Positions 1-64,000 of a stretch of 64,000 nucleotides of DNA are shown one piece after another. This stretch comes from Dehalococcoidia bacterium. Its GTDB lineage: Bacteria > Chloroflexota > Dehalococcoidia > Tepidiformales > Tepidiformaceae. The translations under genes were made by a program, and so were the position numbers. Position 1 is the first letter of the stretch. Each line of letters opens with the position of its first letter. The stretch spans positions 16,583-80,582 of the forward strand of contig JAJDUR010000078.1 in assembly GCA_022826585.1 (NCBI GenBank), written 5' to 3'. The notes below the pieces were generated by a model. That model was not told the DNA's origin, searched no databases, and saw only the letters and a program-made list of their open reading frames with translations.

Positions 1-630
1 GACTTCGAGGGGGTCGTGGTGGAGGCGGGCCTGACCGACGCGGTCATCGCCGAGTTCGGCGTTGGCGGCCCCGACGCCGGCGCCGATGGTTCCGAGGTGG
101 CGCTGGCTTCCGCGATCGCGCAGTTCGAGGCTCCCCGAGAAGAGGTGGAGTCGCGGGTGCGGGAGCTGGCCCGGGTGCGTCCCGGGTTCGAGGAGCTCCT
201 CGGGTGGGCACAGTGGCACGGGTGGCTTCCGATCGTGGTCAGCACGGCCCCCGACGTGTGCGTCGAGACGGTGCTGGAGGATGCGGCGTTCAACCGCGTG
301 ACGCGGCACTGCGGGCGTACCCGGCAGGTGTACCGCTGGCGCCTCACCTATGCCAGCCCGCGGGGGGTGGAGCTGGAGGAGGGCTTCCTGCTCTCGTACG
401 CGGCGGCGCTGCGCGATGCCGGCGACCTGGTGGTCTACGTCGGGGAGCGGGCGGGCGGCGAGGAGGCGGCGCGCCTTGCCTACGCGACCTGCACGGGCGC
501 TCCGCTGCGGGACGCACTGGGGGCGGGGGAGCGAGCGTACGGATTCGAGACGCCGGGGGACGTTAGGGCGCTGCTGGAACGCGAGGGGGAGGCGTGGCGG
601 GCGTCCTTCGCGACAGGGAAAGGCCAGTAG
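1..630 (+). CDS. HAD-superfamily-like hydrolase, probably 5'-truncated by the window edge
   Basis: The frame is open from nt 1 (DFEGVVVEAG...), which resembles HAD motif I DxDx[TV]. The listed ORF 16..630 starts at an internal GTG. No other strong motifs seen. Confidence 0.35.
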   Translation, partial: DFEGVVVEAGLTDAVIAEFGVGGPDAGADGSEVALASAIAQFEAPREEVESRVRELARVRPGFEELLGWAQWHGWLPIVVSTAPDVCVETVLEDAAFNRVTRHCGRTRQVYRWRLTYASPRGVELEEGFLLSYAAALRDAGDLVVYVGERAGGEEAARLAYATCTGAPLRDALGAGERAYGFETPGDVRALLEREGEAWRASFATGKGQ

Positions 631-643
631 CCCCCCCCCCGGC

Positions 644-1219
644 CTAGAGGTCGCAGGACATGATCACGAGGTCACGCTCGTTGCCCTCGCGGTCTATCAC
701 CCAGCCTTCGAGCGTCGCCTGGTAGCGGAAGCCGAGGCGCTCGAAGACAACGCGCGCACCTTCCTGGTCGACCGTCATCTGCGCGCTGAGCTTGGTCACG
801 CCGAGGGCGGGGGCGACCTGGCGAATCTCCGCGGCGAGCAGCCCCCCCATCCCGGTTCCGCGGAAGTCGGCGTGGACGTTGATGCGGATCTCGCCGATAT
901 GGCGGGTCCAGCGGGCAGGGCGGGTCCAGCGGGCGGGCTCGGTATGCAGGCTGCAATAGCCGACAATCTTGTCCTCGGCGCGGGCAATGATGGTGAACGT
1001 GTCCCCGGTGGTGATCTCGGCCAACCAGGCGTCGACCGTGGCCGGAGACGTGATGTCCTCCCTCAGGAAAAGCAGGACCTCTTCATCGAGGCTGCGCGTG
1101 AACTCGAGCATGTCTTCGCGGTCGTCGGCGGTGAATGCGACGAAGACCGCGGGCGTGCCGTCACGCAACTCGGCTTCCTTGGGGTACCGGCCGGACAGGT
1201 TGTGGAGTGAGGAAGTCAT
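644..1219 (-). CDS. GNAT-family N-acetyltransferase (paralog 1)
   Basis: 191 aa counted from ATG 1219 (MTSSLHNL...). Has an acetyl-CoA motif-A-like FRGTGMGGLL. About 60% identical to the neighbouring ORF 1291..1848. The 304-aa ORF-track extension is Arg/Pro-rich and overlaps the neighbour, so I reject it. Confidence 0.75.
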   Translation of the reverse strand: MTSSLHNLSGRYPKEAELRDGTPAVFVAFTADDREDMLEFTRSLDEEVLLFLREDITSPATVDAWLAEITTGDTFTIIARAEDKIVGYCSLHTEPARWTRPARWTRHIGEIRINVHADFRGTGMGGLLAAEIRQVAPALGVTKLSAQMTVDQEGARVVFERLGFRYQATLEGWVIDREGNERDLVIMSCDL

Positions 1220-1290
1220 GGCTGCACAAGTATAGATAGCGAGGACGGCAAGCGGAGCCGACTCCACCGCCGGGCGGACGAGACTTCCAT

Positions 1291-1848
1291 CTAGATTTCG
1301 CGGGCCATGATGAGCAGGTCGAGGTCGCGGCCCTCGCGATCCATGACCCATCCGGGGAGGATGGCCTGGTAGCGGAAGCCAAGCCGCTCGAACACGGTCC
1401 TGGCCGTGAGCTGGTCGACGGGCATCTGGGCGCTCAGGGTGCGGACGTTGAAGGCGGGGGCGACGGCGCGAATCTCGCCGGCCAGCAGGCCGCCGAGTCC
1501 CGTTCCCCGGTAGTCGGGATGCACGTTGAGGCGGATCTCGCCGACGTGACGGGTCCATCGGGCGGGTTCGGTGTGCAGGCTCCCGTAGCCGACGATGCGG
1601 TCGCCTACTTCGGCGATGACGGTGAACGTCTCGCCCTTCTCGACATCCGTCAGCCAGTCATCGACGACTTCGGGCGAGGTGATGTCTTCACGCAGGAAGA
1701 GGAGGTCTTCCTCCTCGAGCGCCCGGGCGAAACCGATGAGGTGGTCCCGGTCGGGGGAGAGGACAGGGCGGAAGACCACGGCGGTGCCATCGCGCAACAG
1801 GTCGTTGGTGGGATAGCGGAACGCGAGATCTTCACGTGTAAGCGTCAT
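1291..1848 (-). CDS. GNAT-family N-acetyltransferase (paralog 2)
   Basis: 185 aa with YRGTGLGGLL motif A. Tandem paralog of 644..1219. Confidence 0.8.
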   Translation of the reverse strand: MTLTREDLAFRYPTNDLLRDGTAVVFRPVLSPDRDHLIGFARALEEEDLLFLREDITSPEVVDDWLTDVEKGETFTVIAEVGDRIVGYGSLHTEPARWTRHVGEIRLNVHPDYRGTGLGGLLAGEIRAVAPAFNVRTLSAQMPVDQLTARTVFERLGFRYQAILPGWVMDREGRDLDLLIMAREI

Positions 1849-1860
1849 AGCGGGAGCATT

Positions 1861-2079
1861 CTAGCCAGTCCCCCCTCCTTCACAAGCAGGGTCGCTTACC
1901 CGTGGAGCAAAGGCGTGGCAGGAGGTGCGGGGCAGGGCAGGGTACTTGCGCAGGGACGGGTCTTCTGCGGCCCGTTCGCAGAGCCAGAAGCTGGAACCGC
2001 GGCCACTGTGGACGACGCGAGCATGCGCGCAGAGGCTGCAGAGGCCGACGGCGGGGTCGAGGGAGGGGGATTCGGTCAC
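1861..2079 (-). CDS. small Cys-rich protein (4 Cys, possible Zn-binding), function unknown
   Basis: 72 aa. The GTG start overlaps the pheT TGA (GTGA). Motif CSLCxHARVVHSGRGSSFWLC...YPxLPxxxC resembles a small conserved family I recall only from memory. Confidence 0.45.
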   Translation of the reverse strand: MTESPSLDPAVGLCSLCAHARVVHSGRGSSFWLCERAAEDPSLRKYPALPRTSCHAFAPRVSDPACEGGGTG

Positions 2080-4490
2080 GTGCGCAGGGTCGCGCCTAGA
2101 TCCTGCTCGAGCCGGCGGAGGAGCCCCTGCTCGATGCGAACTACGTCCTTCTCGCCGAGGGTGCGGTCGTCGGCGCGGAACCGGACGGCGACGGCGAGCG
2201 ACTTCTGGCCCGCGGGAACGCCCTCGCCCCGGTACTCGTCGAAGATATCGGCGCTGATGCGGACGCCACGGGCGCGATGGGTCCGCATCAGCTCGAGGAC
2301 GGCTGACGCGGGGGTGTCGGCCGGGACGAGCAGGGCGAGGTCGCGGCGCGCTTCGGGGTAGCGGCTGGGCGGCGCGTAGTCAGGCCGCTCGGGGAGGACG
2401 CGGGTCAGGGGCTCGAACCAGAGCTCGAAGAGGAATACCGGCTCCTCGATGTCGAAGGTGGCGGCCACGTCGGGGTGGACCTGGGCGACGACGCCAACGC
2501 TCTCGCCCGCGATGGAGACGGCGGCGGTGTGTCCGGAGAGCAACGCGTATTCCTCCACGGGGGTGAACGCCGCCGCCACGCCGAGGTCGCCGAGGAGGTC
2601 CTCCACCGCGCCCTTTGCATCAAAGAAGTCGAGGCGTTCGGGACCGGGGCGCTCCCAGCGCTCGAGGCGCTGGCCGCCGAGGACGGCGCAAAGGACGGGT
2701 CGCTCGTGGGGGAGGTCGGCCTCGGTGGGGAGGTACTCGACGCCGACCTCGAAGAAGCGCATGGCGGCGTCCTCGTGGTGGCGGTTGCCGGCGTAGGCCG
2801 CGAGCAGCGAGCCCCGCAGCGAGGTTCGCAGGTAGGTGTGCTGCGAGGCCACGGGGTTGGTGGCGGCGAGGGGACTGGCGCGATCCTCGTCGTCGGGGGA
2901 AACGACGCGGGCGAGCGTCTCGCCGGAGGTGAGGGTGTAGCTCACGACCTCCTGGAAGCCGAGCCCGGCGGCGAGCGCGCGGGATCGCTCGCGGACTCGC
3001 TCGAGGGGCCGGGGCTGGGCCTCGGGGAGAGCGCCGCGGAGGACGGTGGTCGGCAGCTTCTCGTAGCCGTACACGCGGATCAGCTCCTCAATGAGGTCGT
3101 CGGGAAGGGCGACATCGGGGCGCCAGAAGGGGGGCGTGACCTCGAAGGCGTCACCGCTCTCGGTGGCCTCGAAGCCGAGGGCCGCGAGGATGCGGCGCAC
3201 GTCGGCGGCCTCGATGGGGATGCCGAGTACCTGCTCGATGCGGGCCGCGGGGAGGGTGATGGTGGGGCTGGCGAGCGGGGTGGGATAGGCGTCGACGAGA
3301 CCGGCAGCGGGACGACCGTTCGCAACCCGCTCGAGCAGGTGGAGGGCGCGGGCCTGGGCGTAGGAGGCGAGGTCGGGGCCGATGCCCTTTTCGAACCGGA
3401 GTGAGGCCTCACTGCGCAGCCGAAGCCGGGTCGAGGTGCGGCGGATGGATCCGGGATGGAAGTTCGCGACCTCGAGGAGGACCGTCTTGGTCGACTCGGA
3501 GACCTCGCTGTTGCCGCCACCCATGATGCCCGCGACGGCCACCGGCCCCTCGCCGTCACAGATCATGAGCATGTCGGGGTCGAGGTCGCGCTCGATCTCG
3601 TCGAGCGTGGTGAGGGTCTCTCCGGCTCGGGCGCGACGGGGGCGGATCTCGGCGCCGCGGACGAGGTCGTAGTCGAAGGCGTGGAGGGGCTGGCCCGTCT
3701 CCAGCATCACGTAGTTGGTGACATCGACAACGTTGTTGATTGGACGCATGCCGGCGCGGATGAGCCGCTGCTGCATCCAGGGCGGAGAGGGCCCCAACTC
3801 GATACCCTCGATGATGCTGGCGGTGAAGCGCCGGCAGAGGTCCGGCGCCTCGATAGCGACGGAGACGAAGTCAGAAGCCTCCCGCTCCGACTGGGCGTAC
3901 GAGCGATCGGGTTCGCGCAGCGGCCGACCGGTGATGGCCGCCACCTCGCGGGCGAACCCAAGGATGCCAAGGAGGTCGGCGCGGTTGGCCCAGGTCGAGA
4001 CATCGAAGACCACGTCCCCGATGGCGTCCACGAGGGGAGAGCCGATAGCGGAGTCCTCCGGGAGCACGAGGATGCCCTCATGGTCGTCGCTGAGGCCGAG
4101 CTCCTTCTCGCTGAGGACCATGCCGGCGGAGTCCACGCCGCGGATGGCGCGCAGCTTCAGCTTCGAGAGCTTTCCGGAGTGGCCGTCGACGAGCATCGCG
4201 CCTTCCGTCGCGAAGGCGACTCTCTGGCCGGCAGCCACGTTCGGGGCTCCGCACACGACGGTCTTCGGCCCCTCGCCCACGTTGACCGTCGCGAGCACGA
4301 GCCTGTCGGCGTTGGGGTGGGGGTCGACGGCGAGCACTTCGGCGACGCGCACGAGCTCGGGATCCCACTGCTCGCCGATCACCTCCCAGCCCTCGACCTC
4401 GGCGATGGCATCCGTGACGCGCTTCGCGAACTCCTCAGGCGGGAGATCGATGTCGACGTAGTCGCGCAGCCAGGAAAGCGGGAGTTTCAT
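2076..4490 (-). CDS. pheT: phenylalanine--tRNA ligase beta subunit
   Basis: 804 aa. Has an N-terminal tRNA-binding domain, B3/4 and B5 regions, and a C-terminal FDX-ACB-like end (DIFDEYRGEGVPAGQKSLAVAVRFR). Lies downstream of pheS. Confidence 0.97.
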   Translation of the reverse strand: MKLPLSWLRDYVDIDLPPEEFAKRVTDAIAEVEGWEVIGEQWDPELVRVAEVLAVDPHPNADRLVLATVNVGEGPKTVVCGAPNVAAGQRVAFATEGAMLVDGHSGKLSKLKLRAIRGVDSAGMVLSEKELGLSDDHEGILVLPEDSAIGSPLVDAIGDVVFDVSTWANRADLLGILGFAREVAAITGRPLREPDRSYAQSEREASDFVSVAIEAPDLCRRFTASIIEGIELGPSPPWMQQRLIRAGMRPINNVVDVTNYVMLETGQPLHAFDYDLVRGAEIRPRRARAGETLTTLDEIERDLDPDMLMICDGEGPVAVAGIMGGGNSEVSESTKTVLLEVANFHPGSIRRTSTRLRLRSEASLRFEKGIGPDLASYAQARALHLLERVANGRPAAGLVDAYPTPLASPTITLPAARIEQVLGIPIEAADVRRILAALGFEATESGDAFEVTPPFWRPDVALPDDLIEELIRVYGYEKLPTTVLRGALPEAQPRPLERVRERSRALAAGLGFQEVVSYTLTSGETLARVVSPDDEDRASPLAATNPVASQHTYLRTSLRGSLLAAYAGNRHHEDAAMRFFEVGVEYLPTEADLPHERPVLCAVLGGQRLERWERPGPERLDFFDAKGAVEDLLGDLGVAAAFTPVEEYALLSGHTAAVSIAGESVGVVAQVHPDVAATFDIEEPVFLFELWFEPLTRVLPERPDYAPPSRYPEARRDLALLVPADTPASAVLELMRTHRARGVRISADIFDEYRGEGVPAGQKSLAVAVRFRADDRTLGEKDVVRIEQGLLRRLEQDLGATLRT

Positions 4491-4903
4491 GGTGTTGGGC
4501 TCTTGGCTGTTGGCTGTTGGCTGTTGGGGGTTCGCCTTCGAGCCGAGGGGGCAGGATTCGAGAAGTGTTGAATGAAACGTTGGAGCATGCGCTTGGTCGA
4601 GGCGACCCGGTCCGTTAGATCGGTTTGCGCCTCAGCACCGATGTAGCCGAGTTCTCGGGCGAGGATGAGGTGGTACTCCAGCTCAGTGGCGGAGCCCAGG
4701 GCAATGCGGAGGTGGTGCCGGAATTGTTCGTCGGTGAGAGCGGACCCTTCCGCGATATTGGCAGGCACCGAAGAGGCAGCTCTCCTCCCTTGCGACTGGA
4801 GTCCGAACCGCTCATCCGCGGGGAAGCCCTTGCTGGCTCGATACACGGCCAGCGTCAGCTGATGCGAGACTCGCCACACCTCCAGTTCCTGGAAGGGCCT
4901 CAT
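4487..4903 (-). CDS. four-helix-bundle protein (TIGR02436/PF05635 family: 23S rRNA IVS protein / Avd-like)
   Basis: 138 aa. Family hallmarks are FQELEVW, FPADERFGLQSQGRRAASSVPANIAEG and GSATELEYHLILARELGYI. AGGAG lies 8 nt upstream of the ATG. The stop overlaps the pheT start (ATGA). G+C is lower than in the flanks. Confidence 0.85.
   Translation of the reverse strand: MRPFQELEVWRVSHQLTLAVYRASKGFPADERFGLQSQGRRAASSVPANIAEGSALTDEQFRHHLRIALGSATELEYHLILARELGYIGAEAQTDLTDRVASTKRMLQRFIQHFSNPAPSARRRTPNSQQPTAKSPTP
4503..4527. repeat. left arm of an inverted repeat built from tandem heptamers (TTGGCTG x3 + TTGG)
   Basis: The reverse complement matches 4930..4954 at 24/25 positions. Lies inside the 3' tail of the four-helix-bundle ORF, 13 nt from the pheT ATG. 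Confidence 0.85.
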
Positions 4904-4929
4904 CGCAGCGCTCCTGCCGCGTCAACAAG

Positions 4930-4954
4930 CCAACAGCCAATAGCCAACAGCCAA
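4930..4954. repeat. right arm of the inverted repeat (CCAACAGCCAATAGCCAACAGCCAA)
   Basis: Pairs with 4503..4527. The similarity extends about 6 nt further with mismatches. Ends 8 nt before the pheS stop codon. Confidence 0.85.
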
Positions 4955-4962
4955 TAGCCTCT

Positions 4963-6024
4963 CTAGAACTGCCTCAGGAAGCGGAGGTCGTTCTGGTAGA
5001 AGTGGCGGATGTCCTCGATGCCCCAGCGGAGCATGGCCACGCGCTCGATGCCGACGCCGAAGGCGAAGCCCGTGTACTTCGAGGAGTCGTAGCCGGCGTT
5101 CTCGATGATCTCGGGGTGGACCATGCCGGCGCCGAGGATCTCGATCCAGCCGGTGTCGTGGCAGGTGCGGCAGTCGCTCCCGTCGGCGCGGCAGAGGAAG
5201 CAGTCGATGGCCATCTCGACGCCGGGCTCGACGAAGGGGAAGTAGCTGTGGTGGAAGATGATCTCGCGGTCCTCGCCGAAGAGGCGGCGGGCGAAGGCAT
5301 AGAGCGTGCCTTTCAGGTCGCTCATGCGGACGCCCTCGTCGACGGCGAGACCCTCAATCTGGGTCAGCATCCATTCGTGGGTGGCGTCGGTCGCCTCCTG
5401 CCGGTAGCACTTTCCGGGGACGATGACGCGCACGGGCGGTTCGGTGTGCTCCATCACGCGAATCTGGTTCGGGGACGTATGCGTGCGCAGCAGCATCTTG
5501 CGCTCGCCGTCGATGAGGGTATCGATCCAGATGGTGTCCCACATGTCGCGGGCGGGGTGGTCGTCGGGGATGCGGACGGCGTCGAAGTTGTAGCGCGACC
5601 ACTCGACCTCGGGCCCCTCGAAGACGCGGAATCCCATCTCCGCGAAGGCGTCGATGCAGTCGTTCATCGTCTGGGTGACGGGGTGGAGGCGGCCCAGGGA
5701 CTGGGGCCGTCCGGGGAGGGTGACGTCGAGGGCGGCGTCGGCGGAGAGGGTTGCGAGGGCGTCGGCGCGGGCGGCCTCGCGGCGCGCCTCGAGCTCCCCC
5801 TCGAGTGTCGACTTGAGCGCGTTCAGCGACTTCCCGAGGGAGGCGCGCTGGTCGGGTGGGGCGTCCTTCAGGGAGCGCAGGCGAAGGGTCAGGCGGCCGT
5901 CCTTGCGTCCCAGCCAGTCGGCGCGCCAGGCCTCACGCGCGGGCTCGTCGTCCGCCTGCGCGAGCGCTTCCAGCGCCTCCGCACGGAGCGCGTCAACCTC
6001 CGCTTCGATCGTGGACATGGGCAC
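4963..6024 (-). CDS. pheS: phenylalanine--tRNA ligase alpha subunit
   Basis: 353 aa with class-II aaRS motifs (FPFVEPGVEM, GFAFGVGIERVAMLRWGI). The start is GTG 6024 or ATG 6018. Confidence 0.97.
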   Translation of the reverse strand: MPMSTIEAEVDALRAEALEALAQADDEPAREAWRADWLGRKDGRLTLRLRSLKDAPPDQRASLGKSLNALKSTLEGELEARREAARADALATLSADAALDVTLPGRPQSLGRLHPVTQTMNDCIDAFAEMGFRVFEGPEVEWSRYNFDAVRIPDDHPARDMWDTIWIDTLIDGERKMLLRTHTSPNQIRVMEHTEPPVRVIVPGKCYRQEATDATHEWMLTQIEGLAVDEGVRMSDLKGTLYAFARRLFGEDREIIFHHSYFPFVEPGVEMAIDCFLCRADGSDCRTCHDTGWIEILGAGMVHPEIIENAGYDSSKYTGFAFGVGIERVAMLRWGIEDIRHFYQNDLRFLRQF

Positions 6025-6029
6025 AGAGA

Positions 6030-6035
6030 ATTATA
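6030..6035 (-). promoter_or_regulatory. candidate -10 box TATAAT placed for a leaderless or near-leaderless pheS mRNA
   Basis: A perfect TATAAT on the minus strand lies 5 nt upstream of GTG 6024 and 11 nt upstream of ATG 6018. No Shine-Dalgarno and no convincing -35 box. Confidence 0.3.
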
Positions 6036-6233
6036 GGTAGGGCTGGGTGACAGGCGAGCGGAGGGCGCAGGGCTGTTGAAAGGGCAAGGCCAGGTGAAGG
6101 GCCGGGGGCGTCTTTACCTTGGCCGTCTGGTGCTCCCGGAGAGCCACCCTAGACTGCGAATTGAAGGGGAACCGATGTCGATTCCAGCCTGGTCTCGCGG
6201 ATTCCCGGCGGGCGGACGACAATAGGGACGGCG

Positions 6234-8096
6234 ATGGGGCACCAACTGCTACAGCAACTTCGCGCGTCGTGGCCGGGCGCACTCGCCGGACTGGTGGCGA
6301 TCGCGCTGGGCCTGGCAGTCGCCGAACTCGCGGCCCGCCTGGTCGACGGCGCCTCGCTGATCGTCGCGATCGGCAACATCGTGATCGACAACTCGCCCGA
6401 GCAGGTGACCAAGTGGGCGATCGACACCTTCGGCTCGAATGACAAGCCATTGCTCATCGCCGGCGTGACCGTCGTCACGCTGCTCGTGGGCACGGGCGCG
6501 GGCGTGCTCTCGACGCGTATTCGCATAGCCGGGCCCGTCGTGTTCGCGATCCTCGCGGTCGTGGGCGGGCTGGCGGCGGCGGACGACCCCCTGACCTCGG
6601 CCGGGGATGCGGCGATCACGGCCGCTGCCGCGGGGATCGTCGCAATGGCCACGCTCCTCTGGCTGCTCCTGACGGCGCCCGGAGCCGGCGGGGCGGCAGA
6701 CGACTCGTCCGAGGACGTCGCGTCGCCCGAGCGAAGGCGGTTCCTCTACGTGACCGGGGGCGGGCTGCTGGCGGCGGCCGTGGCCGTTCCCCTGGTGCGG
6801 CGGTTCATCGACACGGGCGTGGACGTGGACGCACAGCGAGCCTCCATCGCCGACCGGCTGCGCAGCTCCTCGCAGGCACAGCGGGCCACGCCGGTCGCGA
6901 CCGCCACGGCAACGGCCACACCCGAAGCCGCATCGACTCCCACGCCGACGGCTGCGGCGACCGGCACGCCCGTGGCCGCGACGGAGGAAGCAACAGCGGC
7001 GGCAACCGGATCTCCGACGGCGACGGAGGCGCCAACCTCCGGTGAGACGCCGACGGAGGCCGCGGGCGAGGCCACTCCCGAACCGACCCCGGAGGCAACA
7101 CCGGAGCCGACGCCCGAGCCCACCCCCGAACCGACCCCGGAGCCAACACCGGAACCGCGGGCGGGGCCGGAGACGGTGCGCGGCATCTCGCCGCTGATCA
7201 CGCCAAACAACCGCTTCTACAAGATCGATACGGAACTGGCAGTGCCCCGCATCGACAGCTCCAGTTGGAGCCTGCGGATCAAGGGGATGGTGGACCGCGA
7301 GCTGGAGTTCACGTTCGACGACCTCCTCGACATGAGCCTCCAGGAGGAATCGGTGACGTTGGCGTGCGTCTCGAACCGGGTCGGCGGGAACCTCGTGGGA
7401 AACGCCTACTGGCTCGGCGTGCCGCTCCCCACGTTGCTGCGCGAAGCGGGGCTGCAGGCGAACGCCACGCAGGTCGTGGGCCGCGCGCTCGGTGGGTTCA
7501 CGACCGGGTTCCCGACCGACGTCGCGCTCGACGGGCGCAAGTCGATGGTGGTCCTCGGGATGAACGGTGAGGCTGTTCCCGCACGCCACGGGTTCCCGGC
7601 GCGCCTGATCATCCCGGGACTGTACGGCTACGTTTCGGCGACGAAGTGGCTGGAGGAGATCGAGCTGGCGGAGTGGGACAGCTACGACGCCTACTGGGTA
7701 GGATCGCGAGGGTGGTCGAAGCAGGGGCCGATCAAGCTGCAGTCCCGCATCGACGTGCCCGACAATGACGACACGCTGCGGGCCGGGAACGTGCGCGTCG
7801 CGGGCGTCGCCTGGGGCGGCCTGCGGGGCGTGAGCGGCGTGCAGGTCCGGCCGAGGAGGCGCTCGGGCCAGGAACAGGCCGGAGACGGCGAGTGGCTGGA
7901 CGGCCTCCTCAGCGAGGAGCTTTCGGACAGCAGCTGGCGGCAGTGGGTGGTCGACTGGCCCGCCACCGAGGGCAGCTTCGACCTTGAAGTGCGCGCCATC
8001 GACCGGAGCGGCATGGTGCAAACGGACGAGGAGCGGCCGCCGAAGCCGGACGGGGCCACCGGCCACCACATCATCCGCGTGAACGTCAGGGCGTAG
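6234..8096 (+). CDS. membrane-anchored molybdopterin-dependent oxidoreductase (sulfite oxidase / MsrP-like family)
   Basis: 620 aa. The N-terminal ~170 aa are multi-TM, followed by a ~100-aa Thr/Pro/Ala/Glu linker. The Mo domain carries CVSNRVGG, ARHGFPARLIIPGLYGYVSATKWL and a C-terminal Ig-like dimerisation domain. Confidence 0.85.
   Translation: MGHQLLQQLRASWPGALAGLVAIALGLAVAELAARLVDGASLIVAIGNIVIDNSPEQVTKWAIDTFGSNDKPLLIAGVTVVTLLVGTGAGVLSTRIRIAGPVVFAILAVVGGLAAADDPLTSAGDAAITAAAAGIVAMATLLWLLLTAPGAGGAADDSSEDVASPERRRFLYVTGGGLLAAAVAVPLVRRFIDTGVDVDAQRASIADRLRSSSQAQRATPVATATATATPEAASTPTPTAAATGTPVAATEEATAAATGSPTATEAPTSGETPTEAAGEATPEPTPEATPEPTPEPTPEPTPEPTPEPRAGPETVRGISPLITPNNRFYKIDTELAVPRIDSSSWSLRIKGMVDRELEFTFDDLLDMSLQEESVTLACVSNRVGGNLVGNAYWLGVPLPTLLREAGLQANATQVVGRALGGFTTGFPTDVALDGRKSMVVLGMNGEAVPARHGFPARLIIPGLYGYVSATKWLEEIELAEWDSYDAYWVGSRGWSKQGPIKLQSRIDVPDNDDTLRAGNVRVAGVAWGGLRGVSGVQVRPRRRSGQEQAGDGEWLDGLLSEELSDSSWRQWVVDWPATEGSFDLEVRAIDRSGMVQTDEERPPKPDGATGHHIIRVNVRA
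7074..7157 (+). repeat. in-frame 12-nt tandem repeat x7 encoding (TPEP/TPEA)n
   Basis: Encodes ATPEPTPEATPEPTPEPTPEPTPEPTPEP within the linker of the Mo enzyme. Confidence 0.9.
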
Positions 8097-8144
8097 GGAG
8101 TCGCGTTCCTGCCGGGACGGCTCGCCGGGCGGAGGAGGCACGAG

Positions 8145-10274
8145 GTGCAGGGACGCGCCTTCGGGCGACTAGCGCCGGGCATCCTCGCCCTGGGGGTGCT
8201 CATCGGGATCGCCTGCGGGGGTGGGGAGTCGGAAGGCCCGGGGCCGACGGCTTTGCCGAAGACCGACGGCGGGACGGCCGCGAGCGGGGAAGCGCCGGAA
8301 GCCACCGGGCAGGACGGCGAGGCAGCCGAGACGGAAGGCGGGACGACACCCACGCAGGAGCCAGTTGAGAACCCGGCGCCGGAGTTCCCGGCGGGTCTGA
8401 CGTGGTTCAACGTGAGCGAGCCACTCAGCTTCGAGACGCTGCGGGGCAAGATCGTGCTGCTCGACTTCTGGACGCAGGGTTGTATCAACTGCCAGCACAT
8501 CATCCCCGACCTTGAGCGGCTCGAAGAGGAGTTCGCCGACAGCCTCGTGGTCATCGGGGTGCACACCGGGAAGTACTCGGAGGAGCAGAAGGACTCGGCC
8601 GTGGCCGAGGCGATCGCTCGCTACGAGCGAAAGCACCCGGTGGTCAACGACCCCGACTACCTCATCTGGCGGCAGTGGGGGGTGCAGGCCTGGCCGACGG
8701 TCGTCCTGATCGACCCGCGCGGGAGCGTCGTGGGAGGCCGCGCGGGGGAGGGGGTCTACGAGGCCTTCCAGCCGGTCATCGCGGCCGTCCACGAGCAGTT
8801 CAGCGCACGCGGCCTGATCGATACGACGCCGATCCCGCTCGACCTCGAGACGACGGTGGCCTCGACCTTCCTCTCGTTCCCCAGCGAGGTGCTGGTGGAC
8901 GAGCGCGGGAACCGAATCTTCATCGCCGACGCCGGACACCACCGCGTCGTCGTCACGGACCTGGCTGGACGGGTGGTGACGGCCTATGGCGCGGGCATCG
9001 CCGGGTTCACGGACGGGGGCGCGAACGAGGCACGCTTCAACGACCCGCAGGGGCTCGAACTGTCGCCGGACGGGAACACGCTCTGGGTGGCGGACACCCG
9101 CAACCACGCCATCCGGGCGATCGACCTGGCGACGGGCCAGGTCACGACGATCGCGGGCACCGGCGAGCGAGGGTACGACCAACTCCGCGGAGGGGACCCC
9201 CTGAGCGCGGCGCTGGCCTCGCCCTGGGACGTCCATCACCACGAGGGCTTCCTCTATATCGCGAACGCGGGCTCGCACCAGATCTGGGTGCTGCACCTGG
9301 AGTACTCCTACCTCGAGGTGTTCGCCGGGACGCGATACGAGAACATCGACGACGGGCACCGGCTCGACCGGGCCACGCTCGCGCAGCCAAGCGGCCTCAG
9401 CGGCGACGGGACGCACCTCTACTGGGTCGACGCCGAATCGAGCTCGGTGCGGCGCGTTCCCTTCGAAGGGAAGGGGGACGTGGAGACCCTGATCGGGACG
9501 GGCCTCTTCCGGTGGGGGGACGCCGACGGTCCCGCGGGCGTGGGTCTGATCCAGCACGCGCAGGGACTCGCCCTCGGGGACGGCGTGGTCTACATCGCGG
9601 ACACCTACAACCACAAGGTGCGCGCACTGTCGCTCGCCGATCTGTCCGTGAGGACGATCGCGGGCGGCGGGGAGCGAGCCTGGCGGGATGCGACGGGCGG
9701 GGAAGCGGCCTTCGAGGAACCGAACGGCCTCAGCCTGGCCGGGGGGAAGCTGTACCTGGCCGACACGGGCAACCACGCGATCCGCATCATCGATCCGGCC
9801 ACGGGCGAGGTGGGAACGCTCGCGCTGACGAACCTGGCGGCGGCGAGCCCGCCGCTTCCGGAAGACGGAGTGCTGCGGGTCCACCTGCCCACGCAAGTCG
9901 TGGCCCCCGGCGTGAGCACGCTGCGCATCACCGTCGTCTCGCCCGAGAGCTACAAGCTGAACGACGCCGCGCCATCGCGGCTGGAGCTCGCGTCGAGCAG
10001 CGATCGCGTGGTGCGCCTGAGCGAAACGCTCCTGACGTGGAGCACCGACGAAGGGTCCTTCACGATTCCCGTCCCGATCGAGCTGCGGGAAGGCGAGGCG
10101 GAGATTACGGGCCGGGGTGTCGTGTACTTCTGCCGGACCGGGGAGGAGGCGCTCTGCCTGATCCAGCAGGTGGAGCTGGTGGTGCCGGTGCGCGTCAGCG
10201 CCACGGCGACGGCGGGGGAGGTGCTCGTCGAGTACCTGCTGCCGGCGGTGAGGGGCACGTACGAGGGTTCTTGA
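8145..10274 (+). CDS. secreted/lipoprotein thioredoxin-like domain fused to an NHL-repeat beta-propeller (NHLRC2-like architecture)
   Basis: 709 aa with a GTG start. Signal peptide has a lipobox-like LIGIAC. Redoxin motif FWTQGCINC. Has repeated NHL-type units (ADxGNHxIR, ADTRNHAIR, ADTYNHKVR, ADTGNHAIR). Confidence 0.85.
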   Translation: MQGRAFGRLAPGILALGVLIGIACGGGESEGPGPTALPKTDGGTAASGEAPEATGQDGEAAETEGGTTPTQEPVENPAPEFPAGLTWFNVSEPLSFETLRGKIVLLDFWTQGCINCQHIIPDLERLEEEFADSLVVIGVHTGKYSEEQKDSAVAEAIARYERKHPVVNDPDYLIWRQWGVQAWPTVVLIDPRGSVVGGRAGEGVYEAFQPVIAAVHEQFSARGLIDTTPIPLDLETTVASTFLSFPSEVLVDERGNRIFIADAGHHRVVVTDLAGRVVTAYGAGIAGFTDGGANEARFNDPQGLELSPDGNTLWVADTRNHAIRAIDLATGQVTTIAGTGERGYDQLRGGDPLSAALASPWDVHHHEGFLYIANAGSHQIWVLHLEYSYLEVFAGTRYENIDDGHRLDRATLAQPSGLSGDGTHLYWVDAESSSVRRVPFEGKGDVETLIGTGLFRWGDADGPAGVGLIQHAQGLALGDGVVYIADTYNHKVRALSLADLSVRTIAGGGERAWRDATGGEAAFEEPNGLSLAGGKLYLADTGNHAIRIIDPATGEVGTLALTNLAAASPPLPEDGVLRVHLPTQVVAPGVSTLRITVVSPESYKLNDAAPSRLELASSSDRVVRLSETLLTWSTDEGSFTIPVPIELREGEAEITGRGVVYFCRTGEEALCLIQQVELVVPVRVSATATAGEVLVEYLLPAVRGTYEGS

Positions 10275-10333
10275 CACTCCCCCAAGGGGGCCGAATCATG
10301 GCGGTCACCACCTGACCGACCGAGGAGGAGCGC

Positions 10334-10582
10334 GTGGTTCGAGGCTATGTCCTTATCGAGACTGACGTTGGAAGTGCGAAGGCGGTAGGCGCCGCCGCCG
10401 CTGCCCTGACCTACCCGGGTGCGACCGTGCTCGCGGTCGACACCGTGACGGGACCGTACGACGTCATCGTCCAGCTCGAGGCCTCGGACCTCGACACGCT
10501 CGGCACGGCCATCACCGACGCGATCCAGACGGTGACCGGCGTGCAGCGCACGACAACCTGCCTGGCGGTGCGCCTGGGCTAG
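10334..10582 (+). CDS. stand-alone Lrp/AsnC ligand-binding-domain-like small protein
   Basis: 82 aa. The pattern YVLIETDVGSAKAV...GPYDVIVQLEA...L is typical of the AsnC_trans_reg fold. Confidence 0.55.
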   Translation: MVRGYVLIETDVGSAKAVGAAAAALTYPGATVLAVDTVTGPYDVIVQLEASDLDTLGTAITDAIQTVTGVQRTTTCLAVRLG

Positions 10583-10603
10583 CCCCGCCGCAACCCCACG
10601 AAC

Positions 10604-11890
10604 GTGACGATTCCCACCTCGGCGATGATCAGCGTGGAGGATGCGCGGGAGCGCATCCTCGCCTTCTTCGAGCGCCTCGCGCCGGAGCAGACACCGGTGG
10701 TGGACGCGCTGGGGCAGGTTCTGGCCGAGGACGTGGTGGCGGGGTTCGACATCCCGCCGCTCGACAACACCGCCATGGACGGCTACGCCGTTCGCGCCGC
10801 CGATACCGACGGCGCCAGCGAGGGCGACCCCCGCAGGCTGACCGTGATCGCCGACCTGGCGGCTGGCTACGTGCTCGACACGGCCGTGGGCGAGGGCGAG
10901 GCCGTGCGGATTATGACGGGCGCGCCGATCCCGCCGGGCGCGGACGCGATCGTGCCCTTCGAGGAGACGGACGAGCCCCTGCGCGAGCCGGGCCAGGCGC
11001 CGACACGCGGCGACGAGGTTGGGGTCTTCAAGGCGGCGCGGGACGGCGCCAACATTCGCCGGCGGGGCGAGGACATCCGCACGGGGCAGTCGGTGCTGGA
11101 GGCGGGGCGGGTGATTCGCGCCTCGGAGATCGGCGTGCTCTCGAGCATCGGACGCTCGGAGGTCGCGGTGTACCGGCGACCCGAGGTCGCCATCCTCTCG
11201 ACAGGCGACGAAATCGTGACGCCGGGGAACGAGCGCCGCGCGGGGCAGATCTACGACGCAAACGCCCACAGCGTGGCCGCGCTCGTGCGCGCCTACGGGG
11301 GACGCCCGCGGCTCCTCGGCATCGCCCGGGACACCGTCGAGGACCTGACGGCGAAGATTCACTCCGGGCTCGACGCGGACATGATCGTGACGAGCGCCGG
11401 CGTCTCGCGGGGCGACTTCGACGTAGTCAAGGACGTGCTCGCGCGCGAGGGCGCGATCGACTTCTGGACGGTGCGGATGAAGCCGGGCAAGCCGCTCGCC
11501 TTCGGCGCCTTCGAGGCGCCTGACGGGCGTCGAGTGCCGCACCTGGGGCTGCCGGGGAACCCGGTCAGCTCGATGGTCGCGTTCGAGCTGTTCGGTCGCC
11601 CGGCCATCTTCAAGATGCTGGGGCAGCCGAGCTGGGAGCGGCCGGTGATCAAGGCGGTCACGCGGGATACCGTCGTCAACACGGACGGCCGGCGCTTCTA
11701 CGCCCGCTGCATCGTGACGCAGGGCGAGAACGGCCGCTACTACGCCGATCTGACGGGCCCACAGGGGAGCGGCATCCTGACGAGCATGAGCGCCGCCAAC
11801 GGGCTCACGGTCATCCCCGAAGATCTGCCGCGAGCAGAACCGGGCGACGAGATCGACGTGATGATGATCGACTGGGAGCACCCGGGGTAG
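10604..11890 (+). CDS. moeA: molybdopterin molybdenumtransferase
   Basis: 428 aa with motifs DGYAVRAAD, TGAPIPPGADAIV, LSTGDEI, AGVSRGDFD and PGNPVSS. Confidence 0.93.
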   Translation: MTIPTSAMISVEDARERILAFFERLAPEQTPVVDALGQVLAEDVVAGFDIPPLDNTAMDGYAVRAADTDGASEGDPRRLTVIADLAAGYVLDTAVGEGEAVRIMTGAPIPPGADAIVPFEETDEPLREPGQAPTRGDEVGVFKAARDGANIRRRGEDIRTGQSVLEAGRVIRASEIGVLSSIGRSEVAVYRRPEVAILSTGDEIVTPGNERRAGQIYDANAHSVAALVRAYGGRPRLLGIARDTVEDLTAKIHSGLDADMIVTSAGVSRGDFDVVKDVLAREGAIDFWTVRMKPGKPLAFGAFEAPDGRRVPHLGLPGNPVSSMVAFELFGRPAIFKMLGQPSWERPVIKAVTRDTVVNTDGRRFYARCIVTQGENGRYYADLTGPQGSGILTSMSAANGLTVIPEDLPRAEPGDEIDVMMIDWEHPG

Positions 11891-11906
11891 CACAGTTGAA
11901 GGCGGG

Positions 11907-12692
11907 ATGACCGACGAGACCCGCCCCTGGTACGAGACGCTTTTCGAGCGCGACTGGTACGACTACTTCGCGAAGGGTGGTCCCGGTTCACCCGACGAGG
12001 ACGGCTCCTACGCGCGGCGGACTGATGCCGAGATCGCGTTCATCGAGCAGGCGCTGGGGCTGACCGAGCCGTGCGACCTGCTCGACCTGTGCTGCGGACC
12101 GGGGCGGCACAGTGTGCGGCTCGCGAAGCGGGGGCACCGCGTGACGGGAGTCGACATCTCCGCCTACAACCTTGAGAAGGCAGCCGAACAGGCGGCGGAA
12201 TTCGGAGTCGACGTCGGCTGGCGCGAGGGTGACATGCGGGACACCGGTCTCGGGGATTCGAGCCAGGACGCGGTCATCAACATGTTCACGGCGTTCGGGT
12301 TCTTCGACGACGCCGGGAACCAGCGGGTGCTGGAGGAAGTGGCGCGCGTGCTGCGTCCGGGTGGGCGGTTGCTCATCGACCTCGTGAACCGGGACTCGCT
12401 GATGAGGCGCCACCAACCCCGCATGTGGAACGAGCGACACAACGGCGCCGTGCTGCTCCAGGAGCACGCGTTCGACAGCGCCACCGGCTGCCAGACCACC
12501 AACTGGACGGTCGTCAAGGCCGACGGGGAGCGCATCGCGCAGAGCTTCACGGTCCGCATCTACACGCTGCAGGAGCTGGAAGTGCGGATGGCGCAGGCGG
12601 GGCTCAGGGTGGAGGAGGCGTGGGGCGGGCTCGACGGCAAGGACCTGACGATGGACAGCCACCGGCTCGTGGTCCGGGCGGGGAAGGCGTAG
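11907..12692 (+). CDS. class I SAM-dependent methyltransferase
   Basis: 261 aa with motif I LLDLCCGPGRHS and post-I/II motifs (VTGVDIS, LRPGGRLLID). Confidence 0.85.
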   Translation: MTDETRPWYETLFERDWYDYFAKGGPGSPDEDGSYARRTDAEIAFIEQALGLTEPCDLLDLCCGPGRHSVRLAKRGHRVTGVDISAYNLEKAAEQAAEFGVDVGWREGDMRDTGLGDSSQDAVINMFTAFGFFDDAGNQRVLEEVARVLRPGGRLLIDLVNRDSLMRRHQPRMWNERHNGAVLLQEHAFDSATGCQTTNWTVVKADGERIAQSFTVRIYTLQELEVRMAQAGLRVEEAWGGLDGKDLTMDSHRLVVRAGKA

Positions 12693-12695
12693 CGG

Positions 12696-13382
12696 CTAGC
12701 CTTCGTCCTCCAGCAGGTCGGGGCGGCGGCGGCGGGTCCGCTGGAGGCGCTGCTCCTCCTTCCACTTCTCGATCTCGGCGTGGTGCCCGCTGAGGAGGAC
12801 CTCGGGGACGTTCCAGCCGCGGTACTCGGCGGGGCGGGTGTACTGGGGGTGCTCGAGAAGGCCGTCCGCGAACGACTCCTCCCGGGGGGAGGCGTCGTCG
12901 CCGAGGGTGCCTGGGAGGTGGCGGGCGACGGCCTCGATGAGGACCATCGCCGGGAGCTCGCCACCCGTCAGGATGTAGTCGCCGATCGAGACCTCGCGGT
13001 CGACACAGTGTTCGACGAAACGCTCATCGACGCCCTCGTAGCGGCCGGACACGAGGACGAGGCGGGGGTGGGCGGCAAGCTCGCGCACGAGCGCATCGTT
13101 CAGCAGCTCGCCCTGGGGGGAGAGGTAGATGACCTGGCCAGGGGGCTCGGACGCCGACTGGGTGGCCTGGAGGGCGGCGTCGAGGACATCGACCTTCATG
13201 ACCATGCCGTGGCCGCCGCCGAAGGGCTGGTCGTCGACGGTGCGGTGGCGGTCGGTGGCGTGCTCGCGGATGTCGTGGAGGCGGAGGTCGAGCAGTCCGG
13301 CCTCGCGGGCGCGCTTGATGATGGAGACGTCGAGCGGTCCGGCGAAGGCCTCGGGGAAGAGGGTGAGGACGTCGACCCTCAT
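12696..13382 (-). CDS. trmD: tRNA (guanine37-N1)-methyltransferase
   Basis: 228 aa counted from ATG 13382 ([11 protein letters not shown]...). Motifs [16 protein letters not shown] and [14 protein letters not shown]. The upstream extension of the 333-aa ORF is Arg/Pro junk. Confidence 0.93.
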
Positions 13383-13864
13383 CCGTCGTGCTCGACGGGG
13401 CCGGCGAGCAGCTCGGCGATGTGGGGCATCAGGGGGAAGAGCACCCCGAGCCCGTCCGCCACGCCCTTGGGGCTGCCGGGCAGGTTGACGATGAGGGTCT
13501 TGCCGCGGGTGACGGCGAGGCCCCTCGAAAGGATGGCGTAGGAGGTCTTCTTGAGCCCCTCCTGGGCGATGGCGAGCGGGATGCCCGGCACATCGCGCTC
13601 GGCGATGTCGCGCGTGGCCTCGGGGGTGAGGTCGCGGGGGGTGAGGCCGGTGCCGCCGGTGGTGAGCACGACGTCCGCGACACCTGCATCGCACCAAGCG
13701 GCGAGCTGCACGGCGACCGCCTCACGGTCGTCGGGGAGGGCGGCGCGAGCGGCAACCTCGTGGCCCTCCTCGCGGCAGCGCTCCTCGATGAGGGCGCCGC
13801 CCTCGTCGACGCGCGTGCCGCGGGAGACGCCGTCGGAGACCGTCAGGATCGCGATTCGCGCCAT
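13379..13864 (-). CDS. mog: molybdopterin adenylyltransferase / MoaB-Mog family protein
   Basis: 161 aa with motifs [19 protein letters not shown] and NLPGSPKG. The stop overlaps the trmD start by 4 nt. Confidence 0.9.
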
Positions 13865-13870
13865 CGGGAC

Positions 13871-13876
13871 AGTCTA
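13871..13876 (-). promoter_or_regulatory. candidate -10 box TAGACT placed for a leaderless mog-trmD mRNA
   Basis: TAGACT on the minus strand lies exactly 6 nt upstream of the mog ATG (13864). No Shine-Dalgarno is present. Confidence 0.3.
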
Positions 13877-13939
13877 GCGCGGGGCCCGGGGGAGGGCGTC
13901 GGGCGGTGAGGAAGCGCACCGGGGAGGGGCAGATTTCTA

Positions 13940-13968
13940 TTGACACCCCTCGGGGGGCTACCTATAGT
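13940..13968 (+). promoter_or_regulatory. dcw-cluster promoter (Pmra-like): TTGACA-17 nt-TATAGT
   Basis: Consensus -35 TTGACA at 13940-13945 and -10 TATAGT at 13963-13968 with a 17-nt spacer. This is striking in ~70% GC DNA. It lies 87 nt upstream of the mraZ ATG. Confidence 0.65.
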
Positions 13969-13973
13969 CCGTG

Positions 13974-13998
13974 TGGGGAGAAGTGGGGATAGATGGGA
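13974..13998 (+). promoter_or_regulatory. putative MraZ operator: three TGGG[G/A] direct repeats at 10-bp spacing
   Basis: TGGGG at 13974, TGGGG at 13984 and TGGGA at 13994, immediately downstream of the -10 box. The repeats, spacing and position match those of the E. coli MraZ operator. Confidence 0.6.
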
Positions 13999-14054
13999 AT
14001 CTTCCCCAGTTTTCGCCTGATTTTGGCAGGGTTGTCCCTGCCCGAGGGGCCAGC

Positions 14055-14504
14055 ATGGCGTTCCGTGGGAACTTCGAGTACCAGTTGGACGACCGCAACC
14101 GGGTCGCCCTGCCTCCGAAGTTCCGCGAGGAATTCGCGAACGGCGCCATCCTCGTGCCCGGGCTCGACGGCTGCATCGAGGTGTACACGCCCGAGGGATT
14201 CGAGGCGGAGGCGCGCGTCGTCGAGCGCGTGCCCGCCTTCTCCGAGCAGGGTCGCCAGCTACGCCGGGCATTCTTCGCGTCATCCTTCGACGTGCAGCGC
14301 GACGGCCAGGGCCGGCTCCTGATTCCCGCCAAGCTGCTGACCTACGCCGGCATCGAGCGGGATGTGGTCGTGCTGGGCAACGACCAGCGGCTCGAGATCT
14401 GGGACCGGAGCACGTGGGAGGCGCAGGAATCGACGCTCCCCGGCGCCCGCGCCAGCGCCCTCCAACAGCTTGCCGAGGATTCCGCCGCCGGCGGGGGAGG
14501 CTAG
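14055..14504 (+). CDS. mraZ: transcriptional regulator MraZ
   Basis: 149 aa counted from ATG 14055 (MAFRGNFEYQLDDRNRVALP...). Has two SpoVT/AbrB-like halves (DDRNRVALP and DGQGRLLIP). Confidence 0.95.
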   Translation: MAFRGNFEYQLDDRNRVALPPKFREEFANGAILVPGLDGCIEVYTPEGFEAEARVVERVPAFSEQGRQLRRAFFASSFDVQRDGQGRLLIPAKLLTYAGIERDVVVLGNDQRLEIWDRSTWEAQESTLPGARASALQQLAEDSAAGGGG

Positions 14505-14514
14505 CGTGACGATC

Positions 14515-15477
14515 ATGACCACCCCGAGCGCGCCGCACACGCCCGTCCTCCTGAACGAGGCACTGGATTACCTGGCCGTGCGCGAGGGGGGAACTTACAT
14601 CGACTGCACGGCCGGAGCGGGAGGCCACAGCGCCGCCATCGCGGAGGCGATGGGGGCGGAGGGGCGCCTGCTCTGCATCGACCAGGACGGCGAGGCGCTG
14701 GAGTTCGCGCGAACGAGACTGGCTCCGTTTGGGAGGCGGGTCAGCTTCGTTCGCGGGAACTTCCGCGATCTCGACATCATCGCCGCGGACGAAGGGTTCG
14801 AGGCGGTGGACGGCATCCTGATGGACCTCGGCGTTTCTTCAATCCAGCTGGACACCGCGGAGCGGGGGTTCGCCTTCGCGCACGAGGGTCCGCTGGACAT
14901 GCGCATGGACCAGTCGTCGGACGGCTTGACGGCTGCGGACATCGTCAATACGTGGGACGAGCGATCGCTCGCCACTCTCTTCCGGGAGGAAGGGGAGGTG
15001 CGCGGGGCGCGCCGCATCGCGAAGGCGGTGCTGAGGGCGCGACCGCTTCGCTCGACCTGGGATTTAGCCAAAGCCGTCGAGCAGGCTGCGGGGGGCGCGA
15101 GAGACCGAACCCAACAACACCCCGCCACCAAGGTCTTTCTCGCGCTTCGGCTTCGTGTCAATGGCGAACTCGACTCGCTCGGCACGGCCTTGCCGCTCGC
15201 TCGCAGCCTGCTCGGCTTTGGGTCTTCCCGCGAAGGCGGGAGGCTCGTCACCATCGCGTTTCACTCACGGGAAGACCGGATCGTGAAGCAGTTCTTCGGG
15301 CGCGAGTCGCGCGACTGCATCTGCCCGCCGGTCCTGCCCGAATGCCGCTGCGAGCACGCGGCGACGCTGCGGGTGCTCACCCGCCGGGCCGTGCGCCCGG
15401 GCAACGACGAGGTCGACCGCAACCCCCGCTCGAGGAGCGCGGTCCTCCGCGCGGCCGAGCGGACATCCGAGGCGTAG
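14515..15477 (+). CDS. rsmH: 16S rRNA (cytosine1402-N4)-methyltransferase
   Basis: 320 aa counted from ATG 14515. Motifs HTPVLLNE, DCTAGAGGHS, DLGVSSIQLD and FHSREDRIVK. Confidence 0.95.
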   Translation: MTTPSAPHTPVLLNEALDYLAVREGGTYIDCTAGAGGHSAAIAEAMGAEGRLLCIDQDGEALEFARTRLAPFGRRVSFVRGNFRDLDIIAADEGFEAVDGILMDLGVSSIQLDTAERGFAFAHEGPLDMRMDQSSDGLTAADIVNTWDERSLATLFREEGEVRGARRIAKAVLRARPLRSTWDLAKAVEQAAGGARDRTQQHPATKVFLALRLRVNGELDSLGTALPLARSLLGFGSSREGGRLVTIAFHSREDRIVKQFFGRESRDCICPPVLPECRCEHAATLRVLTRRAVRPGNDEVDRNPRSRSAVLRAAERTSEA

Positions 15478-15479
15478 CT

Positions 15480-15875
15480 ATGACGGCCCTCGACCAGCCC
15501 GCGCCGCGAACCCACCGGGGGCTCTCGCTGCCGAAGCTGGGCGTAAGCGGCTGGGTCGTGGCGGGCGCGCTCATCGTCTCGGCGAGCGCGATGGCGCCGG
15601 TGGTGCAGAACAGCCTGATGACGACCCAGGGACGCGATCTCGAGGTGCTGGAGGGCGAGCAGAAGGCCCTCCAGGTCGAGATGCGGCAACTGGAAGCCGA
15701 AATTGCCCGCCTGATCTCCGTTGAGCGCATCGCGAGGCGCGCCGGCGAGATCGGCCTGAAGCCGGGCACGGACGCCATATTCGTGACGATTGGGGAAGCC
15801 GGACCGGAGCCCCCGAACATCCCTGCGGAGCATCTCCCCGAGGCCTCGGAGCTCGGCTCCGGGCTCGCTCCGTAG
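15480..15875 (+). CDS. ftsL: FtsL-like cell-division protein (single TM plus coiled coil)
   Basis: 131 aa counted from ATG 15480. Has a TM segment (GWVVAGALIVSASAMAPVV) followed by a coiled coil (LEGEQKALQVEMRQLEAEIARL). Sits in the canonical position between rsmH and ftsI. Confidence 0.6.
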   Translation: MTALDQPAPRTHRGLSLPKLGVSGWVVAGALIVSASAMAPVVQNSLMTTQGRDLEVLEGEQKALQVEMRQLEAEIARLISVERIARRAGEIGLKPGTDAIFVTIGEAGPEPPNIPAEHLPEASELGSGLAP

Positions 15876-15958
15876 CCGCGGGACCACCCATGGAGGCGAT
15901 GCCGCTGCTGAACTGAGATCGAACCGGTCACGGGAGGGGGCCGGCGGGAGGGCGCCTC

Positions 15959-17686
15959 ATGGCGCACCAGCAGGCGAGGCGCACGAGCCGGGTCTGGCTT
16001 CCGGCGATCGTGTTCGCGATCTTCGCGGCCGTGGTCCTGGCGCGCCTCGTTCAGGTCCAGATCCTCGAACACGACCGCTACGCGGAGGAGGCTCGCAGCG
16101 AGCTCTTCGCCAGCGACACCGTGTTCGAGCGGCGCGGCGCCATTCTCGACCGCAACGGCTTCCTGCTGGCCATGAGCACGGATACGTGGGACCTGTACGT
16201 GGCCTCCCGCGTCTGGGACGACCCGGCAGTCGCCCGCGAGGCCTCGGAAGCGATCTCGAAGGCCACCGGGCACGACGCCACCTACCTGCGCACGGTCGTC
16301 CATGAGAGCGGATTGGTGGACGTGCTCGTGGCGCGCGACGTTCCTTACGACGCGGGGAAGGCGCTGCTCGAGGCGAACGTGCCGGGGTTGATCGGCCTGC
16401 CGAACACGGTGCGGGTCCACCCGGCGGGGAACCTGGCATCGTCGGTGATCGGCATCATCGGGGCGGAGAACACGGGGCTGACCGGCGTGGAGGCGTGGTA
16501 CGACGCGATCCTGCTCGGCATTCCGGGACGGGTGATCTTCGAGCGCGACACGACGGGATCGCCGATTCCCTACGGCGAGACGTTCACCACGGACGCCGTG
16601 CCCGGCCCCGACATCGTGCTCACCATCGACCGGCGGATGCAGGTGAGCGCCGAGCGGCTGCTGAAGCGGGCCATCGAGAAGCACGAGGCGACCCGGGGCT
16701 CGATCATCATCATGGACCCGCGGAACGGGGAGATCCTGGCGCTGGCCACCCACCCGAGGCTGGACTTCAGCTCGCTCGACCTGTCCAACCCGGAGCACGT
16801 GAAGCTCCTTCGCAACAGTGCCGTCTCAGACGTCTACGAGCCGGGTTCGGTGATGAAGGTCATCACGGCGGCGGCGGCCATCGACGCCGAGCTCATCACG
16901 CCGGAGACCACCTACGAGGACACGGGCATCGCGTTCGTGTACGGCACGCCCATCTTCAACTGGAACAACGGCGTCTACGGCGAACAGACGATGACGGGCG
17001 TGCTGCAGCAGAGCATCAACACGGGCGCCGTGTTCATGATGGAGAAGCTGGGAGTCGGGCTCTTCCACGAATACCTGGACGCCTTCGGGTTCGGCAAGAC
17101 GACGGGGATCGACCTGAGCGGGGAGGCGGCGGGCATCGTGCGCCGCCCGACCGACCGCGACTGGTCGCCTGTCGACGCGGCCGCACAGTCGTTCGGGCAG
17201 GCCATCAGCGTGACCCCCATCCAGGTGGTGACGGCCCTCGCCGCGGCAATCAACGGGGGGCAGCTCATCGAGCCCCGGTTGGTGAAGGCGACGATCACGC
17301 GCGACGGCACGCGGCACGAGATCCCCGCCAATGTGGTCGGGCAACCCATCTCGGCCGAGACGAGCGCGAGCATCCGGGAGATGCTGGGCTCGGTGGTCGA
17401 CCCGGGCTGGTACCACCCCGCGAAACCGCGCCTCTACACCGCCGGGGGGAAGTCGGGCACGGCGAATATTCCCATCGACGCGAGCTACGGCGACGCGCAG
17501 ATCGTCTCGTTCGCCGGGTTCGCACCGGTCGACGAGCCCCGCGTCCTGATCCTGATCAAGCTCGACGAGAACGCCGACCTGGCGACGGGGACGGAGGCGG
17601 CGGGGCCGGTCTTCGCCACGCTCGTGGACGAAGTCCTCGGCTACCTGGGCGTGGTGCCCGATGTCGAGCAGGTGGCGGCGAGGTGA
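15959..17686 (+). CDS. ftsI: penicillin-binding protein, peptidoglycan D,D-transpeptidase (FtsI/PBP2B-like)
   Basis: 575 aa with an N-terminal TM anchor, a dimerisation domain, and SxxK (SVMK), SxN (SIN) and K[ST]G (KSGT) motifs. Confidence 0.9.
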   Translation: MAHQQARRTSRVWLPAIVFAIFAAVVLARLVQVQILEHDRYAEEARSELFASDTVFERRGAILDRNGFLLAMSTDTWDLYVASRVWDDPAVAREASEAISKATGHDATYLRTVVHESGLVDVLVARDVPYDAGKALLEANVPGLIGLPNTVRVHPAGNLASSVIGIIGAENTGLTGVEAWYDAILLGIPGRVIFERDTTGSPIPYGETFTTDAVPGPDIVLTIDRRMQVSAERLLKRAIEKHEATRGSIIIMDPRNGEILALATHPRLDFSSLDLSNPEHVKLLRNSAVSDVYEPGSVMKVITAAAAIDAELITPETTYEDTGIAFVYGTPIFNWNNGVYGEQTMTGVLQQSINTGAVFMMEKLGVGLFHEYLDAFGFGKTTGIDLSGEAAGIVRRPTDRDWSPVDAAAQSFGQAISVTPIQVVTALAAAINGGQLIEPRLVKATITRDGTRHEIPANVVGQPISAETSASIREMLGSVVDPGWYHPAKPRLYTAGGKSGTANIPIDASYGDAQIVSFAGFAPVDEPRVLILIKLDENADLATGTEAAGPVFATLVDEVLGYLGVVPDVEQVAAR

Positions 17687-17691
17687 CGGGC

Positions 17692-19056
17692 ATGACGACA
17701 GCCTTCCTCGCCGAAAGCATGCGCGCCCATGGCTACCACGTCGCCGAGGGCGAGACCGCGCCCATCACGGGCGGGGCGGCGGACTCGCGGCTGACGCAGC
17801 CGGGCGAGCTGTTCGCCGCCTTCCGCGGCGAGCGGCTCGACGGCAACGACTACGTCGACGAGGCGCTCCAGCACGGCGCCCCGGCCGTGGTCTGCGAGCG
17901 CGCTCCGGCGGGCGACTGGCCCGATCGCACGGTCGCCGTCGTGGACGACACCCGCGCGGCCATGGCCGAGCTCGCGAGTGACTGGCTGCAACGCTGCGAC
18001 GTTCGCGTCGCGGGCATCACCGGCACCGTCGGGAAGACGACGGCCAAGGAGCTGACGGCCGCCGCGCTGGGGGCTCACTTCGTGACGCACCACAGCCCCG
18101 GGAACCTGAACTCGCGCGAAGGCCTGCCGCTGGCCCTCATGAGCCTGCAGGAAGACCACGAGGTTTCCGTGTTGGAGATGGCGATGGACAGTGAAGGCGA
18201 GATCGCCGAGCTGTGCGCCATCGCCGAGCCTTCCGTGGGAGCCGTGCTCAACATCGGGGCCACGCACCTGGAGAAGCTGGGCAGCATGGAAGCGATCGAG
18301 CGCGAGAAGCTCTCGCTGGCGCGCAGCCTCCCGAGCGACGGCACCGCCGTCCTGAACATGGACGACACGCGCATCGCGCCGGTGGTCGACGAGCTGTCGT
18401 GCGAGGTTATCGGGTTCGGCGCGAGCGAAGCGGCCGGCCTCCGGCGCGGCGAGGTTCGCGACCTCGGGCTGGAAGGCTCGGAGTTCGGCATCAAGTACGA
18501 GGGCGCGCAGGCGGACGTGCGGCTGCACGTCCCGGGCGCGCACCTCGCGGAGGGAGCGCTGGCGGCGGTCGGCATCCAGCTGGCGCTGGGCGTCGGCCTG
18601 GCAGAGGCGGCGGCGGCGGTCAGCGGCGCGGAGATCGACGGGCGCCTGCGCGTGCGGCCGGGCGCCGGCGGCGCGCGCATCCTCGACGACACGTACAACG
18701 CCAGCCCGGCCTCGGTCGCGGGAGCGCTGGAGCTGCTGCGGGGGCTGGGGGGGCGGCGCATCGCCCTGCTCGGCGAGATGGCCGAACTGGGCCAGCGCTC
18801 CGCGGAGGAGCACCGCCGCATCGGGGCCATCGCCGCAGGCTGCTGCGACGTGCTCGTGGCAGCGGGCGAGGCCTGCCGGGCGGTTGTGGAGGAAGCACGG
18901 GCCGCGGGGCTTGGCGAGAGCCACTGGTTCGCGACGAAGGACGAGGCGGCGGCGTTCGCCGCCGGCCTGCTGGGTGATGGCGACCACGTCCTCGTCAAGG
19001 CTTCGCGCGGGCAGGCGTTCGAAGAGCTGATTCCGATGCTGGAGGGACGGGCATGA
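17692..19056 (+). CDS. murF: UDP-N-acetylmuramoyl-tripeptide--D-alanyl-D-alanine ligase
   Basis: 454 aa counted from ATG 17692. Motifs GITGTVGKTT, GNLNSREGLPL, DDTYNASP and GEMAELG. Confidence 0.93.
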   Translation: MTTAFLAESMRAHGYHVAEGETAPITGGAADSRLTQPGELFAAFRGERLDGNDYVDEALQHGAPAVVCERAPAGDWPDRTVAVVDDTRAAMAELASDWLQRCDVRVAGITGTVGKTTAKELTAAALGAHFVTHHSPGNLNSREGLPLALMSLQEDHEVSVLEMAMDSEGEIAELCAIAEPSVGAVLNIGATHLEKLGSMEAIEREKLSLARSLPSDGTAVLNMDDTRIAPVVDELSCEVIGFGASEAAGLRRGEVRDLGLEGSEFGIKYEGAQADVRLHVPGAHLAEGALAAVGIQLALGVGLAEAAAAVSGAEIDGRLRVRPGAGGARILDDTYNASPASVAGALELLRGLGGRRIALLGEMAELGQRSAEEHRRIGAIAAGCCDVLVAAGEACRAVVEEARAAGLGESHWFATKDEAAAFAAGLLGDGDHVLVKASRGQAFEELIPMLEGRA

Positions 19057-20027
19057 TCCGCGCGCTCCTCGCCGGCGGTATCAGCTTCGCGGTCACGGTC
19101 GGACTGGGCTGGCCGATGGTCCAGTACCTGCGCGCACAGCGGGCGGGCAAGGCGATCAGCGAGGATCAGCCCGCCTCCCACCAGTCGAAGGCGGGAACGC
19201 CGACCTTCGGCGGCTTCATCATCTGGGTACCGACGCTGATCGTGACGGCGATCGCGATCGACTGGCTCGACCACCGCTCGATCCTGCTGCCGCTCGGGAT
19301 GATCGCCGCGACCGGCGCGATCGGATTCATCGACGACCTGGGGACGCTGCAGGAACGAGTCGGGTTCCGCGCCGGGCTGCCCTGGCGGGTCAAGATCACG
19401 CTGCTCACGCTGCTCGCCGCCGGCGCGGCCTGGGTGCTGTACGGCGAGCTCGACGTCGAGTCCGTGAACGTGCCCTGGGCGGGGAGCTACGCGCTCGGCC
19501 CGGCCTACATGGCCATCGCCGTCATCACGATCGTCGCGACGACGAGCGCGGTGGCGGTTACGGACGGGCTCGACACGCTGGCCGGCGGCACGACGCTCTT
19601 CGCCTTCATCGCCTACGGCGTGATCGCGTTCGTGCAGGGACAGGACTTCGTGGCGACGTTCGCCTTCATCATCGCGGGCGCCAACCTCGGGTTCCTCTGG
19701 TACAACGCCCACCCCGCGCGCGTGTTCATGGGCGACACGGGAGCGCTCGCGCTGGGATCGAGCCTCGCGATCGTGGCGCTCATGACGGGGCACTGGCTGC
19801 TGCTGCCGCTGGTCGGGCTCGTGTTCGTGGCCAATGCCGTCAGCAACGTCATCCAGATCGGTTACTACCGCCTCAGCGGCGGCAAGCGGATCTTCCGGCG
19901 GGCGCCGCTCCACCACCACTTCGAGGAGCTTGGCTGGCCCGAGACGCAGATCGTGACCCGCTTCTGGGTCGTCGGCATCGTCGCCGCGATGGTCGGCGTG
20001 GCGCTCGCACTGGCGGTTCCGGAGTGA
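19053..20027 (+). CDS. mraY: phospho-N-acetylmuramoyl-pentapeptide transferase
   Basis: 324-aa polytopic membrane protein. Motifs KAGTPTFGG, IDDLG, MGDTGALALG and HHHFE. ATGA overlap with murF. Confidence 0.97.
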   Translation: MIRALLAGGISFAVTVGLGWPMVQYLRAQRAGKAISEDQPASHQSKAGTPTFGGFIIWVPTLIVTAIAIDWLDHRSILLPLGMIAATGAIGFIDDLGTLQERVGFRAGLPWRVKITLLTLLAAGAAWVLYGELDVESVNVPWAGSYALGPAYMAIAVITIVATTSAVAVTDGLDTLAGGTTLFAFIAYGVIAFVQGQDFVATFAFIIAGANLGFLWYNAHPARVFMGDTGALALGSSLAIVALMTGHWLLLPLVGLVFVANAVSNVIQIGYYRLSGGKRIFRRAPLHHHFEELGWPETQIVTRFWVVGIVAAMVGVALALAVPE

Positions 20028-21427
20028 TGATGATGATGGAACGCCGAACCACCGCCGAACTTCCGGAGATCGCGGGTGCGCGCGCCCTCGTCTACTCGCT
20101 CGGGATCGAAGGGCGCGACCTCGCACGCTGGCTGATCGCGCGGGGCGCCTCCGTGACGATGGCCGACAGCCGCAGCGAGGAGCAGCTCGACGCGGCGGGC
20201 GCGGCTCCGCCCGAGGGCGTCGAGCGCACGGTCCGGGGCGAGTTGCTCGATCCGGAAGGGTTCGACCTGCTGGCGGTGTCACAGTCGGTGCTGCGAAGCC
20301 ATCCGAACGTCATCCGGGCGCGCGACCTAGGCATCCCCGTGGTCTCGCAGATGGCGCTCGCCCTGCGGCTCTGCCGCGGGCACGTCGTGGGCGTCACGGG
20401 ATCGAGCGGGAAGTCGACGACGACAGCGCTGGTGGGGGCGATGGCGGAGCGCGCGGGCATCGACCACCTCGTCGGGGGGAACCTGGGCGGTTCGCTGCTC
20501 GACCGCATCGAAGGCGTGCCGGAGACGGCCAGCGTCATCCTCGAGATGAGCCACACGCAGTTGCAGTACACGGACCGGTCGCCGGCGATCGCGGCGGTCA
20601 CGAACGTCACGCCGAATCACCTCGACCAGTTCAGCTGGCCCGACTACGTCGACCTGAAGCGCAGCATCCTGCGCTACCAGGACGCCGACGGCCTCGCGAT
20701 CCTGAACGCGGACGACGACACCAGCCGCGAGCTGCGCGCGGACGTTCGCGGGCGGCTCGCGGAGGTCTCGCTCGCGGGGCCGGTCGCCGGTGACGGCGCG
20801 TGGCTGGAGGGCGACGCGATCGTGTCGCGTAGCGGAAGCGCCACGGAGCGCGTCGCGACGACCTCGGACCTGCGCATGCGCGGACGCCACAACGTCGCGA
20901 ACGCCGTGCTCGCGGTGGCGACCGCGGAAGCCATGGGGCTTCCGCGGGAGGCCATCACGGACACGCTGGGTCGCTTCCCGGGGCTGCCCCACCGCCTGCA
21001 AGTGGTGGGGCGCGCACACGGGGCCGTGTGGATCAACGACAGCATCGCGACCTCGCCGGAGCGCACGATGGCGGCGCTGGAGGCCATGACGGAGCCCGCC
21101 ATCCTGCTGCTGGGCGGGCGCGAGAAAGACCTGCCCCTCGACGGGCTGCGCGAGGCCGCCGGCGACCGTTGCCGGGCGGCGGTCTGCTTCGGCGAAGCTG
21201 CGCCGCCGTTCGGGGAGGCGATGGCGGGCGCGGTCGAGACGGTCGTGCGGGTGGAGACGCTGGACGAGGCGGTCGCCGCGGCGGCCACCATCGCCCGCGA
21301 GGGTGACGTGGTGCTGCTCTCGCCGGCCGGTACGAGTTTCGACGCTTACCCGCGCTTCGAGGCGCGGGGGGAAGCGTTCGCGGCGCTGGTGTCGGCGTTG
21401 GAGGGATTCGAGGGGGTGTCGCCATAG
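20024..21427 (+). CDS. murD: UDP-N-acetylmuramoylalanine--D-glutamate ligase
   Basis: 467 aa with motifs GVTGSSGKSTT and NDSIATSP. The start lies within a GTG(ATG)4 run that overlaps the mraY stop. Confidence 0.95.
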   Translation: MMMMMERRTTAELPEIAGARALVYSLGIEGRDLARWLIARGASVTMADSRSEEQLDAAGAAPPEGVERTVRGELLDPEGFDLLAVSQSVLRSHPNVIRARDLGIPVVSQMALALRLCRGHVVGVTGSSGKSTTTALVGAMAERAGIDHLVGGNLGGSLLDRIEGVPETASVILEMSHTQLQYTDRSPAIAAVTNVTPNHLDQFSWPDYVDLKRSILRYQDADGLAILNADDDTSRELRADVRGRLAEVSLAGPVAGDGAWLEGDAIVSRSGSATERVATTSDLRMRGRHNVANAVLAVATAEAMGLPREAITDTLGRFPGLPHRLQVVGRAHGAVWINDSIATSPERTMAALEAMTEPAILLLGGREKDLPLDGLREAAGDRCRAAVCFGEAAPPFGEAMAGAVETVVRVETLDEAVAAAATIAREGDVVLLSPAGTSFDAYPRFEARGEAFAALVSALEGFEGVSP

Positions 21428-21453
21428 CCGTCAGCCCGAACCGCCGCTGGTCC

Positions 21454-22599
21454 GTGCGGGGCCCCGACTACACGCTGCTGACGCTGATCGCGGTACTGAC
21501 GATCACGGGGCTGGTGGCGGTGTACAGCGCGAGCTTCGTGATCGGCCTCGCGCAGTTCTCCGACTCCAGCCACTTCATCATCCGGCAGACGATGTGGGCC
21601 GTGCTGGGCGGCGCCCTGCTGGTGGCGGCGATGCGGTTCGACTACCACATCCTCAGGCGGCTGGCCGTGCCGCTGATGGCGCTCACGCTGATGCTCCTGC
21701 TCTTCACCCTCATCGTAGGGACGGAAGCGGGCGGCGCGCAGCGCTGGCTAACGTTCGGCGGCTTCAGCCTGCAGCCCGCGGAGTTCACCAAGCTCAGCGT
21801 GATCATCTACCTGGCGGCGTGGCTCAACTCGCGGGGCGACACCCTGCGCAGCTTCGAGCACGGCCTGCTGCCCTTCATCGTCATCATCAGCGCGATCGGG
21901 CTGCTGCTCATGCTCCAGCCCGACCTGGGCACGACGGGGATCATCCTCGCCATCACGGTCACGATGTTCTGGGCGGCGGGGGCGACCTTCCTGCAGATGA
22001 GCGCCCTGCTGCTCTCGGGGGGCATCGCCGTGGTCGGGCTGGCGCTCATCGAGGGGTACCGGCTCGACCGCTTCTCCGCGTTCCTCAGCGCCGAGTCCGA
22101 CCCGCTGGGGAGCGGCTTCCAGACGCTGCAATCACTGATCGCCCTCGGCAACGGCGGCGCCACCGGGCTCGGCCTGGGCGCGAGCCGGGGAAAGTTCTTC
22201 TACGTGCCCGAGAGCCACACCGACGGCATCTTCGCCATCCTGGGGGAGGAGCTGGGGCTGGTGGCGACGGCGGCGGTGGTCATCCTGTTCGTCACGCTGA
22301 TGCTGCGGGGCTACCAGATCGCGCGGCGCGCCCCCGACCAGTTCGGGTTCCTGCTGGCGACCGGCATCACGACGTGGATCGCGACGCAGGCCTTCGTGAA
22401 CATCGGCGGCATCACGCGGGTGATCCCGCTGACGGGCGTGCCCCTGCCCTTCCTCAGCTACGGCGGAAGCGCACTCGCGGCCATCCTCCTGGGCGTTGGC
22501 GTGCTGGCGAGCATCTCCCGCTTCACGGGGGAGCGCGAGGCGGCACGGGAGCGGACCAATCCGGGCCGGCGGCCCTCCGAAGGGAGGGACGAGTCGTGA
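21454..22599 (+). CDS. ftsW: SEDS-family peptidoglycan glycosyltransferase FtsW
   Basis: 381 aa with about 10 TM segments. Motifs QPAEFTKL, PESHTDGIFA and PLPFLSYGGS. Confidence 0.93.
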   Translation: MRGPDYTLLTLIAVLTITGLVAVYSASFVIGLAQFSDSSHFIIRQTMWAVLGGALLVAAMRFDYHILRRLAVPLMALTLMLLLFTLIVGTEAGGAQRWLTFGGFSLQPAEFTKLSVIIYLAAWLNSRGDTLRSFEHGLLPFIVIISAIGLLLMLQPDLGTTGIILAITVTMFWAAGATFLQMSALLLSGGIAVVGLALIEGYRLDRFSAFLSAESDPLGSGFQTLQSLIALGNGGATGLGLGASRGKFFYVPESHTDGIFAILGEELGLVATAAVVILFVTLMLRGYQIARRAPDQFGFLLATGITTWIATQAFVNIGGITRVIPLTGVPLPFLSYGGSALAAILLGVGVLASISRFTGEREAARERTNPGRRPSEGRDES

Positions 22600-23681
22600 G
22601 GATCGCACTGGCGGCAGGCGGAACGGCGGGCCATATCTTTCCCGCGCTGGCGACGCTCGGGGCGCTGCGCGCGACGGGCGAGCCGGTCGAGGCGCGCTTC
22701 TTCGGCCCGGACAACCGGGGCGAACGCGACCTCGTGCAGGGGCACGACGTGCCCTTCGAGGCGGTGCCCGCGGCGCCCCTGCGAGGGCGCTCGCCGGTGG
22801 CGCTGGCGCGCGGGCTCGCGCGCACGGCGCTGGGCGTCGCGACGGCGCTGCGAGGGCTGCGCCGCTTCCGCCCAAACGTGATGCTGAGCACCGGGGGCTA
22901 CGGGAGCTTCCCGCCGAGCGTGGCGGCGCGCATCCTGCGGCTCCCGCTGGTCGTGTTCCTGCCGGATGTGGAGCCTGGCCTGGCCGTGAAGGCCGAGAGC
23001 CGGCTGGCGACACTCATCGCGGCAGCCACGGAGGCGGCCCTTCCGCAGCTGCCGGCGGAGAAGACCGTCGTGAGCGGCTACCCGGTGCGGGACGCCTTCG
23101 GCACGTCCCGCGAGAGCGCCCGCACCGCGCTCGGCTGGGGCGCGGACGAGCGCGTGCTGCTCGTGGCCGGAGCGACACAGGGGGCGCAGGCGATCAATCG
23201 AGCGGTGTGGCAAGCGCTGGCGCAGCTCTGTGAGCGCGCGCGCGTCGTCCACATCACGGGGCCGGCCGCCTCTGGCGAGGCCGAGGCGGAGCGCTCGGCG
23301 CTCCCCGACTCGCTCCGGGGGCGCTACGAGCCCGCTCCCTTCCGCGAGGACCTGCCGGCGCTGATGGTCGCCGCCGACCTGGCGGTGATGCGCGCGGGCG
23401 CGAGCACGCTAGGCGAGCTGCCGGCGGCGGGGCTCCCGGCGATCCTCGTGCCGGGCACCTTCGCGGGCGGGCACCAGCGCGAGAACGCGCGCTGGCTGGC
23501 CGAACGCGGGGCGGCGGTGGTGCTGGAAGAAGCGGACATCGCGACGCTCAAGGGACACATCCTCGACCTGCTGAACGACGACGAGCGGCGAGACGCGATG
23601 GCGGAGGCGGCTGGAGCCGCCGGTCACGCCGACGGAGCGGAGCGGTTGGCCACGATCCTGAGGGAGGTGGCGGCGCGATGA
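22596..23681 (+). CDS. murG: undecaprenyldiphospho-muramoylpentapeptide beta-N-acetylglucosaminyltransferase
   Basis: 361 aa counted from GTG 22596 (VRIALAAGGTAGHIFPALA). C-terminal GASTLGEL motif. GTGA overlap with ftsW. Confidence 0.95.
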   Translation: MRIALAAGGTAGHIFPALATLGALRATGEPVEARFFGPDNRGERDLVQGHDVPFEAVPAAPLRGRSPVALARGLARTALGVATALRGLRRFRPNVMLSTGGYGSFPPSVAARILRLPLVVFLPDVEPGLAVKAESRLATLIAAATEAALPQLPAEKTVVSGYPVRDAFGTSRESARTALGWGADERVLLVAGATQGAQAINRAVWQALAQLCERARVVHITGPAASGEAEAERSALPDSLRGRYEPAPFREDLPALMVAADLAVMRAGASTLGELPAAGLPAILVPGTFAGGHQRENARWLAERGAAVVLEEADIATLKGHILDLLNDDERRDAMAEAAGAAGHADGAERLATILREVAAR

Positions 23682-25045
23682 CGGAGCTCCGGGGCCCGGT
23701 CCACATCGTGGGAATCGGCGGAATGCACATGTCGGCCATCGCGCAGCTCCTGCATGAGCGCGGCGAGCGCGTGCAGGGCAGCGACCTCGAGCCTTCGGCG
23801 CTGACGCGGAACCTGGAGGCGATGGGCGTTCGGGTCTTCACGGAGCACGCGGCGGAGAACCTCGGCGATGCCCGTTGCGTCGCCGCCACCGCTGCGGTGG
23901 GCGAGGACAACCCGGAGATGTCCGAGGCGCGCCGGCGCGGGCTGCCCGTGCTGGGGCGGGCCGAGGTCGTCGCGGGGCTGATGGAGGGCAAGCGCGTCAT
24001 CGCCGTTGCCGGTTCGCACGGCAAGACGACCACCACGAGCCTGATCGCCTTCATCCTGGACCGCGCCGGCCGGCAGCCGATGTACCTCATCGGCGGGGAG
24101 AGCCGCGACCTCGGGGGGAACGCCTCGTGGGGCGGGGGCGATGTGTGCGTGGTGGAGGCGGACGAATACCAGCGCGCCTTCCACGCCTACGAGCCCGACG
24201 TTGCCGTCATCACCAACATCGACGCCGACCACCTCGACCTGTACGGCACGCCCGAGGCCTACGAGGAGGCATTCCTGACGTTCGCGCAGCGACTGCGCGA
24301 GGGCGGGCGGCTGCTGGTCGGGGGCGGGAACGCAGGGGCGCGGCGGGTCGCGGAGGCGGCCGCGGGCGCGTTCGGCGTCGAAACCTACGGCCTGGCCGAC
24401 GGCTGCGAGTGGCAAGCCACCGACCTCACCCTCGCCGAAACGGGCGCGTCCTTCGGCGTGACGCACAACGGCGAGTCCGTGGGCGACCTGACGATCGCGC
24501 TACCCGGGGAGTACGCGGTCGAGAACACGCTGGCGGCGGCGGCGGTGTGCCTCGGGGAGGGGGCGCCGTTCGCCACCGTCCGCGAGGCGGCGGCCTGCTT
24601 CCAGGGCGCGAAGCGACGCTTCGAGCACGTCGGCGAGGCGGGCGGCGTGCTCGTCATCGACGAGTACGCCCACCACCCGAGCGAAGTGCGGGCGGTGCTG
24701 GGGGCGGCGCGAACGCGGTTCCCCGGGAGGCGGCTGATCGGCATCCACCAGCCACACACCTACAGCCGCATCGCCTACCTGTGGGAGGACTGGCTGGGGT
24801 GCTGGGGCGGGCTCGACGAGCTGGTGATCCTGGAGACGTACGCCGCGCGCGAGGCGCCAACCGAGGGGCGTGGGGCGGCAGACCTCGCGCGGGAGATCGC
24901 GCGGCCGTCGGCCTCGTACGCGGCCGGATTCGGGGAGGCGGTGGAGCAAGCGGTCGCGCTGGCCCGACCGGGCGATGTGGTGATGACGATCGGCGCCGGG
25001 AGCGTGACCGAGGTGGGACCGCTGCTGCTGGAGGCGTTGTCATGA
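23678..25045 (+). CDS. murC: UDP-N-acetylmuramate--L-alanine ligase
   Basis: 455 aa with motifs GIGGMHMSAIA, AGSHGKTTTTS and DEYAHHP. Confidence 0.95.
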   Translation: MTELRGPVHIVGIGGMHMSAIAQLLHERGERVQGSDLEPSALTRNLEAMGVRVFTEHAAENLGDARCVAATAAVGEDNPEMSEARRRGLPVLGRAEVVAGLMEGKRVIAVAGSHGKTTTTSLIAFILDRAGRQPMYLIGGESRDLGGNASWGGGDVCVVEADEYQRAFHAYEPDVAVITNIDADHLDLYGTPEAYEEAFLTFAQRLREGGRLLVGGGNAGARRVAEAAAGAFGVETYGLADGCEWQATDLTLAETGASFGVTHNGESVGDLTIALPGEYAVENTLAAAAVCLGEGAPFATVREAAACFQGAKRRFEHVGEAGGVLVIDEYAHHPSEVRAVLGAARTRFPGRRLIGIHQPHTYSRIAYLWEDWLGCWGGLDELVILETYAAREAPTEGRGAADLAREIARPSASYAAGFGEAVEQAVALARPGDVVMTIGAGSVTEVGPLLLEALS

Positions 25046-25950
25046 CGGCGCTCGATCGGCTGGCGGCGAGGCTGGAAGCGGTAGGCGACGTGCGCCGGGA
25101 CGAGGCCATGTCGCGCCACACGACCTTCGGGGTCGGCGGGCCCGCGGACATCTACGTGACGGTTCGCAGCGCCGACGCACTGGCACAGGCGGCCCGCCTC
25201 GCAACCGAAGCCGACGCAGGGCCGTTCGTGCTCGGCAGCGGCAGCAACATCGTGGTCGCGGACGGGGGCATCCGGGGCGTCGTGATCGACAACCGCGCCC
25301 GCAACGAGGAGCACGAGGAACACCGCGTGCGGATCGAGAGCGGGGCGAGCTTCGCGGGCTTCGCGCGGAAGATGTGCCGCGCGGGCGTGGCGGGGCTGGC
25401 CTGGGCCGTCGGCATCCCGGGGACGCTGGGCGGGGCGGTGGTCTACAACGCGGGCGCGTACGGCGGCTGCCTGGCCGACGTGCTCACGCGGGTGCGGCTG
25501 CTCGACGCGGCGGAAGGCGACGCCTGGTGGACCGCCTCGGACCTGAACCTGACGTACCGGGGCAGCGCCTTCACGCGCGGCACCCTGGCGGGGCGCACGG
25601 TCCTCGAGGCGGAGCTGGAGCTGGGAGCGGGCGACGCAGACGCCCTGATCGCCGAAGCGGGCGGGTACGACCGGCGCCGGCTGACGGCGCAACCGCGCGG
25701 CCGCAACGCGGGGTCGATGTTCACGAACCCGCCGGAGAGCCCGGCGTGGAAGCTGATCGACTCGGTGGGGCTGCGGGGCGAGCGGCGGGGCGACGCCGCC
25801 ATCAGCGACCAGCACACCAACTTCTTCGTGAACCTCGGGCAGGCGCGGGCGAGCGACGTGCTCTGGCTGGTGGAGGAAGCGGAACGGCGCGTGCTCGGGA
25901 CGCACGGCATCCAGCTCCGGCGGGAAGTCGGCTTCGTGGGGGCGTGGTGA
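25042..25950 (+). CDS. murB: UDP-N-acetylenolpyruvoylglucosamine reductase
   Basis: 302 aa counted from ATG 25042. Motifs TTFGVGGPAD, GSGSNI and AGSMFTNP. ATGA overlap with murC. Confidence 0.95.
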   Translation: MTALDRLAARLEAVGDVRRDEAMSRHTTFGVGGPADIYVTVRSADALAQAARLATEADAGPFVLGSGSNIVVADGGIRGVVIDNRARNEEHEEHRVRIESGASFAGFARKMCRAGVAGLAWAVGIPGTLGGAVVYNAGAYGGCLADVLTRVRLLDAAEGDAWWTASDLNLTYRGSAFTRGTLAGRTVLEAELELGAGDADALIAEAGGYDRRRLTAQPRGRNAGSMFTNPPESPAWKLIDSVGLRGERRGDAAISDQHTNFFVNLGQARASDVLWLVEEAERRVLGTHGIQLRREVGFVGAW

Positions 25951-27002
25951 TGGCGAGGCAGCGCGTGGCGGTCATCTTCGGCGGGCGCTCGGGTGAGCAC
26001 GAGGTGAGCCTGCGCAGCGCCCGCAGCGTGATGGGCGCGCTCGACACCGAGCGCTGGGAGGTCGCGCCCATCGGGGTGACCCGTTCCGGCGCGTGGCTCT
26101 CGGTCGGGGAGACGAAGGCGGCGCTGGCGGCGGGGGCGGAAGCCTTCGACGAGGGAGGAGCCGCGCTCGCGACGGACGGAGCGCTGGCCGAACTGGGCGC
26201 CTGCGACGTGGCCTTCCCGCTGGTCCACGGAACCTACGGCGAGGACGGCTGCCTGCAGGGACTGCTGGAGATGACCGGCATCCCCTACGCAGGCGCGGGC
26301 GTGGCGGCGAGCGGGGTGGGGATGGACAAGGCGCTGCAGAAGGCGTTGTTCAGGGAGGCCGGGATCCCCGTTGCGCGTTATGTCGTTCTCAGGCGCCCGG
26401 AAGTCGAAGGGGACGGCGACGAGGCACGGCGCTTCGTCGAGGACGAGGTCGGGTACCCCTGCTTCACGAAACCCGCGAACGGCGGGTCCAGCATCGGCAT
26501 CACGCGGGCCGCCTCGCGGGAGGACCTGGGAGGCGCCTTTGCCGCAGCCCTGGCGCACGACGAGAAGGTGGTGGTGGAGCAGGCGGTGGATGGACGAGAG
26601 ATCGAGTGCTCCATGCTCGGGAACGAAGCGCCGGAGGCGGCGGGGGTCGTGGGCGAGATCGAGCCGGACCGGGAGTTCTACGACTACGACAGCAAATACG
26701 CCGCCGACTCGGGGACGACCCTCCATGTGCCCGCACGCATCGAGGCGGACACATCCGAGCGGGTGCGCGAGCTCGCGCGGCGGATGTACCTGGCGATGGG
26801 CTGCGAGGGCTACGCGCGCGTGGACTTCTTCGTGGGGGCGGACGGGACGGCCACCGGTAGCGAAGTGAACACGATCCCGGGGTTCACCAGCATCAGCATG
26901 TTCCCGCGGCTGTGGGAGGCGAGCGGACTCCCCTATCGGGAGCTGCTCACGCGCATCCTCGACCTTGCCCTGGAGCGGGGGGAACGGGGGGCGGCGCGAT
27001 GA
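25950..27002 (+). CDS. ddl: D-alanine--D-alanine ligase
   Basis: 350 aa counted from ATG 25950. ATP-grasp fold with motifs FGGRSGEHEVSL and EVNTIPGFT. Confidence 0.95.
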   Translation: MARQRVAVIFGGRSGEHEVSLRSARSVMGALDTERWEVAPIGVTRSGAWLSVGETKAALAAGAEAFDEGGAALATDGALAELGACDVAFPLVHGTYGEDGCLQGLLEMTGIPYAGAGVAASGVGMDKALQKALFREAGIPVARYVVLRRPEVEGDGDEARRFVEDEVGYPCFTKPANGGSSIGITRAASREDLGGAFAAALAHDEKVVVEQAVDGREIECSMLGNEAPEAAGVVGEIEPDREFYDYDSKYAADSGTTLHVPARIEADTSERVRELARRMYLAMGCEGYARVDFFVGADGTATGSEVNTIPGFTSISMFPRLWEASGLPYRELLTRILDLALERGERGAAR

Positions 27003-27901
27003 TCAGGCGACACGACAAGCCGAAGCCCCGGCAGGAACCCAAACGTAACCGGGTCGTGCGCCGCAACCGGCCCTCGCCGGGGGACGCCCCGGTCCGGGCC
27101 TCGCGATCCTCCGCCCAGGGGAACGAGAAGCGGGCCGTGGGCCAGCGCGAACTGCGGCTGGGCACGCACCTGTCGGCACTCGGCCGGCGAGGGAGCTCGT
27201 GGCTGCGGGCGCGCTGGCTCCCGCTGGCGGCGGCGGCGGTGCTGCTGGCGGTGGTGGGTGCGGGCGCCTGGGCGTGGCACACGCCGACGCTGCGGGTGCG
27301 GGAGGTGGAGGTGTCGGGAACGATCTCGACCAGCGAGCGCGACATCCTCGAACGGGTCGACTTCTGGGGTGAGCGCATGTTCACGGTGAATCTGAGCCGT
27401 GCGGAGAGCGCGATCGCGGAGTTGCCCCTCGTCGCATCGGTCGAGATCGAACGAGCGTGGCCGGGGACGGTGCGGATCACGGTGCGCGAGCGCGAGCCGT
27501 GGGGGTCATGGGAGCAGGCAGGGGTGCGCTACACCATCGACCGGGAGGGTTTCGTGCTGGGCCACCGAGCCCCACCGGAAGGCTCGACGACGATCGTGAG
27601 CAACGAGTCGTACTCGCTGCGGTCGGGCGACCGGGTGGACTACCACGCGGTGGACGCGGCTGCGGAGATCACCAGCCAGATCGAGAAGGCGCTGGGCACG
27701 TGGGCGGTAGAGCTCACGTACTCGCCCGGCGAAGGCATTCGCGTTCGCACGGCGGACGGGCAGACGGCGTTGCTCGGGGATTCGAGCGGCATCGCCTACA
27801 AGCTCGCCGTCTGGGCGCGAGTGGCGGAGGAAGCCACGGCCCGGAACATCACCTACTCAACCATCGACCTGCGGTTCGGGGACAGGCCCGTGCTGCGGTG
27901 A
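26999..27901 (+). CDS. ftsQ: cell-division protein FtsQ/DivIB
   Basis: 300 aa counted from ATG 26999. Has a basic N-terminus, a single TM (LPLAAAAVLLAVVGAGAWAW) and a POTRA-like region (VREVEVSG). Canonical position between ddl and ftsA. Confidence 0.8.
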   Translation: MIRRHDKPKPRQEPKRNRVVRRNRPSPGDAPVRASRSSAQGNEKRAVGQRELRLGTHLSALGRRGSSWLRARWLPLAAAAVLLAVVGAGAWAWHTPTLRVREVEVSGTISTSERDILERVDFWGERMFTVNLSRAESAIAELPLVASVEIERAWPGTVRITVREREPWGSWEQAGVRYTIDREGFVLGHRAPPEGSTTIVSNESYSLRSGDRVDYHAVDAAAEITSQIEKALGTWAVELTYSPGEGIRVRTADGQTALLGDSSGIAYKLAVWARVAEEATARNITYSTIDLRFGDRPVLR

Positions 27902-27923
27902 AGAACGTCAACGAGGGGACATC

Positions 27924-29165
27924 ATGAAGCGAAGCAACGCCATAGCAGCCATCGACATCGGCTCCACCAAGGTCACGGCGCTTGTGGCCGACGTGAACGA
28001 GTACGGGCAGGCGCGCGTGCTCGGCGTCGGCGTGGCGCCGGCGGCCGGCCTATCACGCGGGGTGATCGACAACATCCAGTCGGCCCGCGAGGCAGTCGGC
28101 ACGGCGGTGGAGAAGGCCGAGCAGTCGTGCGGGATGCGGATCCTGAGCGGTGTCGTGGCGATCCACGGCAGCCACCTGAACTCGCAGAACAACCGCGGGA
28201 TTGTGGCCATCACCGACCGCTCGGAGCCGATCACGACGGACGACCGGGAGCGCGCCGTGGAGGTGGCGGGGCAGATCAGCATCCCCACCAACCGGCAGGT
28301 CGTGCACGTGATCCCGCGCGGGTACTGGATCGAGGGTACGGACCCGGTCTCGGACCCGGTGGGGATGTACGGCGCCCGCCTGGACGCGGAGACGCACATC
28401 GTCACCGCGGCGGTCTCGGCCGTGCAGAACCTGACGAAGTGCGTCGAGGACGCGGGCGTGCAGGTCGACGAGATCGTGCTCGGCTCGCTCGCCGCGGCGA
28501 CGGGCTCGCTGACGACGGAGGAGCGCGCCCAGGGCGTCGCGGCCGTCGACATCGGGGGCAGCACGACCTCGATCTGCGTGTACGACGAAAACGCCGTCGC
28601 CCACACGGCGACGCTGGCGCTCGGAGGAGCGCACCTGACACAGGACCTCGCGCGGCTGCTGCGCTGTCCCTGGGAGAGCGCGGAGCGGCTGAAGTGCGAG
28701 CACGGCTCGGCGCTGACGGGCGAGGAAGTCGGCAGCGTGGAGGTAGAGGTGCGGGCCTTCGGCACGAACTCGCGCAAGCGCGTCTCGGCTGGCCACGTGG
28801 CCGAGATCCTGCAGGCGCGAACGGAGGAGATTCTCGAGATGGTAGCCATCGAGCTGAAGCGCGCGGGCTACCTGGACCGGCTCGCGGCCGGGCTCGTGCT
28901 GACGGGAGGCACGAGCCAGCTGCGAGGCATCGACGAGCTCGCCGAGCAGCGGCTCGACCTGCCCGCCCGCGTGGGCGGGCCGCGCGGCTGCACGGGGCTG
29001 ACGGACCTGATCGCGACTCCCGCCTACGCAACCGTAGTGGGACTCGCCAAGCACGCCCTGCGCGGGACGGCTGCCCAGCAGCCCGCGGGGGCCCGAAGAG
29101 ACGTCCAGGAAGCAGGCTTCTTCAGGCGCATTGCCGCGTTTGGGCGAGCCTTCATCCCCCAGTAA
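27924..29165 (+). CDS. ftsA: cell-division protein FtsA
   Basis: 413-aa actin-like ATPase with motifs AIDIGSTKV, VDIGGSTT and LTGGTSQLRG. Confidence 0.95.
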   Translation: MKRSNAIAAIDIGSTKVTALVADVNEYGQARVLGVGVAPAAGLSRGVIDNIQSAREAVGTAVEKAEQSCGMRILSGVVAIHGSHLNSQNNRGIVAITDRSEPITTDDRERAVEVAGQISIPTNRQVVHVIPRGYWIEGTDPVSDPVGMYGARLDAETHIVTAAVSAVQNLTKCVEDAGVQVDEIVLGSLAAATGSLTTEERAQGVAAVDIGGSTTSICVYDENAVAHTATLALGGAHLTQDLARLLRCPWESAERLKCEHGSALTGEEVGSVEVEVRAFGTNSRKRVSAGHVAEILQARTEEILEMVAIELKRAGYLDRLAAGLVLTGGTSQLRGIDELAEQRLDLPARVGGPRGCTGLTDLIATPAYATVVGLAKHALRGTAAQQPAGARRDVQEAGFFRRIAAFGRAFIPQ

Positions 29166-29262
29166 CCGAGAACACCCCCAGAACCAAGGAGGGCTATCCC
29201 GAGACGCTACCGGCCAGAACCGACAACCAATCCGCCAACACCCCACAGACGGAGGAAGAACG

Positions 29263-30399
29263 TTGAGTTACACAGTCGACAGGGAACTACTGCCAGACAT
29301 CAAGGTCATCGGAGTGGGCGGCGGCGGCGGCAACGCCGTCAACCGCATGGTGCACGCCAACATCCCGGGCGTGACCTTCGTGGCCGTCAACACCGATGCC
29401 CAGGCGCTGGCCACTTCGGATGCGGAGATGCGCCTGCGCATCGGCGAGAAGCTGACGAAGGGCCTGGGCGTCGGGGGCGACCCGACCCGCGGCGAGCGCG
29501 CCGCGGAGGAGAGCCGGGCCGAACTGGAAGAGCTGCTGAACGGCGCCGAGATGGTGTTCGTGGCCGCCGGCATGGGCGGCGGCACGGGCACCGGGGCGGC
29601 GCCCGTGGTGGCCGAAGTGGCGCGCGAAGTGGGCGCCCTCACCATCGGCACGGTCACGACGCCGTTCGCGTGGGAGGGCATGGCCCGCACGCGCGCGGCC
29701 CGGGGCGGCATGGACAAGCTGCGCGAGAAGGTGGACACGCTCATCTCGATCCCCAACTCGCGGCTGCTCGAGAGCTGCCCGGACGACTACACCATGGAAG
29801 AAGCGTTCGAGATGGCGGACGACGTGCTTCGGCAGGCGATCCAGGCGATCTCGAACATCATCAGCCAGAACGGCGCGATCAACCTCGATTTCAACGACGT
29901 GCGCACGGTGATGAGCGAGGCGGGCCCGGCCCTTCTCGCCATCGGCGACGCCTCGGGAGAGAACCGCGCCGCGGAGGCGGCGAAGAAAGCAACGTCGAGC
30001 CCGCTCCTCGATCAGACGATCAACGGGGCGACGAACGTGCTCTTCAACGTCACCCACGACGGCAACCTGAAGCTGCGGGAGCTGGACATCGCCGCGCGCG
30101 TGATCGCGGAGGTGGTGGACAGCACGGCCAACATCATCTTCGGCACCGTGATCGACCCGTCCGTCGGGGAGTCGGTGCACATGACGGTGATCGCCACGGG
30201 GTTCTCGGAAACGCAGGCCCCGACGGTGGGGCTGACGCAGAGCCGGGAGAGCAAGCCGCGGGCCGTGCCCCTGGAGCTGCCCGGCCTTTCGAATGAGGAG
30301 GACGCTGAACTACCAGCGTTTCTTCGGCGCAACATCCGTTCCATGAACGAGATCAGCGCCAACGGCGATCGGGAAGCAAGGATGGCTGAAAGGAGGTAG
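29263..30399 (+). CDS. ftsZ: cell-division GTPase FtsZ (TTG start inferred)
   Basis: Motifs GVGGGGGNAV and the tubulin signature GMGGGTGTGAAPV. The first in-frame ATG lies downstream of the G-box. TTG 29263 sits 7 nt after GGAGGA. Confidence 0.93.
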   Translation: MSYTVDRELLPDIKVIGVGGGGGNAVNRMVHANIPGVTFVAVNTDAQALATSDAEMRLRIGEKLTKGLGVGGDPTRGERAAEESRAELEELLNGAEMVFVAAGMGGGTGTGAAPVVAEVAREVGALTIGTVTTPFAWEGMARTRAARGGMDKLREKVDTLISIPNSRLLESCPDDYTMEEAFEMADDVLRQAIQAISNIISQNGAINLDFNDVRTVMSEAGPALLAIGDASGENRAAEAAKKATSSPLLDQTINGATNVLFNVTHDGNLKLRELDIAARVIAEVVDSTANIIFGTVIDPSVGESVHMTVIATGFSETQAPTVGLTQSRESKPRAVPLELPGLSNEEDAELPAFLRRNIRSMNEISANGDREARMAERR

Positions 30400-30452
30400 C
30401 CGCCAAAACCGAGCGCACGGTTGAGTCCGGCAGGACTGCTTCTCGACCAGAC

Positions 30453-30500
30453 GGGCGGGACCTGGAGCCTTGGGAGATGGCGACAGGTCCCGTCCCTTTC
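30453..30500. terminator. weak candidate intrinsic terminator between convergent ftsZ and the hydrolase gene
   Basis: A 12-bp GC-rich stem pairs 30453-30464 with 30484-30495 (one G-U pair). The loop is 19 nt and is followed only by CTTTCT. Confidence 0.3.
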
Positions 30501-30579
30501 TGTGAGCTATGCGCCGGCCACCCCGCCGGCGGCACCTCTCCTTTCAGCCTGAACGTCACCGTAGCACAACGGTGAGGGG

Positions 30580-31332
30580 TTACGCATCACCGTCGCCGGG
30601 CCCGGAAGGCCACTCGACGGTGCGGCCGCTTTCCATCGGCTCGCCCAGGAGGCGGGCTTCGATCCAGGACGAGACGAGCGCATCGAGCGCGTCGGCGACG
30701 GTCCCGAGCGAGTGGCCGGCATCGCCGTAGAGAACCAGTTGCTTGGGGTCCATCGCGCGGCGGTAGATGTCCTCGCTGGCCTCGGAATCGAGCACCTCGT
30801 CGGCGCTGCCGTGGACAAGCAGGAGGGGGCGGGCGAGCTCCTCGACCTGGCGCGTGCCGTAGAGCTGGGGCGACAGCGAAGCGACGGCGCGGACGAGGGG
30901 ATGGAGGGCGCCGGCCTTGACGACCACGGCCCCGCCGAAGCTGTGCCCGACGAGGACGGCGTCGGTGGCGCCGATGCCCTTGAGGAAGGAGCAGCCGGCG
31001 AGAATGTCGAGCACGCACTCCTCGAAGACGTTGGGCTGGCGGTAGTCGAGGCGGAGGACGCTCACGTTGGCGGGCACAAGGAGGCCGGGGAGGCGGGCGA
31101 AGAGGCCATCGGCGGGCCCATCGAGGCCGCCCATGGCGCCGCCCGCGCAGATAACAGCCCCGGAGCCGCCCTGCACCGGGTGGAAGACGCCCGGGATCTC
31201 GCCACGGCTCGTCTGCAGGACGACAGCGAGGCTCTCCGGGCTGGGACCGGGGGCGGCGGTGACGTTTCGCAGACTGAGCGTCAGGTCTTCAGGCTCGGGA
31301 TTGGGGGGCTCGGTCACGCGCGCACGATACAA
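30580..31332 (-). CDS. alpha/beta-fold hydrolase (dienelactone-hydrolase-like)
   Basis: About 245-250 aa. Nucleophile elbow GHSFGG, with Asp (HGSADEV) and His (GDAGHS) triad candidates. The start is TTG 31332 or GTG 31317. Confidence 0.75.
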   Translation of the reverse strand: MYRARVTEPPNPEPEDLTLSLRNVTAAPGPSPESLAVVLQTSRGEIPGVFHPVQGGSGAVICAGGAMGGLDGPADGLFARLPGLLVPANVSVLRLDYRQPNVFEECVLDILAGCSFLKGIGATDAVLVGHSFGGAVVVKAGALHPLVRAVASLSPQLYGTRQVEELARPLLLVHGSADEVLDSEASEDIYRRAMDPKQLVLYGDAGHSLGTVADALDALVSSWIEARLLGEPMESGRTVEWPSGPGDGDA

Positions 31333-31352
31333 CCCTCGCGCGGGCGGACGGG

Positions 31353-31772
31353 TCAGGTCAGCCAGGCGTCGTCGGGGAGGGGGTCGCGGGGCACATCCTC
31401 GTGGGCGTTCACCATGTGATGGGCGAGGGGCTCGAGGCGCCCCCAGATGGCCTCGAACTCGTCGCCGGTCACGCCCTGCGATTCAAGGGCGGCGCGCATG
31501 TGCGTCAGCCAGGACCGGGCGTGGTGTTCGGCAATGACGAAGGGGAAGTGGCGGCGGCGGAGGCGGGGGTGGCCGTAGCGCTCGGAATAGCGGGGCTCGC
31601 CCCCGAGCCACTGCTCGAAGAAGAGGGCGAGCTTCTCTCGGCTGGGGGCGAGGTCGTCGGGGTAGACGGCGCGCAGGGGGGCGTCGGCGGCGACGGCGTC
31701 GTAGAAGGCCTCGACGATGGCGTCGACCGTCTCGCGGCCGCCGACCCGTTCGAAAGGGGTCTCGCCGCTCAC
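31353..31772 (-). CDS. glbO: group II truncated haemoglobin (trHbO-like)
   Basis: 139 aa counted from GTG 31772. Motifs FERVGG, YPDDL, FFEQWLGGEPRYSERYGHPRLRRRHFPFVI. GTGA overlap with the ABC-2 permease stop. Confidence 0.85.
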   Translation of the reverse strand: MSGETPFERVGGRETVDAIVEAFYDAVAADAPLRAVYPDDLAPSREKLALFFEQWLGGEPRYSERYGHPRLRRRHFPFVIAEHHARSWLTHMRAALESQGVTGDEFEAIWGRLEPLAHHMVNAHEDVPRDPLPDDAWLT

Positions 31773-32530
31773 GAGGTCCGCCAGCGAAGCGCGAGGAAGG
31801 TGAGGGTAAAGGAGGCGGCGCCGAAACCAAGGGTAGCGGCAGCGCCCCACAGTATGTCGAGGCCGTTCCAGCCTTCGATGATGAGGGAGCGCTGCGCCTC
31901 GAGCACGTAGGTGATGGGATTGATGGTGGCGAGCACCTCGAGCCAGTCGGCGAAGACGTCCTTGGGGGCGAACGCGGTGGAGAGGAAGATGAGGGGGAAG
32001 AGGAGGAGGCCGCCCGCGGCAGCCGCCTGGGGGCTGCCCGTGCGGAGGGCGATCGCGGCGTTGAAGCCGGAGTAGGCCATGCCGAAGCCGAACGACCCCA
32101 CAAGCAGCACGAGCAGGCCCGGGACGCCCGTATCGAACCCGGTTCCGAAGACGAGGCCCACGCCAACGATGAAGGCGGTGATGGCGACGGTGCGGACGCC
32201 GTCGGCGGCGATGCGCCCGAAGACGATGGCGGAGCGGGGCGCGGGCGTGAGGAGGAGCTTGTCGAAATAGCCGCGCTGGATGTCGGTGATGGTGCCAAGG
32301 CCGGCGCTCGCGGAGATGCTGGAGGCGGCGGCGAGGATGGCGACCGGCACCTGGAAGCCCGTGAAGTTGTCGATGCCGAAGGCGTCGGCCGCGATGGAGC
32401 CGATCGAGCCGACGGTGACGGCAAAGAAGAAGAGGGGGATGAGGACGTTGCCGGCTTCCTGGGCGGGATTGCGAACGGCCTCGCGCAGGGAGCGCAGGGT
32501 GAGGAAGTAGACGGTGGCGATCGATTGCAT
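31769..32530 (-). CDS. ABC-2-type exporter permease
   Basis: 253 aa with 6 predicted TM segments and typical ABC-2 membrane topology. Overlaps the upstream ATPase stop by 1 nt. Confidence 0.85.
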   Translation of the reverse strand: MQSIATVYFLTLRSLREAVRNPAQEAGNVLIPLFFFAVTVGSIGSIAADAFGIDNFTGFQVPVAILAAASSISASAGLGTITDIQRGYFDKLLLTPAPRSAIVFGRIAADGVRTVAITAFIVGVGLVFGTGFDTGVPGLLVLLVGSFGFGMAYSGFNAAIALRTGSPQAAAAGGLLLFPLIFLSTAFAPKDVFADWLEVLATINPITYVLEAQRSLIIEGWNGLDILWGAAATLGFGAASFTLTFLALRWRTS

Positions 32531-33504
32531 CAGGCGGCGCCCCCTTCCGCGGCCTGCGGCTCCTCCACCTGGAGGTGGTGGCCGGTCGCCTCCAGAAAGA
32601 CGTCGTCGAGGCTGGGGCGAGAGATGGCGACATCTCCCACCTCGATGCCGGCCTCGTCGAGGGCCAGGACCAGACGGGCAACGGCGCGGGCTCCGTCGGG
32701 CACGTAGACAACAGCCGCGCCGTCGACGACCTGGACGCGTTCGACGCCGGCGACGGCTGCGGCGACCTCGGCGGCGCGGTCGAGGGCATCGGCGGCGGGG
32801 ACCTGGACGGTGACGACATCGGTACCGATGCGGGCTTTCATCTCGGCGGGGGAGCCGCGGGCGATGATGCGGCCCGCGTCGATGATGGCGAGGTCGTGGG
32901 CGAGGCGGTCGGCCTCTTCGAGGTACTGGGTGGTGAGGAAGATGGTGATGCCGTCGTCGGCGCTGAGCTGCGTCACGTAGCGCCAGATCGCTTCCCGGCT
33001 GATCGGGTCGAGGCCGGTGGTGGGCTCGTCGAGGAAGAGGATGCCGGGACCGTGGACGAGGGCCGCGGCGAGGTCCAGGCGCCGCTTCATGCCGCCCGAG
33101 TAGGTGCCGATGGCGCGGTCGGCGGCGTCCACGAGGTCGACGACGCCGAGCAGTTCGTCCACGCGCCGGCGGCGGGCGGCTCCGCCCATGCCGAAGAGGC
33201 GCGCCTGGAGGGTGAGCAACTCGCGGCCGGTCTGGATGTCATCAAGGCCGGCCTCCTGGAGGGCGACGCCGATCCGCCTGCGGACGGCGCGGGCATCGCT
33301 GCGGATGTCGAGCCCGTCGACGCGCGCATTGCCGGCGGTGGGGCGCAGCAGCGTCGTGAGCATGCGGATGGTCGTCGTCTTGCCCGAGCCGTTCTGGCCG
33401 AGGAAGCCGAAGATGGTCCCCGGCGCGATGTCAAGGTCGATGCCGTCGACGGCGCGCACCTCGTCGAAGTGCTTCACCAATCCCTCGGCCCAGATGGCGC
33501 TCAT
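32530..33504 (-). CDS. ABC transporter ATP-binding protein (DrrA-like)
   Basis: 324 aa with Walker [10 protein letters not shown], signature YSGGMKRRL and Walker [13 protein letters not shown]. Confidence 0.93.
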
Positions 33505-33549
33505 CGGTTCGAGCGTAGAGGATGCTTGCGTTTCAGAACAATAGGGGGG

Positions 33550-34242
33550 TTATGTCTGGTCTCTCGCCACGGCGCAGCGAGCGCTCGCGACGAGCGTGGC
33601 GAGAAGGTCGAGGTCGTCGCTGTTGACCCCGCTGGCCCCGGCGCCGAGGACGCGCTCCACGTCAGCAGTCGTGTTCACGGGCCAGACGTAGGTGGCGACG
33701 CCCCGCCCGGCGAGCTCGCTCATGAGGGCGGGCTCCACGAGGGTGATGTGCATGGAGAGGGCATGGAAGCGCTCCCCGAGGGCGGGCATGAGCTCGCCGA
33801 GCTCGTGGGGCCAGGCGGCAGAGGGGATGAGGCGCACGTGGTCGCGTCCCTCGAACGGCTCCAGCAACCACCACTCGCGGGTCGTGACGGCGTAGGGCGC
33901 GCCGGGCAAGCGCTGCTCGAAGGTGCCGGCGACCGCCTCGGAGAGGGCAAGGGTCTCGGACTTGAGGTCGACCATGAGCTGGAGCTCGGGGCCGGCGGTC
34001 TCGATGACGGCGCCGAGACCCAGTCGGGGGCCCCAGCCGGGCGAGAGGCGCCACCGTTCGCGCAGGAGGGGGAGAGGGCCGACGGTCTTCGCGTGGCGTA
34101 CCTCGACGCGCCCGCGGTGGAGCCAGACATCGAGCTCGGCGAGATCGGCGCCGATGGCGCGGGCTCGATCGAGGCGGGCGAGGTCGTTGCCGGCCCGGTG
34201 GGCGATCGCGACCGGGCGATCGTTCTGCGAGGAACAGCTCAC
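33550..34242 (-). CDS. glycerophosphodiester phosphodiesterase-family protein
   Basis: 230 aa with AIAHRAGN and ELDVWLHRGRVEVRH GDPD-like motifs. Confidence 0.65.
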   Translation of the reverse strand: MSCSSQNDRPVAIAHRAGNDLARLDRARAIGADLAELDVWLHRGRVEVRHAKTVGPLPLLRERWRLSPGWGPRLGLGAVIETAGPELQLMVDLKSETLALSEAVAGTFEQRLPGAPYAVTTREWWLLEPFEGRDHVRLIPSAAWPHELGELMPALGERFHALSMHITLVEPALMSELAGRGVATYVWPVNTTADVERVLGAGASGVNSDDLDLLATLVASARCAVARDQT

Positions 34243-34643
34243 GAAGGAGGACCGCCTCGCTGGAGCAGGTACTGGACGTCAGGCGGGATGGGGATGCCCC
34301 GGCCGGTGACGGTATCGAGCCAGGCCCAGGCATGGACAAAGGTCGCGACAGGCGTTCCCCGCTCCGTGGAGCGCACGGCGAACTCCTGCTCGAAGCCGCG
34401 GTCGTCGGCGCTCGTGGTCGTCACCTCGATGGTGGCGCCTTCGCGCCAGGCGAGGGGCGCGTGGTAGACGGCGCGGGTCTCGCGCTGGACGGCGACGACG
34501 TGGCCGGGCTTGGAGACACCGCAGTGCTCCTCGAAGGCGGCGTAGGCCAGTTCGGTGAGCGCGAGGAGCACGCCCGCGTGGACGAAGCCGGTGTCGGTGA
34601 ACGTGTCGGTGTGCCGCGTGGGGTAGGAGATGGAGAAGGCCAC
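34239..34643 (-). CDS. hotdog-fold thioesterase-like protein
   Basis: 134 aa. The size and pattern (GFVHAGVLLALTELA...) fit a 4HBT-type thioesterase. Has a 4-nt overlap with the GDPD gene. Confidence 0.55.
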   Translation of the reverse strand: MAFSISYPTRHTDTFTDTGFVHAGVLLALTELAYAAFEEHCGVSKPGHVVAVQRETRAVYHAPLAWREGATIEVTTTSADDRGFEQEFAVRSTERGTPVATFVHAWAWLDTVTGRGIPIPPDVQYLLQRGGPPS

Positions 34644-34683
34644 GGCCCGATCGTGGGAGTCACGGGCGCGAGAGGCAAGCGGC

Positions 34684-35148
34684 TCAGAAGATCGCGGCGT
34701 CCACGCCCCAGACCTGGCCGGCGCCGGTCACGAAGAGAACGACAGCGATGAGGATCATCATCAGGTTCTGTCCCTGTTCGCCCTGGTCCTTCAAACCGGC
34801 GAGGAGCAGGTAGTTCAGGTTGAGGAAGGCGGCAAGGATGAGGCCGGCGAACGTGAGGATGCCGAAGGTGATGCTGACCCCGGCAGCGAACTCCCCGAGG
34901 ACGACCATCCACGAGGTGATGACCCACGTGCGTTCGCTGCGCAGGGCCGTGGCCTTGAGGATGCCGGCAAAGGCAGGAATGGGATGGTCCTCGACAAGGC
35001 CCTCGACCCAGCCGCGCGAGTCGCCACGGAGGAAGCCGCGCAGGTCCTTGTGGCGCACGCTCTCCAGCCACCAGAGCCCGAGCCCGATGCGAAGGATGGC
35101 GAGCCATTCCTCCTTGGTGAGCCAGTCGAAGATGTCGAGCGGTTCCAT
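34684..35148 (-). CDS. DoxX-like integral membrane protein
   Basis: 154 aa with about 4 TM segments. The RIGLGLWWL pattern resembles the DoxX/DoxD family. Confidence 0.5.
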   Translation of the reverse strand: MEPLDIFDWLTKEEWLAILRIGLGLWWLESVRHKDLRGFLRGDSRGWVEGLVEDHPIPAFAGILKATALRSERTWVITSWMVVLGEFAAGVSITFGILTFAGLILAAFLNLNYLLLAGLKDQGEQGQNLMMILIAVVLFVTGAGQVWGVDAAIF

Positions 35149-35198
35149 CGGCGAGCGATTCTAGCGCCCCTGAGGCGGCCTCGCGCTACGATCGGGGC

Positions 35199-35741
35199 AT
35201 GGCCGACGAGCCCCGCCCCCCGCTGATCTGGATCGACATGGAGATGACGGGGCTCGACGTCGAGCGCCACCACGTGCTCGAGGTGGCGGCGATCGTGACG
35301 GACGGGGACCTGGAGGAAGTCGACGACGGGCTCGATCTTGTCGTTCACCAGCCGGAAGAGGTGCTCGCGCTGATGGACGAGTGGTGCGTGAAGCAGCACG
35401 GCCAGTCGGGACTGACGGCGGCGGTGCGGGAGTCGCGGGTGGGCCTGGCGGAGGCGGAGGCGCTGCTTCTGGAGTACCTGCGGAAGCGAACATCGGAAGG
35501 GCAGTCTCCCCTGTGCGGGAACTCCGTGAGTCACGACCGGCGCTTCATCGAGCGGTGGATGCCGGAGGTGGCGCAGCACCTGCACTACCGAACGATCGAC
35601 GTCTCGACGGTGAAGGAGCTGGCGCTGCGCTGGTACCCGAACCTGGAGCGCTTCCCGAAAGGGGAGGCGCACCGGGCCCTCGACGACATCCGCGAGTCGA
35701 TCGCGGAGATGCGGTACTACCGGGAGCGAGTCTTTCGCTAG
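35199..35741 (+). CDS. orn: oligoribonuclease
   Basis: 180 aa with DEDDh motifs WIDMEMTGLD, CGNSVSHDRRF and HRALDDIRESI. Confidence 0.93.
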   Translation: MADEPRPPLIWIDMEMTGLDVERHHVLEVAAIVTDGDLEEVDDGLDLVVHQPEEVLALMDEWCVKQHGQSGLTAAVRESRVGLAEAEALLLEYLRKRTSEGQSPLCGNSVSHDRRFIERWMPEVAQHLHYRTIDVSTVKELALRWYPNLERFPKGEAHRALDDIRESIAEMRYYRERVFR

Positions 35742-36673
35742 CGGCCGCGGAGGCGGCGAGCAGCGCGCTGGATGATGCCGGGGCGGCGGATACGCTCGCG
35801 GAGCTGCGTCAGGCCCTCGGGCGTGCCGACGAGGACGGGCCGGGACCAGTCGCGCAGCGTGGGGGTGCGGTCCTCGCGGACGCGAGTCGGGGGGACGAAG
35901 CGCTCGAAGGGCTTCCACGAGGTCCCCTCGCGGATGAGGGCCTCGCGCCCGGCCGCTTCGGCCAGGACGAGCCCGGCGGCCAGGTCCCAGGCGTGCACGC
36001 CCCAGAACTGGGCGGTCGTGAAGATGCCGGCGGCCACGTAGGCGCACTCGATAGCCGCGGACCCCGTCACGCGGTTGTCCCAGCTCGCGGCGCGGCCGGG
36101 GGCGCCCCCCGGAGCGGCGCTGAGGCTGCGGCGCACGCCCTCGTTCTCCACGGTCTCGACGGTCTTGCCGTCGAAGCTGAGGGCGCTGCCGTGGTGGGCG
36201 TGGTAGACGCCCGGTCCAAGGCCGTGGCTGGCGGAGCACCAGACGGCGCCAGCCACGGGGACACCCTCGTGCAGGACGCCCACGGAGGCGGCGAAGAGCG
36301 GGTAGCGGTTGACGAAGTTGGTAGTGCCGTCGACGGGGTCGATGGCCCAGAGGTATTCGGCATCGGGAAGGGGGGCGTCGTCCTGCTCCTCGCCGAGGAT
36401 CGCGTGGTCCGGGAAGCGAGCGGCGAGACGCTCGCGGATCATCGTTTCGACCGCGCGGTCGACCTCGGAGACGGGGTCGGTGGGGGCCGCTTCCCCGGAC
36501 TTGTCCTCGTTCTTGTAGTCGACGCTGACGGAGCGTCCGAGGGCGGCGGTAATCTCGTCGCCGGCGGCCTGGGCGAGCTCGCGGGCGGTCGCTTCCAGCT
36601 CCGCAAGGAGCGCGGTTCCGATCAGGCGGGGCTGGCGCCGTGGTTCCGCGTCGTCGGTCGTGTCCTCGGTCAT
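35738..36673 (-). CDS. inositol-monophosphatase / FBPase-family phosphatase
   Basis: 311 aa counted from ATG 36673. Motifs ILGEE, WAIDPVDGTTNF and WDLAAG. The longer 614-aa ORF is an out-of-frame extension over tal-pgi. Confidence 0.88.
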   Translation of the reverse strand: MTEDTTDDAEPRRQPRLIGTALLAELEATARELAQAAGDEITAALGRSVSVDYKNEDKSGEAAPTDPVSEVDRAVETMIRERLAARFPDHAILGEEQDDAPLPDAEYLWAIDPVDGTTNFVNRYPLFAASVGVLHEGVPVAGAVWCSASHGLGPGVYHAHHGSALSFDGKTVETVENEGVRRSLSAAPGGAPGRAASWDNRVTGSAAIECAYVAAGIFTTAQFWGVHAWDLAAGLVLAEAAGREALIREGTSWKPFERFVPPTRVREDRTPTLRDWSRPVLVGTPEGLTQLRERIRRPGIIQRAARRLRGR

Positions 36674-36680
36674 GGGGGCG

Positions 36681-39323
36681 TCAGGCTCCAGCCTCGGCGG
36701 CAAGCTCCTCGATGGTAACGCGAGCGACGCGCCGTCCACGGGCGAGCAGGGCCTCGAGGTCGCCCTGGGCCTGCGCGGCCTTGAGCTGCGCGAAGGTGTA
36801 GGGCTTGCCGGGCACGGGGGCATCGACCGGCTCGTCGCGCACGATCTGGACGAGGACGCCGGTCGGGGGCCCGCCCTTGTGCAGCTGGCCGGTGGAGTGG
36901 AGGTAGCGGGGCCCGAAACCGACGGTCGTCGCCACGCCGTGGCGATCGCGGAGACGCAGCCGGAGGTCCTGCAGGCTCCCGGCGTGCTCGTGCGTGCGGG
37001 GCAGGTAGGCCAGGAGGGCGAGGTAGTCTCCGGCGCCCAGGGTGGCAAGGACCTCGGCGAGGGGCGGGGTCGGGGGAGGAGGGGAAGGGTCGGCGAGGAC
37101 ACGGGCGGTGGCGTCCTTGGCCTCCTGCACGTTGGGCTGGTCGAAGGGGTGGACGCCGAGGACGTGCCCGGCAACGGCCGTGGCGATCTCCCAGCGGATG
37201 AACTCGGCGGGGAGCTGGGCGGGGTCGCAATAGGGCAGCCGCACCACGGGGTGGCCGGCCGCCGCGAGCGCGTCGAGTCCGTCGTTGTCGCCGAGGGCGA
37301 CGAAGATGCGGTCGTCTCCGTAGGCGTCCGGACCGGCAAGGGGCTCTCCCTCGACGGGCACGATGCCCTTGCCCTCCTTGCCGAGGGACTCGGCGACGAT
37401 CTGCTCGATCCAGGTGCCAAGCTCGCGAACCTCTTCGGGGAGGATGAGGGTGAGCTTGTCGCGGCCGGCAAGGGCGGCCTCGCCAAGGACGGCGCCCAGC
37501 AGGGCGCCGGGGTTCTCGGAGGGGACGGTGCGGCGGCAGGCGTCGAGCATCTCCTGGGCGCGCATGGCGAGCTGGCCCACATCGGCGCCGATCAGGGCGG
37601 CGGGGACCATGCCGAAGGCGGAGAGGGCGGAGTAGCGGCCGCCGATCTCGGGATCGCCGTGGAAGACCCGGCGGAAGCCCCGTTCGCGAGCGAGGGCGTC
37701 GAGGGAGGTGCCTTCGTCGGTAATGGCGGCGAAGCGGTCGCCGTCGGGCGCTTTCTCCCAGAAGTAGGCGAGCTGCGCGCTGGTCTCGACCGTCGTGCCG
37801 CTCTTGCTGGCCGCGATGAACAGCGTCCGGTCGAGGTCGAGGCCCGCTTCAAGCGCAAGCAGCTCCTCGGGGTCGGTCGTGTCGGGCGTGTGGAGGTTGA
37901 GGGCGCCGGGAGCGGTCCCGAGAGCGCCGTGCAACACCGCTCCCGTGAGGCTCGAACCACCCATGCCCATGAGCACAACATCCGAGAAGCCCTCGGCAGC
38001 GACCTCGCGGGCGAACGCGGTCAGCGCGGGGGCACCCTCGAGGCTCTGCTCGGGCGCGGCAAGGAAGCCAAGGCGATCGCTGATCTCGGCGGGATCGGGC
38101 TTCCAGATGGTGTGGTCGCGCATCCAGAGGCGACGCACGACCTCGTCCTGCCGGAGCTCGGCGAGGCGTTCCTCGACAGGGCCGGCGAGAGCACCGAGCG
38201 AGCGGGAAGCGGCGGCCTGGCGGCCGGGCGCGGTCGAGAGGCGCCGGTCGAGTTTGGCCATGAGGGCCTTGTAGCTGTCCTCGAAGGAGGCCAGCCCGTC
38301 GACGAGCAGTTTGTCGGTCACCGCGGTCAGGTCGACGCCAGCTGCTTCGGCTTCGCCCAGCAGGCGGCCGGCCTCCTCGATCGTCTCGGGGCCCGCGGGC
38401 TCGACGGTGAGGTGGTCGAGCACGGCATCGAGCGTGGCCTGGGGGAGGGTGTTCACGGTGTCGGGGAAGATGAGGGTTTCGACGTAGAGGATGTCGGAAT
38501 AGGCGGGATTCTTGGTGCCGGTCGAGGCCCAGAGGGGACGCTGCGGTCGCGCCCCCGCGTCCGCGAGGCGCTGCCAGCGCTCGCCGGCGAAGATGGCCTG
38601 GAAGCGAGCGTAGGCGTGGCGGGCGTTGGCGACCGCAATCCGGCCGCGGAGGGGGGAGTCCTCGGGGAGCTGCGGGTCGACGGCGGTGTCGACGCGGGAG
38701 ACGAAGAAGGAGGCGACGCCGGCGATGGCGTCGAGCGGCTCACCTGCTTCGAGGCGGCGCTCGAGGCCGGCGATGTAGGCCTCGGCAACCCGCTCGTAAA
38801 CGCCAACGCTGAAGAGCAGCGTGACATTCACGTTGACCCCGGCGGCGATGAGCTCGGTGAGGGATTCGACCCCGGCGGGGGTGCCGGGCACCTTGATCAT
38901 GACGTTGGGGCGGTCGACCAGGCGGAAGAGGCGCTGGGCCTCGGCGACGGTGGCCTCCCGGTCGTGCTCGATGCCGGGGGGCACCTCGAGCGAGACGTAG
39001 CCATCGACGGCGGCGGTGGACTCGTACACGGGAAGGAGCGCGTCGGCGGCGAGCTGGATGTCCTCGGAGGCGAGGGCGACGAAGGCGTCGTAGGGGTCGG
39101 CCTCGCCCATGCGGATGATGGACTGCAGGGCCTCCTCGTAGTCACCCGATTCGGAGATGGCCTTGTCGAAGATGGTGGGATTCGAGGTCATGCCCGTGAT
39201 CCAGCCGTCGGCGACCATGCGGTCGACCTCGCCGGAGCGGAGCAGGCCGCGGCGGATGTAGTCGAGCCAGACGCTCTGGCCGTGCTGGATGAGCTGCTCG
39301 GTGGCGAGGGGCACGATCGTCAA
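36681..39323 (-). CDS. bifunctional transaldolase / glucose-6-phosphate isomerase fusion
   Basis: 880 aa. The N-terminal ~360 aa are a transaldolase ([16 protein letters not shown]). The C-terminal part is a PGI SIS domain ([15 protein letters not shown]). Confidence 0.93.
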
Positions 39324-41356
39324 CCTCCCGCGGGCTCCGCTGCACGGGCGCGAGCGACGATGGCGGCCGCACGCTCCGCAACAGCCTCGGCGGTGAAACC
39401 GTAGCGCTCCATCATGACCTTGCCGGGAGCGGAGGCGCCGAAACGGTCGATACCGACCACTTCGCCGGCATCGCCGACGTAGCGCTCCCAGCCAATGCTC
39501 GTACCGGCCTCGATGGCGAGACGAGCTGTCACATCGGGGGGCAGCACCTGGTCCTGATACGACCGGGGCTGGCCGGCGAAGAGCTCCCAGCTGGGCATGC
39601 TCACGACGCGCGCGGCGATGCCCTGCGCAGCCAGCACTGAGGCGGCCTCGCGGGCGAGCGAGACCTCGGAGCCCGTAGCGATGAGGATGATGTCGGGCGA
39701 GCCGCCGGGAGCGTCGTCGAGGATGTAGGCGCCGCGGGGTACGCCCTCGCGGACGCGCTCCTGCTCGGCGATGACAGGGACATCCTGGCGGGTGAGGGCG
39801 AGGAGGGTGGGGCCGTTGCGGCGCTCAAGGGCGACCTTCCAGGCGGCGGCGGTCTCGTTGGCGTCGGCGGGACGGAGCACGGTGAGGCCGGGGATGGCGC
39901 GCAGGGCGAGCAGTTGCTCGATGGGCTGGTGGGTGGGGCCGTCCTCGCCGACGCCAATGCTGTCGTGGGTGAACACGTAGATGGAGTGGCAACCCATGAT
40001 GGCGCCGAGGCGGATGGCGCCCCGCATCCAGTCGGAGAAGGCCAGGAAGGTGCCGCCATAAGGGATGAGTCCGCCGTGCACGGCCATGCCGTTCACGATG
40101 CCGCCCATGGCGTGCTCACGGACACCGAAGCGGAGGTTGCGCCCCTCCCAGGCGCCCTTCGCGAAGTCGTCGTAGCCGCTGAGCAGGGTGTTGTTCGAGG
40201 GGGCGAGGTCGCCGGAGCCGCCGGCGAGGTTAGGAACAACGGACGCGAGGGCGTTCAGGACCTTGCCCGAGGCGGCACGGGTGGCCATGGCGCCGTCGTC
40301 GGCGGAGAAAGAGGGGAGGTTGTCCTCCCAGGCCTCGGGCAGGTCGCCGGCGACGCCGCGGCGCCACTCGGCGGCCTCGTCCGAGAAGGCGCGCTCGTAG
40401 GCCTCGAAACGCTCCTGCCAGGCGGCCTGGCGGGCGGCGCCCTGCTCGAGGGCGACGCGGAACTCGGCGAGCGTCTCCTCGGGGACGTGGAAGGCGGGCT
40501 CAACCGGCCAGCCGTACACCTCCTTGGTGAGGCGCACCTCGTCCTCGCCGAGGGCGGCACCGTGAGCGGCGGCGCTTCCCGCCTTGTTGGGACTACCGTG
40601 CGCAATCTCGGTGGCGGCGACGATGATGGAGGGGCGGTCCTCGACCGTCTCGGCGGCGCAGAGCGCGGCATGGACGGCCTGGAGGTCGTCACCGTCCACG
40701 TGCTGGACGTGCCAGCCGTACGCGCGGAAGCGCTCGCCGACGTCCTCCTGGAAGGCGAGGTCGGTGCTGCCTTCGATCGAGATCTCGTTGTCGTCGTAGA
40801 GGAAGGTCAGCTTGCCCAGGCCGAGAGTGCCGGCGAGGGAGGAAGCTTCGGAGGCGATGCCCTCCATCAGGTCGCCGTCGCTAACGAGGGCGTAGGTGCG
40901 GTGGTCGACGATGGTGTGGCCGGGGCGGTTGAAGCGGGCCGCGAGCATGCGCTCGGCGATGGCCATGCCGACGGCGTTCGCGACGCCGGAGCCGAGCGGG
41001 CCGGTGGTCGTCTCGACGCCTGGGGTGAGGCCGTACTCGGGGTGGCCGGGAGTCTTGCTGCCCCACTGGCGGAAGTTCCTGATCTCGTCGAGGGGGAGGT
41101 CGTAGCCGGTCAGGTAGAGGAGGCTGTAGAGGAGCATGGAGGCGTGGCCGGCGGAGAGGACGAAGCGGTCGCGGTCGGGCCAGGAAGGGTCGGCGGGGTT
41201 GTGGCGGAGGTGGCGCGTCCAGAGGACGTAGGCCATCGGGGCAGCGCCCATGGGAGCGCCGGGGTGGCCGGAGTTGGCGGCCTGGACGGCATCCATGGAG
41301 AGGGTGCGGATCGTGTTGATCGCCTGGTGCTTGAGCGTACCGGCGGGTGCGGTCAT
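39320..41356 (-). CDS. tkt: transketolase
   Basis: 678 aa with motifs [17 protein letters not shown]-like SDGDLMEG and [18 protein letters not shown]. Confidence 0.97.
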
Positions 41357-41556
41357 TGGATGGGCGCTCCACGGCGTCGTTTGGTCTGGCGCAAGCCGTC
41401 GGGGCGTGGCGAGGCTACGTCCGCGGGAAGGCTAGCACGTCTGTTTCTCTCCAGACAGAACGAAGGGTTCAGAAGCGTGCGGGTGCGGGGTTGAAGGGCT
41501 ACGATCCCGATAGCCGGACGCCGCCGGGTTGATCCCCGGGGCGGGCACAAGGAAAC

Positions 41557-42405
41557 GTGATGCGAGAAGTCGAGGCGGCGGTCATCACGGAGACCGTCGC
41601 CCGGCTCGCCATCGAGTCGACCCACTTCCTGCCCGAGGACGTGGAGGGCGCCATTCGCGAGGCGCGGGAGACGGAGCGGTCGCCGCTCGGGGTGCAGATC
41701 ATCGACGAGATCCTGGAGAACGCCGAGGTCGCGAGGGAGCGGATGCTGCCCCTCTGCCAGGACACGGGCACGGCGGTCGTGCACGTGGAGCTCGGGCAGG
41801 ACGTTCACGTGACCGGCGGCTACTTGATCGATGCGATCAACGCGGGCATCGAGCAGGGGTACGGCGAGGGCTATCTGCGCAAGTCGATCGTGGAGCACCC
41901 CTTCGGGGACCGGACGAACACGGGGACGAACGCGCCGGGCGTGATCCATACCGAGATCGTCCCGGGGGAGGAGGTCCGCATCGGGTTCATGCCCAAGGGC
42001 GGCGGCTGCGAGAACATGTCGCGCTACCAGAACTTCCTGCCCGGAGCAGGGCGCGAGGCGGTCATCGACTTCGTCTGCGAGACCGTGGACCTCTCGGGCG
42101 GGAACCCGTGCCCGCCGCTCATCATCGGCGTAGGCGTCGGTGGGACGGCGGAGAAGGCGATGACGATCGCGAAACACTCCCTCTTCCGGAAGGTCGGCGA
42201 GCGCAATCCCGACCCGGACGTAGCGGCACTCGAAGGCGAGTTGCTCGAGGCGGTGAACGCGCTCGGGGTGGGGCCGCAGGCGGTGGGCGGCTCGACGACC
42301 GCGCTGGACGTGTTCGTGGAGACGTACCCGACCCACATTGCGGCGCTGCCGGTGGCGGTCAACATCCAGTGCCACAGCGCGCGCACGAAGCACGCGGTGC
42401 TGTAG
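41557..42405 (+). CDS. class I (Fe-S) fumarate hydratase / tartrate dehydratase, alpha subunit
   Basis: 282 aa with motifs CQDTGTAVV and KGGGCEN. The start is GTG 41557 or ATG 41560. Confidence 0.9.
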   Translation: MMREVEAAVITETVARLAIESTHFLPEDVEGAIREARETERSPLGVQIIDEILENAEVARERMLPLCQDTGTAVVHVELGQDVHVTGGYLIDAINAGIEQGYGEGYLRKSIVEHPFGDRTNTGTNAPGVIHTEIVPGEEVRIGFMPKGGGCENMSRYQNFLPGAGREAVIDFVCETVDLSGGNPCPPLIIGVGVGGTAEKAMTIAKHSLFRKVGERNPDPDVAALEGELLEAVNALGVGPQAVGGSTTALDVFVETYPTHIAALPVAVNIQCHSARTKHAVL

Positions 42406-42415
42406 GGAGCGGGCG

Positions 42416-43009
42416 ATGGCCGAAAGCAAGCCGATCACGCTCCCCCTCACCCACGAGGTCATCGACGACCTGCGCATCGGCGACCACGTGGAGTTCAGCG
42501 GCGTCATCTACACAGCGCGCGACGCCGCCCACAGGCGCATCGTCGCGATGGCGGACGCCGGCGAGGAGTTGCCGCTCGACCTCCGCGGGCAGGTTCTCTA
42601 CTACGTGGGCCCCACTCCACCGCGCCCGGGCCAGGTGATCGGTTCGGCCGGACCGACGACGTCGATGCGGCTCGATCCGTACACGCCTCGCATGCTGGAG
42701 CTTGGCGTGAAGGGCATGATCGGCAAGGGCGGGCGGGGTCCGGCCGTGCGCGCGGCGATCAAGGCCAGCCACGCCGTCTATTGCATCGCGGTAGGGGGCA
42801 CGGGCGCGCTTCTGAACCGCCACATCAGGAGCGCCGAGGTGGTGGCGTTCGAGGAGCTTGGCGCCGAAGCCATCCGGAGGCTGGAGGTCGAGCGCTTTCC
42901 GGCGATCGTCGTGAACGACGCGTTCGGGGGCGACCTGCTGGAAGCGGGCAGGCAGGAGTACCGCACGAGCGACCGGCCCATCCCGGTCACGGGCGGTGGG
43001 GGAGCATGA
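42416..43009 (+). CDS. class I fumarate hydratase / tartrate dehydratase, beta subunit
   Basis: 197 aa counted from ATG 42416. Motifs SGVIYTARDAAH, GPTTSMR and IGKGGRG. Confidence 0.9.
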   Translation: MAESKPITLPLTHEVIDDLRIGDHVEFSGVIYTARDAAHRRIVAMADAGEELPLDLRGQVLYYVGPTPPRPGQVIGSAGPTTSMRLDPYTPRMLELGVKGMIGKGGRGPAVRAAIKASHAVYCIAVGGTGALLNRHIRSAEVVAFEELGAEAIRRLEVERFPAIVVNDAFGGDLLEAGRQEYRTSDRPIPVTGGGGA

Positions 43010-44121
43010 CGGCAGGCGAGCGAGCGAGCGCACGGACGCCCGGAGTGGGCGCAGCCCCCCGCGGGGTGGCCCGCCTGACGGCCTGCTGCTGGGAAGCGGC
43101 CACGCTCGACCGGGAGCAGGTCGCGGCGGTCGAGCGGCTCGCGAGCGAGACCCATCCCGGCTCGGCCATCATCCGGACGTGCCAGCGCATCGAGGCGTAC
43201 GCGCTCGCGCACTGCGACTGCCCCGCTCCGGCGCGGCTCGAGGGGCTGGAGGCGCTTCGCCACCTGGGCGAGGTAGCCGCCGGGCTCCACTCGGCGGTGC
43301 TGGGCGAGGCGCAGATCCTGGGGCAGAGCCGGCGGGCCTTCGACGACGCGGACGGCGAGCTGCTCGGACTGGGGCGGACGGCGGTCGCAGCGGCGCGGGC
43401 GCTGCGGGCGGAGACGGAGTTCGACAGCCACGCGGGACACCTGCTCGACCGGGGGCTCGCGCTCTCGGGCGTCGAGCCGGGCGGGCGGCTGCTGGTGCTG
43501 GGCACCGGAGCGATGGCGCGGCTCGTGGCCGAGCGCGGCGAGGCGATCGGGTTCGCGGAGGTGCTGGTGGCGGGGCGGCGTCCACCCCGGCAACCGATCG
43601 CGGGCACGTACCTGGGCCTGGGCGGCATCCGCCGGGCGGGTCCGGTGACGGTCGTGGCAGGGTGCCTTGGGTCGGCCGCGAACGTCATCCCGCTGGAGGC
43701 GCTGCCGCCGGCGCAGCTCGTGCTGGACCTGGGCACGCCCCGGAACTTCGCGGGGGAGGCGGAGGCGCGGGTGGTGACGATCGCGGACCTGCTCTCGGAC
43801 GAGGCGGGGCGGCCCCACTCGGTCGCGCGGCGGGGGGCGCTGCGCGAGCGCCTGCACGCGCTCCTCGACCGCGAGCTGGCGGCGCGGCGGGAGACGGCGT
43901 CGAGCCCGGTGGGGGCGCTGCGGGCATCGGTCGAGCGGGCGCGCCGGCGGGAGCTGGCGCGCATCGCCGCGCGTCACCCGGAGATCCCGCCGGAGACGCT
44001 CGACGCGCTCACGCGAGCGCTCGTCAACCGCATCCTGCACGAGCCCACGGAGCGTCTGCGGGCGCTGGGGGAGGGGTCGGAACTGGCGCGGGAGCTGGCG
44101 GGGTTGTTCGGGGAGGATTAG
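43006..44121 (+). CDS. hemA: glutamyl-tRNA reductase (short, N-terminally divergent)
   Basis: 371 aa counted from ATG 43006. Motifs TCQRIE (catalytic Cys), GEAQILGQ, an LVLGTGAMA NADPH site and LVNRILHEPT. ATGA overlap with the fumarase beta gene. Confidence 0.8.
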   Translation: MTAGERASARTPGVGAAPRGVARLTACCWEAATLDREQVAAVERLASETHPGSAIIRTCQRIEAYALAHCDCPAPARLEGLEALRHLGEVAAGLHSAVLGEAQILGQSRRAFDDADGELLGLGRTAVAAARALRAETEFDSHAGHLLDRGLALSGVEPGGRLLVLGTGAMARLVAERGEAIGFAEVLVAGRRPPRQPIAGTYLGLGGIRRAGPVTVVAGCLGSAANVIPLEALPPAQLVLDLGTPRNFAGEAEARVVTIADLLSDEAGRPHSVARRGALRERLHALLDRELAARRETASSPVGALRASVERARRRELARIAARHPEIPPETLDALTRALVNRILHEPTERLRALGEGSELARELAGLFGED

Positions 44122-44141
44122 GGCGGAAGCCCAGATTGCGT

Positions 44142-44170
44142 TCTACAAAGGTGTTAGGATGTGCTATAGT
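44142..44170 (+). promoter_or_regulatory. candidate extended -10 promoter (TGcTATAGT) for the 60-aa ORF
   Basis: TATAGT at 44165-44170 is preceded by TGC. A weak -35 TCTACA lies 17 nt upstream. GGAGG at 44179-44183 sits 7 nt before ATG 44191. Confidence 0.4.
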
Positions 44171-44190
44171 CGCGAGACCGGAGGCGCCTG

Positions 44191-44373
44191 ATGGCGGTAG
44201 CGAGCCACACTCACCCTGAAGCAGCAACAAAGGTTGAAGTGTCCGACAAGTTCGGAGAACTCAAGGCCGAGATCGCGGAGCTTCGGGGGCACGTGGCCTT
44301 GCTGACCTGGGTGGTGGGACTGGGCTTCACGGCGCTGATCACAATGTCAGCAGTCTTTCGGTACGTGGGGTAG
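44191..44373 (+). CDS. tail-anchored coiled-coil mini-protein (paralog A)
   Basis: 60 aa with its own promoter-like element and SD. Core DKFGELKAEIAELRGHV is followed directly by a C-terminal TM (LLTWVVGLGFTALITMSAVF). Paralogous to 44504..44746. Confidence 0.55.
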   Translation: MAVASHTHPEAATKVEVSDKFGELKAEIAELRGHVALLTWVVGLGFTALITMSAVFRYVG

Positions 44374-44503
44374 GCGCCGCAACTCCCCGTTGTCGGCCAC
44401 GACGCGCACTGCGCTGCACAAGATCGTGCCGTGTGAGCGGGTTCGACGGCAACCCGTTCCAGGGGTGGCAAGGCAGGATGCTTGATGGACTGGCCGAGAC
44501 GCC

Positions 44504-44746
44504 TCAGTCGATGAACTGGAGGGCGCTGGCAACGGCGGTGACGGCGACGATGAGGGCCGTGATGATGGAGAGGCCCCACGAGATCGTGCGGGACATGGTG
44601 TCGAGCTTCGTCTCCACCCTGGCGACCTCGCCACGGACGGTCTCCACCTCACCCCGAAGCCCGATGATCTCGGCCTTCAACTCCCCATACTTCTCGGCAA
44701 GGTCGTGCTTCGACGCGTAGTAGTCCCTGGGCTCGACTGTCGCCAC
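44504..44746 (-). CDS. tail-anchored coiled-coil mini-protein (paralog B)
   Basis: 80 aa with a GTG start preceded by AAGGAG. Has EKYGELKAEIIGLRGEV plus an extra heptad stretch, then a C-terminal TM (ISWGLSIITALIVAVTAVASAL). Confidence 0.6.
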   Translation of the reverse strand: MATVEPRDYYASKHDLAEKYGELKAEIIGLRGEVETVRGEVARVETKLDTMSRTISWGLSIITALIVAVTAVASALQFID

Positions 44747-44803
44747 TCCCTAGCTCCTTGTCCTGACAACTCTATTGTTGCGGAAACGGAACGCCAGGGC
44801 AAC

Positions 44804-45190
44804 CTACTCCCCTTCGTCGGCCATGATGGCGAGGAAGCCGAGGCGGCGCTGGCCGTCGTCTTCCTCGGGGTGGACCTCGACGCGGAAGATGGTCCCGTAG
44901 GGGAGGAAGACCTGGATGTCGTGGTCGTGGTCCTCGCGTTGGGTGTGGAGCGCGACCCAGGTGTCGGAGACGCCGGAGATGGCCTTCACGAAGTGCCTGG
45001 CGCCGTCGACCGTGTAAAGCTCGACGATGGGGGACTCGCAGACGACCTGCGTGCAGAACGACTTGATGGCCTGGGGGAGGGTCGTCTCGAAAAAGTCACG
45101 GTCGAAGGGTGGGCCGCCGGCGGCGGCAGGCGCGGCCTGGGCGGGGGGGACGACTCCGGGGGGCAGGAAGAGCGCGGTCTCAGGTGGCAT
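44804..45190 (-). CDS. hypothetical protein (Pro/Ala-rich N-terminus plus small beta-rich domain)
   Basis: 128 aa with codon usage typical of the genome. Lies 57 nt upstream of paralog B on the same strand. I recognise no motif. Confidence 0.5.
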   Translation of the reverse strand: MPPETALFLPPGVVPPAQAAPAAAGGPPFDRDFFETTLPQAIKSFCTQVVCESPIVELYTVDGARHFVKAISGVSDTWVALHTQREDHDHDIQVFLPYGTIFRVEVHPEEDDGQRRLGFLAIMADEGE

Positions 45191-45263
45191 GGTGGGGGGA
45201 GGGTCCGCCGGGGGGCGCGGGATCGCCAGACGGCGCGCGATCCGCTGTGAGGCGAGGGTTCGC

Positions 45264-45269
45264 TAGACT
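45264..45269 (+). promoter_or_regulatory. candidate -10 box TAGACT upstream of the mutase gene
   Basis: cgcTAGACT is the same sequence as the one upstream of mog. Lies 24 nt before the ATG, with GGGGAGG in between. Confidence 0.25.
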
Positions 45270-45293
45270 TGTGGCTGGCAGGGGAGGCCCCGC

Positions 45294-47009
45294 ATGACGG
45301 ACACGAAGGAATCGGAAGCGACGCAACCCAGCCTCTTCTCGGATGAGGCGCTGGCGCAGCTGTCGCGCGTGGTGCACGGCTGGGAGGAGGGGCCGCTGGC
45401 GAAGGCGCTGCAGCGCTCGCCGGAGCGGGCGGACGGGTTCGCGACGAGCAGCCTCGACGTCCACCGGCTCTACACGCCGCTCGACATCGCCGACCTCGAC
45501 TACGAGCGCGACCTCGGCTTCCCCGGCGAGTATCCGTTCACGCGCGGCGTGCAGCCAACGATGTACCGCGGACGGCTGTGGACGATGCGGCAGTACGCCG
45601 GTTTCGGCACGGCGGAGGAGTCGAACCAGAAGTTCCGGTACCTGCTGAGCCAGGGGCAGACGGGCCTCTCCGTCGCATTCGACCTGCCGAGCCAGCTCGG
45701 CTACGACTCCGACGACCCCATGGCGATTGCGGAAGTCGGGCAGGTGGGGGTCGCGATCGATTCGCTGTACGACATGGAGACGCTGTTCGCGGAGATCCCG
45801 CTGGACAAGGTGTCGACGAGCATGACGATCAACGCACCGGCGGCGGTGATGCTGGCGATGTACGTGGCGGCGGGGGAGAAGCAGGGCGTGCCCGCGGAGA
45901 AGCTGCGGGGCACGGTGCAGAACGACGTGCTGAAGGAGTACGTGGCGCGCGGCACCTACATCTTCCCACCGGGGCCGAGCGTGCGGCTGGCGGCGGACGT
46001 GATGGCGTTCTGCGCGAAGGACGTGCCGCTCTGGAACACGATCAGCGTGAGCGGCTACCACATCCGCGACGCGGGCTCGACGGCGGCGCAGGAGATCGGC
46101 TTCACCTTCGCGAACGCGTGCGCCTACATCGAGGCGGCGCTGGCGCGCGGGCTCGATATCGACGAGTTCGCGCCGCGCATCAGCTGGATCTTCAACACGC
46201 ACAACCACTTCTTCGAGGAGGTGGCGAAGTACCGGGCGCTGCGGCGCCTGTGGGCGCGGCTGTTGAAGGAGCGCTACGGGGCGAAGAACCCGCGCTCGAT
46301 GATGCTGCGCACGCACACGCAGACGGGCGGCAGCACGCTGATGGCGCAGCAGCCGGAGAACAACATCGTGCGGGCGGCCATCCAGACGATGGCGGCGGTA
46401 ACGGGCGGGGTGCAGAGCATCGCCCTGAGCTGCTTCGACGAGGCGCTCGCGCTGCCGACGGACGAGGCGCAGCGGATCGCGCTGCGAACGCAGCAGATCA
46501 TCGCGCACGAGACGGGCGCGGCCGACACGGTCGACCCGTTCGCGGGGAGCTACTACGTCGAGCACCTGACAAACGACCTGGAGCGGCAGGCGGTCGCGAT
46601 CATGGGGGAGGTGGAGAGCATGGGCGGGTCGGTGCCGGCTATCGAGAGCGGCTGGATGCAGAACCAGATCGCGGAGGCGAGCTGGAAGTACCAGCAGCGC
46701 GTCGACGACGGCGACGAGGTGGTCGTGGGGGTCAACGACTTCCAGGAGGGCGGCGACCAACCGCAGACCATCTTCAGCGTCGACCGGCGGCTGGTGGACG
46801 AGCAGCTTGCTCGGCTGGAGCACCACCGCCGGGAGCGCGACCCGGAGGCGGTCGCGAGCGCGATCGCCGGTCTGAAGGCGGCGTGCGAGGGCGACGCGAA
46901 CCTGCTCCCGCCCATCCTGGACGCGGTGCGCGCCTACGCGACGCTCGGCGAGATCTGCGGGGCAATGCGCGAGGTCTTCGGCGAGTACCGCCCGCCGACG
47001 GTCATCTAG
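45294..47009 (+). CDS. methylmalonyl-CoA / acyl-CoA mutase large (catalytic) subunit, without a B12-binding domain
   Basis: 571 aa with motifs FPGEYPFTRG, RQYAGFG, TGLSVAFDLPSQ, SGYHIRDAG and QTGGSTL. It ends before a cobalamin-binding domain. Confidence 0.95.
   Translation: MTDTKESEATQPSLFSDEALAQLSRVVHGWEEGPLAKALQRSPERADGFATSSLDVHRLYTPLDIADLDYERDLGFPGEYPFTRGVQPTMYRGRLWTMRQYAGFGTAEESNQKFRYLLSQGQTGLSVAFDLPSQLGYDSDDPMAIAEVGQVGVAIDSLYDMETLFAEIPLDKVSTSMTINAPAAVMLAMYVAAGEKQGVPAEKLRGTVQNDVLKEYVARGTYIFPPGPSVRLAADVMAFCAKDVPLWNTISVSGYHIRDAGSTAAQEIGFTFANACAYIEAALARGLDIDEFAPRISWIFNTHNHFFEEVAKYRALRRLWARLLKERYGAKNPRSMMLRTHTQTGGSTLMAQQPENNIVRAAIQTMAAVTGGVQSIALSCFDEALALPTDEAQRIALRTQQIIAHETGAADTVDPFAGSYYVEHLTNDLERQAVAIMGEVESMGGSVPAIESGWMQNQIAEASWKYQQRVDDGDEVVVGVNDFQEGGDQPQTIFSVDRRLVDEQLARLEHHRRERDPEAVASAIAGLKAACEGDANLLPPILDAVRAYATLGEICGAMREVFGEYRPPTVI
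46947..47009 (+). repeat. direct repeat copy 1 (functional 3' end of the mutase gene)
   Basis: 63 nt, 61/63 identical to 49724..49786 at an offset of 2777 bp. Both differences (46964 a/g and 46976 c/g) are synonymous. Confidence 0.95.
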
Positions 47010-49644
47010 GGTCCGACCCGGGGCCGTCGGGATTGCCGTAGTACAAGCGGTTGATCACGGGTTCGGCGAGGGCGGCCACCTCGGGGGAGGTGTTCGCGAC
47101 GAAGGCCTGCTTCACGTAGCAGACGCCTTTCTCTACGCCGGAGCACTCGATGGCATGCACATCGTCACGCAGTGCCAGGTAGAGGCGGCTGAAGCCCTGC
47201 CGAAAGGCCTTGTCCCCGACCGCCTGGTACAGCGCTACGAACAGGCTGCTCCCGAGGGTGTAGGCGCACCCAGAGCCACGGTAGACGTCATCGTCAGGCA
47301 TTCCCCTATCGATGTTCTCTCGCGCGAGCCGGTCGAGTTCGCCAAGGGTGTCGGCAATCGTGCAGGCCCCGAGGAGCTGGATCCCTGCAAGCCGATTGGC
47401 CATGAATTCGGCCGGCCCTTCCGCCAGCCAGGGCGGGTAGAAGGGCCAGTAGGTGTGCGCGACTTCATGGGTAATCAGGTGGAGGCTGTTCTCGTGGCCT
47501 GCAGGGATGGTGATGATGCCTCCGGGACCTCCCCCGGCGCCCACCCGGTCCACAACAGCCAGTCCAACAAAGGACCTGGGGAAGGGGGTACGCATGAAGG
47601 TGACCTGGTCCACGACCGCTTCTTCGAGCAGGTCAAGCGTTCCGCGCGCAGTGCCTTCACGAGAAATGACGGCCAACCTCACCTCGCCCAGTCCTGGAAT
47701 CGGCACGCTGCGCTCCCCAACGGAGAATGCGCCGGCTTCCAGAATCGCCAGGGCAGCGTTCGTGTCAAAGTCCGCGCCACCACCACGACCGACATCGTGC
47801 AAGACAGCCACGAGCGGCGCCTGCTCGTCGGTGACTCCTCCCTCCAGAGCGGGGTGGCCGAGGATGCTCTCCAGCGCCGACCCGCCCCCAGACCAGTGCA
47901 TGCCGACCAACGAACCCATCGCAGCGGCATCCGCTCCATCGATTACGCTCAGGAACGGCATTTGACTAATGCGAACGGCAATCTCGACATCCTGCTGCTG
48001 GGTTCGACCAGCGAGGCCTACCAACCACTCCAGAACCCCTTCTTCGTCCTGATTGACGCCATCATCCAGCCAACCCTTCCCAGCCAAGACCCGGAAGACT
48101 GGTTCCGCTTCCAGCGCAAGCCGCTGGATCAGAGTCGCAGGGCCTCGCTCTGCCACAGCTATCCCATCACCGAGCCATGGCAAACCCAGTAGCACAGCCG
48201 CGGCGTCCGGATCGGTGAACTTGAGGTATTGGCCCCTGAGCACGGGCACATCTTGCTGGGTAATGCCTCCCTCAGAGTAGTGGGACACCAGCTCTCGCAG
48301 ACCCGCGCGGTCGTACCATTTTAGCTCCTGCAGGAACTCCAGCGCAGCCAGGTCAGCCAGTTCGAACGTGTCAAGGAAAGGCATCTCCAGAATGTCATAA
48401 GCCAATTGTGCATCTGGACGTGAGATATTGTTGATTCTGTCTACCGCGTTGTACCTGTAGCCGTCTCGAGGGCCGTTCATCCACTCCTTCTGAACGAGAG
48501 CAAGGTACACACGAGGGGAGTGATAGTAGATGGAAACCAGGTCTCGCACGGTCCAGTATTCGAGATTTTCTGAAATGCGATATGAACCCACTCTTTCGCC
48601 TACAAACGCAGGGATACCGTCTTGAAACCAGTCCAGCTTTCGGAGGCCATCGGCTGCGCTCCTGTCCTTGAAGTCCAGGTAGGCGAGCCAAACATCGATG
48701 CTGGAGAGCGATGCCGCGTTGTCGTGTGATCCGAGCACTGAGAGGAAGTCCGACGCTCGGAACCGGTCTGCCACCACGAGCCAGTACAGTGCATCGACGA
48801 CGCGCACGTCCTCATGCTCCAGCGAGTCCAGAAAGGGAAGCGATGCGATCAGTGCCACCGCGCTGTGGTGAAAGGTCGCCATGAGGTCGAGGTCGGCCAG
48901 GATGAGAGCGCGGTGGTTTGGCAGATCCTCCTCGATCCACCCTCCGGACATGATTGCCGAAAGGGCCTCCGAACTGCGCTCGCCAATTTCGCGAAGCATG
49001 TCCACATGCGGGCGCTCGCTATCCTCCAGTCCGTCCCTGACCCAGGGGAGTTCCTGGATAGCTTCCAACTGTTCAGCACTGGCCGGCGTGGTGGGCTGCC
49101 CCCACCACCTACGAGCGGAGGCATTGAACCAGAACGCTCCGCCCCTGATCAGCGACGCGGGCTCTGCCCCTGTGCCATCCACGACAGAGGTGAGGGTGAG
49201 GTCTTGCAGCGCAGCCCTGGTGGGCGCCCCGTCTTCGCCGGTCCAGGCGACGAGGTTCCAACCCTCATACACGAACAGGAAGCCAGCGGCCTCTACCACG
49301 GGACGCGTCCAGGTAACGGTGCGCTCGCCACTCACGACGAGCAACAGGCCCATGCCGGGTTTGAGCACGTGCAGATTGCCAAGCACACCGGAGTCGGTGC
49401 GGGCAGCCCAGCGGAAACGCTGTCCCGGGGCGGACCAGGCGTAGACGACCTCAACCTCGGGTAACTGATCGAAGATGGCCTCAACGCCGGTCGTGGCCTC
49501 CGTCCAGCCAGCGAGGTTCAGGCCCGGCTGGAGTTCGGTCGTTACCGTGTCATCGGTCGCGAGCACGGGCTGCGGCGGTGTGGTCATCCCTGCGACCATC
49601 GCCAGAACGCAAGCGGCTGCGCAGACGAGCCAAACCCGAGACAT
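47002..49644 (-). CDS. secreted multi-repeat protein with a C-terminal HExxH (gluzincin-like) metallopeptidase motif
   Basis: 880 aa with a signal peptide (MSRVWLVCAAACVLAMVAG). Has duplicated N-terminal beta-type modules and recurring [LM]P[WF][LV]xD helical repeats. Carries HEVAHTYW...PWLAEGPAEF near residue 730. G+C is visibly lower than in the flanks. Confidence 0.75.
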   Translation of the reverse strand: MSRVWLVCAAACVLAMVAGMTTPPQPVLATDDTVTTELQPGLNLAGWTEATTGVEAIFDQLPEVEVVYAWSAPGQRFRWAARTDSGVLGNLHVLKPGMGLLLVVSGERTVTWTRPVVEAAGFLFVYEGWNLVAWTGEDGAPTRAALQDLTLTSVVDGTGAEPASLIRGGAFWFNASARRWWGQPTTPASAEQLEAIQELPWVRDGLEDSERPHVDMLREIGERSSEALSAIMSGGWIEEDLPNHRALILADLDLMATFHHSAVALIASLPFLDSLEHEDVRVVDALYWLVVADRFRASDFLSVLGSHDNAASLSSIDVWLAYLDFKDRSAADGLRKLDWFQDGIPAFVGERVGSYRISENLEYWTVRDLVSIYYHSPRVYLALVQKEWMNGPRDGYRYNAVDRINNISRPDAQLAYDILEMPFLDTFELADLAALEFLQELKWYDRAGLRELVSHYSEGGITQQDVPVLRGQYLKFTDPDAAAVLLGLPWLGDGIAVAERGPATLIQRLALEAEPVFRVLAGKGWLDDGVNQDEEGVLEWLVGLAGRTQQQDVEIAVRISQMPFLSVIDGADAAAMGSLVGMHWSGGGSALESILGHPALEGGVTDEQAPLVAVLHDVGRGGGADFDTNAALAILEAGAFSVGERSVPIPGLGEVRLAVISREGTARGTLDLLEEAVVDQVTFMRTPFPRSFVGLAVVDRVGAGGGPGGIITIPAGHENSLHLITHEVAHTYWPFYPPWLAEGPAEFMANRLAGIQLLGACTIADTLGELDRLARENIDRGMPDDDVYRGSGCAYTLGSSLFVALYQAVGDKAFRQGFSRLYLALRDDVHAIECSGVEKGVCYVKQAFVANTSPEVAALAEPVINRLYYGNPDGPGSDPR

Positions 49645-49723
49645 GGCGACGAGCCTAGCGCAAGGGCGGACGACTTACGCCCACCCCCCGGCGCCAACGC
49701 CACGGCGCGATGGAGCTTCGGCA

Positions 49724-49786
49724 GGCGAGATCTGCGGGGCGATGCGCGAGGTGTTCGGCGAGTACCGCCCGCCGACGGTCATCTAG
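49724..49786 (+). pseudogene. direct repeat copy 2: orphaned 3'-terminal fragment of the mutase gene (encodes GEICGAMREVFGEYRPPTVI*)
   Basis: Identical peptide and stop codon as the end of 45294..47009. There is no upstream mutase reading frame. It lies 46 nt upstream of the aminotransferase ATG. Confidence 0.85.
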
Positions 49787-49832
49787 CGCCTCCGGTACGC
49801 TGGCCCCAGCGAAACGGCGACGGGGGTCGGGT

Positions 49833-51143
49833 ATGACCGCGGACATGGGTGACTCCGAGGAGGAACTCCTCGAAGCGGCGCGACGGTTCAGCTTCGGCGG
49901 GCGCATGGACACGTCGGGTTCGGGACCGATCTTCGTGCGCGGGTCGGGTTCCGAGGTTGAGGACATCAAGGGGAAGCGCTACCTCGACTTCAACTCCGGG
50001 CAGATGTGCGCCTGGCTGGGGCACAACCACCCTGGGATCGTGCAGGCCGTGGCCAACGCCTGCGATCGGCTCATTCATGCCCACAGCAGCTACTACAACG
50101 ACCAGGAGATCCGGCTGGCGGAGCGGCTCGCGCAACTGCTCCCGGAGCCCCTGCGCAAGAGCCTGTTCCTGCAGTCGGGCGCCGACGCCAACGAGGCGGC
50201 AATCAACATCGCGCGGAAGTACACGGGCGGGTTCGAGGTGGCAAGCCCGCACGTGTCGTTCCACGGGATGTCGGATACCACGCGGGGCCTTACTTTCGCC
50301 GGGTGGCACCGCGGGTACGGTCCTCCCCTGCCGGGACTGATGGCAATGCTCGCTCCCTACTGCTACCGCTGTCCCATCGGGCTCAAGCCGGACTCGTGTG
50401 ACATCGCCTGCCTCGACGCCTCGTTCGAGCTGATCGACGCCCAGACCACGTCGCGTCCTGCGGCGGTGTTGACGGAACCGATCTTCTCCGCCGGGGGCGT
50501 CATCGAACCGCCCCCGGGCTGGCTGCCCGCGCTCAAGGCGCGGTGCGAGGAGCGGGGCATGCTGCTCATCCTCGACGAGGAGCAGACGGGGCTGGGCAAG
50601 ACGGGCGACACCTTCGCCTTCGAACGGGAAGGGGTCGTACCCGACATCCTCACCCTGGCGAAGCACTTCGGCGGGGGCATCACCCTGTCGTCGGTCAGCA
50701 CGTCGGCGGAGATCGAGGAGCGGGTGGTGGCGGACGAGTTCATCGTCACCCACTCGCACTCGAACGACCCGCTCGCCTGCGCCGCCGGGCGGGCGACGCT
50801 GGACGTGCTCGAAGGGGAGGGACTGGCGGGCGTCGCAAGGCGCATGGGAGGCCGCTTGAAGTCGAAGCTGCAGGAGCTGGCCGAGCGCTTCGAGATCATC
50901 GGGGACGTGCGGGGGAGGGGGTTGCTGCTGGGAGTCGAGCTGGTCCGCGATCGGGAGACGAAGGAGCCGGCGACGACCGAGGGCCGGGCCATCTCCCAGC
51001 GCTGCCTGGAGAACGGTCTCATTTTCAGCCTCAGGCGGGAGGGGTCCGTCCTGCGCTTTGTGCCCCCGGCGAGCACAACCGAAGACCAGATCGAGGAGGC
51101 AGCGGCGATCCTCGAGGAGGCCATCGCCGAAGCGTGCCGGTAG
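49833..51143 (+). CDS. class III (omega-type) PLP-dependent aminotransferase
   Basis: 436 aa counted from ATG 49833. Motifs LILDEEQTGLGKTG and PDILTLAKHFGGG (Lys for PLP). Confidence 0.9.
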   Translation: MTADMGDSEEELLEAARRFSFGGRMDTSGSGPIFVRGSGSEVEDIKGKRYLDFNSGQMCAWLGHNHPGIVQAVANACDRLIHAHSSYYNDQEIRLAERLAQLLPEPLRKSLFLQSGADANEAAINIARKYTGGFEVASPHVSFHGMSDTTRGLTFAGWHRGYGPPLPGLMAMLAPYCYRCPIGLKPDSCDIACLDASFELIDAQTTSRPAAVLTEPIFSAGGVIEPPPGWLPALKARCEERGMLLILDEEQTGLGKTGDTFAFEREGVVPDILTLAKHFGGGITLSSVSTSAEIEERVVADEFIVTHSHSNDPLACAAGRATLDVLEGEGLAGVARRMGGRLKSKLQELAERFEIIGDVRGRGLLLGVELVRDRETKEPATTEGRAISQRCLENGLIFSLRREGSVLRFVPPASTTEDQIEEAAAILEEAIAEACR

Positions 51144-51202
51144 GCCCGGCTTCCTTCCGCCGTCGGGTACGCTGGCACCAGCGCTATGGCGAGGAGGCAG
51201 GC

Positions 51203-51418
51203 ATGACCGCGGAACCGATCAGCTACTCGTGCACAAGGTGTTCAAACCCGTCGTTTACGACCGAAGACCTCTTCTTCGCGGGAAAGTGGGGGCGCTTCTT
51301 CGACATGCAGAGCAAGAAGTTCACCGCCGTCCAGTGCGACAACTGCGGGTACACGGAGTTCTACCGCCAGCAGAGCGGCAGGGGCGGGAACATCCTCGAC
51401 CTGCTCGTGAGCGGCTAG
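51203..51418 (+). CDS. zinc-ribbon domain protein (CxxC...CxxC)
   Basis: 71 aa with SCTRCSN...VQCDNCGYTEFY, preceded by GAGGAGG. Resembles the Zn-ribbon DUF2082-type family, from memory only. Confidence 0.65.
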   Translation: MTAEPISYSCTRCSNPSFTTEDLFFAGKWGRFFDMQSKKFTAVQCDNCGYTEFYRQQSGRGGNILDLLVSG

Positions 51419-51421
51419 CGA

Positions 51422-52606
51422 TCAGGTGACGCCGGACTCGCGCAGGGCCTCGATCTCGTCCCAGGAGTAGCCGAGCTCGGTGAGGTAGCGCTCGGTCGAG
51501 TCGCCGAGCTCCGGGGGCGGGGCGACCTCGGTCTGGGGTTCGCGTCCGAACTGGATGGGGCAGCCCACGACCAGCGCCTCCCCGAACGCAGCGTGGGGCA
51601 TGGCGGCGATGTAGCCGTTGGCGCGGGCCTGCGGGTCGGCGAGGATGTCGGCGTAGGTCTGGACGGGGCCGCAAAAGATGTCGCGGGCGCGGAAGCGCTC
51701 GACCCACTCGGCGGTCGAGCGAGCCCGGATCGCCTGCGCGAGATGCGGGTGGATGTCGGCCATGCCGACGGCGCGGGAGCGGTCGTCGGGATACTGCGCG
51801 GCGAGGTCGTCCAGGCCGAGCTCGTCGCAGAGGGCGGCGAACTTGTCGGTGGTGGCGCCGCCGATGACGAGCCAGCCGTCGGCAGTCTGGTAGGAACGCC
51901 AGACGGAACGGGAGGTGAGGAGGGGGTGGCCGAGGCCGGCGCGCGGCGCGGTCTCGCCGGAGAACGACTCGGTGTTGATCTCCCACGACTGGAGGGCGAT
52001 CTGGGAGCCGTAGAGGGAGACGTCGACCTGCTCGCCCTCGCCGGTGCGCTCGCGCTTGAGGAGGGCGGCGAGGATGCCGGAGCAGAGCATCATGGCGCCG
52101 ACCTGGTCGGCGATGGCGGCGCCGGTCGGGGTCGGGGGGCCGTCCTCGGGGCCGCTGCGGAGCATGATGCCGCCGGAGGCCTGCCCGATGATGTCGTTCC
52201 CGGGAACGGGGGTGCGGTCGCCGTGGGGGCCGAAGGCGGAGGCGGAGGCGTAGATGAGGCCGGGGTTGAGGGCAGAGAGGGTTTCGTAATCGAAGCCGAG
52301 GCGGTCCATGGCGCCGGGACGCATATTGCTGACGACGACGTCGACGCGTTCGACGAAGCGGTGGACGATCTCGCGGGCCTCGGGGCGGCGCACGTCGAGG
52401 GTGACGCTGTGCTTGCCGCGGTTGTGGGCGACGAAGTAGGAGGTGGGGGCGCTGCGGCGGCCGCCGACGCCGCGGCCGCGTTCGCCCTCGCGGTGTTCGA
52501 CCTTGATGACCTCGGCGCCCATGTCGGCGAGCAGCGTCGTCGCGTAGGGGCCCTGCTGGGCCCAGGTGAAATCGAGCACGCGGATGCCTTCGAGCGGACG
52601 TCCCAT
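51422..52606 (-). CDS. family III CoA-transferase (CaiB/BaiF)
   Basis: 394 aa with N-terminal RVLDFTWAQQGPYATTLLADMGAEVIKVE, typical of the family. Confidence 0.92.
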   Translation of the reverse strand: MGRPLEGIRVLDFTWAQQGPYATTLLADMGAEVIKVEHREGERGRGVGGRRSAPTSYFVAHNRGKHSVTLDVRRPEAREIVHRFVERVDVVVSNMRPGAMDRLGFDYETLSALNPGLIYASASAFGPHGDRTPVPGNDIIGQASGGIMLRSGPEDGPPTPTGAAIADQVGAMMLCSGILAALLKRERTGEGEQVDVSLYGSQIALQSWEINTESFSGETAPRAGLGHPLLTSRSVWRSYQTADGWLVIGGATTDKFAALCDELGLDDLAAQYPDDRSRAVGMADIHPHLAQAIRARSTAEWVERFRARDIFCGPVQTYADILADPQARANGYIAAMPHAAFGEALVVGCPIQFGREPQTEVAPPPELGDSTERYLTELGYSWDEIEALRESGVT

Positions 52607-52670
52607 GTGTCTCCCTCCGCAGTCGTGGGGAGCATGGCACAGGGGCGGGCGGAGGCGCGAGGGGCGTCCG

Positions 52671-53864
52671 TCAGACGACTCCGCCCCGCAGAGGCTCGCC
52701 GCGGCGGTAGGTGGCGCAGCGCCAGACCCACTCGAACGGCCCGTAGCGGAACCGCGAGAGCCAGGCCTGCGACCACGCCAGCTGGACGATCCAGATCGCG
52801 ACGATGAAAAGCAGGATCCAGCTGCGGTTCAGGTCGTCCGGCTCGAACAGCGTGCGGAGGACGATGACGCCGAGGATGGTCTGGGTGAGGTAGTTCGTCA
52901 GCGCCATCCTTCCGACGGCATGGATGCGGCGGTGGAGGGCCGTCTCGGGGCGCAGGTTCCAGAGGGCGATGATGCTGAGGTAGGCCAGGGCAAGGGGGAG
53001 GGTCGCAAGCGTGTTGGGGACGGACCCCGCGATGGCGACACCGGGGGAGAAGTCGGTCGCGGCCATCCACACGAAGCCTGCGATCGAGAGAGGTAGTCCG
53101 ACTCCGAGGCCCCAGACCACAACGCGCCGGTAGAATTTTGGCGATCGCCGGCCGGTTATGACGCCCGTGCGGTAGAGCCCGACGCCAATGAGCATCATGC
53201 CGAGGGCGCGCAGGAAGCCGTCGGCGAAGAACCAACCGACGACGCGTGCAGCGCCGAATTCTCCGAGGAAATTGTCTTCCGCAGCGTCGGGGGGCACCTC
53301 TGCTTCGGTCAGCCAGAACTGCCCGAGGTCAGCAGCGCTCTCGATGGTGGGCTGGACGACAAGCGCCAAAGCCACGGCGCCCAGAATGGCCAAGCCCCCG
53401 AGCACAAAGAGCATGGCTGCTCGAAGCCGGTGCAGGGCGATGAGGAAGACCGAGCAGATCGCGTAGAGGATGAGCACGTCGCCGTCCCATAGGGCGACGT
53501 GGAGGATGCCGATGCCGAGGAGGAGCAGGTTGCGCCAGAAGCTGAGCCAGCCGGCGCGCCGCCCCTTGTCGCGGGCGCGTTCGAAGAAGAGCACGATGCC
53601 GGCGCCGAACAGCATCGAGAAGAGCGCCATGAACTTCTGGTCGACGAATATCTCGCCGGCTCCGCCGATGACCCAGTCCAGCCAGGTGTCGATGCCACCG
53701 GCTCCGATATTCCAGTAGGCGGCCGGCTCCAGCCCGAAGGAGACCGCGTTCATGACGAGGATGCCAAGCACGGCGACGCCGCGGATGGCGTCGAGCGTGG
53801 TGATGCGATCGCCCGCCTGGGTGGGCGCAAGCTGTTCCGGTTGTGCGGAAGCGTCCTCGGTCAT
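52671..53864 (-). CDS. DUF418/YeiB-like polytopic membrane protein
   Basis: 397 aa counted from ATG 53864 (GGGAGG upstream). Has RITTLDAIRGVAVLGILVMN at the start and about 9 TM segments. Confidence 0.8.
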   Translation of the reverse strand: MTEDASAQPEQLAPTQAGDRITTLDAIRGVAVLGILVMNAVSFGLEPAAYWNIGAGGIDTWLDWVIGGAGEIFVDQKFMALFSMLFGAGIVLFFERARDKGRRAGWLSFWRNLLLLGIGILHVALWDGDVLILYAICSVFLIALHRLRAAMLFVLGGLAILGAVALALVVQPTIESAADLGQFWLTEAEVPPDAAEDNFLGEFGAARVVGWFFADGFLRALGMMLIGVGLYRTGVITGRRSPKFYRRVVVWGLGVGLPLSIAGFVWMAATDFSPGVAIAGSVPNTLATLPLALAYLSIIALWNLRPETALHRRIHAVGRMALTNYLTQTILGVIVLRTLFEPDDLNRSWILLFIVAIWIVQLAWSQAWLSRFRYGPFEWVWRCATYRRGEPLRGGVV

Positions 53865-53877
53865 GGAGAGCCTCCCG

Positions 53878-54903
53878 TTACGGGAGGAGGCGGACCTTGA
53901 TGGAACCGGACGACTTGTCGTCGGCGGTGTGGAACGCCTCGGGAGCACGGTCCAGGGGGAAGGTGTGGGTGACGAGGGGCTGGAGCGGCTCGATGAGCTC
54001 GTCGAGGAGGTCGGTGGCGAGGCCGAACTCGGTGCGGGGGCCGGGGCGGCCGTAGCAGACGGCGCCGACGAGGCGGACCTCCTTCAGGAGGAGGGGCGTC
54101 GCGGGCAGCGACATCTCGCTCCCGAAGGCACCGAGCATGACCACGGTGCCGCGGTTGCGCACGAGGGAGATGCCCTCGGTGATCGTGGGGGCGCTGCCGC
54201 CCACGGTCTCGATCACGGCGTCGACGGGGAGGCCCTTCAGCTCCTTGCGGGCGGTCTCGCCGTCGGGGAAGACGCCGGTGGCGCCGAGGGCGCGGGCCAT
54301 CTCGGCCTGGAAGGGGTGGCGGGCCGTGAGGTAGACCTCGGTGGCGCCGGCGCGACGAGCCACGAGCAGGTTGACGAGGCCGACAGTGCCGGCGCCGAGG
54401 ATGACCGTGCGGGTCCCGAGGCGGATGTCTGCCTCGCTAACCGCGTGTACGGCGACGGCCACAGGCTCGGCGAGGGAGCCGTCGGCGGGAGAGACGCGGT
54501 CAGGGAGGGGGTAGACGGAGGTAGCGGGGGCGAGCATGGCCTCGGCCATGCCGCCGGCGCCATCGCCTCCGAGGAAGACGCGGTTCTGGCAGTGCCAGGT
54601 CTGGCCCGTGAGGCACTCGTAGCAGCGAAAGCAGACGGCGACGGGCTCGACGGAGACGTTCGTGCCCGTCTCGAGCTCGACGCCATCGCCGACGGCCTCG
54701 ATCACGCCGCCGACCTCGTGGCCCGGGGTGTTCACGGCGGGACCGCCGCGGCGGTAGGAGTGGAGGTCGCTGCCGCAGATACCGGCTCCGACCACGCGAA
54801 GGCGCACCCAGCCGGGTGGCGGATCGGTCAGGTCGCGGTCGATGACCTCCACGGCGCGGGGAGCGGCCCAGGAGACGGCGCGCATGGTGCTCACGGCCCG
54901 CAT
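53878..54903 (-). CDS. zinc-dependent medium-chain alcohol/threonine dehydrogenase-family oxidoreductase
   Basis: Motifs GICGSDLH, GHEVGG, a structural Zn site CFRCYECLTGQTWHC and GAGTVGL. The start is ATG 54903 or 54885 (MRAVST/MRAVSW duplication). Confidence 0.9.
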   Translation of the reverse strand: MRAVSTMRAVSWAAPRAVEVIDRDLTDPPPGWVRLRVVGAGICGSDLHSYRRGGPAVNTPGHEVGGVIEAVGDGVELETGTNVSVEPVAVCFRCYECLTGQTWHCQNRVFLGGDGAGGMAEAMLAPATSVYPLPDRVSPADGSLAEPVAVAVHAVSEADIRLGTRTVILGAGTVGLVNLLVARRAGATEVYLTARHPFQAEMARALGATGVFPDGETARKELKGLPVDAVIETVGGSAPTITEGISLVRNRGTVVMLGAFGSEMSLPATPLLLKEVRLVGAVCYGRPGPRTEFGLATDLLDELIEPLQPLVTHTFPLDRAPEAFHTADDKSSGSIKVRLLP

Positions 54904-54975
54904 GATACCGGGCTTACATCCGTACATCGCCGGACGGGTATGCTGAGAAGCTGGGACCACCCCCCGGGAGCGAGC

Positions 54976-55284
54976 GTGACGACAGAGCAGGACCGGGGTC
55001 TCTTTGCGCTCGTCGCAGGCCGGGTGCAAAGCGTCCCGGCCTTCACGTACTGGTTTGGCCTCGCGCTCGTAAGCGCCGCTGCGCTGGGCGTGCTCGTGAT
55101 GTTCGCGATTCTCGTGAACCCGCTCACTTCGGCGCTTGCCGGCGTCATCGTGGTTGCGCTGGGCGCCGCGTTGACGGGCGGTGTCACGCGGCGACGGCGC
55201 CTGCCGCCGGAGACGCTCTTCTACGCCGGGTTGGCGGTTGTCCCGCTGTTCATCGCCCTGGCATTGATCGCCATCATCACCTGA
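54976..55284 (+). CDS. small hypothetical membrane protein (3 TM)
   Basis: 102 aa counted from GTG 54976 (GGGAG 7 nt upstream). ATG 54940 is an alternative start. No recognisable family. Confidence 0.35.
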   Translation: MTTEQDRGLFALVAGRVQSVPAFTYWFGLALVSAAALGVLVMFAILVNPLTSALAGVIVVALGAALTGGVTRRRRLPPETLFYAGLAVVPLFIALALIAIIT

Positions 55285-55342
55285 ACCGTTCCCGCTCCGC
55301 TGCGTAGACTCCGCGCGCGGCTCGGGCCGCGGGAGGTTCACG

Positions 55343-55708
55343 ATGGCGCGAGAGTACATCGACGTTCTCCGGCTTCCGGAGAGCATGCCGTGGCACTACA
55401 GCCAGGCGGTGAAGGTGGGCAACACGGTGTATGTGGCGGGGCAGGTGGGGGCCGGCGAGGGCAGCATCGAGGCGCAGACGAAGAAGGCGTACGAGAGCGT
55501 CGTGGACGTGCTGGCGAAAGCGGGCGCGACGATGGACCACGTCGTGCGGGAGACGGTCTACCTGGCCGATCGTTCGAAGCTGCCGGAGGTGGCGAAGATC
55601 CGGGAGACGTTCTACGGGGAGCGGTTCCCGGCGAGTACGGCGGTGTTCAGCGGGTCGGGCGATGGTTACGACATCGAGGTCGAGGTAACGGCCGTCATCG
55701 ACGAGTAG
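55343..55708 (+). CDS. ridA: RidA/YjgF-family reactive-intermediate deaminase
   Basis: 121 aa with VGNTVYVAGQVG and TVYLAD motifs. Length is typical of the family. Confidence 0.88.
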   Translation: MAREYIDVLRLPESMPWHYSQAVKVGNTVYVAGQVGAGEGSIEAQTKKAYESVVDVLAKAGATMDHVVRETVYLADRSKLPEVAKIRETFYGERFPASTAVFSGSGDGYDIEVEVTAVIDE

Positions 55709-56432
55709 GCGTGCCGGTTGCGCCGGCAGCGAGCAGGCGCTCGGCCTCGTGCAGGTCGGCGGCGGTGTCGACGTCGTACCAGAAGAGGCCGCTGACGTCG
55801 ACGGTGCCCAGGCGGCGGTCCCGGACGAGCTCGGCGCAAATGTCGCTGAGGCCGCAGTCCTCGGGAGCGGCGGCGAGGGCGTCCCAGATGACGGGTGAAC
55901 AGACGAAGGCGCCGGCATCGAGGGCATCCCACTGCGCCAGGCCCTTGCCGATTGCGGTCACGAAGCCCGCGTCGTCGACGGCGAGCTTGGTCGCCTCGTC
56001 CGCGTAGGCGTCCGAGCGGGGGGAGCGATCGGCGGCAACGCGACAGGTACCGGCGAGGGGACGGGCGGCGGCGGAGTCGACGAGCGCCGCGACGAGCTCG
56101 GGCGAGAAGGCGTGGTCGCACATGACGAGCAGGAAGGGCTCCTCGCCGCAATAGTCGCGGGCGGCGGCGAGGGAGTAGGACGCGCCCCGGTGGAAGCGGG
56201 AATTGAGGGCGAACTCGATCGGCAGGCGGGCCCACTCCTGCGCCCCCTGGCGGACGGCGCGTTCCCCGTGGCCGGTCACGACGAGGGCGCGCTCGAGGCC
56301 GGCCTCGGCGAGAGCGTGGAGCGTGTGGCCGACGAGAGGCTTGCCGGCAAGGGGGACGAGCGGCTTGGGGAGACCGGGCCCGGTCTCACTGAGACGCTGA
56401 CCACGGCCCGCCGCGAGGACGACTGCCTTCAT
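55695..56432 (-). CDS. sugar-phosphate / phosphobase nucleotidyltransferase (NTP_transferase fold)
   Basis: 245 aa with MKAVVLAAGRGQRL...PKPLVPLAGKPL signature. Confidence 0.85.
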   Translation of the reverse strand: MKAVVLAAGRGQRLSETGPGLPKPLVPLAGKPLVGHTLHALAEAGLERALVVTGHGERAVRQGAQEWARLPIEFALNSRFHRGASYSLAAARDYCGEEPFLLVMCDHAFSPELVAALVDSAAARPLAGTCRVAADRSPRSDAYADEATKLAVDDAGFVTAIGKGLAQWDALDAGAFVCSPVIWDALAAAPEDCGLSDICAELVRDRRLGTVDVSGLFWYDVDTAADLHEAERLLAAGATGTPTRR

Positions 56433-56558
56433 GCACGCTCCGGCGGGCGTGAGCCCGGAACTGGATGCGATCTTAGCCGATTCCCGTCCCGGGGAGACTT
56501 GATAGGAACGCCTATCTACGATACTTTGCCGTGGCTAACCTCAGGACAGAGGTCGAAT

Positions 56559-57638
56559 TTGAGCGCTTTCGCACTGCTCACACGCGCGCGACTGGGGAAG
56601 GATTCGCATCTTTCCTCCGGAGCCACCGGTGATCTCGTCGCGCGGCATCTCTCCTTCGCGTACGGGGACGTGCGGGCGGTCAACGATGTCTCGATAACCG
56701 TCCCGGCCGGGACGGTCACGGCGCTCCTCGGCCCGAGCGGCTGCGGCAAGACGACGCTGTTGCGGCTCATCGCCGGGCTGGAACGTCCGGCCGAGGGGTC
56801 GATCCACGCGGGCGATAAGGCGCTGAGCACGCCCGACCAGGTGACGCCACCAGAGAAGCGACGCATCGGCATGATGTTCCAGGAAGGCGCCCTGTTCCCG
56901 CACATGAGCGTGGCGGAGAACGTGGCCTTCGGGCTTCCCCGCGGGCCGGAGCGGTCACGGGATGTCGAGCAGGCGCTTGAGCTGGTCGGCCTCGGCGGCA
57001 TGGGGAAGCGCCCGCCGACCTCGCTTTCCGGCGGGCAGCGCCAGCGCGTGGCGCTGGCGCGGGCGCTGGCTCCGGGGCCCGAGGTGCTGCTGCTGGACGA
57101 GCCCTTCGCGAACCTCGACCCGGCCCTGCGCGTCGAGCTGCGGACCGAGGTGGCGTCGCTGCTGCGCACGCTCGGCATCACGAGCGTGTTCGTCACCCAC
57201 GACCAGGAGGAGGCGTTCGTGATGGGCGCCCAGGTGATCGTGATGCGCGACGGGCGCGTGCTCCAGAGCGCCCCTCCGAGCGAGCTGTACAGCCGCCCGG
57301 CGAACCGCTGGGTCGCGACCTTCGTGGGAGAGGCGAACGTCGTGCCGGGACAGGGTGGGGCGGAAGCGGCGGAGACGATCGTGGGGCCCGTCCCGCTGGC
57401 GAAGGCGGCGCAGCCAAAGTGCGAAGTGTTGCTGCGCCCCGAGCACCTGGAGCTGGACCCCGGTGGCGCATGGGAGATCGAACAGCTTGAGTTCTACGGC
57501 CACGACACGCTCTACCTGCTGCGCGACGAGCAGGGAACGAAGCTGATGGTGCGAGCGGGCGGCGCGCCGCGCTTCGGCAGCGGCGACCGCACGTCGGTGC
57601 GGTACCACGGTCCACCCACCGTCGCCTTCGAACCGTAG
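56559..57638 (+). CDS. ABC importer ATP-binding protein (FbpC/PotA-like); start codon uncertain
   Basis: Walker A GPSGCGKTT, signature LSGGQRQRVALARAL, Walker B LLLDEPF and a C-terminal TOBE-like domain. There is no in-frame ATG, so TTG 56559 is proposed. Confidence 0.88.
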   Translation: MSAFALLTRARLGKDSHLSSGATGDLVARHLSFAYGDVRAVNDVSITVPAGTVTALLGPSGCGKTTLLRLIAGLERPAEGSIHAGDKALSTPDQVTPPEKRRIGMMFQEGALFPHMSVAENVAFGLPRGPERSRDVEQALELVGLGGMGKRPPTSLSGGQRQRVALARALAPGPEVLLLDEPFANLDPALRVELRTEVASLLRTLGITSVFVTHDQEEAFVMGAQVIVMRDGRVLQSAPPSELYSRPANRWVATFVGEANVVPGQGGAEAAETIVGPVPLAKAAQPKCEVLLRPEHLELDPGGAWEIEQLEFYGHDTLYLLRDEQGTKLMVRAGGAPRFGSGDRTSVRYHGPPTVAFEP

Positions 57639-57643
57639 GCGCC

Positions 57644-59275
57644 GTGCTACGCGCCCCAGCCCTGTTCGGCGCCACCCGGCGAGTGGCGGGCATCCGCGGG
57701 CCGCTCTGGCTCTGGGTGGTGGCGCTCATCATCGCGGCCCTGTTCGCGGTCCCCGTCGGCTACCTCATCGTTCGCAACATCACCGAGGGAAGCGAGACGC
57801 TGAACGTCCTCTTCTCACGGCAAACGGCCGACCCGCTCGTGAACACGCTCGTGCTGGCGGTGGCCGTCTCGGCGGCGACAGCCGCCATCGGGACCCTGCT
57901 GGCGTGGCTGACGATGCGAACGGACCTGCCCCTTCGGGGGGCGTGGCGGGTGATCTGCCCCCTGCCACTGGTGCTGCCCTCGTTCGTGGCAGGGGCGGCG
58001 CTGCTCGCGGCCATCTCGCCCGGCGGCCTGGCGGAGGAAGTGCTGAATCCGCTGGGGCTGAGCGTGCCGGCGCGCATCGAGGGCTTCTGGGGTTCGTTCG
58101 CCGTGCTCACGGCAGTCTCGTACCCGTACGTGTACCTGCCGGCGGCAGCCCGAATCGGGGGGCTGCCGGCGTCGCTGGAGGAGGCATCGCGCCTGCTGGG
58201 AGAAGGCGGTCTCGGCACCTTCCGGCGCGTCGTGTGGCCGCAGGTGCGAAGCGCCGTGCAGGCGGGAACGCTGCTCGTGTTCCTGTACGTGGTGAGCGAG
58301 TTCGGCGTGGTGAAGCTGATGGGATACGAAACGCTTTCCACCAACGTCTTCGTGAACCGCCTCTACAACGCGCCACTCGCCTTCGCGCTGGGGTTGATCC
58401 TGGCGGTCGTGGCGCTGGCGGTGGCGGGGCTGGAGCGGACCTCCGCGAATCGCTCACTCGCGCAGCTCGCGCCGGGGGGCACGCGGGGACGGCGCGTCTC
58501 GCTGGGCCCGTGGAAGGCGCCGGCCACGCTGGCGGCGATTCTCGCAGTGGGGTCGGGGCTGGTGGCACCGATGGTAGTGCTGGCGTGGTGGGGCTTCCGG
58601 GGGTTGGCGGGGGAAGGCAGCGGGTTCGACCGGACGAGCGTCGACCTGAGCGCACTGGGGGGGCCGGTGCTCAACACCGTCGTCGCGGCGGTGGTGACAG
58701 CGGCGGTGGCGGTGGTCGTGGTCCTGCCACTCGCCTACCTGACGACGCGATACGGGGGACGGGCGGCGGGGGCGGTCCACACGGTGGTCGCGGGAAGCTT
58801 CGCCGTGCCGGGTCTGCTCATCGCGCTGGCGGTGGTGTTCATGGCATTGAAGGTGCCGGGACTAGGCTTCCTCTACCTGACGCTGCCACTGCTTGTCTTC
58901 GCCTATGTGGTCCACTTCGGGGTGCAGGCGCTGCGGAGCGCCGAGGTCGGCGTGGCGACGGTCGACCGGCGCCTCGAGGAGGCGGCCCAGACCCTCGGGG
59001 CGGGGCGACTGCGGCGGCTGGTGCGAATCGAGGCGCCCCTGATGGCTCCGGCGCTGGCGGCGGGCGGGGGGTTGGTGCTGCTGTCGACGATGAAGGAGCT
59101 TCCGGCAACACTGTTGGCCGCGCCCGTGGGTTTCGAGACACTCGCGACGCGCATCTGGAACGCCGAGGAGGACGGCTTCCTCGCGGACATGGGGATGGCC
59201 AGCGTGATCCTCGTGGCCGTCTCGGCGGTCCTGACCTGGCTGCTGGTGATCCGGAACTCGGAGCACCTGCGCTAG
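57644..59275 (+). CDS. ABC importer permease with duplicated BPD-type domain (FbpB/ThiP-like)
   Basis: 543 aa with about 12 TM segments and two EAA loops (LEEASRLLGEGGLGTFRRV and LEEAAQTLGAGRLRRLVRIEAP). Confidence 0.9.
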   Translation: MLRAPALFGATRRVAGIRGPLWLWVVALIIAALFAVPVGYLIVRNITEGSETLNVLFSRQTADPLVNTLVLAVAVSAATAAIGTLLAWLTMRTDLPLRGAWRVICPLPLVLPSFVAGAALLAAISPGGLAEEVLNPLGLSVPARIEGFWGSFAVLTAVSYPYVYLPAAARIGGLPASLEEASRLLGEGGLGTFRRVVWPQVRSAVQAGTLLVFLYVVSEFGVVKLMGYETLSTNVFVNRLYNAPLAFALGLILAVVALAVAGLERTSANRSLAQLAPGGTRGRRVSLGPWKAPATLAAILAVGSGLVAPMVVLAWWGFRGLAGEGSGFDRTSVDLSALGGPVLNTVVAAVVTAAVAVVVVLPLAYLTTRYGGRAAGAVHTVVAGSFAVPGLLIALAVVFMALKVPGLGFLYLTLPLLVFAYVVHFGVQALRSAEVGVATVDRRLEEAAQTLGAGRLRRLVRIEAPLMAPALAAGGGLVLLSTMKELPATLLAAPVGFETLATRIWNAEEDGFLADMGMASVILVAVSAVLTWLLVIRNSEHLR

Positions 59276-59288
59276 AGGACCCCAACCG

Positions 59289-60197
59289 CTACGGGCAGCG
59301 CGCGATCACGTTCTCGCTGAACCAGGTGATGTCGTCGAAGTCGGAGGAGGAGATGGCGACCTCATCGACGCCGACCTCGGCGAAGGCAGCGATCTGCTCC
59401 AGCATGTTGTCGCCGTCGCCGAAGAGGATGCCGCTGTGGTCCCACTGGGTGACGAGCTCGGAGCGTCCCCAGCCGCGCGCCATCTGGGCGATGCCGCCGG
59501 CGATCTGGTCGGCGGCCTCCCGCGTCTGGCCGCGGGCGAGGATGACGTCGGAGGTGAGGGCGAGGCCGGCGGGGTCGCGGCCGATGTCGTCACAGGCGGC
59601 GCGGGCGTGCTCGGCGAGCTCGGAGACCTGGGCAGGCCCGAGCTGCCACGTGTTGATGGCGTCGGCCTGGCGGGCGGCGAGGCGGAGAAGGGCTCCGCGC
59701 CGGTTCAACCCGATGACGATGGGCGGGTGGGGCTGCTGCACGGGCTTGGGGGAGAACGTGGCGCCGCCCTCAAGGCGGTAGTGCTTGCCGGCAAGCTCCG
59801 TCGTCTCCTTCGTCCAGAACGACTTCATGATCTGGATGCCCTCCTCGAGCTGCTCGATGCGGCCGAGGAAGTCGAGCATCTCGAAGCCGTAGGGCTCGAA
59901 GTCGGCGTGCTCGTAGGCTGTTCCGATGCCGAGCACGGCGCGGCCATTGGAGAGAGTGTCGACGGTGACAACCTGCTTGGCGAGCTGGAAGGGGGGCCGG
60001 AAGGGCATGCCCGTGACGTGGGTACCCAGTCGCATCTTCTCGGTGCGCGCGGCCACCCACGCGAGATAGGTCCAGGCATCGGGCTGGTCGAAGGAGGGGT
60101 GGTCGACGACGTTGAAGGTCTCGAAGCCGAGGGCGTCGACCTCGGCGATCACGTCGTTCAGGGCGCCCCCGCCCGTGGCGACGAGGCCGAACTTCAC
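59289..60197 (-). CDS. LLM-class (luciferase-like) flavin/F420-dependent oxidoreductase
   Basis: 302 aa with typical LLM TIM-barrel motifs (FGL, VDHP, LSNGRAVLGIGT). Confidence 0.88.
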   Translation of the reverse strand: MKFGLVATGGGALNDVIAEVDALGFETFNVVDHPSFDQPDAWTYLAWVAARTEKMRLGTHVTGMPFRPPFQLAKQVVTVDTLSNGRAVLGIGTAYEHADFEPYGFEMLDFLGRIEQLEEGIQIMKSFWTKETTELAGKHYRLEGGATFSPKPVQQPHPPIVIGLNRRGALLRLAARQADAINTWQLGPAQVSELAEHARAACDDIGRDPAGLALTSDVILARGQTREAADQIAGGIAQMARGWGRSELVTQWDHSGILFGDGDNMLEQIAAFAEVGVDEVAISSSDFDDITWFSENVIARCP

Positions 60198-61009
60198 GGC
60201 GAGGAGGTTCCGGCGGAGGAGTTGCCGGGTGCCTGCGTCGCAAGCAGCTCGAGGTCGTCGACCTTTCCGAACATGTAGGGCAGGAAGGACTCGCCGGGGA
60301 CGCGCGTCAGTATCTCGCCGTGGGTGTAGGTGTCCCCTTCGCTGTAGCTGACGCCGAGCACCTCGCGGATGGGGATGTCGGCGACAGGGTCGTGGGGGGA
60401 CTCGCGCAGGAGCACCTCGCCATCGAGGGTCTCGATGAAGCGCGTGCGACCCGTGTGGCGCACGCGCACCAGGACGGGGTCGTTGTCGAAGCCGCGGCCG
60501 TCCGGGGCGGGCATGAACTTGAAGTAGAAGCGCGAGCTTTCGGGGGATTCGCGCCCCTCGAAACGCTCGACGACGCGGCCGCGGACCTCGATGTAGACCT
60601 GCCCGTAGCGCTCGATGGTGCCGGTGATCTCGTCGCCGTCGCGGCGGACGTGGATGTTGGCGACCTTCTTGGGCTCGCCGTAGAGTTCGCGCCCGAAGAT
60701 GACGGCGCTGTCGGTCGACATGGGCATGGTGATGGGGTAGTCGCCGACGATGCCCTCGTACTGGCAGCGCACGTTGAGGCCGCCGGCGCCGAAGGGCTGG
60801 AGCGTGTTGCTGACGCCGATGTGGGAGACGCTGACGGAGGCGATGGGCTCGTCCGTGGGCTCCAGGGGCGGGGGGAGGACGGCGGCGATGACGTCCGGGG
60901 CGGTGCGGAAGCTGGCGGCGATGCCGCGGAAGGACTCGAACTCGGGCGTGGCGTAGAGCTTCTGGAGGCGGCGCACCTCCTCGAGGGTCTTCACGTAGCG
61001 GAGTGGCAT
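60194..61009 (-). CDS. acetoacetate-decarboxylase-family protein
   Basis: 271 aa counted from ATG 61009 (AGGAGG upstream). Collinear similarity to ADC (VLPPPLEPTDEP, GDYPITMPMSTDSAVIFGRELYGEPKK, FKFMPAPDG). Confidence 0.75.
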   Translation of the reverse strand: MPLRYVKTLEEVRRLQKLYATPEFESFRGIAASFRTAPDVIAAVLPPPLEPTDEPIASVSVSHIGVSNTLQPFGAGGLNVRCQYEGIVGDYPITMPMSTDSAVIFGRELYGEPKKVANIHVRRDGDEITGTIERYGQVYIEVRGRVVERFEGRESPESSRFYFKFMPAPDGRGFDNDPVLVRVRHTGRTRFIETLDGEVLLRESPHDPVADIPIREVLGVSYSEGDTYTHGEILTRVPGESFLPYMFGKVDDLELLATQAPGNSSAGTSSP

Positions 61010-61050
61010 GCTGGCCTCCTGGCGGTTGGAGTAGGAATCGAGGACCGCGA

Positions 61051-61911
61051 TCAGTCCATGCGGCTCCCGCCGTCGACGTTGAGCGCCTGGCCCGTCATGT
61101 AGGACGAGTCGTCGGAGGCGAGGAAGGCGACGACCGCGGCCTGCTCCTCGACGGTGGCCTGGCGGCCCATGAGGAGCGCGCGCCGGATGGCGGCCTTGGA
61201 CGTGCCCGGTTCGGCGCCGGCGACCTCGTCGTAGCGGCCGAAGGTGCCGTCCATCATGTCGGTGTCGGTGGAGCCGGGGCAGACGATATTGACGCGGATG
61301 TTGTCCTTCGCGAGCTCGAGGGCGAGCTGCTGGGTGAGGCCGTGCATGGCCCACTTGGTGGCGCAGTAGGCGCCGTAGTTGGGGATGCCGATGCGCCCGG
61401 CGGTGGAGGAGATGTTGATGATGCTGCCGCCTCCGCCCTTCACCATTTCGCGGCCGACGGCGCGGATGGTGTGGTAGAGGCCGTGCAGGTTGACGTCGAC
61501 GGTCTCGTACCAGTTCTCGTCGGTCATCTCAAGGATGGGAGCGGCGCCGGCGAGGCTCGGGAGAGCGGCGTTATTCACGAGGATGTCGATGCCGCCCAGC
61601 TCGGCGACGGCGGCGTCGACGGTGCGCTGCAGATCCTCCTTGTCGGTGACGTCGCAGTCGATGGCGAGGGCGCGACGGCCCATGCCGCGCACCTCGTCAG
61701 CGACGCTCTCGATGCCCTTCCAGTCCATCTCCCGCTCGTGCGCGGGGAAGGTGGCGGGGTCGCGCCCGCGCGCGGTAACGACGACATCGGCGCCCTCCTC
61801 GGCGAGGCGCAGCACGATCGCGCGCCCGATGCCACGGTAGCGCCCCGCGCCGGTGACGAGGGCGACGCGACCGTCGAGCCTAGTCACCGAACGGTCCGCC
61901 GGTGATGGCAC
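61051..61911 (-). CDS. short-chain dehydrogenase/reductase (SDR)
   Basis: 286 aa with TGAGRYRGIG, NNAA, a YxxxK site (YCATK) and PG..DT motifs. Confidence 0.92.
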   Translation of the reverse strand: MPSPADRSVTRLDGRVALVTGAGRYRGIGRAIVLRLAEEGADVVVTARGRDPATFPAHEREMDWKGIESVADEVRGMGRRALAIDCDVTDKEDLQRTVDAAVAELGGIDILVNNAALPSLAGAAPILEMTDENWYETVDVNLHGLYHTIRAVGREMVKGGGGSIINISSTAGRIGIPNYGAYCATKWAMHGLTQQLALELAKDNIRVNIVCPGSTDTDMMDGTFGRYDEVAGAEPGTSKAAIRRALLMGRQATVEEQAAVVAFLASDDSSYMTGQALNVDGGSRMD

Positions 61912-62371
61912 CGAGGTCCTCCCACTTCATGGCGCGGCGCCGGTTCCAGTGCTCGACCCAGCTATCGACGAAGCCCTGCCCGCCATGGTGGTAGTCGACT
62001 TCGAGGGTGACCTCGCCCTCGTCGTTGAACTCGAGGCGGGACACGCCCTCGAAGGAGCGCCACTTGCCGTAGTTCTCGTCGTTCTCGTCCATGACCTGGG
62101 AGTAGGCCATCCAGAGGATGCAGATGCCGCGGTGGTTCTCGGCGACGTAGACCTCCTCGACGGGGACGCGGAGGGTGATGCCGACCTTGCGGCTGGCCCA
62201 GAACTGGCGGATCTCTTCCTTGCCGCGCAGGGCTTCGGCGTGGCTGACGATGTCGCGCATGACGGCGTCGTCGGAGAACCACTGGTCGGGGCCGTAGGGG
62301 TCGCCGCTGCTCCAGCCGCCCTCCTCGAAGAGCTTGCGTCCGGTCTCGATGTCATTGGGTCCGACGGGCAT
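61880..62371 (-). CDS. NTF2-like / SnoaL-like domain protein (paralog 1)
   Basis: 163 aa, about 65% identical to 62437..62928. Its 3' end overlaps the annotated SDR start. Confidence 0.7.
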   Translation of the reverse strand: MPVGPNDIETGRKLFEEGGWSSGDPYGPDQWFSDDAVMRDIVSHAEALRGKEEIRQFWASRKVGITLRVPVEEVYVAENHRGICILWMAYSQVMDENDENYGKWRSFEGVSRLEFNDEGEVTLEVDYHHGGQGFVDSWVEHWNRRRAMKWEDLGAITGGPFGD

Positions 62372-62436
62372 GGGTGCGCCTCCTTGGTCGTGCGGCGCGA
62401 ATCATAAACGGGGGAGGGAGGCCTGAGGGGCTGAGG

Positions 62437-62928
62437 CTAGGCGCCGGTGATGGCGCCGAGGTCCTTCCAGTCCATGGCGCGACGGGCGTTCCAGTGCTCG
62501 ACCCAGCTGTCGCACATGCCCTGGACGCCGTGGTGGTAGTCGACCTCCAGGGTGACCTTGCCCTCGTTGTTGAACTCAAGGCGGGACATGCCCTCGAAGC
62601 AGCGCCACTTGCCGAAGTTCTCGTCGCTCTCGTCGGTGATCTGCGAATAGGCCATCCACATGACGGCAACGCCGCGATGGTTCTCGGCGACGTAGATCTC
62701 CTCGGCGGGGACGCGCACGGCCATGCCGTACTTGCGGTTGCGCCAGAAGCTGCCCCAGAAGGCGCGGATTTCGTCTTTGCCACGCATGGCGCCGTCGTAG
62801 TTGACGATGTCGCGCATGACGGCGTCATCGGCGAACCACTGGTCGGGGCCGTAGAGGTCGCCACTGCCCCAGCCGCCATCCCCGAAGAGCTGGCGTGCGG
62901 TCTCGATGTCGTTGGGTCCGACGGGCAT
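62437..62928 (-). CDS. NTF2-like / SnoaL-like domain protein (paralog 2)
   Basis: 163 aa. Tandem paralog sharing MPVGPNDIET...DQWF.DDAVMRDIV...VYVAENHRG...EVDYHHG. Confidence 0.7.
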   Translation of the reverse strand: MPVGPNDIETARQLFGDGGWGSGDLYGPDQWFADDAVMRDIVNYDGAMRGKDEIRAFWGSFWRNRKYGMAVRVPAEEIYVAENHRGVAVMWMAYSQITDESDENFGKWRCFEGMSRLEFNNEGKVTLEVDYHHGVQGMCDSWVEHWNARRAMDWKDLGAITGA

Positions 62929-62970
62929 GGGGCGCCTCCTGTGGTGGGCGGATGATAGCCGGGGTGACGC

Positions 62971-63567
62971 TCAGTAGTCCGGGTCGGGCACGCTCTCGAT
63001 CAAGTCGTGGGGGTAATTCCCGTAGAGGTGGTCTTCGACAACGCTGGCGAAGAAGTCACTTCTGTCGAGGCGCTTCAGAGCAAAGATCTGTTCCTTCAGG
63101 CAGGTGACCGCCGCCGTGTCGCTGGAATAGTCACCTCCGCTGCGATAGAGATTGATGATGCAGGCTTCGAAGGTGAGTGCCCCGGCCAGCCATACAACCT
63201 GGTCGTACGGAGTGTGCTCAGGAGGAAAGGCCGTGTCCTGCGCCACCCGTACCTTCCCCTCGATCACATCCTGAGCCGTGCCAGCAGGGAAGGGCGTCAG
63301 GAAGATGTCCACAATGCTCCCCTCGACCCGAGCGAAGGTTTCAGGTGCGCGGTCGGAGAGGAGGTAGAGGGCGGCCTCAACCTGGGCGATGAAGCCATCG
63401 GACCCCACGATCCTGATCCGCGTATCGAGCGCTTCGCCGCTCGTGGAGCGGATGTCATCCTCGCCGCCACAGGCGGCGGTCACTGCCAGGACCAGACCCG
63501 CAAGGCACACGACGGCAGGACGCCAACCGCCGGGCCAGCAAGTCACGGCTCGATGCTCACGGAGCAC
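62971..63567 (-). CDS. orphan putative lipoprotein
   Basis: 198 aa with lipobox-like LAVTAAC. Hand-counted G+C is about 53-60% versus about 70% in neighbours. The GTG start directly abuts the stop of the upstream MoaD-like gene. Confidence 0.5.
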   Translation of the reverse strand: MLREHRAVTCWPGGWRPAVVCLAGLVLAVTAACGGEDDIRSTSGEALDTRIRIVGSDGFIAQVEAALYLLSDRAPETFARVEGSIVDIFLTPFPAGTAQDVIEGKVRVAQDTAFPPEHTPYDQVVWLAGALTFEACIINLYRSGGDYSSDTAAVTCLKEQIFALKRLDRSDFFASVVEDHLYGNYPHDLIESVPDPDY

Positions 63568-63834
63568 TCAGCCGCCGCCGATGGCGGGGACGAACTGGAT
63601 TTCCGTGGCGTCGGTGACGGGCTGGAGGAGGCCGAGGTGGTTCGTCTCGCCGTCGATGGCGGCCATGATCTCGGGGATGAGGGCGCCGTCCTCGTCGAGG
63701 AGCCGGTCCTTCATGCCGGGGAAGCGCTCGTCGAGGGCGTTGATGACCTGGCGCAGGTTGCGGCCGGAGACCTCGACGGTGCGGGCGCCGCCGGTGAGGC
63801 CCTCGAGCAGCGAGGGAATGAAGACGGTGGCCAC
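63568..63834 (-). CDS. MoaD/ThiS/CysO-family ubiquitin-like sulfur-carrier protein
   Basis: 88 aa ending in the diagnostic C-terminal GG (VPAIGGG). The overall pattern is collinear with CysO-type carriers. Confidence 0.85.
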   Translation of the reverse strand: MATVFIPSLLEGLTGGARTVEVSGRNLRQVINALDERFPGMKDRLLDEDGALIPEIMAAIDGETNHLGLLQPVTDATEIQFVPAIGGG

Positions 63835-63844
63835 GAGCCCCTCG

Positions 63845-64000
63845 CTAGTCCTCGGGCTCGACCGCTCCCAGCGCCTCGAGCACGTTGCCGGGCGACATCG
63901 GCAGGTGCGTCATGCGCGTGCCGGTGGCATCGTGGATGGCGTTAGCGATGGCGGCCATGGGCGGGACGATGGGCACCTCGCCCACGCCGCGGATGCCGTA
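63845..64000 (-). CDS. C-terminal 51 aa of a xanthine-dehydrogenase/aldehyde-oxidase/CoxL-family molybdopterin subunit (5' part outside the window)
   Basis: The reverse-strand translation YGIRGVGEVPIVPPMAAIANAIHDATGTRMTHLPMSPGNVLEAL... matches the conserved C-terminus of this family. The stop is TAG at 63845-63847. Confidence 0.8.
   Translation of the reverse strand, partial: YGIRGVGEVPIVPPMAAIANAIHDATGTRMTHLPMSPGNVLEALGAVEPED

Follow-up and report, generated by a model that had tools for sequence, protein, structure and literature searches.

Inverted heptamer arrays frame a four-helix-bundle gene cassette that appears translationally coupled to pheT in Tepidiformaceae

Results

The window, that is, the whole 64-kb stretch of DNA analysed, carries the phenylalanine-tRNA ligase genes pheS and pheT on its minus strand (Table 1). 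The pheT product matches positions 1-798 of the TIGR00472 model, starting at residue 1. The pheS-pheT spacer contains only one ORF, of 138 aa, which together with two repeat arms forms a cassette of ~462 nt, with spacings of 3 nt on the pheS side and -4 nt on the pheT side. The initial annotation had described an ORF filling the junction, with its own AGGAG box, a low-complexity tail read through the 3' arm and an ATGA overlap with pheT; all these features, and the positions of the pheS stop and pheT start, hold. No promoter-like or terminator-like sites were observed between the start of pheS and the end of pheT, which suggests that the cassette is co-transcribed in the pheST mRNA.

Table 1. 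Features of the pheS-pheT junction in the window
Feature	Positions	Strand	Basis or remark
pheS (phenylalanine-tRNA ligase alpha subunit)	4963-6024	-	TIGR00468, E 8.5e-90
pheS stop TAG	4963-4965	-	sequence; 3 nt upstream of 5' arm
5' arm (mRNA sense), ~4.3 heptamers, GGCTRTT / TTGGCTN	4930-4959	-	inverted repeat and period 7
AGGAG Shine-Dalgarno box of the four-helix-bundle ORF	4911-4915	-	7 nt before ATG; in the loop, just inside 5' arm
Four-helix-bundle ORF, 138 aa (23S rRNA IVS protein / S23p / Avd-like)	4487-4903	-	PF05635, TIGR02436, 2GSC
Conserved domain core, residues 5-108	4580-4891	-	PF05635 match and orthologue alignment
3' arm, CAACAGC / CCAAGAG heptamers	4498-4527	-	inverted repeat and period 7
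Weak SD-like AAGAG of pheT	4500-4504	-	inside 3' arm
ATGA, ORF stop overlapping pheT start	4487-4490	-	sequence
ORF stop TGA	4487-4489	-	sequence
pheT (phenylalanine-tRNA ligase beta subunit)	2076-4490	-	TIGR00472, E 2.5e-211

The four-helix-bundle protein

The assignment of the ORF to the four-helix-bundle family was confirmed by profile searches (PF05635, E 6.6e-32, 110 bits with a cut-off of 33.8; TIGR02436, E 3.4e-30). Of PF05635 and PF22296 (bAvd) the window ORF passes only the former; some of its pheST relatives match PF22296 as well. The ORF is similar to the PHROG family 'Avd protein of DGR' (E 1.2e-7). Among solved structures, the nearest in sequence is that of Xcc0516 from Xanthomonas campestris (PDB 2GSC, E 2.5e-17, residues 2-95), described as a ring-shaped homopentamer of four-helix bundles (PMC4990558).

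The core of the protein (residues 2-112) has dN/dS of 0.07-0.18 and by this measure is under purifying selection, which implies a function for the protein. Translation of the 3' arm yields the low-complexity tail NSQQPTAKSP, where dN/dS is 0.3-2.5. In most of 12 pairs dS is lower in the tail than in the core, and this points to constraint at the nucleotide level; for many pairs, dS is subject to saturation or to effects of codon bias.

The foreign-looking composition noted earlier is borne out. The G+C content is 53.3% at 4561-4620, as had been counted by hand, and 62% in the element as a whole against 70% in the window. GC3 of the ORF is 0.70, compared to 0.94 in pheS and 0.90 in pheT. The same holds for the orthologous cassettes: in 38 of 39, GC3 of the ORF is below both flanks (mean 0.73 vs 0.89 and 0.87). 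Thus the codon usage of the cassette seems to be persistently foreign to the host.

Inverted heptamer arms

The inverted repeat is built of heptamers, as initially proposed; it is slightly longer than the suggested 25 nt, covering 30 nt with 93% complementarity. In the two arrays, one of which spans 4923-4959, Tandem Repeats Finder detects a 7-nt period (4.9 and 5.1 copies). The double heptamer has seven matches in the 64-kb window, all of them within the two arrays, with 0.23 expected and none of 100 shuffles reaching seven. When the minus-strand RNA is folded, the arms form a long-range stem in the MFE as well as the centroid structure (z = -2.35), so that the predicted stem stands; however, it does not loop out the complete ORF, as had been claimed, since the last ~13 codons form the 3' arm. 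The base of the predicted helix is 3 nt from the pheS stop and 7 nt from the pheT start.

In the RNAalifold consensus of 16 diverse cassettes the long-range stem has 25 pairs and is accompanied by just two small helices of 2-3 pairs each; compensated changes are observed in 12 of the 30 predicted pairs. The inverted arrangement is present, with covariation, in all 39 orthologous pheST cassettes. Across them 95.8% of cells are paired and 11 pairs have changed on both sides (0/500 shuffles as high), whereas sliding the partner yields at most 54%; arms of the same locus also pair better than arms of different loci (36.9 vs 25.2, 0/5000 permutations). These values, like the frame statistics below, were computed ignoring shared ancestry. 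By these comparisons, compensatory change keeps the arms complementary.

An RNA helix under selection typically has more G·U pairs than A·C mismatches. No such excess was observed on the coding strand of the stems: the G·U to A·C ratio is 68:83 overall, 42:39 in the pheST cassettes and 26:44 in other loci. Thus the use of the arms at the RNA level is unproven.

The overlap with pheT

The frame that ends on the pheT start codon is kept in 34 of 39 cassettes despite ORF lengths varying between 127 and 148 aa (binomial p = 5e-12 against one third, relatedness ignored). The 4-nt ATGA overlap is present in 29 of the 39 distinct orthologous cassettes. In the other ten the ORF stops before pheT, mostly with a strong pheT Shine-Dalgarno box, and thus coupling is not obligatory. 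The absence of a recognizable box for pheT, proposed initially, is true of the window, where only the weak AAGAG is seen, but not of many relatives, which have AGGAG in the 3' arm, within its last heptamer. Shine-Dalgarno motifs for pheT are lacking in 12 of the 29 overlapping cassettes, the window's included, compared to two of the ten non-overlapping ones, although this link is only a trend. Taken together, the conserved frame supports the suggested translational coupling: translation of the ORF appears to be coupled to that of the essential pheT gene.

The junction in related genomes

We compared the pheS-pheT junctions of 69 Tepidiformaceae/Dehalococcoidia species genomes, nearly all of them MAGs. 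Thirty-six are occupied, 25 are empty, and eight contain deletion remnants. The nearest relative of the window has an empty junction (L075, TAAcgccATG), the cassette is absent from cultured Tepidiforma, and near-identical hosts may be occupied (L001) and empty (L083). On the host tree the three states are interleaved; in the window's clade, the ORF tree and that of the hosts appear by eye to agree for the most part. The Mantel r is 0.59. All trees are neighbour-joining, without support values.

Several loss alleles (L077/79, L084, L086, L090/94) are start-codon-to-start-codon fusions retaining the 5' arm and the ORF Shine-Dalgarno box, and in L084 and L090 the ribosome-binding region of the ORF is fused straight to pheT. 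Other loss alleles are clean excisions with the pheS stop again beside the pheT start, and L092 is a 3' remnant. Hosts differing in 4-5% of residues may bear ORFs differing in 46-53% (dN 0.46-0.55 in the ORF vs 0.01-0.04 in the flanks), with homology lost from the pheS stop on one side to ~10 nt short of the pheT ATG on the other. The converse is observed in L085 and L089, where pS is 0.02 in the cassette and 0.24 in the flanks. No target-site duplications are visible at the junctions examined.

On this comparative evidence the cassette is self-contained and dispensable, an old, polymorphic and unstable occupant of exactly this junction in Tepidiformaceae rather than a recent arrival. Different cassettes, arms included, have by the same evidence replaced one another at the site. 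Of the initially proposed mobile element landed in an aminoacyl-tRNA synthetase operon, exchangeability thus stands, as seen from presence and absence, remnants and replacement, but a simple landing does not fit so many occupied genomes.

Similar cassettes at other loci

Of 56 metagenome loci, 38 have inverted heptamer arrays around the four-helix-bundle gene, and so do 15 of 21 IMG/VR loci, a locus being counted if it beats at least 99 of 100 shuffles. The periodicity of the arms peaks at 7 and 14 nt. Such cassettes occupy many unrelated operon junctions in many phyla. The heptamers vary widely (TTGGCTN, TTAGCTA, CAGGTAN, GGTCAGC, AGGGAGT, CTGCGGA), while the period stays at 7. The polarity of the arms relative to the ORF is variable, being reversed in L027 and L033, and the arrays of L191 are direct. 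Heptamer arrays are also borne by four-helix-bundle genes on plasmids of Nostoc and Calothrix. No transposase, integrase or nuclease genes were found in or adjoining the cassettes examined.

Discussion

The closest known analogue is the Coxiella burnetii 23S rRNA intervening sequence (IVS), an element 428 nt long that has a 28-bp stem at its ends, tandem heptamers and an S23p ORF; ORF-bearing IVSs have been reported in Leptospira and Brucella as well (PMC4990558). The IVS-like topology proposed initially matches this build: the size is similar, terminal inverted repeats form a stem of 28-30 bp with tandem heptamers in its 5' strand, and the loop holds a PF05635 ORF with its own Shine-Dalgarno box. 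The Coxiella element is likewise seen as selfish or once mobile. However, it is inserted in helix 45 of 23S rRNA rather than in the spacer of a protein operon. Its ORF is degenerating, apparently with no protein produced, whereas purifying selection acts on the pheST ORF, which is tied to the start codon of the next gene. For the Coxiella element, RNase III excision has been demonstrated (PMC4990558).

Tandem 7-bp repeats forming hairpins in intercistronic spacers are also described for cyanobacterial STRRs, which occur between the co-transcribed hupS and hupL genes and in the RNase P RNA gene, and for which roles in transcript stability or translational coupling were proposed (PMC2670836; PMC7593598). 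As described in the parts of this literature available to us, they have no ORF in the loop, belong to another phylum and have other heptamers, and no link to four-helix-bundle genes was found stated there. Like MITEs and integron gene cassettes, the pheST cassette is small, lacks its own mobility gene, is polymorphic in presence, and is exchanged as a whole unit at a fixed site. Unlike them, it has no target-site duplication, attC-like site or nearby integrase or transposase, it bears a selected protein gene, and its ends are periodic arrays with no unique terminal sequence. The DGR accessory protein Avd, a homologous four-helix-bundle protein, acts with nucleic acid and reverse transcriptase. 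However, neither a reverse transcriptase nor a template/variable repeat was found within ~±4 kb of the orthologous pheST loci, and flanking inverted heptamer arrays are not known as a feature of DGRs.

The best explanation, with a probability of about 0.6, is a dispensable four-helix-bundle cassette built like an IVS, co-transcribed with pheST and translationally coupled to pheT. The stem would rejoin the pheS stop and the pheT start. Ribosomes would start at the ORF's own Shine-Dalgarno box in the loop, unzip the stem covering the weak box of pheT while reading through the 3' arm, terminate on UGA within AUGA, and then reinitiate on pheT. The passenger gene would thereby be welded to an essential gene, and the only deletions to survive would be those giving pheT new access to ribosomes; these are the loss alleles actually seen.

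Tentatively, the arrays might instead act as DNA, serving as terminal repeats or iterons for a mobilising or exchanging protein, possibly the encoded pentameric protein itself or a factor in trans. The arms would then be complementary because both ends must match one binder. This agrees with mismatch spectra that are alike on both strands, with heptamers that vary at constant period and unfixed polarity, with the sharp boundaries of replaced cassettes and with their spread over unrelated junctions and phyla. However, mobility genes and target-site duplications were not seen at the loci examined, family members outside DGRs are not known to bind nucleic acid, and ordinary homologous recombination via the conserved pheS and pheT flanks could explain the replacement. 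It seems rather unlikely that the cassette acts as an IVS at the RNA level, with RNase III cutting the 30-bp stem, excising the cassette RNA and splitting the mRNA, and this processing setting pheT expression. The stem is long enough, predicted to be stable and conserved by covariation, and cleavage within the 3' arm would release the pheT Shine-Dalgarno box from the helix. However, in 29 of the 39 cassettes the 3' arm lies within the ORF, and the same cut would remove the stop codon, leaving a protein under purifying selection with a non-stop mRNA; moreover, the conserved frame would have no role, and the expected G·U excess is missing.

A vertically inherited regulatory module of pheST, consisting of protein and stem and neither mobile nor selfish, would account for strong purifying selection, for presence in about half of the related species and for the congruent trees. 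Such domestication is nevertheless highly improbable given repeated losses by different routes, absence from the closest relative and cultured Tepidiforma, the swapping of divergent cassettes in near-identical hosts, non-host codon usage, and recurrence of the build in other phyla, flanked there by unrelated pairs of genes. Heptameric simple repeats are reported to be over-represented in bacterial genomes, which has been attributed to polymerase slippage (PMC4692102), and could in principle flank an unrelated small gene fortuitously. This reading is refuted by the confinement of the double heptamer to the two arms, by the presence of the inverted arrangement, with covariation, in all 39 orthologous cassettes and by its recurrence at independent loci.

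We return to the cassette coupled to pheT. Judging from the features compared here, it is of the same build as the IVSs of 23S rRNA, but it resides in the spacer of a protein-coding operon, where it appears to be tied to the translation of an essential gene.

Structure of the pheS-pheT cassette

The spacer between pheS and pheT is 472 nt long and contains a single ORF (see the table). The product matches PF05635 (E 6.6e-32, 110.3 bits against a cut-off of 33.8, profile positions 1-105 of 106) and TIGR02436 (E 3.4e-30, 104.4 bits against a cut-off of 24), which bears out the family assignment made from the sequence alone. By sequence it is a four-helix-bundle protein (S23p), with a predicted core of about 112 of the 138 aa. 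Its closest solved structure by sequence is Xcc0516 (PDB 2GSC, E 2.5e-17), and it also matches the PHROG profile of Avd (E 1.2e-7), the accessory protein of diversity-generating retroelements (DGR). The ORF indeed has its own AGGAG and an ATGA overlap with the start of pheT, as the initial annotation had described.

Features of the pheS-pheT junction in the window
Feature	Position	Strand	Remark
pheS	4963-6024	minus	TIGR00468, E 8.5e-90; stop TAG 4963-4965
5' arm	4930-4959	minus	inverted repeat, 30 nt
AGGAG, Shine-Dalgarno box of the ORF	4911-4915	minus	7 nt ahead of the ORF ATG
Four-helix-bundle ORF, 138 aa	4487-4903	minus	PF05635 and TIGR02436 matches
3' arm	4498-4527	minus	pairs with 4930-4959
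AAGAG, weak, sole Shine-Dalgarno-like site of pheT	4500-4504	minus	within the 3' arm
ATGA, ORF TGA overlapping pheT ATG	4487-4490	minus	from sequence
pheT	2076-4490	minus	TIGR00472, E 2.5e-211, match from residue 1; start 4488-4490

The inverted repeat flanking the ORF was reported initially as heptamer arrays of 25 nt, extendable to about 31 nt. The arrays are confirmed, both arms having period 7 with about five copies each; the arms are 30 nt long and 93% complementary. In the predicted fold of the minus-strand RNA 4980..4470 they are paired in both the MFE and the centroid structures (z = -2.35), in agreement with the stem proposed earlier. The G+C content of the element is 62%, against 70% for the window, and that of the segment 4561-4620 is 53%, exactly as counted by hand. 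GC3 is 0.70 in the ORF, 0.94 in pheS and 0.90 in pheT. The host PheS is 94-96% identical to those of Tepidiformaceae/Dehalococcoidia MAGs.

No promoter-like or terminator-like sites were observed within pheS-ORF-pheT. At gathering thresholds, Rfam gave no family in the whole window (1-64000): no tRNA, rRNA, riboswitch or T-box, the region upstream of pheS included, and no known leader RNA for pheST. No defence system was matched by PADLOC. The Pfam domains of the neighbours at orthologous loci (±2-4 kb) are thioredoxin/NHL, PheS, PheT, GNAT and HAD. There is no reverse transcriptase among them, and in this the cassette differs from the Avd genes of DGRs.

Two acetyltransferase genes stand in tandem in the window, as in relatives, since the GNAT acetyltransferase-like ORF 644-1558 (minus strand) has a paralogous GNAT ORF at 1291-1848 (minus strand). 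An 18-nt tandem repeat at 901-938, within the former, duplicates the peptide ARWTRP/ARWTRH. A 24-nt repeat at 7077-7157 encodes a (TPEP)n linker in the 620-aa protein of ORF 6234-8096 (plus strand), whose orthologues have no Pfam match on record.

The junction in related genomes

A protein search with the window ORF produced 775 homologues. The closest ones that were looked up (66-81% identity) are without exception located at the pheS-pheT junction and overlap pheT by the same 4 nt, and so does a homologue of 57% identity. A scan with PheS, one genome per species, yielded 80 loci with PheS 65-96% identical, mostly labelled Tepidiformaceae or Dehalococcoidia and almost all from MAGs; 69 junctions could be scored. 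Comparison of these reveals three states: the cassette (36 genomes, spacer of about 450-530 nt), an empty junction (25 genomes, -1 to 30 nt) and a deletion remnant (8 genomes, 56-88 nt). The initial annotation, which had a mobile element of the type of 23S rRNA intervening sequences (IVSs) landing in an aminoacyl-tRNA synthetase operon, was largely right about the kind of element and wrong about its age: with the cassette at 36 of 69 related junctions, it is not a fresh insertion.

Occupied, empty and remnant junctions are interleaved on the PheS+PheT tree, which carries no support values. The nearest relative of the window (L075) has an empty junction, TAAcgccATG. The junction of the cultured Tepidiforma flava is empty too, and the hosts of one occupied locus (L001) and one empty locus (L083) are nearly identical. 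At least three distinct empty forms occur within the window's own clade. Most remnants retain the 5' arm and the ribosome-binding region of the ORF, joined to pheT precisely at the start codon; each of these fusions (L077/L079, L084, L086, L090/L094) resembles the 5' region of a cassette-bearing relative. In the remnant at L092, only the ORF's 3' end and the 3' arm survive. It follows from these states and remnants that the cassette is dispensable and has been lost repeatedly. The losses that survive are those leaving pheT some route to ribosomes.

The start-codon fusions (L077, L079, L084, L086, L090, L094) represent at least four apparently independent deletions running exactly from the ORF start codon to the pheT start codon. 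What remains is a single, near-perfect 5' heptamer array, with pheT driven by the ORF Shine-Dalgarno box; the sole microhomology common to these deletions is (A/G)TGA. At L087, on chromosome OZ220489.1 of a Tepidiformaceae genome, the pheS gene has one extra codon and runs into pheT (TCAATGA); among the empty junctions of the window's clade this is a third type.

Conservation and covariation of the arms

All occupied junctions contain inverted arrays of about four heptamers, located immediately past the pheS stop and just ahead of the pheT start. The heptamer varies by lineage and both arms change together; the forms in the 5' and 3' arms are TTGGCTG and CAGCCAA, TTGGCCG and CGGCCAA, TTAGCTG and CAGCTAA, TCGGCTG and CAGCCGA, TTAGTCG and CGACTAA, CCAGCTN and NAGCTGG. 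The mean pairing score of an arm with its own partner is 36.9, against 25.2 with those of other loci (0 of 5000 permutations; this statistic, like that for the reading frame below, ignores shared ancestry). The RNAalifold consensus of 16 diverse cassettes comprises a 25-pair long-range helix and two small helices of 2-3 pairs, with compensated changes at 12 of the 30 predicted pairs. The long-range helix is 95.8% paired and has 11 pairs altered on both sides, a level reached in none of 500 shuffles; when the partner arm is slid, pairing is at most 54%. Thus the arms are conserved and covary. The seventh heptamer position is often unpaired, and therefore the helix is a repeat of six base pairs and one variable position.

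Selection on the ORF and its link to pheT

In the window's clade dN/dS is 0.07-0.18 for ORF residues 2-112 and 0.3-2.5 for the tail, which the spacer and 3' arm encode. The tail dS is below the core dS in most of 12 pairs, indicating constraint on the nucleotides rather than the peptide. Of 39 distinct cassettes, 34 have their ORF in the frame reading the TGA of pheT's (A/G)TGA (binomial p = 5e-12 against one third, relatedness ignored), and in 29 it reaches that TGA. Since the ORF length varies from 127 to 148 aa, the frame has been maintained through indels. Hence both purifying selection on the protein and conservation of the frame are observed.

The window's pheT, described initially as having no recognisable Shine-Dalgarno box, has only a weak AAGAG. 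No Shine-Dalgarno motif for pheT is found in 12 of the 29 overlapping cassettes, that of the window included. Among the non-overlapping cassettes, 8 of 10 have a strong one. The relation between Shine-Dalgarno strength and overlap is only a weak trend.

Exchange of cassettes

Distances between ORFs and between hosts are correlated (Mantel r = 0.59; 0 of 2000 permutations), and in the window's clade the two trees, drawn without support values, are largely congruent by eye. Three pairs of loci (L111/L131, L135/L140, L117/L122) differ at 4-5% of PheS/PheT residues and at 46-53% of ORF residues, the ORF dN being 0.46-0.55 against 0.01-0.04 in the flanks. In the alignments of these replaced-cassette pairs, identity is about 93% as far as the pheS stop and returns to that level roughly 10 nt ahead of the pheT ATG; the interior, including the arms, cannot be aligned as nucleotides. 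The converse case is L085/L089, with pS of 0.02 in the cassette and 0.24 in the flanks, where the tract of low divergence extends roughly from the pheS stop to 50 nt inside pheT. Many pairs in the dS comparisons are saturated or confounded by the GC3 difference, and only extreme cases are relied on. Both flanks exceed the ORF in GC3 in 38 of 39 cassettes, the means being 0.73 for the ORF and 0.89 and 0.87 for the flanks. Given the replacements and the low GC3, the cassette acts as an exchangeable unit, and cassettes behave as if drawn from a pool without the host codon usage. The exchange may take place by homologous recombination of the ordinary kind, via the conserved flanks, or by a dedicated reaction. 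No target-site duplications were seen by eye between occupied and empty junctions, and there is no transposase near the cassette.

Similar cassettes in other loci

Unrelated metagenomes supplied 56 distinct four-helix-bundle loci, all away from pheS and pheT, and 38 of these have the same build, with a flanking inverted repeat that beats at least 99 of 100 shuffles. Self-identity of the arms peaks at lags 7 (0.53) and 14 (0.48), other lags giving 0.2-0.3. In IMG/VR, 15 of 21 loci show this pattern. The heptamers are highly diverse (TTAGCTA, CAGGTAN, GGTCAGC, AGGGAGT, CTGCGGA, GTAGGCT). Among the 31 metagenome loci with inverted repeats that could be scored, about 23 have an upstream gene pointing the same way, as judged crudely from the longest ORF. 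Where gene calls exist, the cassette lies between co-directional genes of obvious operons: iolB(KduI)-iolD, adh_short-MR_MLE, hipA_2-DUF3037 and RND adaptor-pump (loci L161, L192, L193, L194). At L193 the stop codon of the upstream gene belongs to the first heptamer, and at L194 the upstream gene call extends through the 5' arm. No rRNA was found in 20 of 20 four-helix-bundle loci flanked by inverted repeats, the sole Rfam match being one tRNA; together with the Rfam result for the window, this means that the cassettes are not rRNA IVSs. The pheST cassettes group together in one neighbour-joining tree, and in another the cassettes from other operons are nested among them; neither has support values.

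In a Pseudanabaena galeata plasmid (L191, NZ_CP112875.1, 46268-46627) cas6 and cas4 are separated by a four-helix-bundle gene. This setting might explain why '23S rRNA IVP' is listed among CRISPR-linked domains (PMC10910872). The arrays of L191 are direct rather than inverted, (AAAAGCT)x15 upstream and (AAAAGCC)x10 downstream. Plasmid matches are dominated by Nostoc and Calothrix, and it was in taxa of these genera that the heptamers of cyanobacterial 7-bp tandem repeats (STRRs) were first described (PMC4692102).

In four soil metagenome loci outside rRNA (L056, L057, L058, L061), the arms measure 24-65 nt and show no obvious heptamer units. Of these loci, three or four have a common outer sequence (GAACGGGCGGGAGGCGTC...). 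They may be a separate sub-type of the cassette or a common insertion target.

Probable mechanism

We consider it probable (about 0.6) that this is an IVS-type cassette which resides on the pheST transcript, encodes a protein under selection and is coupled to pheT by termination-reinitiation. Co-transcription, formation of the stem in vivo and the coupling itself are predicted from sequence. The cassette would ride the pheST transcript; ribosomes would translate the ORF through the 3' arm, terminate and reinitiate on pheT. The stem would mask the weak pheT Shine-Dalgarno box and draw the pheS stop and the pheT start together.

Transitions in G-C or A-U pairs are equally likely mutationally to create G·U or A·C, and selection on an RNA helix normally retains G·U and purges A·C. 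On the coding strand, stem mismatches comprise 42 G·U versus 39 A·C in the pheST cassettes, and 26 versus 44 at the other loci. There is thus no sign of pairing selected specifically in the sense transcript. An RNA stem is still compatible with these counts, since one mismatch within a helix of 30 bp may be almost neutral. Excision by RNase III is an unlikely main role for the stem; the indirect evidence on it is mixed, with a suitable stem on one side and, on the other, the missing G·U bias and an ORF stop that lies past the 3' arm. The mismatch counts agree with arms that serve in exchange as ends at the DNA level, to which the encoded protein may bind, as do the polarity of the arms relative to the ORF, which is not fixed across loci, and the cyanobacterial copy with direct arrays. 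This role, although doubtful, is slightly more plausible than excision, and it is compatible with coupling on the pheST transcript. That the cassette is a domesticated host regulator seems improbable. A chance origin of the arrays, with 0.23 matches to the double heptamer expected in the 64-kb window and seven found, all within the two arms, is hardly conceivable.

Discussion

Like an rRNA IVS, the cassette is closed by terminal inverted repeats into a long predicted stem; however, IVSs reside in helix 25 or 45 of the 23S rRNA gene, and the cassette in the pheS-pheT spacer. With STRRs it shares hairpin-capable tandem 7-bp repeats in an intercistronic spacer, but those have their own consensus heptamers and are found in heterocyst-forming or filamentous cyanobacteria, whereas the host here is a Tepidiformaceae-like member of Chloroflexota and the heptamer is TTGGCTN. 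What appears to be new is the IVS architecture outside rRNA, within an essential aminoacyl-tRNA synthetase operon. In the literature, covered incompletely, no description was found of non-rRNA four-helix-bundle cassettes bounded by inverted heptamer arrays, and an earlier one is possible.

The pheST locus and its relatives join three puzzles, so far treated separately, in one testable object. One is the nature of 23S rRNA IVSs and their S23p ORFs: their origin and function have been termed unclear, and an old proposal holds that they are mobile elements whose ORF serves mobility (PMC4990558). Another is the role of the very large 'four helix bundle protein' family outside DGRs, PF05635 being recognised as Avd-like (PMC10053308). 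Finally, heptameric tandem repeats, STRRs and others, are over-represented in bacterial genomes, for which no explanation was offered (PMC4692102), and form hairpins between co-transcribed genes. STRR hairpins between hupS and hupL were described as having an unknown function, 'possibly transcript stability or translational coupling' (PMC2670836), and a reference in PMC7593598 places STRRs also inside the RNase P RNA gene. The pattern is found across this orphan four-helix-bundle family and connects it with IVSs and STRR hairpins.

We tentatively suggest, as a possibility well short of probable, that four-helix-bundle genes with inverted 7-nt-periodic arrays form a distinct, widespread class of mobile gene cassettes. 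If so, the class would colonise tightly coupled operon spacers (pheS-pheT, iolB-iolD, RND adaptor-pump, hipA-DUF3037, cas6-cas4) as well as rRNA helices, and classical 23S IVSs and ORF-less STRR hairpins would be its special or degenerate cases. The nucleic-acid-binding factor of the element would be its own pentameric Avd-like protein, which would recognise the heptamer arms that co-evolve with it and perhaps act in mobilising or exchanging the cassette. This would supply a function for a very large orphan protein family and help to account for the long-noted excess of heptameric repeats in bacteria.

The Tepidiformaceae pheS-pheT junction provides natural alleles within one family, namely empty, occupied, decayed and swapped. 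A clear prediction comes with it: translation of an essential gene should be coupled to a passenger gene via a repeat-built stem. If this coupling is true, it shows how a dispensable element can secure its place in an essential operon with no need of a toxin.
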